This document shows positions 1 through 64,000 of a stretch of DNA of 64,000 bases, one piece after another. The stretch lies in NCBI RefSeq assembly GCF_009914755.1, contig NC_060925.1; one strand, given 5' to 3'. The notes under the pieces were generated by a model. The model did no database searches and was not told where the DNA came from. It saw only the letters and a list, made by a program, of their open reading frames with translations. The translations under genes were made by a program, and so were the position numbers. Source of the stretch: the human T2T-CHM13v2.0 reference genome, Homo sapiens. Position 1 is the stretch's first letter. Each line of letters opens with the position of its first letter.

Positions 1-3030
<3,030 letters not shown>

Positions 3031-3768
3031 GTCATGATCTGTTCCCTGAATTAACATCCCTACTGTTGATTTTCCCCCTCCCACTGTGTGGTCATTCTAA
3101 AAATATTTACATATATTTGTCAGCCAAGCACTGGTTTAGGATCTGGGAGTAAGATAGACATGGTTCATTCCTTCACTGAGTTTATGAGCCAGCATAGGAA
3201 ACAGAAGTAGAACAAGTGCTAAACTTTGGTAAGTCTCTCAGGTATACCTTTCTCAGGGTAATATTAACTGAACCCCCCGCCCCGCCTCCCATTTATTTTC
3301 CTCCTAGCATTTCCCATTATCACAGGTTACCTTATTTATGTGTTCATTTTAACTCATTACCCTGTAAGTTTCTTAAGTGGCAGGCATGTTTTGTTACAGT
3401 TATAACTCACTCAGCACTTAGAACACTACCTGGCATATAGGAGATGTCCTGTTGAATTAATATGTAATGTTAATGTCACTGATGGGGAGGTACAAGTTTT
3501 TGTGGAAAGATAGGAGGGACAGATTTGTGTGTGGATAGGGGCTTGTTTAGAGAAGGCTTGCAGGAAATGACAGTTATCAGATCTAAATTCTAAAGGAAGA
3601 ATAAAAGATGAAAAAAGTGGGGAGTTCACTAGGACTCAAGTGCTGCTTGCCTATGTGAGAAGGGGAGTGGTGAGAAGAGGGGCAGTACTGTTTCAGGTCT
3701 TGAAGGACCTTGTAAGCCATGACATTAAAGCTGCCAATTGATTACCTCCTTTTCTTTCCCCCATCTAG

Positions 3769-3801
3769 GTGGCCCACAAACTCTTTAACAACTTGAAATA
3801 A
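3769..3801 (+). CDS. UQCRH: Last coding exon of ubiquinol-cytochrome c reductase hinge protein (VAHKLFNNLK*)
   Basis: Polypyrimidine tract and AG acceptor at 3767-3768; GTG GCC CAC AAA CTC TTT AAC AAC TTG AAA TAA matches the UQCRH C-terminus; adjacent to NSUN4. Confidence 0.93.
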   Translation: MAHKLFNNLK

Positions 3802-3969
3802 ATGTGTGGACTTAATTCACCCCAGTCTTCATCATCTGGGCATCAGAATATTTCCTTATGGTTTTGGATGTACCATTTGTTTCTTATTTGTGTAACTGTA
3901 AGTTCACATGAACCTCATGGGTTTGGCTTAGGCTGGTAGCTTCTATGTAATTCGCAATGATTCCATCTA

Positions 3970-3975
3970 AATAAA
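3970..3975 (+). terminator. UQCRH: UQCRH polyadenylation signal
   Basis: AATAAA about 170 nt after the stop codon, followed by a T-rich downstream tract. Confidence 0.8.
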
Positions 3976-4084
3976 AGTTCTATGATCTGCAAACCTGCCC
4001 GTCTTTTTTTTTTAATTGAGAATTTTTTTTTTTAATTTGATATTTTCTTTTAGTTTTGAGGGGGTGGGGAGCGGCAAGGAGGAC

Positions 4085-7314
<3,230 letters not shown>

Positions 7315-8610
7315 CCCAAATCTCATTTCAAATTGTAATCCCCAGGTGTCAAAGGAGGGACCTGGTGGGAGATGACTGGATCATGGGGGTGGTTTCCCCC
7401 ATGCTATTCACATGATAGTGAATGAGTTCTCATGAGATCTGATGGTTTAAAAGATTTTGACAGTCCCCCCCCATCTCATTGCCAGCTCCTCTCTGACCCC
7501 GCTGCTGCTATGTGTGGGGAAAAGAAAGAGGGATCAGATTGTTACTGTGTCTGTGTAGAAAGAAGTAGACATAGGAGACTCCATTTTGTTCTGTACTAAG
7601 AAAAATTCTTCTGCCTTGAGATGCTGTTAATCTGTAACCTTACCCCCAACCCTGTGCTCTCTGAAACATGTGCTGTGTCAACTCAGGGTTAAATGGATTA
7701 AGGGCTGTGCAAGATGTGCTTTGTTAAACAGATGCTTGAAGGCAGCATGCTCCTTAAGAGTCATCACCACTCCCTAATCTCAAGTACCCAGGCAAACACT
7801 GCGGAAGGCTTCAGGGACCTCTGCCTAGGAAAGCCAGGTATTGTCCAAGGTTTCTCCCCATGTGATAGTCTGAAATATGGCCTCGTGGGAAGGGAGAGAC
7901 CTGACCATCCCCCAGCCCGACACCCGTAAAGGGTCTGTGCTGAGGAGAATTAGTAAAAGAGGAGGGAATGCCTCTTTGCAGTTGAGACAAGAGGAAGGCA
8001 TCTCTCTCCTGCGCGTCCCTGGGCAATGGAATGTCTCAGTGTAAAACCCAATTGTATATTCCATCTACTGAGATAGGGGAAAACCGCCTCAGGGGTGGAG
8101 GTGGGACATGCGGTGGGCAATACTGCTCTTTAAGGCATTGAGATGTTTATGTGTATGCATATCTAAAGCACAGCACTTAATTCTTTACCTTGTCTATGAT
8201 GCAGAGACCTTTGTTCACCTGTTTATCTGCTGACCTTCTCTCCACTATTATCCTATGACCCTGCCACATCCCCCTCTCTGAGAGAGAAACACCCAAGAAT
8301 GATCAATAAATACTAAGGGAACTCAGAGGCTGGCAGGATCCTCCATATGCTGAACGCTGGTCCCCTGGGCCCCCTTATTTCTTTCTCTATACTTTGTCTC
8401 CGTGTCTTTTTCTTTTCCAAGTCTCTTGTTCCACCTAACGAGAAACACACACAGGTGTGGAGGGGCAACCCGCCCCTTCAGCTATGTAAGATGTATCTTG
8501 TTTCCCCTTTGCCTTCCCACATGATTGAAAGTTCCTGAGGCCTTCCCAGCCATGTGGAACTGAGTTAATTAAGCCTCTTGTGTTTATAAATTACTCAGTC
8601 TCAAGTAGGT
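7315..8610 (+). mobile_element. THE1/MST-type MaLR LTR split by the LTR5 insertion
   Basis: ccaaatctcatttcaaattgtaatcccc...gagatctgatggttt before the LTR5 and gtaagatg...tttataaattactcagtctc after it. Confidence 0.8.
7513..8480 (+). mobile_element. HERV-K(HML-2) LTR5 solo LTR, 968 bp
   Basis: Begins TGTGGGGAAAAG and ends CCCCTTCA; perfect 6-bp TSD GCTATG (7507-7512 and 8481-8486); internal AATAAA. Confidence 0.95.
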
Positions 8611-8770
8611 TTTTTGCGAAGAGGCGCGGTGGTTCACGCTTGTAATCCAGCCTGGGCAACAGAGTGAAACACTGTCTTGAAAAAAAAAAAAAAATTCAAA
8701 TGTACACCAAGGGTGAAATTTTGCAGTGAACATCCCTAAACCCATCACCCAGATTTTAGTAAATGTTTAC

Positions 8771-8998
8771 TGATTGGTTTGGCTCTGTGTCCCCCGCCAA
8801 ATCTCATCTTGTAGCTGCCATAATTCCCATGCGTTGTGGGAGGGACCTGGTGGGAGATGATTGAATCAGTGGGGCAGGTCCTTCTTGTGTTGTTCTTGTG
8901 ATAGCGAATGGGTCTCACGAGATCTGATGGTTTTAAAAACAGGAGTTTCCCTGCACAAGCCCTTTTTGCATGCTGCCATCCACGTAAGATGTGACTTG
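8771..8998 (+). mobile_element. THE1 LTR 5' fragment
   Basis: tgattggtttggctctgtgtcccc...aaatctcatcttgtagct...gagatctgatggtttt. Confidence 0.75.
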
Positions 8999-9198
8999 CA
9001 CTGTACTACAATAAGTAAGAGTAAGACTCTGTCCAGGAAAAAAAAAAAAGAAAAGAAAAAAGAAAGAAATGCCTAAGATGGCCGGGTGCGGTGGCTCATG
9101 CCTGTAATCCCAGCACTTTGGGAGGCCAAGGCGGGTGGATCGCGAGGTCAAGAGATCAAGACCATCCTGGCTAACACGGTGAAAACCCATCTCTACTA

Positions 9199-9357
<159 letters not shown>

Positions 9358-9374
9358 CTAAAAAAAAAAAAAAA

Positions 9375-9920
9375 GAAATGCCTGAGACTGGGTAATTTAT
9401 AAAGAAAAGAGGTTTAATTGGCTCACAGTTCTGCAGGCAAGCATGGGTGGGGAGGCCTCAGGAAACTTACAATCATGGCGGAAGGTGAAGGGGAAGCAGG
9501 CTCATCTTACATGGCTGGAGCAGGAGGGATAGAGAGAAGGGGGAGGTGGTATACACTTTTTGTTTTGTTTTGTTTTCAGATGGAGTCTCACTCTGTCGCC
9601 CAGGCAGGAGTGCAATGGTGAGATCACGGCTCACTGCAGTCTCCACCTCCTGGGTTCAAGCCTCAGCCTTCCGAGTAACTGGGACTACAGGCACATGCCA
9701 CCATGCCCGGCTAAATTTTTTTTTTTTTTTTTGTATTTTTAGTAGAGATGGGGTTTCACCTTATTGGCCAGGCTGGTCTCGAACTCCTGACCTCATGACC
9801 CACCTGCCTCGGCCTCCCAAAGTGCTGGGATTACAGGCGTAAGCCACCACAACCAGCTGGTGCTATACACTTTTAAACAACTTGATATGAGATTTGGGCA
9901 GGGATGCAGATCCAAACCAC
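9375..9920 (-). mobile_element. MST-type MaLR LTR fragment with an inserted Alu
   Basis: cctgagactgggtaatttataaagaaaagaggtttaattggctcacagttctgcagg...gagatttggg...atccaaacca. Confidence 0.75.
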
Positions 9921-10641
9921 GTAAGGTTTTAAAATGGTTAACAGAAAAATGGCTTAAAATTTTAATTGGCTTTATATGGCATTAAATTTAATTAATTAAT
10001 TAATTTCTCTTTCCCCTCCCTGCCCTCTTTTATGGCATTTTAGTTCCCAGAAGTGGTCTACATAAAACTGTCAAAAGTAAAAAAGTTAAATACATATAAA
10101 TAAATATTTGTGGGTGTGCTTTTTGTGTGGCTTAAAATCTTAAACTGGAGCAGGATTGGCCGGGCACAGTGGGTCATGCCTGTAATCCCGGCACTTTGGG
10201 AGGCCGAGGCGGGTGGATCATGAGGTCAGGAGATCGAGACTATCCTGGCTAACAGGGTGAAACCCCGTCTTTACTAAAAATACAAAAAATTAGCTGGGTG
10301 TGGTACCATGCACCTGTAATCCCAGCTACTCAGGAGGCTGAGGCAGGAGAATCCCTTGAACTCAGGAGGCAGAGATTGCAGTGAGTCGAGGTTGCGCCAT
10401 TGCCTGGGTGACAGAGCAAGACTCCATCTCAAACAAAACAAAACAAATAAACTGGGGCATGATTTCTGGATTCCTAGATTTTCACTAAAATTTATGTTTG
10501 TTAAGAATTTAAGGTAACATGTAATTCTGTATATAAAATATGCCAAAAGATGGTGCTCTTATTAATTTTTTCTTTTGGCCAATTTGGGTATTATTTAAAG
10601 AGAAGTTTAAAATAAGAAACTGGGCCAGGTGCAGTGGTTCA

Positions 10642-10890
<249 letters not shown>

Positions 10891-10902
10891 TCAAAAAATT
10901 AA

Positions 10903-11019
<117 letters not shown>

Positions 11020-11090
11020 TGAGGTCAGAAGTTCGGGACCAGCCTGACCAATATGATAAAACCCTGTCTGTACTAAAAACACAAAAATTA

Positions 11091-11237
<147 letters not shown>

Positions 11238-11447
11238 TTAAAAAAAGAAAGAAGGAAAGAAAGAGAGAGAGAAAGAAAGAAAGATACAGAAATAAAGATG
11301 TATTTTTAATTTTAAAAATATAGGCCGAGGCCGGGCGTGGTGGCTCACGCCTATAATCCCAGCACTTTGAGAGGCTGAGGCAGGCGGATCATGCGGTTAA
11401 GAAATCGAGACCATCCTGGCCAACATTGTGAAACCCTGTCTCTACTA

Positions 11448-11579
<132 letters not shown>

Positions 11580-11630
11580 CTAGTCTGGCAACAGAGCGAG
11601 ACTCTGACTCAAAAAAATAAAAAATAAAAA

Positions 11631-11632
<2 letters not shown>

Positions 11633-11674
<42 letters not shown>
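11633..11674 (+). repeat. (CA)21 microsatellite
   Basis: Pure AC run after an Alu tail. Confidence 0.95.
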
Positions 11675-11677
<3 letters not shown>

Positions 11678-11733
11678 TAATTTTACATGAGGTAAAATCT
11701 TATGTGGTAAATTCTTGTCCTAGAGTGAAATGA

Positions 11734-11965
<232 letters not shown>

Positions 11966-12111
11966 TAGCCAGGGAGGTCTCAATCTCTTGACCTCGTGAT
12001 CCACCCACCTCAGCTTCCCAAAGTGCTCAGATTACAGGAGTGAGCCACCGCACCTGGCCTATTTTATTTTATTTTTGAGATGGAGTTTTCCTCTTGTTGC
12101 CCAGGCTGTAG

Positions 12112-12357
<246 letters not shown>

Positions 12358-13551
12358 TAATTTTTTTGTATTTTTTTAGTAGATACAGGGTTTCACCGTG
12401 TTAGCCAGGATGGTCTCGATCTCCTGACCTCGTGATCTGCCCTTCTTGGTCTTCCAAAGTGCTGGGATTACAGGCGTGAGCCACCGTGCCCGGGTGATAA
12501 GTTCTTAAAAGAAACAGGTTATAGTATTGAAAAGCAAAATTTCTTGTAATTTTTTTTTTTTGAGACAGAGTCTCACTCTGTCCCCCTACCCCGAGAATCA
12601 ATTACAACCAAAATAAAAGAGCCTTTAATAGGTATTGTTAAGTACCCCCAACTACTATTAACCTTTAGGAAATCACTAGCTGGGTACACCTGTCCAATAT
12701 TAAACCTGTTTCTTATGAGTCCCTGTAGGAGTAAAAGGAGGACATCATGACCTACACTTGTGAACTTGTAGCAGGATGAGCCGCAGACAAAACCTCTCAG
12801 ACACCGAGTTGTAGAAGGAAGGGCTTTATTCAGCTGGGAGCATCGGCAAGCTACTGCCTTAAAATCCGAACTCCCCAAGAGAGCAATTCCTGTCCCTTTT
12901 AAGGGCTCACAACTCTAAGGATTTCACATGAAAGGGTCGTGATTGATTTGGAGCAAGCAAGGGGTACGTGACAGGGGCTGCATGCACCGGTGGTCAGAGA
13001 GAAACAGAACAGGGCAGGGAGTTTCACAATGTTCTTCTGCACAATGTCTGGAATCTATGAATAACATCGGTTTTTAAGTTATGAGTTGATTTTTAACTAC
13101 TGGGTTTAGGCCAGGCAGGCCCAGGCTTGGTTTCGGGCCTGGCGCTGGGCTGCCTGTCTTTGGTTTTACTTCCTTGTTTTTTTTTTTTTTTTTTCTTAAA
13201 ATAGGTACTGAGTATAAAACAATATAAAACAATATGAGAAGGTCTCTCTCTCCCCTCATTTCCCCCCTTTGAGACTCTCACTTTCTATTAGTGGGAGTTC
13301 TGACTTTTATTTTTGCTACTTATGTCTTTTTGTGCAATAGATTGATAGTGATTTATATAGTACACTTGTGCTAAAGCATTTTGGTGAACTAAGATAGTGA
13401 TGAAGCTTTTTATCATTTGAAGAAGTACAGGTAGCAAACAAGGAAGCAGTAAACAGGTTCTTATTACTATTATAAATTCTATTATAAGAGTTTTAAATCC
13501 TTCTAGTGCTGGGAACTAATTTTTAAACATGGCTTCAGGATCGAATTCATG

Positions 13552-13761
13552 CTACACTTGCATGGGCACATGTGTCAGTTTTGTCATATTTTTAACTATG
13601 TCTTTAACTACTTGCCTTTGATTATCTATGTGTAGACAGTAATTAGTAAGGTTAAATTTCTTATAGACCTCTCTTTCAGCTGCTAGCAAGTAGTTGAGAG
13701 CCAATCTATTTTGATAGATAGCATTTCTTATCTGAGTTTCTTGCTGGGCCAGAATAGTCAA
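13552..13761 (-). pseudogene. ERV env TM fragment with immunosuppressive domain
   Basis: QNRLALNYLLAAE motif (CKS-17-like); CX6CC motif degenerated; flanked by stops. Confidence 0.85.
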
Positions 13762-15329
13762 GGCTTGACTGGTTTTACTAGGGATGATTTCTAAAACAGC
13801 TTGCAGCTGTATGATTCAGTTGAGCATGTAAGTGGGGGTCCAGTATCCCCATGAGCCGTCTTGTGTCTAAGTGGCAGGCCTATAGTATTATATAATTTTT
13901 TTTTGAAGGTCATTTATCATCTTTCCAATTTCCTATGGCTATGCTTCATTTTCCGCGGGAAGCATAGACAGGGAAGCCCAGGAGTTTGCCTGTTTTTATG
14001 GTCAGTAGAAAGAAAGATGGTTTAATAGTGCCAATAACACAACTACCTGTCCACTGGTCAGGCAGCTTAGCTTAAGCTCTATGTCTACGTATTCAGTATA
14101 ACTTGGTGGGGGCAGTCCAGTCCCGGTGGAATTCCAGGTGGGCCCAGACAGTCTGCAACCTTGGAAATTTACTGAATGGATCTCTTTCTATATAATTGGA
14201 ACTTCACCATGTAACTGTTTTTTTGCGGTACCATTATACAGTTCTTGGCCCAAACAACTAAGACATCCTATAGAATGAGTGAATTCTTTCTTTTTTCTAG
14301 CTATGTAATATTGTCCAATAATTGAGACTTTTAGAACCTAGAGATGATCAGGGTGATTCTTGTGGGCCAGGAATTCATCAGGAACTGCGTCTGTAGGCAC
14401 TAATTCTTGGGCTTTTTATGGCCATTGAGCTCTTATTACAGTTTTTTCACAAACATAACATGAAGTGACATTTAGAGACTGGGCTACACGCTCGGCTAAT
14501 TGCAAAAACAAATTTCTGGTTTTTCCTGGAGTCTCTTGGTACTGGCAAATTTAGTTCATCATAGAAAGTCTGAAATACTGGTTCCAGAGAGAGTTTACAA
14601 AACTCCTCTTTTACTAAGATATTTGCTGTAGGACCTAGTCTTTTCCTATTGATGCCCAGAGATACGTGTTCTCCTTTTTTCTACCTTGGGTTTAAGGGAT
14701 TTGTAATTATTAATTTCAAGGGGTTCCAATGTCCACTCGTATAGGAGGGGCTGCATTCTCCTTTTTGGAGCTAAACAGGATCTTTTTCATCCTTTTTCTA
14801 AGTAGTCTAGATGACACAAGACCAGTAATTACACACATTTGCACATGAGCTTAATTCATGGCAGATATACTTATTTCCTGCCGTGTAAACTTTTTTTTTT
14901 TCAACTTAAAGAACTGCATCTTATTTTATGCCAATTACTATTGATAGTGGCACAAGCATTAAATTTTAGGGTTATATGCTTGGAGACCCCTCTTTCTTCT
15001 GTCCTAGCTATTACTTTACTTGTGTCGCCTAGAAAAGGACCAGTCATTAATTTTATTTTAAAAACTGATCATGGGAGGCTTAAAATGGGTCATAACACGC
15101 ATCAGGTTGGTTATTTCCTGGGCTACATACCTTGGATAGAATTGCATTATACAAACAACTTTTAGAGTCCTGGTACACTTATAATAACCATAAAATAATA
15201 AGACTTTAGCAATCTTTTGTCCCTCAGTGACTTGATGTATATACTGGGAACAGCCCTCAGTCTTAGGAAGGTCAGTTGAAGTCCTTACAATACAAGTCCA
15301 AATTTTAAGGAAAATGAGTCCCCTGCTAT

Positions 15330-15955
15330 GAGTTTCCTCATGCTTCAGCTGTGTGTGGACCAGTCAGCTTCCGGGTATGACTGGAGCAGGGCTTGTCGTC
15401 TTCTTCAGAGTCACTTTGCAGGGGTTGGCGAAGCTGCTCCCATCCGCGTACAGCTCCCAGTCTACTGCTGTTTAAGGATGGTCTCGGAGTTTGGGCCCAC
15501 TAGAATAAACTGAGTCCAATACTTCTACACAGTTATGTTTAACTGGGCTCTCTGATACAAGATGCCCAGCAAGATGGCGGGGTTTAGGGTGTTGCAAACT
15601 TCAATGGTTATGCAGGGATTTTCACAGAGCAAGCTTTGGTATCTAGTTAGTCCAGCATTCATTAGTTAATGGTGTCCTTTGGTATTTATTAAAATCACCA
15701 CAGCATGGGGGGACTTTAGGTTTTGCCTAAGAGTTAGCTTATTTGCTTCTTGTGCTAACAGGGCCGTTGCTGCCAGGGCCCTTGGACGTGGGGCCAGCCT
15801 TTGGAAACCCCGTCTAGTTGCTTTGAGAGATAGGCCACTGGCCTTGGCCAGGGCCCTACAGTCTGGGTTAAAACTCTAACTGCCATTTTTTCTCTTTCTG
15901 ACACATAGAGTGTAAAGAGTTTTGTCAGGTCAGATAGCCTCAGGGCTGGGCCCAA
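15330..15955 (-). pseudogene. ERV pol remnant (RT connection/tether and integrase end)
   Basis: [18 protein letters not shown]...[21 protein letters not shown] is a typical gamma-like pol segment. Confidence 0.8.
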
Positions 15956-16256
15956 AAGGAGTTTTTTTTTAACTCATGTAAAGCTCATTGTAATAGATGT
16001 AGTTTTTCTAATCTACATTTTTATTGACTGTCATCTATCAAAATATTGACTTAAATCCTGTAACTATTTGATTTCAAGCTTTAAATTGATCTGGTATTCC
16101 TTGCGGGGCTCCAGTTGCATCTAAATAGATGTGAGAGTTGAAAGACCTATAAGGAGCTTCTCTCGCTTTATGATGTCTTATTTTTTTTTTTTCCTCTGGT
16201 TGATGAAATGCCAGGGTAAAAGGGATAGCCAAATGGACTAAAGCACAAGTGCCACT

Positions 16257-16731
16257 CTAGTTATTCAGCAGAGTGCCCAGTAAAGGTCCACCACAATACC
16301 ACCATACATCCACTCGGGGATGAACAGAGGCTGACTGATTGATAAGCTCTTGAAAATTCTTAAGCTCACTGCATCCCTTCAGGTCTCCAAGGAATGCTAA
16401 ATCTCCTCCCTGCCATGAGAGACAAGAAGTGAACTTAGTGTTGGGAGACATAAGTTGGATGGCCCTCCGGGGCTGACCCGCAGGGACTTCAGGATATAGC
16501 AGAGAGAGCTTGGCATGACTTATCACTCCAGGCTGTAGAATCCTGGAAAAGAGCTACCATGCAGCCCACGCCTGGTCGACTGGAGGACCACCTTAGTGGA
16601 AGGGGGACAATCAGGGCCTCTGGCCTGCCACGTGCACAAGCATAACAATTGCTTTTGTTTAACGTGCAGATGGAATATATGATCCATTTCAACCAGGCAT
16701 TTGCATCTTGGTATGCCGTCTTAATTGCCAA
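16257..16731 (-). pseudogene. Second env-like (SU) fragment, probably HERV-I type, lying 5' of pol
   Basis: Cys/Trp-rich frameshifted segments NAWLKWIIYSICTLNKSNCYACARGRPEA and DVWWYCGGPLL. Confidence 0.6.
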
Positions 16732-16981
16732 AGTTTGTTTTAAGTCTTTAACTTGTATGGTCCTCTAGTAAAATGAATGTTTCCTTTAGCACCTATTTTT
16801 ATTAGTTTTTAGACCAAAGAAAGCTAAACATTATTTTATATTTAATAATGTTTCTTGTATGATTTTTATACCAGATAAGTTAAATTTTACCTTTATATTA
16901 GTGTGTTGTTAATGTTAAACTTAATTTTAATAAAACCTTGTAGACATATTTATCCAATTTTTTATGTTTGACCAATTTTTT

Positions 16982-17733
16982 ATGCTTGAAGGCGGCATGC
17001 TCATTAAGAGTCATCACCACTCCCTAATCTCAAGTACCCAGGGACACAAACACTGCAGAAGGCCTCAGGGACCTCTGCCTAGGAAAGCCAGGTATTGTCC
17101 AAGGTTTCTCCCCATGTGATAGTCTGAAATATGGCCTCGTGGGAAGGGAAAGACCTGACCATCCCCCAGCCCGACACCCGTAAAGGTTCTGTGCTGAGGA
17201 GAATTAGTAAAAGAGGAAGGAATGCCTCTTTGCAGTTGAGACAAGAGGAAGGCATCTATCTCCTGCGCGTCCCTGGGCAATGGAATGTCTCAGTGTAAAA
17301 CCCAATTGTATATTCCATCTACTGAGATAGGGGAAAACCGCCTCAGGGGTGGAGGTGGGACATGCGGTGGGCAATACTGCTCTTTAAGGCATTGAGATGT
17401 TTATGTGTATGCATATCTAAAGCACAGCACTTAATTCTTTACCTTGTTCATGATGCAGAGAGCTTTGTTCACGTGTTTACCTGCTGACCTTCTCTCCACT
17501 ATTATCCTATGACCCTGCCACATCCCCCTCTCTGAGAGAGAAACACCCAATAATGATCAATAAATACTAAGGGAACTTAGAGTCCGGCGGGATCCTCCGT
17601 ATGCTGAACGCTGGTCCCCTGGGCCCCCTTATTTCTTTCTCTATACTTTGTCTCCATGTCTTTTTCTTTTCCAAGTCTCTCGTTCCACCTAACAAGAAAC
17701 ACCCAAAGGTGTGGAGGGGCAACCCACCCCTTC
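16982..17733 (+). mobile_element. 5'-truncated HERV-K LTR5 inside the Harlequin provirus, opposite orientation
   Basis: Colinear with 7732-8480; ends GGGGCAACCCACCCCTTCA; first ~220 nt missing; no TSD visible. Confidence 0.93.
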
Positions 17734-18081
17734 ATTTTTTGTTTACAACTTTTGGAGACAATTTTTCAACATGTCTCAACTTTCTGACTTATTACAAACT
17801 TTTTTTCTTTAAACAAACAGTTAATTTATTTCAGGACAAGAATTTACCATATAACACTCTTTTTACATAAATTTTGCCTGCCCCCCTTTTTTTTTCTTTT
17901 TTTGAAGATAACCATTCCTTATGTCTTTGGACTAGACTGTCCAAGGCCACAAGATTAGAAGTTACCATAATACATGTTACACTGTTAACTTTTAGCAAAC
18001 GTCACTTTTGTTGAAAACCTTGTAAGTTTGGGATTTCAATTATCCTTTGCTATTAATAAGACCTTGTTTAGTCTAAATTAA

Positions 18082-18454
<373 letters not shown>

Positions 18455-19264
18455 ATTATGCTGCTATTCTCTTGACTGCTGTGGGGGGGAAGGGGGTCTA
18501 AAACCAGCTGTAACTGTCTATGTACAGAAACTGGTCTGGGTGCCTTGGCTTACAGGTGGCCTTCTGTCATACCTTTGAAACAACGGACCTGTCCAGGCCA
18601 ACCCACCTCTAATGCTGTCCAGTCTATTTCACACAAAGTTTTAAGTTTTCCTGGTGCCACAGTAACACCGTAATCTCCCTTAAATTCTCTCTTGAAATTC
18701 TCTTTTTAACATAGTTCCTAGTGGGGTGGGCTTATTTGCCTGACCCATGCTGCTTTTTTTTTTTGATACAAAATACCATGCTCACATCACACACACTCAC
18801 CACAAGACAAAGAACAGGTAAAAAGGGCACACATACACTTTTACCGTTTATACCAAACCAAAATCACGAAATTCAAAATCCGAGTACCAAAAAATCCAAG
18901 ACAAGTCAAAACCAAAACCAAAGTATCCAGCAATTCAAGTCAAGTTAAAACCAGAACAAAAGTGCCAATGCAGACCCGCCATGGGTGATCAGGCCATGCT
19001 TCCACTCAGATGGAGTGGGGCAAGTTCCAAAGACTAGTCTTACCAAGTTTCAGATGTCCGGACTCCAAGTGCCAGTTCCTTCCTGGTGTTCAGCCACTGT
19101 GTTAATCCTCTGTGGGGGCCTGCTACATGCTGCTCTGGCGACGCGTTCCACTGGGGCAATTGCCTACCCGGGAGCACTCTTTGGATCGCGTCACTCAAGC
19201 TGTCTGGAGTCCCCCACAGGGACGCTCCACAGGGCAGGTTTAAGCCGGCCGTCAGTCACCTCGC

Positions 19265-19282
19265 TTCCCGGTCAGGGAACCA
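19265..19282 (-). other. Primer binding site for tRNA-Glu
   Basis: The + strand reads TTCCCGGTCAGGGAACCA, the 3' 18 nt of tRNA-Glu, 5 nt from the 5' LTR. Confidence 0.9.
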
Positions 19283-19776
19283 AGAAATGTAGCAGGACAA
19301 GCCGCAGACAAAAACCTCTCAGACACCGAGTTGTAGAAGGAAGGGCTTTATTCATCTGGGAGCATCGGCAAGCTACTGCCTTAAAATCCGAACTCCCCGA
19401 GTGAGCAATTCCTGTCCCTTTTAAGGGCTCACAACTCTAAGGATTTCACATGAAAGGGTCGTGATTGATTTGAGCAAGCAAGGAGTACGTGACAGGGGCT
19501 GCATGCACCGGTGCTCAGAGAGAAACAGAACAGGGCAGGGAGTTTCACAGTGTTCTTCTATACAATGTCTGGAATCTATGAATAACATCGGTTTTTAAGT
19601 TATGAGTTGATTTTTAACTACTGGGTTTAGGTCAGGCAGGCCAGGGCCTGGTTTCGGGCCTGGCGCCGGGCTGCCTGTCTTTGGTTTTACTTCCTTGTTT
19701 TTTTTTTTTTTTCTTAAAACAGGTACTGAGTATAAAACAATATAAAACCATATGAGAAGTTCTCTCTCTTCCCTCA

Positions 19777-26663
<6,887 letters not shown>

Positions 26664-27051
26664 TGAGCCACAGTGCCGGCCAGCCTTTTTCTTGAAAAAT
26701 GAACAAAGTGAGCCTGTCACTTCAAGGAAAATAACTGACAGTATTTGTTGCCAATAAGAAAATTCCAAAATTCCACATTCAAATGCCAAATAAGAAAAAG
26801 CTTTCGGCTGGGGGCAGCGTGAGCCACCGCGCCCGGCCAAGTTTTGTATTATTTTTCTTAACTATGTCTTCTCAAATTGCGGAAGCGTTAGGCCCCACAA
26901 CATTTGACATCACCAGTAGGGATCCAGTGGAGAGGAGGGACATGATCAGAAACTGTGTTTTTAAATGATCATTCAACAGCCAATTATCAGGGTGGGTAGG
27001 AGTGAGGCAGGGAGATCAAAAGGCAGGGAGATTGGCTGGGATTACAGGCAT

Positions 27052-27277
27052 TGTTACCAGAAAGGGGTCCCGATCCGGACCCCAAGAGAGGTTCATGGAT
27101 CTCGCACAAGAAAGAATTCAGGGCGAGTCCGCAATGCAAAGTGAGAGCAAGTTTATTAAAGTACAAGAATAAAAGAATGGATAGTCCATAGATAGAGCAG
27201 CTCCAAGGGCTGCTTGCCCATTTTTATGGTTATTTCTTGATGGTACGCTAAACAAGGGGTGGGTTATTCACGCCTCC
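27052..27277 (-). mobile_element. MER41A/B-type LTR 3' fragment upstream of NSUN4
   Basis: tgttaccagaaaggggtcccgatccggaccccaagagag...gaaagaattcagggcgagtcc...aagtttatt. Confidence 0.8.
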
Positions 27278-27679
27278 ACTTTTTTTTTTTTTTTTTTTTT
27301 TTTTGAGACGGAGTCTCGCTTTGTCGCCCAGGCTGGAGTGCAGTGGCGCGATCTGGGCTCACTGCAAGCTCCGCCTCCCGGGTTCACGCCATCCCTCAGC
27401 TTCCCGAGTAGCTGGGACTGCAGGCGCCAGCAACCTCGCCCGGCTAATTTTTTGTATTTTTGGTAGAGACGGGGTTTCACCGTGTTAGCCAGGAGGGTCT
27501 CGATCTCCTGACCTCGTGATCTGCTCGCCTCGGCCTCCCAAAGTGCTGGGATTACAGGCGTGAGCCACCACGCCCGGCCAGGTCCCGAAACTTAAGCTTC
27601 ATTTGTTTCACTGCAAATCTGCTTCTGCCTACAAGCCTGGTCTCATTTTCCTCTACCTAAGGATCTTCCTCCATGCAAT

Positions 27680-28380
27680 TTCGGCCTAGGAGGCCCTTCC
27701 CGCCCCTTTTCGCCTAGCTAACTCTTTCGGTACTCAACCACCAACTCCTAATCCTCCCTGGTCCCCCAAGTGGGCTAGGGGCTTCTTGGGAGTCCCTCGC
27801 ACTGCTCTAAGCATCCAGGCAGAGTCATTATTCCGGGTGCCAGGTTGCTCTTTTTCCAGCAGCCTTCAGGGGACTCCTGGCTGGGCGGAGTCTGTAGAGG
27901 CGCGCGGAGTCCTGGGAGAGCGTCAGATGTATTTCCTTTCCCTTTTTTCGCTCGTGTCCCGCCGGGTGGCGCTCACCACCTCCCCGGAACACGCGAGTCT
28001 CCTGTCGCGGTTCCGGTCGGAATTACCCCGTGGAGCACGCCGATATGGCTGCGCTGACACTGAGGGGTGTCCGGGAGCTGCTGAAGCGTGTGGACCTCGC
28101 GACGGTCCCGCGGAGACATCGATATAAGAAGAAATGGGTAAGGTCCGGCTGGGGGCGCAGGAGGGAAAAGTGAGGGTGGAAACTTCTCCAGTCTTTCCGT
28201 TTCCCGGCCCTCTAGAACGCCTAGCGTCTTTCCCAAGCACTCCACGGAACGTCCTTAGGCACCTCCCTCTCTCGTCTTTTCCGTCACCGCCTCTGTCCGC
28301 ACTCTATGTCCCGAGCGTTAGTGTCTTCCACTTGTTACGTCTGCAGTCTCCTGACTCCGCCCAAGTTGCGTCATCACCTT
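27680..28380 (+). promoter_or_regulatory. NSUN4: NSUN4 CpG-island promoter
   Basis: CpG-rich and TATA-less; GC boxes (ccgccc ~27700, gggcgg ~27883); ETS/GABP-type TTCCGG at ~27831 and ~28011. Confidence 0.8.
28045..28137 (+). CDS. NSUN4: NSUN4 exon 1 (mitochondrial targeting peptide, MAALTLRGVRELLKRVDLATVPRRHRYKKKW)
   Basis: ATG at 28045; 93 nt; donor GTAAGG. Confidence 0.95.
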
Positions 28381-28509
28381 CGCCTTCATTCTTTTAGTGA
28401 TGTCACTGTCTCTTGTTCCCCAGCTGTGTCCACCTACCTTTCTGTCCCCCACTCCCCCTTTTACTTCCCTCCCTCCCCTCCCCCTTTCCCTTGCCCATTC
28501 TTCCCCCAC

Positions 28510-31020
28510 ATGACTTCTCCTTTCCTCATTGATTTTCCAGCCCGGTCGCCCTCACCCCTCGGAAAATACCATAGCGACCTTGCCTGCACTCCTGGGTCTC
28601 CGCCGCCTTGCAGGAAAGGATTCAGCCCCTTCCTCAACCTCGAGCTGCCTCTGGCGACCGGGCAAGGTTACAGCGACCACCCTGTCCATACTGCCGGCCC
28701 AAACCCTGGCAAAAGGTGCAACGAATCCTCTCATCCTCTGGACTCTCCTTGCTTCTCCAGAGACCCTTTTTCTTGCCTCACTGGAAGCCCTGGAATTTCT
28801 TCTATGACCGGCACGCCCCCCTGCCCACCCCAGCCGATTCCCTCGCCACCTCCACCATCTCTTCCACCCCCACAACCTTCCTCGCACTCAGGGAGATGGT
28901 CTTTTGAGTCCTCTTCCCCACTCCTGGAAAGGACCTACTGCCGCTAGCCCTGCCACTCGGGTTCCCCACTCTCCAGCCCTTATTTTGAGCAGTTCAGCAT
29001 TCCGGGGTCACCCCCTCTCTGTCAGCGGACACCTTATTGCAGCTGGATGAGTCCCTCCAGAATGCGGCGTCCCTGTCTTCAAGGCACGTACTGTGACCAG
29101 CACACTAATCTCTGTTACTCTAGCGGATGGCCTTCAGCTTTTAGAACCAGCCCGGCAACCTCCTTTCCCCTTGCTCATCAGTCCCCGGGAACGAGCCCAG
29201 TGACCTCCCCTCAGCTCACTCATGTACCCTTGGAAACTGGACCCATGATTTCGCCTCCTCCTACACATAGGACCCCGGGAACTTGCCTCACGATTTCACC
29301 TCCTCTTGCTCGCCGGCCGGTGGAAACTAGTCCTATGGCCTCCCCAACCCTTTCTCACAGAGTTTTGGAAACTGGGCTGATGATCTCTCTGCCCTCTCAC
29401 TGGTTCTCAGGGAGAAGTTATAATGACCCCCTTCTCTCCCCAGCATCTTCCCCACCTACTGGCAGCTTTTACCATGGCAGCCTTAAGCCTCTAGACTCTT
29501 GTGAACCCAAACCACAGCTTGACCTGCCCCTTGAGAAAAATTGTTGTGGCTTCCCACTCTCTTCTCAGGCAGGCATGCCTGGCTCTCCCAGCTCACCTCA
29601 GGAGGGCTCTTATCATTACTCCCATCTTTCCTCAGAGGCCTACATACCTACCCCTGGGAGTCCTTGCTATGCCATCTGCCTGTGCCCCGGGAGTACTGAT
29701 TCTCCTTGCTCACCCCAGTCCCAGGCTCCCAGGAAGGCTTGCATTGAGTCCCTTCTCTCCTGGGAGGCAACTGGGAACTCTTACCTCATCCTAACCCCGG
29801 ACACCACAACTTCTGGTCCCCCCTGTTCCCAGGAACCATCTCGTCCCCATGGTCCTCATTCTGTCCTTTCCTTCCCTTCACCCCTGGGCAACCAGTTTAT
29901 ATCTCCACCCCAGTCACTTCCCCGCAGAAGCTATAATGAACCCCCTCTTCCCACTCCAGTTTCCCCCCAACCGAAGTCCCCTAAGTCCCCAGAGTTAAGA
30001 CAGTCACATACTCCCCACAAATGTCTCTCCCTAGTCAACACTCCCCAGCACACCCCTTCTGGCCAGCCCAAGCCCGCTAAGGCCCACACCTGTCCCCCAC
30101 CTCCCTCCTGCCTCTCTGGTCCTTCTTGTATGCAGCCATACATCACAACTCCTTCAAATTCCAGCCCCAAAGAACTTCCCCCAGGGACTACCTTACTGAC
30201 TGTGGTCCCTAGAGCTCTCAAAAGTGTTATCCCCACTTCTTTTCCCCTCTGCCTTCCTTGTGATCCTGTCTCGGCCAATAGTTATGCTCAGAGCAGCCGC
30301 CATGGACCCTCCATAGGGCCCCCCTGCAATACCCATATATGCTCTGTGGTTCCCTCCACCCCCCATCCCTGCCCACTGTCTGGCTCCCTCAATCATTCGA
30401 CAGGCCCCCCTCCCATTGTGCCCCTGTGTGACACCTATAGCACTCCCAGGGGCCCACCCCAACCTCGTTGTCAGCCTGTGATGCCTCCTTGTTCTACCCA
30501 CATCTATTCTTTTATCCCTTTGAGAACACCCTTTGATCCTCAAAGTTTACCCATTGTCCCCCGAGTCCGGGCCTACCCTGATACTGTCCCCTGTGGCCTC
30601 CATATCTACCCTGTGGCCTCTCAAGGCCCTTGCAAAGAGCCTCTGCAGATCCCCTACAGCTGCCCTTTGCCTTCATCCAAGGATTCCAGCTGTAGCACCA
30701 ATCCCAGCTGTAGTTCGACTATTATTAGCAAATGCCAGAGTAGTGACAGCGAGAGCAGGAGTTCCCACCAAAGCCAAAGCCGGAGCCAAAGCAAGAGTCC
30801 CCATGATGGCAGAAGTCAGAGCTGGAGCAAGAGGCATCATCTGAGCAGAAGTCCAAGTCAGAAAAGCAGTCCCTATCCTAGCAGAAGCTGGGGCCGGAGC
30901 AGTAATCCTCAACAAAACACAAGTCAGGGCCAGAGTGAGAGTCCCCAACTTAGCATAAATGAGCACCAGGGTGAGAGTCCCCAAATTAGCAGAGGTCAGG
31001 GCAAGAGCAAGAGTCTATGA
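28510..31020 (+). pseudogene. Intron-nested SHTAP-like (sperm head and tail associated protein) Pro/Ser/Cys-rich reading frame: 145 codons, TAG, then 690 codons, with a frameshifted tail to ~31221
   Basis: ORFs 28306..28947 and 29047..31020 share a frame, separated only by TAG 28945-28947; no transposon sequence; internal peptide repeats; mouse SHTAP is encoded from the Nsun4 locus (recalled). Confidence 0.75.
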
Positions 31021-31479
31021 TGGCAAAAGTCGGAACCGGAGCAAGAGTCCCCAACATGGCAAAGGTCAAGGCCAGAGCAAGAGTCCCCAACATAGCAGGA
31101 GCCAGAGCAAGAGTCCCAGCGAGGCAAAAGTCACAGAGCAAGAGTCCTCACCATAACAAGAAATGAGGGCCAGAGCAAAAGTTCTGACCAGACCAAAAAT
31201 CTAGGCCAGAGCAAGGCATAGATAGTAACAAGATTGCCAGCTATAGCAAGCATCCCAGCTGCAGCAACCAGGACCGACTTGTGCACTCCTCATCTGAAGT
31301 CTTCATTTCTCTTTTACTCTGCCTCCTTGTTCTTGTCCTCTTGTCCCCTGCTACCCCCATAGCAGTCATCCTAGAAGTCCCTGTTTTGGTTCACACCTCA
31401 AGATTCTGTGGGCCCTCCTTATCCAACCTTTCTGGGGTCTGGGAACTCTCCCAGCATGACCCTCAACCCTCTGATTCTA

Positions 31480-31630
31480 AGCATGGTGGTGCTAGTCACT
31501 GTGTGACGCTAGGTAAGTTACCCACATCTCTTCATCAAATTGAAATGTTGTTAATTTTTTTTTGTATCTTACTGAGCTATCAGTTGTAGTGCTCACATAA
31601 GCTAGTAGACATGAAAGTGCTTTGAAAATA
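31480..31630. mobile_element. MIR fragment
   Basis: ctagtcactgtgtgacgctaggtaagttacccacatctcttcatc...tgaaagtgctttg. Confidence 0.55.
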
Positions 31631-32018
31631 GAACTGTTCAGAAGAAAAGGGCCTTTTGCTTTTAAGTTCAAAGCTTCCCAGAGCCTCCATAGTTTCTCCT
31701 AATCTTCTGCAGGCTCTCCTCAAGAGTCCTCTCCTGAGCTCCCATATTCCTAAGTTCCTCTTTCTCCAAGGTCCCCCTTCTTGATGACCCCCGCACAGTA
31801 CCGTGAGAGTTACATCTTTATCTGACAACCCTGGGATGGGAAGGCCCACTCTCCACTACTTTTCCCTCTCACACTTCTCTGGCAGGCAGGCAGGATGCAA
31901 AAGCAGGAGTGGGCACTAGCTGGATCCAAGTTTGCCCCTAGGCTCTGAGGTGGGGGTCAGGTAGTAGGGGGTAGAGTCAAGACTGGGAAAACCAATAAGC
32001 CTGTCCTCTCTCTTTTAG

Positions 32019-32363
<345 letters not shown>

Positions 32364-33118
32364 TAGGATCTGGAGCCATGACTGGAGCGGTCCTGAGTGT
32401 CTGCTGGAAGTAGACATGTTGAGACCCAGCTTCTACCCTCTGTAATAAGGACCATAATATTGCTAATATTTATGGCATGTTTATACAGACTAGGCATTTT
32501 TTTGAGGTGCTGTACATATGTTATCTCTTTTTGTTCTGTCAGCAGCCTTATGAAGTAGGTAATATTATTGCTGTTTTACATTTGGAGAAACTGAGGTACA
32601 GAGAAGTTAAGATTCTTACTTGCTTTAGGTCCCTCAGATGGTAAGTGGTGTGACTAATATTTAGACCCAGAACCTGCACTTTGAACCCACTCTGCTCTGT
32701 GCCTCTGGTAGAAAACAGCCACCTTTTACATGAGCACTCACTGGGCCCTCTCAAGTTGAAATGTGTTATTCACAGCAGTCTTCTCATTTTGCCCTCACAG
32801 CCACCCATCAAAGTGAATAGGAAAAGTAACTTCATGGTAGCAAAGAGGTAGTGGGACTTTCCTAGGAAATAGGGCTGGTCTAGGGGCACAAACTTGGTAT
32901 TAGACTGGGAAAAAGAAAGGAGAAGTTCAGTTTCTTGATTCAATCCTCATGTATATGAAGTTGAATGAGAAAAGACTGCAGAATCAAATGCTGAATTATG
33001 CTTTAACAATTAAGGAGAGCTCAATGTTAGTTGTAGGGTATGGGAATTGATTTTTGAAAGACTGATTTATTTATTAAAAAATATTGGCCGGGTGTGGTGG
33101 CTCACGCCTTTAATCCTA

Positions 33119-33392
<274 letters not shown>

Positions 33393-33606
33393 CTACCAAA
33401 TGCTAGGCATTTAAGTGCCTTGATGAACAAGCCCTCATAGAGCTTCCAGTTTAGTGAGGAAGACAGCTATTTAAAAACAATAATTGGCCAGGCACAGTGG
33501 TTCACACCTGTAATCCCAGCACTTTGGGAGGCCGAGGCGGGCAGATCATCTGAGGTTAGGAGTTCAAGACCAGCCTGGCCAAAATGGTGAAACCCCATCT
33601 CTACTA

Positions 33607-33792
<186 letters not shown>

Positions 33793-33835
33793 TTAGCCAG
33801 GCATGGTGGCGGGCACCTGTAATCCCAGATATTCA

Positions 33836-33946
<111 letters not shown>

Positions 33947-34118
33947 TCAATCAGTAAATAAATAATCATTCTGGCTCCCGTATAGATGAATGAATAAGTG
34001 AATAAGTAAGTGTGGGTCTGAAAAATGAGTTTTTGGTGATTGGAGCTCAAGCCCCAGAGGGCATAGACTTGGTGGCCTAGACTCCCAGTGGGTGTCCTGA
34101 CCTGGAATTTAACAATAA

Positions 34119-34358
<240 letters not shown>

Positions 34359-34549
34359 TAATATGGTAGGTTCGGCCAGGCGCAGTGGCTCCCGCCTGTA
34401 ATCCCAGCACTTTGGGAAGCCGAGGGAGGCGGACCACCTGATGTCAGGAGTTCCAGACCAGCCTGGTCAACATGGTGAAACACCATCTCTACTAAAAATA
34501 CATAAATTAGCTGGGTGTGGTGGTGCACTCCTGTAATACCAGCTACTCA

Positions 34550-34726
<177 letters not shown>

Positions 34727-35072
34727 CTAAGCTTGTGTATTTTTTCATTAGTTCCTCTCTTTCTCTGTCAATTGGTCAAGAAAGATTGCTGAGCAAGTTC
34801 TCTGAAGTCAGATTGAAGTAGGGCTCTGATCAGTTGATCACATGATACACACTCCTCTTCATCTGTTTACTTTTCCTCTAAGATTAAGCCCATTTCTTTA
34901 GCCTACCAACTAAAATGATAAGATCTGCCTGCAGCCACCATTTATATGCTTTATATGTCACTCTTCTAGGCTTTATGTGCTTTAACCTTACTCTGCTACT
35001 CTCTGTTGCCTTTGCTCTTGTTAAATTTTCTCCCTGGAATTCCCTCACCCTTGGCTGTCCAAATCCTTTTGA

Positions 35073-35303
<231 letters not shown>

Positions 35304-35769
35304 TAGCCAGGATGGTCTCAATCTCCTGACCTTGTGATCTGCCCGCCTAGGCCTCCCAAATTGCTGGGATTACAGGCATGAGCCACCGCGCCCAGCCCCT
35401 TGTGTCAAGTACTCACTTCAGCCATCCACTGGCTGATATCCTGCCTGCCCAGTCATCCTTTTGACTTTCAAGCCTCAGCTCAAGTGTGCCACCTCCTGGA
35501 CGTCTGTCCTTACGACCTCTGCTGGCCGGTTCAGAAATGATGCCTGTCTCCTACGCTCCCACAGCATGGGTATCGCCCTTGCAACATTAGCCTTGCCTTA
35601 GGGCTTTACTAGTTATATATCTTCTCCCTCTTAAAGATGATGGATTCTGGCCGGGCACGGTGGCTCACGCCTATAATTCCAGCACTTTGGAAGGCTGAGG
35701 CGGGTGGATCACCTGAGGTCAGGAGTTCAAGACAAGCCTGGCTAACATGGTAAAACCCCGTTTCTATTA

Positions 35770-35925
<156 letters not shown>

Positions 35926-35998
35926 TCAAAAAAAAAAAAAAAAAAAAAAAAAAAGTGGATTCCTTGGGGATAGGCCCACATCTTATTTGTCTCAGTAA

Positions 35999-36593
<595 letters not shown>

Positions 36594-38381
36594 TGATCCG
36601 CCCACCTTGGCCTCCCAAAGTGCTGGGATTACAGGCGTGAGCCACCGCGCCTGGCGCCTTGTGCACTGTTAAGTACTCACTTCAGCCATCCACTGGCCGA
36701 TATCCTGCCTTAAAATAGATAGTTTTTTTCCTTTGGCCCCTGACAAAGGGCCGTAATTTACACACCTAACCTGGAGCTCAGCCAGGCTTCTCTTGCCGTG
36801 TGCCCAAGCCCTTCTGTTGGACCTAGACCCTTCTTTTCCAGGTCTTGTCAGCCAGCTTGCACAGTTTGAGTCAGCATCCAGCCTTATGATAGGCATTGGT
36901 TGATTCAGAGAGATATCACATTCGGTCATAGCCTTCTGGAAGTCCAGAGGGAGAGAAGAAAAGGTGGGGTCATGGGCTTAATGAATCCAATGCAAGAGAG
37001 CCCAGCCTGTGTGCTGGACAATTCTTATCTGACTGAATGCTGTGGGAATCCATTAGAAGGGAGATGAGTAAGGGTAGGGTTACTTGGAGGAGGAGGAACT
37101 TGAACTAGGAGGAGGAAGAAGGGCAAAGAAGAAGTAATTGAGAGTTGTTCTTCTAAGGCATGCTTAACTATCAGCACCTCACCTTCATCCCAGCTCCTCA
37201 TCAAGCGACAACTCTTGATCCGAGGAAAACGGGATCACAGAATTTGTATAAGAAGGGAAATTAGTGTTTACTTAGTCTAGCCCTCATATTTTATGGAGGG
37301 AGAAATTGAGTTCTGTGGAGATTAAATAAATAATACAAGAATTGGAGGTAGAGCCAGAACTGGAACCCATCTTTCTTTTTCTCAGTTCATATCCTTCTGC
37401 AAATTCCTCTAGAGCAGAGAATACAATTTTTACTTCTTTGAGTGCCCTCAAAAATGGAGACATTGGCCGGGGGGCGGTGACTCACGCCTGTAATCCCAGC
37501 ACAAGCTAGGAGGCTGAGGCAGGTGGAATACTTGAGTCCAGGAGTTCGAGACTAGCCTGGGCAACATAGACCTCATCTTCATTAAAATAAAAAAAAAGGA
37601 GACATTTATTTATGGGATTACTAAGCTGGTTCATAGTAGTGACCACTATTAGATAAGGTGGACACTTGCATCTCGCATTCTTTACCATTCCCACCCTACC
37701 TTGTTGTTCTTTGACTCAGAGGCCAGGTATCAAGTGTCATTTATCATCAAGCTTGCAATATTTTTCTCATAGTAGCACTAAGAGCAAAGTGAGATATTTC
37801 TTGAACTCATGTCTACCAATAAAGAGAAAATGAAAGGTAGATGGTAAATCAGAATTAGGTTTGGTTGCATTTGATAGAAAACCTAACTAATTGGCTTAAA
37901 GAGGAAACATTAATTTATCTCTTACATAAGAGAAGCTGAGATATAGGCACTCCAGGTATGGAGGCTCCACAATTATCAGGGACTTAAGCTCCCTTTTTCC
38001 TTTTGCAACGTATTTTGTTGCTAGTGTCAGCCTTAGCCTCCCTCCCTTTAAGAGGGAGAAGATATGTAACTAGTAAAGCTCTAAGGCAAGGCCTCATGGT
38101 CCAGAATGACTGCTGGAAGTCCAGCCATCACATCCATATTTGAGTCAAGAGGAAAGGATTGGGCAAAAGAGACTCATTTCATCTCCCAATTATGTCAGCC
38201 TTTTAAAAATATCTTCCCAGAATTCCTATCCAATACTTATGCCTACAACTATGACCAAAAGTTAGTCATATAGTCATACTTAGTTGTAAAAGAAAGGCTT
38301 AGCCGGGTGTGGTGGCTCACACCTGTAATCCCAGCACTTTGGGAGGCCGAGGCAGGCAGATCACCTGAGGTCGGGAGTTCA

Positions 38382-38669
<288 letters not shown>

Positions 38670-38745
38670 CTAAATAAACTGTAGTATCTACCAAAGATGA
38701 AGAGAGCCATAGGTTTCCAGAATAGTGGGAGAGCATATTTTTTTA

Positions 38746-39086
<341 letters not shown>

Positions 39087-39679
39087 TAGCCAGGATGGTC
39101 TCGATCTCCTGACCTTGTGATCCGCCTGCCTTGTCCTCCCAAAGTGCTGGGATTACAGGTGTGAGCCACCGTGCCTGGCCTTCCAGTCTCTTTTTAAAAA
39201 ATTATTTAAATATATTTTTATTTTTGTAGAAATGAGGTATCGCTATGTTGCCCAGGCTGGTCTTGAACTCCTGGGCTGAAGCAATCCACCTACTTTGGCG
39301 TCCTCCCAAAGTGCTGGGATGAGAGGCGTGAGCCACTATGCCCAGACTCAGAGACCCTGTCTTTAAAAAAAAAAAAAAAGAATGTGGCTGGGTGCAGTGG
39401 CTCACACCTGTAATCCTAGCACTTTGGGAGGCCAAGGCAGGCGGGATCACCTGAGGTCAGGAGTTCAAGACCAGCCTGGCCAACATGGTGAAATGCTGTC
39501 TCTACTAAAAATGCAAAAATTAGCCGGGTATAGTGGTGCACACCCATAGTCCCAGCTACTCAGGAGGCTAAGGCATGATAATCACTTGAACCCAGGAGGT
39601 GGAGGTTGCAGTGAGCTGAGAGTGTGCCACTGAACTCCAGCCTGGGCGACAGAATGAGACTCTGTCTTAAAAAAAAAAC

Positions 39680-39842
39680 AAAAGGAAAGAGAGGGAGAGA
39701 AAGAAAAGGAGAGAAAGGAAAGGGAGGAAAGGGGAGAGGGAAAGGAGAGAAGAAAGGCGAAAGTAATGGGGAAAGGAAAAGGGGAAAGGGGAAAGAAAGG
39801 GGAGAAAGGGGAGAGAGGACAGGAAAGGAGAAAGGAAAGGAG
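39680..39842 (+). repeat. GA-rich polypurine low-complexity tract
   Basis: ~160 nt almost entirely A/G after an Alu tail. Confidence 0.85.
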
Positions 39843-40065
39843 TCTTACTTGGTCTGCTTTATTCATTGACTTAAATAACTTTGATACTTTCTGGCCCATT
39901 TAGGTGTTTGCCATTGTACCCCCACTCAGAATGACTGATGCTGTGCCATGCACATAATAAATGTTCCTGATGCTGGGGTTTGCATTGGCTGGGACTACCT
40001 GAGAATTGGTCTGACTCCATCAGCGCCATTGCTGGTGGAATGTTTCATTGGGTCATGGCCTCTGA

Positions 40066-40257
<192 letters not shown>

Positions 40258-40712
40258 TGATTTAGGACATGCATCCAGCTTAATGCGGCCTCCCCATCCT
40301 GGTTCTAGGGCCTGAGGGGTTAGGATCCAGCCCCTATGTTTGAGCATGTAGAGCTGTTTCTGGACTGGCCAGTTCTACATTGGTGATTTGACCAAAAGAA
40401 AAATCAGCTTAGATGACTGGTTATTATCTCTATTAAAGATAGTTGGCAGCAAAAAAGAATTTGAAACTATTTGAGTAGGGGAAAAATTTACTAGGCTTAC
40501 TTTATTTCTCAAGTCACTTGGTTGCTCAGAAAGCCTCATGAAGGTAAGTAAGAATAAGCTCATTTATTTATTTTTGAATGTTAGTACAGCACATGGTACA
40601 AAATTCAGAAGGCACAAAAGAGTATCCAATGAAAAGTGAGTTTTTCTCATCTGGCCTGTAGCCCCCTACTTCCCCACCCTATAGATAACGATTGTTTCTT
40701 TTTTTTTTTTGA

Positions 40713-40820
<108 letters not shown>

Positions 40821-41341
40821 TAGCTGGGATTACAAGCGCCCACCACCACGCCCGGCTAATTTTTGTATTTTTTTTAGTAGAGACGGGGCTTCACCATCTT
40901 GGCCAGGCTGGTCTTGACCTCCTGACCTCGTGATCCACCCGCCTCGGCCTCCCAAAGTGCTAGGATTACAGGCGTGAGCCACTGCGCCCAGCCGGTAGTA
41001 TATTATATTATACTCACTATTCTGAACTTTGTATTTTTTTATTTAATAATGTGTCCTGGGGTTAAATCCTTTTTTAATTTTGTTGACATTGTGGAAGTAT
41101 AGTTGTTGAATAACAGTTTACATCCATTTAAGATTTTGATAGCGATTGCTAAATTTCTCTGTGGAGGTTAAACCAGTTTCACTCCTACTGGTAATGAATG
41201 AGTACTGATTTCCCACATGCTGCCAATATTGGTGCTATCAAACTTAATTTTTTTGCCAAATGGATAGTATCTAATTTACAATCTCTTATTAATCATGTTG
41301 AAAATCTCCATATTAATTTTTTTAAAGTTTTTTTTTTTTGA

Positions 41342-41461
<120 letters not shown>

Positions 41462-41490
41462 TAGAGTGTGCCACCATGCCCAGCAAATGA

Positions 41491-41631
<141 letters not shown>

Positions 41632-41892
41632 TAAGTTATTTATTTTATTTTAAATGGCATACTCTAAAAATATTTGTTTAGAACACATATTTCTAAAAAT
41701 ATATAAAATATATAGCTGTTGTCTCTGTGTTGTCACCTGATTTACCTAATCTGTCTAGTTCTCACCATTCTGCCTCAACCACTCTAAGAAACTGAAAGAA
41801 AGACCAAGGCTTATGGAATCTTAGATAGGCTTGAGACTTGCTTTCTGCCTGTGTAGGAATCCCCTACTCATTTTTTTCTTTTTTTTTTTTGA

Positions 41893-42066
<174 letters not shown>

Positions 42067-42924
42067 TAGTAGAGACGGGGTTTCACCATGTTGGTCAGAC
42101 TGGTCTCGAACACCTGACCTCAAGTGATCCATTAGCCTCAGCCTCCCAAAGTGCTGGGATTATAGGCGTGAGCCACTGCGCCCGGCCTATTCATTTTTCT
42201 TGATATGAGAGCAGTGGAACATGATGGAGAGAGCATGACCTCTCCTGTCAGCCTAACCAGTTTCTACATTACAGGGGTGCTACTTACTAACCTTAGGCAA
42301 ACTGTTGATCTTGCTGAACTTCAACCTCTTCGTTTGTGAAACAGGGTAATCCTACCACTTAGGATTATTGTGAGGATTCAGTGAGAGTATCCAGGGAAAG
42401 CACTTAGTATAGTACCTGGCGGTGAAGATTAGGCAAGCAGGACCCATTATCATTATTCAGCCTATGCTTAAACACATCCGTTGATGGGTGCACACTGAGA
42501 TTCTGTTGTTGAACACTTACAATGTTAGGAAGTTCTGCCTCTTACTGCAATCTGTAGATAGCATGGTATATGGGTTAGGGCAAGGATTCTGGAGTCAGAC
42601 TGCTTGGATTAGTCCTGGTTCCATTACTTATCAGCCAGAGAAGTTTCGGTGAGTTACTTAACTTTCAGTTAAGCTTCAGCTTCTTCATCTGTAAAATGAG
42701 GATAATAGTATAGTGCCTATCCCGTAGGTGAAAATTAAATAAGAATGCATTTGGCACAATGTCTGGAATATAGAAAACATTCAGTAGTAGTATAATCATC
42801 ACAATCCTTACCATTATTATTATTATTTCCATTCATTGATCCTAGCTACTTATTTTAGAACAATATAGAATGAGTGACCTGCTATTTCACTTGACAGCTT
42901 TAATGTTTGAAGATGTCTTTGTTA

Positions 42925-43451
<527 letters not shown>

Positions 43452-43627
43452 TAATTTTTTAACTTTTTGTAGAGATGAGGTCTCACTATGTTGTCCAAGC
43501 TGGTCTCGAATTCCTGAGCTCAAGTGATCCTCCTGCCTCAGCCCCCCAAAGCATTAGGATTACAGGTGTGAGCCACCGTGCCCAGCCGTGTTAAGCACTT
43601 TAGATGCAAAGAAGAATGCTACTTCAA

Positions 43628-43930
43628 GGCTGGGCGCGGTGGCTCACGCCTGTATTCCCAGCACTTTGGGAGGCCAAGGCGGGCGGATCACGAGGTCAGG
43701 AGATGGAGACCATCCTGGCTAACACGGTGAAACCCCGTCTCTACTAAAAATACAAAAAATTAGCCGGGTGAGATGGCGGGCGCCTGGAATCCCAGCTACT
43801 CGGGAGGCTGAGGCAGGAGAATGGCGTAAACCCTGTGGGGCAGAGCCTGCAGTGAGCCGAGATCGCGCCACTGCACTCCAGCCTGGGAGACAGCGAGATT
43901 CCGTCTCAAAAAAAAAAAAGAAGAAGAAGA
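43628..43930 (+). mobile_element. AluY (AluYe-like), full length
   Basis: TSD aagaagaat(g/a)ctacttca; same gagcctgcagtgag and gacagcgag diagnostics as the copy at 24232. Confidence 0.7.
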
Positions 43931-44415
43931 AGAAGAATACTACTTCAGGGCTCTACATACTCTTGGTAACTCCATCCTTCTCCCGCTCCACTTGTCCATC
44001 AGCTGGAGAAGGGACAGGACCTCAGAGCTCTGCATGTTCATGGAAGACACTAACCCCCCCATGTCACAACTTTCTTTTTTATGTGAGCTCAAGTTTATTT
44101 CAAATAATACAATGTTTATTTGAACATGTTTCTATCTTCCCTTATAATACAATATTATACAAATTGATATTAATACAAATAATATTTGTTAGACACTTGC
44201 CCAGGGCTGAGATTCAGTGGGAGCACTATCCTGGCACGACTGGTTATTTATGACTGACATCCATGCCAGTGCCTGATGTGAAGATGCATGTGCCATATCT
44301 GATGTTGAGTGGTTTGACTACCCTCCCTAAATGTTTCCTAAGTGTAGTGCAACAGTACAACTTCCTTTTCTTTCTTCTGTGACTGAGTGAGATCAACATA
44401 TTTTTTTATTTTTGA

Positions 44416-44631
<216 letters not shown>

Positions 44632-45101
44632 TAAAGCCATCCGCCCGCCTTGGCCTCTCAACATGAACATTTTCCACAGTTAACACTACTGAAACAATAT
44701 TAGAAATATATTAGAACCAAGATATTCAGATATATTGCCATCGATTTATAGTCCCCTTGAAATTACATAGCTCTGCTGTTTCTCTGCATTAGGGGCTCAG
44801 GAGTCCAGCGGTCCTAAGTATACCTTGCAGCCATCTTCCTAAAAGTTCTGACCATGACTGAGGACACTGAGAAGGAGTAAGGAAAGAGTCTGTAGACATT
44901 TCCTCCTTTTTGGGTTGGGGAAACTCCTACAGCTTTTTTTTTTAAAGGATTGCAGTTATACCTTTGCTCATCCCTTTATATTTAGGTCATTTCCTTTTAG
45001 GTGTATCTCTTATATGCTGCATAGACAGGTTTTGCTTTGTGAGCCAATCTATAAATTTTATTCTTTTCATTGCTGACTTAAGCAATTGATGCCATTGATG
45101 A

Positions 45102-45897
<796 letters not shown>

Positions 45898-46233
45898 TGA
45901 GCCGCTGTGCCTGACACCTGTCAAATTATTTTACTGTGTTTATTTACCATGTTTCTTTCACTGTGGGGTCTCTGTCCTTGCTGTTTTGTTTTTCTTTTAA
46001 CTTCTTTTGTTATTTAGGAAGGTTTATATTAATATTTTAATTCTACATTGGATAATTCCTATATCAAAACTATTGTTGACAATCAGTTACAGATGGAACT
46101 TCGTCTACTCTTTCTCCCCTTCTCACTCCTGCTCTTTCTCCCTTTCTCACTCCAGCAGTTGACTAGTCTCATTGAAAAAACAAATTGGGGCCGGCCAGGC
46201 ATGATGGCTCATGCCTGTAATCCCAGCACTTTA

Positions 46234-46624
<391 letters not shown>

Positions 46625-46723
46625 TCACTTTGTTGCCAAAGGCTGGAGTGCAGTGGCGCGGTCTTGGCTTACTGCTACCTCCGCCTCCCAGGTTCAAGCA
46701 ATTCTCCCACCTCAGCCTCCTGA

Positions 46724-47038
<315 letters not shown>

Positions 47039-47258
47039 TAATAACTTTCCTATTGGAGTATAATACAGAAGTGACCAAATCATAAGTGTACTGTTTAAAG
47101 AATTATCTTATAGTTAGTCTGGGCAACATAGCAAAATGCTGTCCCTACAAAAATACAAAAATTAGGCCGGGCATGGTGGCTCATGCCTGTAATCCTAGCA
47201 TTTCAGGAGGCCAAGGCGGGCAGATCATGAGGTCAGGAGATCGAGACCATCCTGGCTA

Positions 47259-47652
<394 letters not shown>

Positions 47653-47918
47653 TTAAAAAAAAAAAAAATTATAGTTACTTGTGTGTTAGTTTTGGGTTTT
47701 TGACCAGCCATGAATATTCCCAAATATACTATTTTCCACTCATTATTTCACAATTGTCTACCAAGTTAAAATGAAGAACTTTGTCAGGTACTCTGCAAAG
47801 GAGGGATGGGCAGAGGGAATATTTCACAAACTTAGGCCAGGGGCCTAAAACATCTCTGGCCTAAGGAAGAGAAGCCTATAAGGATCTTTAATACTTTACC
47901 CTTTAACACTCTGGGTAG

Positions 47919-48044
<126 letters not shown>

Positions 48045-48255
48045 TGAGTGACAGATTTTTAAACTCAGGACTTTGTGCCAGAGTGCTCTGGGAGACTGGG
48101 GGACTGGAAGCTCTTACCAAGACCATAACCCACACAAGAATCTTATGGCTGGAGATCTGCCTAGAGGAGACAGAAATGGGATCATCTCTGGAACATAAAA
48201 ACCCTATTTGAATTAGCTGGGTGTGGAGATGCACACCTGTAGTCCCAGCTACTCA

Positions 48256-48396
<141 letters not shown>

Positions 48397-48755
48397 CTAG
48401 TAGGATATATATACTAGAGTGGGCTGCACAGATTGACTCATGCTATTTCATCCTCAGTACCAGTGAGTAGCACATGTTTGAAAAATAGCTGCTAGAGTAA
48501 GGACTCATTCTATAGCCAGCATAGCAATTTGGTCCATAAACAAGAGCTCAGGGGGTCATTGTAAGGAGACTTCCTAGTGAAGAGCTCATGGAGTAAGGTT
48601 GGGTTGCTATCTGCCTTGAGAGTGACTTTTCAGACAGTGTCATTGTGGAAGGGACTTGAGAGGCAGTCTAACCAGCTACCCATCCTGTAGTAGCCTTCCC
48701 TTATCCATGTTTCCAGCTCCTTATGTTGCTCTTCTACTGCTGGGAAGCTCACTAG

Positions 48756-49061
<306 letters not shown>

Positions 49062-49385
49062 TATCACCCAATCCCTGAAGCAAGAATACAAAGGGTATAC
49101 TCTGTTGGATGCACCAGAAACTGGAAACTGGGACCAGTGGCAGAGATGCACTCTCGGTCCTGTCTCCATCCTGTTCGTGTCTTTCTGCAGTTTTCGGCAA
49201 TAAGAAGTAGAAGATTTGCTGTCCTGCTGTCCAATTGTGGAGCATCAGCAGGTTTCCAACTCACTCATTAACCCCTACCCCATCTCCAGGCCTGTACTAA
49301 AGTTTGCTGCCCGCTTAGGGGCTTAGAAGGAGAAGCCAGTGAGCAGGCTCACACTAAGTTGTAAACATAGGAGAAGCATTTGGCC

Positions 49386-49391
49386 AATAAA
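49386..49391 (+). terminator. NSUN4: Proximal NSUN4 poly(A) signal
   Basis: AATAAA about 325 nt after the stop codon. Confidence 0.6.
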
Positions 49392-52214
49392 GTTGTTGAA
49401 ACTCTATAGACCTGGGGCTGCAGTTGGGGACTTCATGTCAGTGCAAATGCCATTAGTTCCATTTGTACCAGCCAGTTACTGAGCCCCTGTCACCCTTGAA
49501 GTGAGTTCCACCTGACCAGTCTTGAGCAGCCAACAGGCTCAATTAAGCCCGCCTGGTTTTTCCATATGGCTCATGATCTAATTTAAGGAACAAGTAACTA
49601 AAAATGTTAAGCCAGTGCAAAATAATCTGCTTACCTACTCACATTGGAAAAACCCTCTGAGCTGAATAATTCTGGCCATTCCTGCTGTCAACAATACTGC
49701 TGCCCAAATGTGGCTTAGGAGGCTGCTTCTGCCACAAAACCGTCATACTCTTGTGCGTGCCTTGTTCTTTGTTCATTCATCTAGCAGGTATTCCCAGACC
49801 TCGTGTATGACAGGTAGCTAGGGAGCTCTTGGAGATGTAGCAGTTGGGATTGTGGGAGATTACTGGGCTTCCTCATCCTTTAGAATGGTAACTCTCCTTT
49901 TGCTTTCTGAACACCTAGGAATTTCCTGATGTTTTGTTTTGTTGGATTCCAGACTTTTTGTTGTTTCTAGTCTGCAGCTGAGCTCTGGTGCCTGTTCTTT
50001 GGCCCACCCCCTAATCCCTAACTCTTCCCTCAGCATCACAGGGCTTCACTGCACACACTGTGTTCAGGGCAAGATTTCATCATTTACTGACTGCATACTC
50101 GATATGTTGTTTTTGTAACTTTAGCCAAAAGAAAGTAACCTTTAGTGGCAGGGATATAAAAAATTGCTCAGGGTCACTTGCAGATATTTTATTTTTAAAC
50201 TTTTTTTTTTTTTCCTGGAAAACATCCTGTGCAGAAAAGGGTATATAATTTTAGAATACCTGAAGGCTTCTTGGCTTTTCCACTTTCCTTATTCCTCCTC
50301 TTCCTGCCACTCTTTTTGTCCCTTCTGTCTTTCCTGCTCATCCTTATTTGGGTATTAGAGGTGTCAGTTGAGGAGGGACTTTAGCTGAGGTTAAGCCTTC
50401 TTTTGGGATTTGCATTGTAATTGAGGGCCCTGGAAGATCTCTGAGACTCAAAATCAGGTGAAGCTAGGAAGATGGAGCTTTAAGGAGCATGGCTAGTGCT
50501 CTGAGTAGGACCGTAACCGCCTCCGTGCGTGGCATATGGTCCCTGCATGCTGTTCACTCTGTATAGTACTTAGTATTCGCTGAGGCTAAGAGGCCTCAGG
50601 TGCCTGGGCTTCTGCCCTTGGACTCCTGGATATCCAGCCTAGTGCTAATTGAATGCTAAGCAGTGGTAATTCAAAATGAGAGGGTCCCCTGCCTCTAGAG
50701 TCATCATCTAATTGGGGACAGGCAGACCTAGATAAGAAAAGCAGAGAACTACTTTGGAAAACAGTTTATCTGCTGTAATTGAACATTCAGCTACCCTATA
50801 ACCCAGTTAATCCAATACTGGGGATAAATCCTAGAGAAACTCATACATGTACACCAGGAGATGTGTACAAGAATATTCATAGCAACCCTATTCACAAAAG
50901 CAAAAGCCTAGAAATAACCCAGATGCCCATGAGCAAGAGAGTGGACAAGTAAACTGGAATATTCACATAATAGAACATTATACAATTGTCAAATGAACTA
51001 TAATGATACCTAACCATATGGATGAATCTGAGCAATAAAATAATTAAGTGAAAAAAGTTTAATCCCAGAAGAGTAAATGTAGCATGATGCCCTTTCTAAA
51101 TGAAAGGTTTTTTCTTTTCTATGGAGTTATTCTTTACATACAATATAGTTCATAAATTTTAAATATATTGTTTAATAAATTTTGATAATTGTATATAATA
51201 GTATAGTCACCATCAAGATGTAGAAAATAGAAAATAGGCTAGGCACAGTGGCTCACGCCTGTAATCTCAACACTTTGGGAGGCCAAGGTGGGAAGATCAC
51301 TTGATCCCAGGAATTCTAGATCAGCTTGGACAATGTAGTGAGACCTGGTCTTTACCAAAAAAAAAAAAAAAAAAATTAGCTGGGTGCGCTGGCATGTGCC
51401 TGTGGTCCCAGCTACTCAGGAGGCTGAGGCAGGAGGATCACTTGAGCACAGGAGTTTGAGGCTGCAGTGAGCAGCCTGGGCAAGAGAGTGAGACTCCGTT
51501 TTGTGCCACTGCACTCCAGCCAGGGTGACAGAGTGAGACTCTGTCTCAAAAAAAAAAAAAAAAAAAAAGGCATTGGGATTTATAATGTGCTGTTTAAAGT
51601 CTGAAGCTCGGCCAGGTGCGGTGGCTCACGCCTGTAATCCCAAAACTTTGGAAGGCTGAGGCAGGTGGATCACCTGAGGTCAGGAGGAGTTCAAGACCAG
51701 CCTGGCCAACGTGGTGAAACCCCATCTCTATAAAAGTACAAAAGGGCATGATGGCAGGTGCCTGTAATCTCAGCTACTCAGTAGGCTGGAGCGGGAGAAC
51801 TGCTTGAACCTGGGAGGTGGAGGTTTCAGTGAGCCAAGATAGCGCCATTGCACTCCAGCGTGGGCGACAGCAAGAGACTTCATTTCGATAAATAAGTAAA
51901 TAAATAAATAAAGTCTGAAGCTCCACTGGTCACTCCTTTTATTGATTATTTGCAGCTGGTCTAACCAGTTACGTATGTCTGGCTTGATTACATGGCCAGA
52001 GCAACATAAAAGCCCTGCTGGGAACTTCTGATTTGAGCTCTTCCAAAACCAGGATGGATGCCTCACATAGATCATGATGATTCAATCCAAAGGCACTTTG
52101 CAGTGCAGTCCACATGTGCATAAGGACCATGGGGAGCTTGTATTTGGGAATTCTGAGATTCCTGATGTTTACCTACCTAGTCTTTCTCTTGCTGCCCTGT
52201 ATCCTTTGCCTTTA

Positions 52215-52220
52215 AATAAA
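52215..52220 (+). terminator. NSUN4: Candidate distal NSUN4 poly(A) signal (~3.2-kb 3'UTR)
   Basis: AATAAA inside LTR-like sequence; consistent with the recalled ~4.4-kb mRNA. Confidence 0.55.
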
Positions 52221-52284
52221 AATCTTAAGTGATTATGCTCTGTGAAGCCTGGATAATCCTTTCAAATATTTGGTCTTGGAAAAT

Positions 52285-53435
52285 TTTTGCATATATACAT
52301 GGAATCATACAATATGTAGTCTTTGGTGTTTGACTTCTTTGACTTAGTGTAATGTTTTTGAGATTCAGTTTGTTGTGAGTATTAATGTTTTGTTCCTTTT
52401 TATTGCTGAATTGTATTCCATGGTGCAGACATACCACCATGTTGTTTATCTGTTCACCAGTTGATGGACATTTGAGTTGCTTCCAGTTTGGGGCTATTAT
52501 TAGTAATGCTGCCAATACCTTTTGGGCATATAATTTTGTGAGTACGTGTTTTCTTTTCTTTTTTTATTTTTTGAGATGGAGTCTCACTCTTTTGCCCAGG
52601 CTGGAGTGCAATGGTGCAATCTCAGCTCACTGCAACCCCCGCCTCCCAGGTTCAAGCGATTCTTCTGCTGCAGCTTCCTGAGTAGCTGGGATTACAGGCA
52701 CCCACCACCATGCCTGGTTAATTTCTTTGTATTTTTAGTAGAAACGGGGTTTCGCCATGTTGGCCAGGCTGGTCTCGAACTCCTGACCTCAGATGATCCA
52801 CCTACCTCGGCCTCCCAAAGTGCTAGGATTACAGGTGTGAACCACTGTGCCCAGCCCATGTTTTCTTCTGAGTAAATACTTAGGGGTAGAATTGCTAGGT
52901 CATATGGTAAATGTATGTTTAACTTTATAAGGTACCACCATACTGTTTTCCAAAGTGGATCTACCATTTTGCATGGCCATCAGCAATGTATGAGAGGTCC
53001 ATTTGCTCCACATCTTAGTACTAACACTTAGGATTATCAACGTTAAACTTTATTGTAGTGGGCCGGGCAGTGTGGCTTATGTCTGTAATCCCAGTACTTT
53101 GGGAGGCCGAGGCGGGCGGATCACTTAAGGTCAGGAGTTCAAGACCAGCCTGGCTAACATGGGAAAACCCCGTCTGTACTAAAAATGCAAAAATTAGCCG
53201 GGTGTGGTGGCACATACCTGTGATTCCAGCTACTTGGGAGACTAAGGCATGAGAATCACTTGCACCCAGGAGGTAGAGGTTGCAGTGAGCTGGGATTGCA
53301 CCACTGTACTCCAGCCTGGGCAACAGAGGGAGACTCTGTCTCAAAAATAAATAATAAATAAAAACTTCATTCTAGTGGATGTATCTTGATACCTCGTTGT
53401 GGTCCTAATTTGCATTTCTCTAATGAGTAGTGATG
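52285..53435 (-). mobile_element. Old L1 3' fragment, antisense, with Alus
   Basis: ggaatcatacaatatgtagtc...gttgatggacatttgagttgcttccagtttggggctatt...gaattgctaggtcatatggtaa. Confidence 0.8.
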
Positions 53436-53691
53436 CTATAAAATTAAATACAATTAAGAATTTAAAAACATGTAAAAAGAACATGTATGCAGTAAAACCA
53501 TGTAAGAAGGAAAGAATGGTTCTCACTATGGAATTCAGTATAATGGTTCTTAGAGGTAGGGGGATAGGATGGGGCTGGAGGGAACATAAAGTTAGATTAT
53601 TGTTAAGGCTCTAGCTTTTATGTTTGGTGCTTATTGAATTATTAAAAGCAGCTAAGTTAATAAAAAGTTATACATAAAAATTTGTTATTCA

Positions 53692-53991
<300 letters not shown>

Positions 53992-54734
53992 TTAATGTAG
54001 GAGGGATCATATTGAGAGACCTGGAAGCTTAGCAGTATTGCCTCAGTCTTGTTCATGAGCTCCTCTTTCCTTGTGATTTGCAACAGTTGAACCACAGCAG
54101 AGGGTCAGGTATTGGGGCAGTTATGGGTCAATATACATTGATAGCTTGGATCTATGGTTTTCACCTTTTAGGAGTCACAAATCTGTTTGAGAGACTGGTA
54201 AAAGCTTTGGCCGTTCTCAGAAAAATAAAGACAAAAAACACCATAGCATTTTACATATAATTTCAGGGGCTTTGGTACTTCCTAAGGCCTATCTCCCCCA
54301 AGTTAAGAACCTTTGGATTAGAAGATCTCAGATTTGAGGGTCTTTAGTGGAAGGCAAGGGGGTCAAGCAGAGACCCCAGTAACAACTCAAATCACCACTC
54401 TCACCCCTGCCAATCTGCCCTTCTTCCCATCTGCATTCTTCATCTCCAAACTTAACACCACCCTTTACCCTGCTGCCCATGCCAGAAACTGCAGCTATCC
54501 TTGATGCAGTGACAGTAATCACTACTGTATATCGAACGTACCTGAGCCAGGCCCATGTGAAAAAAGCATTGTTTTACTTACATCATTGTTTCTTACTTTC
54601 ACAGAAACCCTGGGATATGCTCTTTTTTGTTGTTGCCTATTTATTATAAAACTTTGAAAGAGTTATTCGTTAATTTGAACATTTTCATCCATTTTGTGGC
54701 TTTTCTTTGCACTATTTTTATGGTGTGTTTTTAT

Positions 54735-54900
54735 TGCAGGGCAGGCAAGCCTCAAAACTGGGGCTTAGCCTGGGAGAAAGCCAGGAAAGAATTCAAGGGC
54801 AAGCTAGTGGTGTTAGACAGCAATCTTTTATTGAACAGTACTGCTCCTTGCAGAGTAAGGCTAACTCATAGGCAGCAAATCCAGAGTCAGCTGATATACT
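54735..54900 (-). mobile_element. MER41-related LTR 3' fragment
   Basis: Reverse-complement similarity to 21495-21599 (ccaggaaagaattcaagggcaagctagtggtgttagacagcaa). Confidence 0.65.
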
Positions 54901-54908
54901 CTTTTTAG

Positions 54909-55103
<195 letters not shown>

Positions 55104-55464
55104 TGAGTAGCTGGGACTACAGGCACATGCCACCGCGCCTGGCTAATTTCTGTATTTTTAGTAGAGATGGGGTTTCGCCATGTTGCCCAGGCTGGTCTTG
55201 AACTCTTGAGCTCAAGTGATCAGCCTGCCTTGGCCTCCCAAAGTGCTAGGATTACAGGCATGAGCCACTGCGCCCAGCCACAATCTGAAATTCCTTTCTT
55301 GAAATGTCGCTTATATTTCTCTCCTTCCTAGCATTCCTACCTTAGGTAGGGCCTTATCATTTCTCACTGATCAAAGGCAGTAGCCTCAAAACTCATTTCT
55401 ATTACTCCAATCAGCCCTAAATTCTTCCATTCTCCCCCATCCTCTCATGCCACCCCTTATCTGT

Positions 55465-55885
55465 TGTGTGATCGCCGATCACAATAATTCCTCCCATCCT
55501 GTCCCAGTACAATGTGACTTTGCTGCTTCTGTCATTAAGAGATGGAGTCTGTTTCCCCACCTCTTGAATCTGGGCTGATCTTATGATTTGTTTTGACCAG
55601 TAAAGTCTGGTGGAAGGGATGCTGTGCAACTTCTGCATGTAGGCCTCAAGAAGCCTCGCAACTTCCACGCTCATTTTGGAGCTCTTCTGCGGCTCTGTGA
55701 AGAAGCCTGGACCAACCTGCTGGAGACATGTGCTGGAAGCTGTCTTAGACCTCCTAAGCTCAGTTAAACGGTTAGGTGACCCAAACAGCATGAGTGACCC
55801 CAGCCAAGACCAACCTAAATCGCTGACCTCCAGAATCATGAACAAATAAAGTAGTGGTTGTTTTAAGCCAGTAAGTTTTGGAAAT
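55465..55885 (+). mobile_element. MLT1-type MaLR LTR
   Basis: atgtgactttgctgct...agatggagtctgtttccccacctcttgaatctgggctg...aataaagtagtggttgttttaagccagtaagttttgg. Confidence 0.75.
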
Positions 55886-55960
55886 GGTTAAGTAAATTTA
55901 AATAAAATTTTAACATATGTCATTTGTGTTAGTAAGTAACACAAATCTGAGTGTCATTCA

Positions 55961-56185
<225 letters not shown>

Positions 56186-56519
56186 TTATCTGTGTCTGTC
56201 ATGCCTTGCTGCTCCCCTTTTGCACAAATTCTTTGTCTATCCATGCATAGCATACCCCAATGCTTCTGGGTCAGGACAAATTGTCTCCTCTGTCTAAATG
56301 CCTTTTCCCTTGTGCTTTCTTGCTAGCTCAAATGTCCACCCCTCTGGAAGCTTTCTCTAATCCTTCTAAAGCTGGGTTGATCCTCTTCTGTGCTCCCCAA
56401 CCTTCTCTATAATACAATGAATATAGCACTTTCCATGGCCACTTTTTCTTCTTTACCCATCTCCAAACTAGGAATTGTTAGGGACAGTAAGCTGGTATTT
56501 ATTTTTGCATCCCTAACCC

Positions 56520-57110
56520 CCAAGTACCAACATGCTTAGTACCTATTTGGTAGTTAGTATATATTTGAGTACCTCCTATGTGCTAGGCTTAACTGTAGAC
56601 GCTAGAGTGGTGAACAGAGCAGAAAAAAGTCCTTGTTCTCATGGGATGTACAATCTAGTGGGCAAGATAGACAAGTAATTACAAGTAAATTACAAGCAAT
56701 TACAATTAGTTATAAGTAAATTATGAGTGAGCCAAGTACTGAGAGAAATGTAAAGTGCATATACCTGAGGGACCTAACCTCGCCTGGAGGAAGAGATGTT
56801 TAAACAGAGCTGAAGATAAAGAGGAGTTAAATTAGTGAGGCAGAGGAGGATGTTGGGAGTGCCCTAGCAGAGGGAACAGTTCGTGTGAATGTGAAGTCAG
56901 GAAAGAGGACATTCTAGATTCTGAAAGAGGTCCAGTATCCTGCAGTGTAAGGAGAAAGGAATGGTTGTGAAACACAAGGCTGGAGAAGCAGGCAGAAGCC
57001 AACCTACAACAGGGCTTTCTGGGCCACTTGAAGGAATAGGTATTCCATCCTGAGTAACTGGAAGCCATTGTCGGAGTTTTAAGGTGGAAAATGATCTGAT
57101 CAGATTTCAT
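56520..57110. mobile_element. L2 fragment
   Basis: tatttgagtacctcctatgtgctagg...ggaagccattgtcggagttttaag...tgatctgatcagattt. Confidence 0.65.
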
Positions 57111-57759
57111 GGGCCCCCCAGTGGGAATATGATTATCAGAATTTACTGAATGAGGAAGTTAAATAACTGGCTCTACAGAAATTGCTTCTGAAAGTCAGTC
57201 CTGTCCTTAAGTTTACTCAGCCTTATCTCTCTGAGTAAATGGGAACTTTTGAGCTCCAAGCTGTTCAGACCATATTTTGAGGTGACACTTTAGGAGGTGT
57301 ACTGGCTGAAGAGGGTGACTGGGATGGAGAGGAAACTGAAAGTCTCATTCTGGGGAGAACTGGGGGAATTGGGAGTATTTCGCCAGGAGAAAGACAGACT
57401 TAGGGAAGAGAGATGTTGTCTCCAACTAGGACTGTTCTGAGGCAGGGGAAGCAGATGTGTTTTGAGTATCCCCAGGGGCAGAGCTGGGACCAGTAGAAGG
57501 AAGTTGTAGTGAGCCAGACTGTAGGTTAGCATACGAAACCTTTCAATGAGTGTTTTCTGAATTATCGCTCACAACCATGAATCATTAGTGGTCATGAAGT
57601 CAATTTGTGGGTATGATAAGCCTTAGGACTTCTCACAAAGGAGTACTTAGTTACTCCTTCTCTTGGACATGTAGTAGGCTTGCCTTCCCCACTCCCTCTG
57701 CAGGTAGGCATAGCCACGTGACTTGCTTTAGCCAATGAAATGTGCACAGAGGTGCTGTC

Positions 57760-58175
57760 TTTTTTTTTTTTTTTTTTTCCAGATTCATTTCACTTTTGTT
57801 ATGAACAAACACAATCTCAGATCAGTATAACTAACTTCAGAGTTGATATTAATAGAAATTATTCCAAAATTATTCTTAGGTCACAAATTACTAGTATGCC
57901 ACATAAAAAGGGAAAAATCCCACCTCATCAAAGAAAAGGTGTCCTGTGTATGTTTCCATGGGAATGAGTTTAAGCATTCTCAAATTTTCTCCGGCTAGTT
58001 ATCCACCACTTCTCCAATGGATTCATTCAGTCTCTTAGAGAACCATATAGACTAATGATAGCTTCCGGGACACACAGACAGATCAAGTTCATGGTGGACA
58101 TTGTTATTATAAAAAATACTCAGGTCTTGAGAATTCCTTTGCTGAAGGATCCCAAAATGCTTTATAAAAAGCATT
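57760..58175 (-). pseudogene. Retrocopied mRNA 3' end (3'UTR only), tentatively from SCD
   Basis: T19 tract followed by non-transposon sequence; degenerate poly(A) signal AACAAA about 20 nt from the tail on the minus strand; SCD assignment from memory only. Confidence 0.55.
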
Positions 58176-58430
58176 AGTCATGCCTCAAAACTGCCCTTTG
58201 AGGTAGCTCAGTATTATTATCCCCATTTTAACAGAAGAAAACTGAGGCATATTAGAGTTAAGTGACTTGCCCAGGGTCACATAGCAAGTCAGTGGCACTG
58301 TGGTAGGAGAGGCTCTGTCCTTAACCACCAGCATAACATTGCCACCTTGATTTTTTTTTTTTTTTTTTTGAGACAGAGTCTTGCTTTGTTGCCCAGGCTG
58401 GAGTGCAGTGGTCTGATCGTGGCTCACTGA

Positions 58431-58757
<327 letters not shown>

Positions 58758-58954
58758 TGATCCGCCCACCTCGGCCTCCCAAAGTTCTGTGATTATGGGC
58801 GTGAGCCACCGTGCTCAGCCTAATTTTTGTATTTTTAGTAGAGACGGGGTTTCACCATGTTGGTCAGGCTTGTCTCAAACTCCTGACTTCGTGATCCCCC
58901 CGCCTCGGCCTCCCAACAATCTGGGATTACAGGTGTGAGCCACCGCGCCTGACC

Positions 58955-61063
<2,109 letters not shown>

Positions 61064-61064
61064 C

Positions 61065-63760
<2,696 letters not shown>

Positions 63761-63924
63761 TAGATAATAGATTAGTCTGTCTCTCTAAAAAAAAATTAAA
63801 GGAACCACAACAAGCAAGTTAATAAATTAGATGGCCACCTTTAAATGAAAGGATAGAATAGAAAACACGTGCATCACACATAGTAAAGGTAAGTATTATA
63901 TTATGAAGCATTTGCTTTAGAGAG

Positions 63925-63926
<2 letters not shown>

Positions 63927-63959
<33 letters not shown>
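63927..63959 (+). repeat. (TG)16 microsatellite
   Basis: Pure TG run. Confidence 0.95.
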
Positions 63960-63962
<3 letters not shown>

Positions 63963-64000
63963 GAAACACACTTACTAGGTTTTTTTTTTGAGATGGAGTC

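What the first reader, a model, noticed from the sequence alone, without database searches (positions are those of the whole stretch)
28945..28947. Single in-frame TAG splits the nested ORF: candidate recent loss-of-function
Seen: ...TAC TGC CGC TAG CCC TGC CAC TCG.... The 33 codons after the stop are open and have the same composition (PCHSGSPLSSPYFEQFSIPGSPPLCQRTPYCSW) up to ATG 29047. Inference: a CAG>TAG or similar nonsense change. With 690 downstream codons still open, it is either recent (possibly lineage-specific or polymorphic) or bypassed by reinitiation or read-through.
Basis: partly seen in the sequence, partly recalled or inferred. Interest (0 to 1): 0.7.

Follow-up and report, generated by a model that had tools for sequence, protein, structure and literature searches.

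The report
Premature stop in human sperm gene
Inside the first intron of NSUN4 lies the human counterpart of the mouse sperm gene Shtap, and a stop codon cuts its reading frame after 145 of 836 codons; the stop is likely shared with bonobos, and the long frame behind it likely still makes a shortened sperm protein, which nobody has tested.

Summary
The TAG at 28945-28947 is real. [quoted passage not shown] The start and the 145 upstream codons are conserved in placental mammals. Of 39 homologues covering the site, 30 have Glu, including macaque and capuchin, so the change is GAG>TAG, not CAG>TAG. It is not the only lesion: an older frameshift at about 31017, whose end point is shared by the bonobo, orangutan and snub-nosed monkey models, removed 51 C-terminal residues. 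The stop arose after the split from Old World monkeys. The bonobo model starts at the ATG equivalent to 29047, so the stop is likely not human-specific (inferred; no ape DNA could be read). If shared, 657 codons staying open in both species is unlikely without selection (5-15% under assumed rates). I therefore favour a shortened protein from a downstream start (0.43) over a human-specific loss (0.27) or a shared young pseudogene (0.22). I saw no translation evidence. My searches found no description in print, but the original SHTAP paper was unavailable.

The parts
28510..28944 (+). SHTAP codons 1-145, from the conserved start ATG (weak context, C at -3)
   Evidence: 130 of 145 identical to macaque P0004; M-[TS]-[SNT] start motif in 22 of 27 hand-picked homologues that reach this end; context
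28945..28947 (+). Premature TAG at codon 146; ancestral residue Glu, so GAG>TAG (codon inferred from the protein)
   Evidence: E in 30 of 39 homologues covering the column, including macaque and capuchin
28948..29046 (+). 33 open codons between the stop and the next in-frame ATG; ancestral coding sequence
   Evidence: 31 of 33 identical to macaque, 28 of 33 to capuchin
29047..31020 (+). 657-codon open frame from Met180 (second start Met185 at 29062, A at -3); candidate shortened SHTAP
   Evidence: 98% identical to the 657-aa bonobo model P0001 with the same start and end; Met180 is M in only 5 of 41 homologues, I in 30
30490..30534 (+). Most conserved block (residues 661-675), intact in human
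   Evidence: mean column conservation 0.99 among 31 non-simian homologues
31015..31020 (+). Older 2-base frameshift that creates TGA 31018-31020 and removes 51 residues present in capuchin
   Evidence: frameshift-aware alignment to P0003; bonobo, orangutan and Rhinopithecus models end at the same residue
31019..31166 (+). Dead ancestral tail with one or two further frameshifts (near 31120 and 31136); ancestral stop TGA 31164-31166
   Evidence: three segments in frames 1, 0 and 2 reproduce the capuchin C-terminus; the penalised alignment gave a single net shift
28896..28907 (+). Three-codon out-of-frame uORF in strong start context, 140 bases before ATG 29047; possible reinitiation relay (inferred)
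28715..28977 (+). Annotated donor after 28715 and acceptor-like AG before 28977, both phase 2; a splice between them would skip the stop in frame (749 aa). Hypothetical
   Evidence: one of 16 acceptor-like sites among 164 AGs in the exon, so not above chance
28541..31512 (+). RefSeq alternative NSUN4 exon spanning the stop and the whole downstream frame; donor GT after 31512
   Evidence: annotation supplied with the finding; splice sites read

Best explanation
The TAG at 28945 ends the frame of the single-copy human orthologue of the sperm gene SHTAP after 145 codons, it likely arose in apes before the human-bonobo split, and the 657-codon frame behind it has likely been kept open because a shortened SHTAP is still made from a downstream start (untested). 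Shown: orthology by sequence and position, conserved start, Glu at this site in monkeys, single copy, older tail frameshift. Inferred: sharing with Pan, from the bonobo model's start. Predicted route: transcripts through the 28541-31512 exon are scanned past the weak ATGs at 28510 and 28804, through the three-codon uORF at 28896, and restart at ATG 29047 or 29062; or a splice enters behind the stop. The product would keep the most conserved block (residues 661-675) and lack the first 179 and last 51 ancestral residues.
For: Bonobo model P0001 starts exactly at Met180 although human and macaque both have in-frame Met1 and Met99 upstream. No named ape protein spanning residue 146 appeared as a cluster representative in three searches. 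If neutral on both the human and Pan branches, the 657 codons stay open with probability 0.05-0.15 under assumed rates. The Rhinopithecus model also starts just behind this region (Met185) with 652 open codons. The dead tail took one or two more frameshifts in about 150 bases while codons 180-836 took none. Upstream in-frame ATGs are in weak context. In mouse germ cells, loss of UPF2 did not raise premature-stop transcripts overall (PMC4858225, section 9 read), so such an mRNA may survive.
Against: No ape DNA was read; 24 of 59 homologue models start beyond residue 7, so a late start is common and need not mean a stop, and acceptor-like sites at 28834, 28977 and 29026 could explain the bonobo start. 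An intact ape protein could hide inside the macaque cluster (8 members, about 90% identity). Met180 is not an ancient start (5 of 41) and its context is weak. The human terminal branch shows 6 changes against 7.1 expected if neutral (ratio 0.84, no power), 2 of them at highly conserved prolines. Codons 1-145 show only 4 ape-branch changes against 8.9 neutral (P 0.058), which favours a very recent stop. The supplement of a PeptideAtlas audit (PMC12679747) has no NSUN4 or SHTAP entry. Reinitiation after a 145-codon uORF is inefficient (recalled).
Confidence: 0.43

Rival explanations
1. Human-specific loss of function: the stop arose after the split from Pan (fixed or polymorphic), the gene is a young unitary pseudogene, and the downstream frame is open only because little time has passed.
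For: On the human branch alone the frame stays open with probability 0.23-0.39 or more. Human-branch amino-acid changes are near the neutral number, 6 against 7.1, versus 4 in Pan. Codons 1-145 look constrained for most of the ape line (ratio 0.45). No second copy exists in this genome.
Against: The bonobo model skips Met1 and Met99 and starts at the first ATG behind the stop. No full-length ape protein was listed. An unnamed record cluster (P0054, 8 members, 32 contigs) ends at the same residue and differs from the window at 1 of 213 residues, so the stop is not private to this haplotype. Neither NSUN4 nor SHTAP occurs in the supplements of a survey of polymorphic pseudogenes (PMC11576641).
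Confidence: 0.27
2. Shared young pseudogene: the stop arose shortly before the human-Pan split and the whole gene has drifted since, as the last step of a slow decay in simians.
For: Signs of decay elsewhere: catarrhine tail frameshift, macaque model ending at 764, marmoset model ending at 116 aa, orangutan model starting at residue 379, an unnamed ape-like record starting at 658. Macaque-branch ratio 0.75 against 0.51 for the capuchin comparison. [quoted passage not shown]
Against: It needs 657 codons to stay open on both branches by luck (0.05-0.15) and less for any older date (0.02-0.08 since the orangutan split, under 0.01 since the monkey split). The orangutan start can be explained by an acceptor-like site at 29636.
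Confidence: 0.22
3. The full-length protein is still made by stop read-through, or the TAG is an assembly error.
For: The base after the stop is C, a mildly leaky context (sequence; rule recalled).
Against: The context TAG CCC T matches neither the UGA-CUAG nor the UAG-CAA-UYA read-through motif (motifs recalled). Independent records end at the same residue (P0054).
Confidence: 0.03

Closest known systems
[quoted passage not shown]
   Same: Embedded in the Nsun4 locus (passage in PMC12804707). 26 of 50 homologues carry this automatic name. Macaque and a murid model align over their length at 48% identity. Reported to bind the CAP domain of CRISP2 (passage in PMC10947329).
   Different: The human frame has a stop at codon 146, and the basic C-terminus kept by 29 of 59 homologue records is lost. 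No Mus musculus record was listed by name, so the link to the mouse protein rests on automatic names, position and rodent relatives. Binding to CRISP2 was not tested.
Human unitary pseudogenes of testis genes (TCAM1, TEX16, TEX21, TSSK5, CYCT, ADAM1B, ADAM3, ADAM5; PMC2864566)
   Same: Conserved mammalian testis gene, single copy, disabled in place on the primate line (passages).
   Different: Nested in and sharing exons with a housekeeping gene; one internal stop with 657 open codons behind it; not named in that paper's text (one search count) or supplement.
ZP3R/C4BPAP1 parallel loss in primates (PMC12590508)
   Same: [quoted passage not shown]
   Different: For SHTAP the pattern comes from a handful of automatic protein models, not from DNA; the macaque model lacks the tail.

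Membership tests
SHTAP orthologues | Full-length sequence similarity to proteins named SHTAP-like | tested here: met
   50 hits of 7126 candidates, 46-98% identity, 26 so named; collinear with window 28510-31200
SHTAP orthologues | Position inside the NSUN4 locus | tested here: met
   between NSUN4 exons at 28025-28137 and 32019 (annotation); mouse position from PMC12804707 passage; 10 of 50 hits are filed under NSUN4
SHTAP orthologues | Protein present in spermatids and sperm, binding CRISP2 | not testable with these tools
   no expression or proteomic data; absent from one PeptideAtlas audit supplement
Unitary pseudogene | No other copy in the genome | tested here: met
   1 match each for both halves in the own genome; one search used a stricter first look, so weak copies may be missed
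Unitary pseudogene | Frame-disrupting change against intact orthologues | tested here: met
   TAG at codon 146 and tail frameshifts against capuchin and macaque
Unitary pseudogene | Neutral evolution after the disruption | tested here: inconclusive
   human branch 6 changes against 7.1 neutral, Pan 4 against 7.1; protein counts with assumed divergences, no synonymous sites
Unitary pseudogene | No functional protein made | not testable with these tools
   657 codons remain open behind the stop; no ribosome or peptide data
Polymorphic pseudogene | Intact allele segregating in humans | not testable with these tools
   no variant data; not named in 7 supplements of PMC11576641
Programmed stop read-through genes | Read-through motif and a stop conserved across species | tested here: not met
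   39 homologues have a residue at the site; context lacks the recalled motifs

The most novel reading that the evidence does not exclude
Humans make an unannotated 657-residue sperm protein from inside NSUN4: SHTAP was trimmed at both ends in catarrhines, first losing its basic tail, then, separately in African apes and colobines, losing its first 180 residues after new downstream start codons had arisen, so a nonsense mutation became a start-site switch instead of a gene loss.
Probability: 0.3. Interest if true: 0.75.

Novelty: new member of a known kind. Interest (0 to 1): 0.52.

Why it matters
Either outcome fills a gap. If the downstream frame is translated, humans have a sperm protein missing from the selected coding annotation, and variants now filed as NSUN4 intronic or untranslated would be coding and relevant to male fertility screens. 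If it is not, SHTAP joins the primate sperm-gene losses, missed by earlier screens probably because it hides under another gene's name, and mouse work on the SHTAP-CRISP2 complex would not carry over to humans. One alignment of ape genomes and one look at testis ribosome data would settle it.

Tried and rejected
CAG>TAG origin: rejected, homologues have Glu. True start downstream of the stop: rejected as the ancestral state, since Met1 is conserved and Met180 is derived. Chance ORF: rejected. Backup paralogue: none found. Pfam: 0 families for 4 proteins. Atlas: no usable hit, no model; it holds the human sequence from Met185, which shows nothing about translation. Structure prediction was not run because the protein is Pro/Ser-rich low complexity. 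The multiple alignment misplaced column 1, so start conservation was counted by motif instead. Test of changes at conserved columns had too few events to separate branches. In-frame splice bypass 28715 to 28977 works on paper but is not above chance. The original SHTAP paper is not held. Literature: 13 papers hold 'SHTAP'; I read passages in 7 and none discusses the human gene's frame. NSUN4 with PhyloCSF, with 'gene loss' and chimpanzee, and with 'stop-gained' gave 0 papers each; some searches gave listings with no such report. No hit in text or supplement of PMC2134963 (supplement only 418 characters). The supplement of the ape genome paper PMC12058530 was unreadable and may bear on the claim. 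A review (PMC12724208, passages) calls SHTAP a coiled-coil protein with a disruption phenotype; the composition seen here does not fit a coiled coil and I did not rely on it.

Full report
Observation. The frame holds 1 stop where the other forward frames hold 17 and 42, and 300 shuffles gave at most 370 open codons.

Identity. [quoted passage not shown] A passage in PMC12804707 states that mouse Shtap is embedded in the Nsun4 locus, and one in PMC10947329 that SHTAP binds the CAP domain of CRISP2. The primary paper was not held. No Pfam family matches. Both halves match one place only in this genome.

The stop is a lesion, not a conserved boundary. The macaque model P0004 aligns from ATG 28510 straight across the stop at 90% identity: 130 of 145 before it and 31 of 33 just after. 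Of 39 homologues with a residue in that column, 30 have Glu, 5 Gly, 2 Lys, 1 Asp, 1 Gln. Macaque and capuchin have Glu, so the single-base route is GAG>TAG. A start motif like the human one is present in 22 of 27 homologues that I picked because they reach this end. Met180 (29047) is Met in only 5 of 41 and Ile in 30; the five are bonobo, macaque, two bats and one unnamed record.

It is not the only lesion. The capuchin protein runs 51 residues beyond the human end. A frameshift-aware alignment places a 2-base loss at about 31017 that creates the TGA, and the remaining tail is recoverable in three frames up to the old stop at 31164-31166 (one search found one net shift there, so one or two further events). 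The bonobo, orangutan and Rhinopithecus models end at the same residue as human, which dates the first shift to the catarrhine ancestor (inferred). The macaque model stops earlier, at 764.

Date of the TAG. It is absent in macaque, so it arose on the ape line. With recalled divergences (0.03 substitutions per site since the monkey split, 0.016 since orangutan, 0.006 since Pan) and assumed indel ratios of 1/8 to 1/14, at most one lesion in 836 codons has probability 0.001-0.015 if the gene had been neutral since the monkey split, 0.04-0.16 since orangutan and 0.45-0.65 since Pan. Ape-branch changes are 18 (25 with all unresolved sites) against 35.7 neutral in codons 180-760, and 4 against 8.9 in codons 1-145. 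Selection therefore lasted through most of the ape line. These figures rest on protein counts and recalled rates.

Shared with Pan? No ape DNA was reachable. The bonobo model (P0001, cluster of 91 members) is 657 residues and begins at Met180, although Met1 and Met99 exist in both human and macaque. Three searches listed no named ape protein that spans residue 146 (the last found only 3 proteins and is weak). Against this: 24 of 59 models start beyond residue 7, acceptor-like sites lie just before Met180, and cluster members could not be listed. I put sharing at about two in three. An unnamed cluster (P0054, 8 members, 32 contigs) ends at the same residue and differs from the window in 1 of 213 residues, so the stop occurs beyond this haplotype.

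How it most likely works. Full-length SHTAP cannot be made from this allele without read-through, for which the context is poor. If the stop is shared, both species kept 657 codons open, which has probability 0.05-0.15 without selection. The Rhinopithecus model shows the same shape (start Met185, 652 codons). That makes a retained shortened protein the best single reading. A route exists on paper: ATGs 28510 and 28804 have C or T at -3, a three-codon uORF in strong context lies at 28896, and ATG 29062 has A at -3. The RefSeq exon 28541-31512 also lacks ATG 28510. There is no AATAAA or ATTAAA in 31021-32020, so the mRNA probably continues into NSUN4 exon 2, and even an intact allele would have a junction far behind its stop; in mouse germ cells UPF2 loss did not raise such transcripts overall (PMC4858225, section 9). 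None of these steps is shown for this gene. The human branch alone looks neutral (6 against 7.1) but the test has no power, and a PeptideAtlas audit supplement has no entry. Weights: shortened protein 0.43, human-specific loss 0.27, shared pseudogene 0.22, read-through or error 0.03.

Comparison and novelty. It works like other primate disruptions of testis genes (PMC2864566 passages; ZP3R, PMC12590508 abstract and Results). It meets two tests for a unitary pseudogene (single copy, disrupted frame), but neutrality is inconclusive and absence of product untested, so I do not file it as one. Ten searches of the paper library and four readable supplement sets showed no report of the human stop; the primary paper, GENCODE and one ape-genome supplement were not seen. 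Verdict: real, a new member of a known kind, interest 0.52.

Noticed in passing
window 28400-28513: A 37-codon uORF starts 4 bases after the annotated transcript start 28396 and its TGA overlaps ATG 28510. Its first 18 residues match the N-terminal extension of the capuchin model (16 of 18), where it is in frame with SHTAP, so a frameshift separates the two species here.
   Followed up: partly
P0048, P0049 (white-tailed deer); window near 29994: Two models fuse the first about 400 residues of SHTAP to NSUN4 exon 2, implying an internal donor and a SHTAP-methyltransferase chimera without the mitochondrial leader.
   Followed up: no
window 30130-30132: Met541 is Met in 31 of 48 homologues and three short models start there; a candidate internal start for a small isoform containing the most conserved block.
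   Followed up: partly
P0057 (Callithrix), P0004 (Macaca), P0002 (Rhinopithecus), P0005 (Pongo): Other simian models are short at one end (116 aa; ends at 764; starts at 185; starts at 379), suggesting repeated independent lesions or alternative splicing.
   Followed up: partly
window 29083-29084: The annotated alternative NSUN4 exon 28396-29083 ends at a GC donor and carries the premature stop 136 bases before the junction.
   Followed up: no
P0050 (Bos taurus): After about 330 SHTAP residues the model continues in sequence that resembles, by eye, another frame of the repetitive tail.
   Followed up: no

What the first reader, a model, noticed from the sequence alone, without database searches (positions are those of the whole stretch)
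28510..31221. Hidden gene-within-a-gene: SHTAP-like sperm protein frame in NSUN4 intron 1
Seen: a frame of ~836 codons from ATG 28510 (MTSPFLIDFPARSPSP...) to TGA 31020 with only one internal stop. It is Pro/Ser/Cys-rich, carries ordered peptide repeats, and lies in an Alu-free stretch of over 5 kb (~27580-33085) in an otherwise Alu-saturated window. That absence suggests long-term purifying selection. Established (recalled): mouse SHTAP, a CRISP2-interacting spermatid protein, is encoded from the Nsun4 locus, and SHTAP is an NSUN4 alias. Inference: this is the primate orthologue, a testis-specific unit nested in the same orientation in a housekeeping mitochondrial gene. It is either pseudogenised or expressed as a 657-aa form from ATG 29047.
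Basis: partly seen in the sequence, partly recalled or inferred. Interest (0 to 1): 0.85.

Follow-up and report, generated by a model that had tools for sequence, protein, structure and literature searches.

The report
Human SHTAP sperm gene inside NSUN4
The long open frame in the first intron of NSUN4 is the human copy of SHTAP, a sperm protein gene already known from mouse and annotated in many mammals, but in human its full-length frame is broken at both ends and only a 657-codon core stays open.

Summary
From ATG 28510 to TGA 31018-31020 the frame has one internal stop, TAG 28945-28947, and an ATG-started ORF of 657 aa at 29047-31020. The other five frames hold 17-45 stops. The longest open run is 690 codons, against a maximum of 370 in 300 shuffles.

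[quoted passage not shown] ATG 28510 is the conserved eutherian start.

Human departs from the ancestral gene in two ways. Codon 146 is TAG where macaque and Sapajus have Glu. The last ~50 residues are lost to two frameshifts, with the old tail still readable out of frame up to TGA 31164-31166.

The protein has no Pfam domain, no paralogue in this genome and no relatives outside this family. It is predicted to be disordered.

Whether human makes the 657-aa core or the locus is a unitary pseudogene stays open; I put it at about 50:42. The gene family is already known, so interest is low to moderate.

The parts
28510..28947 (+). Remnant of the ancestral N-terminal coding part: the conserved eutherian start ATG 28510 (MTSPFLIDF...), 145 codons, then a premature stop
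   Evidence: 25 of 56 relatives start at the equivalent Met and 4 more contain it internally. Macaque P0004 is 89% and Sapajus P0003 85% identical over these 145 aa.
28945..28947 (+). Premature stop TAG at codon 146. Macaque and Sapajus have Glu in the same context (RTYCRE-P)
29047..31020 (+). Surviving open core: an ATG-started ORF of 657 aa ending at TGA 31018-31020
   Evidence: It is 98% identical to the 657-aa bonobo model P0001, which has the same first and last residues.
30484..30540 (+). Most conserved block of the family, PPCSTHIYSFIPLRTPFDP. It holds 8 of the 10 invariant columns (residues 480-498 of the 657-aa ORF)
   Evidence: 47 sequences aligned; position
30752..31215 (+). Degenerate 36-nt (12-aa) Ser/Lys/Gln-rich tandem array. 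It covers the end of the ORF and the out-of-frame old tail
31016..31166 (+). Out-of-frame remains of the ancestral C-terminal tail. It reads in the +1 frame over about 31016-31117, then in the third frame up to ...SPHHNKK and the ancestral stop TGA 31164-31166, so two frameshifts separate it from the ORF
   Evidence: tblastn of lemur and loris tails, 67.6% identity over 34 aa, plus three-frame translation
28541..31512 (+). RefSeq alternative NSUN4 exon that carries the whole 657-aa ORF. It starts downstream of ATG 28510 and ends at a consensus donor (CTAG|GTAAGT), so it is a long first exon that is spliced on, not a terminal exon
   Evidence: Hub gene table for the exon; for the donor, for the lack of AATAAA/ATTAAA in 31000-31700, and for the upstream ATGs at 28804 and 28896
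27582..33073 (.). Stretch free of multi-copy (Alu-like) repeats around the NSUN4 promoter, exon 1, the SHTAP frame and exon 2

Best explanation
[quoted passage not shown] I hold the identity at about 0.97.

The ancestral product was about 800-900 aa. It is Pro/Ser-rich, has no known domain and is predicted to be disordered. It carries a few short, strongly conserved motifs: RSYN[DE]P twice, C.TH.YS..P twice, and the block PPCSTHIYSFIPLRTPFDP. The likely mode of action is a flexible adaptor whose short motifs bind partners in spermatids and sperm. CRISP2 is the partner reported in mouse; this step comes from cited literature and was not tested here.

Human cannot make the full-length protein. 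Codon 146 is TAG, and two frameshifts cut off the last ~50 residues. The C-terminal truncation appears to be shared with other catarrhine models.

My committed reading, at about 0.5, is that the surviving 657-codon core is still a coding unit. It would be translated from ATG 29047 on the transcript whose first exon is 28541-31512, by leaky scanning or reinitiation past two short upstream ORFs. The product would be an N- and C-truncated SHTAP that keeps all the conserved motifs.

Shown: homology, the breaks, the open core, predicted disorder, single copy. Inferred: translation in human, CRISP2 binding, testis expression.
For: Homology: 56 relatives at E <= 0.001. 26 are named SHTAP(-like) and 10 are named NSUN4 isoforms, which fits a position in that locus.

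Conserved start and breaks.

The core stays open in other catarrhine models:
- bonobo P0001: 657 aa, same start and end as human, 13 of 657 residues different
- Rhinopithecus P0002: 652 aa, 63 of 652 different
- macaque P0004: aligned over human read-through residues 1-743, 74 of 762 aligned positions different
.

Neutral expectation, using recalled divergences and an assumed indel rate: about 3.8 stops and 13 frameshifts between human and an Old World monkey. The chance that the core stays open in both human and bonobo since their split would be about 0.05.

All 10 invariant and 74 nearly invariant alignment columns lie inside the 657-aa core. An annotated transcript exon, 28541-31512, contains the whole ORF (hub table).

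No Pfam match at E <= 1. AlphaFold2 with 47 sequences gave mean pLDDT 44.1, pTM 0.20 and no secondary structure elements.
Against: Amino-acid change looks close to neutral. Human and bonobo differ at 13 residues against 16.2 expected without constraint. Human and Rhinopithecus differ at 63 against about 87 expected.

Polarised on other primates, 8 changes fall on the human branch and 5 on the bonobo branch. The human ones include P563L, L578F and P597R, at sites where 35/39, 35/47 and 43/46 non-primate sequences agree. Human and bonobo also share Tyr to Cys in the first C.TH.YS motif, where 39 of 46 non-primates have Tyr.

Changes do not avoid conserved sites: 6 of 14 in the human/bonobo group, against a background of 301 of 618. 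The same holds for monkeys (34 of 78), so this test has no power.

ATG 29047 has T at -3. On the only annotated exon that holds the ORF it is preceded by ATGs at 28804 (a 47-codon upstream ORF) and 28896. The stop lies 492 nt upstream of a splice donor, which would normally invite nonsense-mediated decay. The ancestral stop lay 346 nt upstream of the same donor, so this is not new to human.

The Pongo model P0005 starts only at residue 379 of the ancestral frame. That may mean further damage in great apes.

The hub table lists no separate human SHTAP gene.
Confidence: 0.5

Rival explanations
1. The identity is the same (human SHTAP orthologue), but the locus is a unitary pseudogene in human and probably in great apes. 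On this reading the TAG at codon 146 killed the gene, and the 657 open codons are a young relic that has not yet collected further stops. Transcripts across it would be by-products of the alternative NSUN4 promoter and of intron 1 retention.
For: - A premature stop removes the conserved start and 145 residues.
- No hominoid model with an intact N-terminus was found: only 3 proteins matched the N-terminal 145 aa, namely macaque, Sapajus and one unnamed cluster.
- Human-bonobo protein divergence is near the neutral expectation, 13 against 16.2.
- Human-branch replacements fall at conserved sites, and Tyr to Cys is shared in a near-invariant motif.
- Start context is weak, there are upstream ATGs, and the architecture is prone to nonsense-mediated decay.
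- The Pongo model is shorter still.
- The C-rich sequence makes few stops: only 3% of substitutions would create one.
Against: The core is open with identical ends in human and bonobo. That has a probability of roughly 0.05-0.15 under neutrality if the TAG predates their split (the rates are recalled and assumed).

The core also stayed open in other catarrhines long after the C-terminal truncation.

Near-neutral protein change and no avoidance of conserved sites are also seen in monkeys that keep a longer frame. These features therefore do not mark a dead gene.
Confidence: 0.42
2. The open frame is a by-product of composition. A C-rich, purine-poor intronic stretch would have few stop codons on this strand, with no coding history.
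For: GC skew is strongly negative (-0.27 to -0.55) over 28200-30800. Only 3% of substitutions in the frame would create a stop.
Against: The other two frames of the same strand hold 17 and 42 stops. 300 shuffles of the same composition never exceeded 370 open codons. The frame has 56 protein relatives across placental mammals, with a shared start and shared motifs.
Confidence: 0.01
3. The sequence is kept in human mainly for a non-coding role. It would serve as a long alternative 5' exon or leader, or as promoter-proximal regulatory DNA, controlling which NSUN4 isoform is made. Candidates are the 335-aa form that starts at MTYSVQFG and lacks the N-terminal 49 residues. The SHTAP frame itself would be irrelevant.
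For: Alternative first exons 28396-28715, 28396-29083, 28541-28715 and 28541-31512 all join the NSUN4 body. In the three short variants modelled, the longest ORF is the 335-aa NSUN4 form (hub table). Donors were seen at 28715 (AG|GTGCAA), 29083 (AG|GCACGT, a GC donor) and 31512 (AG|GTAAGT).
Against: A non-coding role does not explain a 657-codon frame kept open in several primates. No data on expression or regulation were available here.
Confidence: 0.07

Closest known systems
Mouse SHTAP (Jamsai et al., Biol Cell 2009/2010, PMID 19686095). The paper is not held; I know it from passages in PMC12804707 and PMC10947329 and from recall of its abstract.
   Same: It is a gene embedded in the Nsun4/NSUN4 locus and unrelated to the methyltransferase. 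Named murid relatives match the human ORF: Rattus rattus P0048 at 48% identity and E 3e-123, and Arvicanthis P0043 at 49%. They share the start MTSSPPFL and the core motifs.
   Different: Human has a TAG at codon 146 and a frameshifted tail, while rodent models run 800-846 aa to ...KKK. No record named Mus musculus was returned, so the mouse protein itself was not compared. CRISP2 binding and sperm localisation are mouse data only.
[quoted passage not shown]
   Same: Identity is 98%, 90%, 86% and 90%. Bonobo has the same 657-aa extent. Bonobo, Rhinopithecus and Pongo P0005 end at the same ...GQGKSKSL.
   Different: Macaque and Sapajus keep the N-terminal 145 residues, with Glu where human has TAG. 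Sapajus also keeps the long tail ending ...THHNKK.
Gametogenetin 1 (GGN1), another CRISP2 partner from the same yeast two-hybrid work (passage in PMC10947329)
   Same: The resemblance is in role only: a testis protein reported to bind CRISP2 in the sperm tail. That GGN is proline-rich is recalled, not tested.
   Different: There is no sequence relation. No Pfam family, the gametogenetin family included, matched at E <= 1, and the profile search found only SHTAP sequences.
NSUN4 (NOL1/NOP2/Sun methyltransferase, PF01189), the host gene
   Same: Same locus and strand. Some predicted models fuse the two: deer P0055 joins SHTAP residues 1-404 in frame to NSUN4 from exon 2.
   Different: The 657-aa and 213-aa frames have no Pfam match. 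In human the annotated donors at 28715 and 29083 are out of phase with NSUN4 exon 2 when counted from ATG 28510 or 29047 (my arithmetic on the coordinates).

Membership tests
[quoted passage not shown] | Significant sequence similarity over most of the length to proteins named SHTAP or SHTAP-like | tested here: met
   56 hits at E <= 0.001, of which 26 carry that name. [quoted passage not shown]
[quoted passage not shown] | Similarity to the experimentally studied mouse protein itself | not tested
   No hit named Mus musculus appeared (56 hits) or (45 hits). The nearest named murids are Rattus rattus and Arvicanthis niloticus.
[quoted passage not shown] | Nested within the NSUN4 locus on the same strand, unrelated in sequence to NSUN4 | tested here: met
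   The frame 28510-31020 (+) lies between NSUN4 exon 1 (28025-28137) and exon 2 (32019-32362) (hub table). It has no PF01189 match. For mouse this is stated in a passage of PMC12804707. 10 of 56 relatives are filed as NSUN4 isoforms.
[quoted passage not shown] | Conserved start (MTSSPPFL...) joined to the core in one open frame of about 800-900 codons | tested here: not met
   The start is present at ATG 28510 but is cut off from the core by TAG 28945-28947. The tail is lost to two frameshifts. The sequence is an orthologue by descent, but not an intact member.
[quoted passage not shown] | Conserved core motifs (PPCSTHIYSFIPLRTPFDP, RSYN[DE]P twice, C.TH.YS twice) | tested here: met
   One deviation: the first C.TH.YS motif reads THICS in human and bonobo, where 39 of 46 non-primates have Tyr.
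[quoted passage not shown] | Expression in spermatids and sperm, and binding to CRISP2 | not testable with these tools
   No expression data were on hand. Complex prediction takes no mammalian reference partner.
NSUN4 / NOL1-NOP2-Sun methyltransferase (PF01189) | Methyltransferase domain | tested here: not met
   0 Pfam families at E <= 1 for both frames.

The most novel reading that the evidence does not exclude
SHTAP may show a full gene life cycle at one spot. It would have arisen in the stem of placental mammals inside NSUN4 intron 1. A profile search of 1.84 billion representatives returned 15 proteins, all pieces of this family: 9 were among the mammalian hits and 6 were new, unnamed fragments; none of the hits that carry a name is from a marsupial or another vertebrate. 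It would then have lasted about 100 million years as a fast-evolving disordered sperm protein. In the human and great ape lineage it is now being dismantled, with the N-terminus lost to a nonsense codon and the tail to frameshifts. On this reading humans lack full-length SHTAP, a CRISP2 partner that other mammals keep.
Probability: 0.35. Interest if true: 0.45.

Novelty: already known. Interest (0 to 1): 0.25.

Why it matters
The nested gene itself has been in print since 2009 for mouse, and annotation pipelines name it in dozens of mammals. Finding it is therefore a correct rediscovery, not a discovery.

What may be worth a short note is the state of the human copy. The curated human annotation shown to me lists no SHTAP gene, although SHTAP is quoted in reviews as a player in human-relevant sperm biology and as a possible fertility marker (PMC12724208 and PMC8850557, passages only).

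If humans make only a truncated core or nothing at all, mouse results on the SHTAP-CRISP2 complex cannot simply be carried over to men.

None of the 38 papers holding 'SHTAP' or the 10 holding 'head and tail associated' dealt with the human locus, judging by their titles in the listings (20 of the 38 were listed) and by the passages I read in five papers. These searches cover open-access text only.

Tried and rejected
- Pfam scan of both frames found nothing at E <= 1.
- The search of the window's own genome for paralogues returned only the locus itself. A stricter first look was used, so weak matches may be missing.
- The profile search for distant relatives gave 15 hits, all SHTAP or fragments of it. 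The library's coverage of marsupial and other vertebrate proteomes is unknown to me, so absence there is weak evidence.
- The structure prediction was too poor (pLDDT 44) to justify a fold search, so none was run.
- The test of whether human and bonobo changes avoid conserved sites had no power. Monkeys show the same lack of avoidance. That test kept only columns with at least 30 non-primate residues and unanimous agreement of at least 3 other primates. This dropped 4 of 8 human, 2 of 5 bonobo and 1 of 8 shared changes counted.
- A self-blastp for peptide repeats found none at E <= 0.01.
- A polyadenylation signal after the ORF was not found: no AATAAA or ATTAAA in 31000-31700, and only weak variants up to 32018.
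- The original SHTAP paper is not held.
- A third homologue search, started from the rat protein to find a mouse-named record, found none.
- dN/dS proper could not be computed, because no primate DNA other than this window is reachable with these tools.

Full report
**1. The observation**

Translating 28510-31221 on the + strand shows a frame that starts MTSPFLIDFPARSPSP. It has one internal stop and then ends after ...GQGKSKSL. The internal stop is TAG at 28945-28947, codon 146. The terminal stop is TGA at 31018-31020. The ATG-started ORF 29047..31020 is 657 aa.

Over 28510-31020 this frame has 2 stops, counting the last one, and an open run of 690 codons. The other five frames have 17-45 stops and open runs of at most 117 codons. 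In 300 shuffles the longest open run averaged 168 and never exceeded 370. The frame is therefore not a product of the strongly C-rich composition seen.

The product is 18.7% Pro, 18.2% Ser and 4.9% Cys.

Of the 'ordered peptide repeats', only a degenerate 36-nt array at 30752-31215 is supported. A self-blastp found nothing else at E <= 0.01.

The repeat-free stretch is real, at 27582-33073 (5492 nt). An equally long one lies at 12494-18154. The stretch around the frame also holds the NSUN4 promoter and two exons, so it is weak evidence for selection on the frame.

**2. What it is**

The 657-aa ORF found 56 proteins at E <= 0.001 among 6748 candidates:
- 10 are named as NSUN4 or NOL1/NOP2/Sun family 4 isoforms.
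- 5 have other names. One is a hyena model called FAAH1 hydrolase; FAAH is the next gene downstream in human.
- 15 are unnamed.

The named hits span primates, rodents, bats, carnivores, ungulates, hedgehog, elephant, manatee and sloth.

Identities:
- bonobo: 98%
- Rhinopithecus and macaque: 90%
- Sapajus: 86%
- lemurs: about 60-65%
- most other placentals: about 47-62%

25 of the 56 models begin with the equivalent of human ATG 28510 (MTSSPPFL...), and 4 more contain it.

No Pfam family matches. The window's own genome holds no second copy, though a stricter first look was used. A profile of 47 sequences run over 1.84 billion representatives returned 15 proteins, all SHTAP or fragments of it.

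Passages in PMC12804707 and PMC10947329 state that mouse Shtap is embedded in the Nsun4 locus and that SHTAP binds CRISP2. The original paper (PMID 19686095) is not held. No record named Mus musculus appeared, so the link to the mouse protein rests on the names given by the sources and on murid relatives (rat at 48% identity, E 3e-123).

**3. How the human copy differs**

*The stop.* In an alignment of human (X at the stop) with 18 of the 56 relatives, macaque and Sapajus read RTYCRE-P where human reads RTYCR-stop-P.

*Model starts in other primates.*
- The bonobo model starts at the same Met as human ATG 29047.
- Rhinopithecus starts five residues later.
- Pongo starts only at residue 379 of the ancestral frame.

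A search with the N-terminal 145 aa among longer proteins returned only macaque, Sapajus and one unnamed cluster, with no ape. This fits a stop shared by apes but does not prove it.

*The C-terminus.* Human, bonobo, Rhinopithecus and Pongo all end ...GQGKSKSL. Sapajus, lemurs and non-primates run on for about 50 residues to ...SPRHNKK.

The old tail is still readable in human, but out of frame:
- From about 31016 to 31117 it reads in the +1 frame, with 67.6% identity to lemur and loris tails over 34 aa.
- It then reads in the third frame up to ...SPHHNKK and TGA 31164-31166.

Two frameshifts therefore separate it from the core. The first seems to be as old as the catarrhines.

**4. Transcript context**

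The hub table lists alternative NSUN4 exons 28396-28715, 28396-29083, 28541-28715 and 28541-31512.

- Only the last holds the whole ORF, and it starts after ATG 28510.
- Base 31512 is followed by GTAAGT, so it is a long first exon that is spliced on.
- There is no AATAAA or ATTAAA in 31000-31700.
- On it, ATG 29047 (T at -3) is preceded by ATG 28804, an in-frame 47-codon upstream ORF ending at the TAG, and by ATG 28896.
- The stop at 31020 lies 492 nt before the donor. The ancestral stop lay 346 nt before it.
- The three short first-exon variants give the 335-aa NSUN4 form that starts at MTYSVQFG.

**5. Constraint**

No primate DNA was reachable, so I compared protein differences with a neutral expectation computed from the human codons. 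The divergences (0.012, 0.065, 0.11) and the indel rate are recalled or assumed.

Observed differences:
- bonobo: 13 of 657, against 16.2 expected
- Rhinopithecus: 63 of 652, against about 87 expected
- Pongo: 25 of 458
- macaque: 74 of 762
- Sapajus: 111 of 830

The protein therefore changes at roughly 0.6-0.8 of the neutral rate in primates. Yet the frame stays open where neutrality predicts about 4 stops and 13 frameshifts between human and an Old World monkey. The chance of an open core in both human and bonobo would be about 0.05.

Results that point the other way:
- 8 of the 13 human-bonobo differences fall on the human branch, several at well conserved sites.
- Human and bonobo share Tyr to Cys in a near-invariant motif.
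- Changes in the human/bonobo group hit conserved sites as often as the background: 6 of 14 against 301 of 618.
- The same is true in monkeys (34 of 78), so this test does not discriminate.

**6. How it likely works**

AlphaFold2 with the 47-sequence alignment gave mean pLDDT 44.1 and pTM 0.20, with no helix or strand. The only block above 70 lies around the second RSYNEP motif.

Together with the composition and the islands of conservation (10 invariant and 74 nearly invariant columns), this points to a disordered adaptor that acts through short linear motifs. This does not fit a passage in a review that calls SHTAP a coiled-coil protein (PMC12724208). Binding to CRISP2 and a role in sperm are taken from the literature on mouse.

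**7. Verdict**

The new detail is the exact state of the human copy: a nonsense codon at 146, a tail lost to two frameshifts, and an open 657-codon core that keeps all conserved motifs.

I put about 0.5 on the core still being translated and 0.42 on a unitary pseudogene. The remainder goes to a mainly non-coding role for the long exon. Interest is 0.25.

Noticed in passing
window 12494-18154: A second stretch of 5661 nt is free of multi-copy repeats, as long as the one around the SHTAP frame. It overlaps the RefSeq enhancer features at 15976-18163 listed by the hub.
   Followed up: no
window 29076-29093: The annotated alternative exon end at 29083 is followed by GCACGT. That would make it a GC-AG intron rather than GT-AG.
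   Followed up: no
P0055 and P0054 (Odocoileus models), compared with window 28510-31017 and NSUN4 exons: Deer models join SHTAP residues 1-404 in frame to NSUN4 from the start of exon 2. P0055 carries PF01189 and is 82% identical to human NSUN4 residues 16-293. If real, some ruminants make a SHTAP-NSUN4 fusion that lacks the NSUN4 exon 1 residues. In human the annotated donors are out of phase for this.
   Followed up: partly
P0015: A hyena protein of this family is deposited under the name 'FAAH1 hydrolase, partial'. FAAH is the neighbouring gene, so this looks like a merged or mislabelled gene model.
   Followed up: no
PMC12724208, section on SHTAP: A 2025 review describes SHTAP as a coiled-coil protein and says that disruption in mice impairs motility. 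The human core is predicted without any helix. I could not check the cited sources.
   Followed up: partly
PMC11241133 passage: 'NSUN4' is reported as down-regulated in the sperm proteome of Cfap65 knockout mice and is read there as a mitochondrial protein. Because SHTAP is filed under the Nsun4 gene, such peptides could belong to SHTAP. This was not checked.
   Followed up: no
window 28400-28513: ATG 28400, 4 nt after the annotated start 28396, opens a 37-codon frame (MSLSLVPQLCPPTFLSP...). It matches the N-terminal extension of the Sapajus model P0003 but is out of frame with ATG 28510 in human.
   Followed up: partly
P0016 (sloth), alignment: The Pro/Thr/Ser region after PLETGP is expanded in the sloth into several tandem copies of about 32 aa. 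Repeat number in this part of the protein therefore varies between mammals.
   Followed up: no
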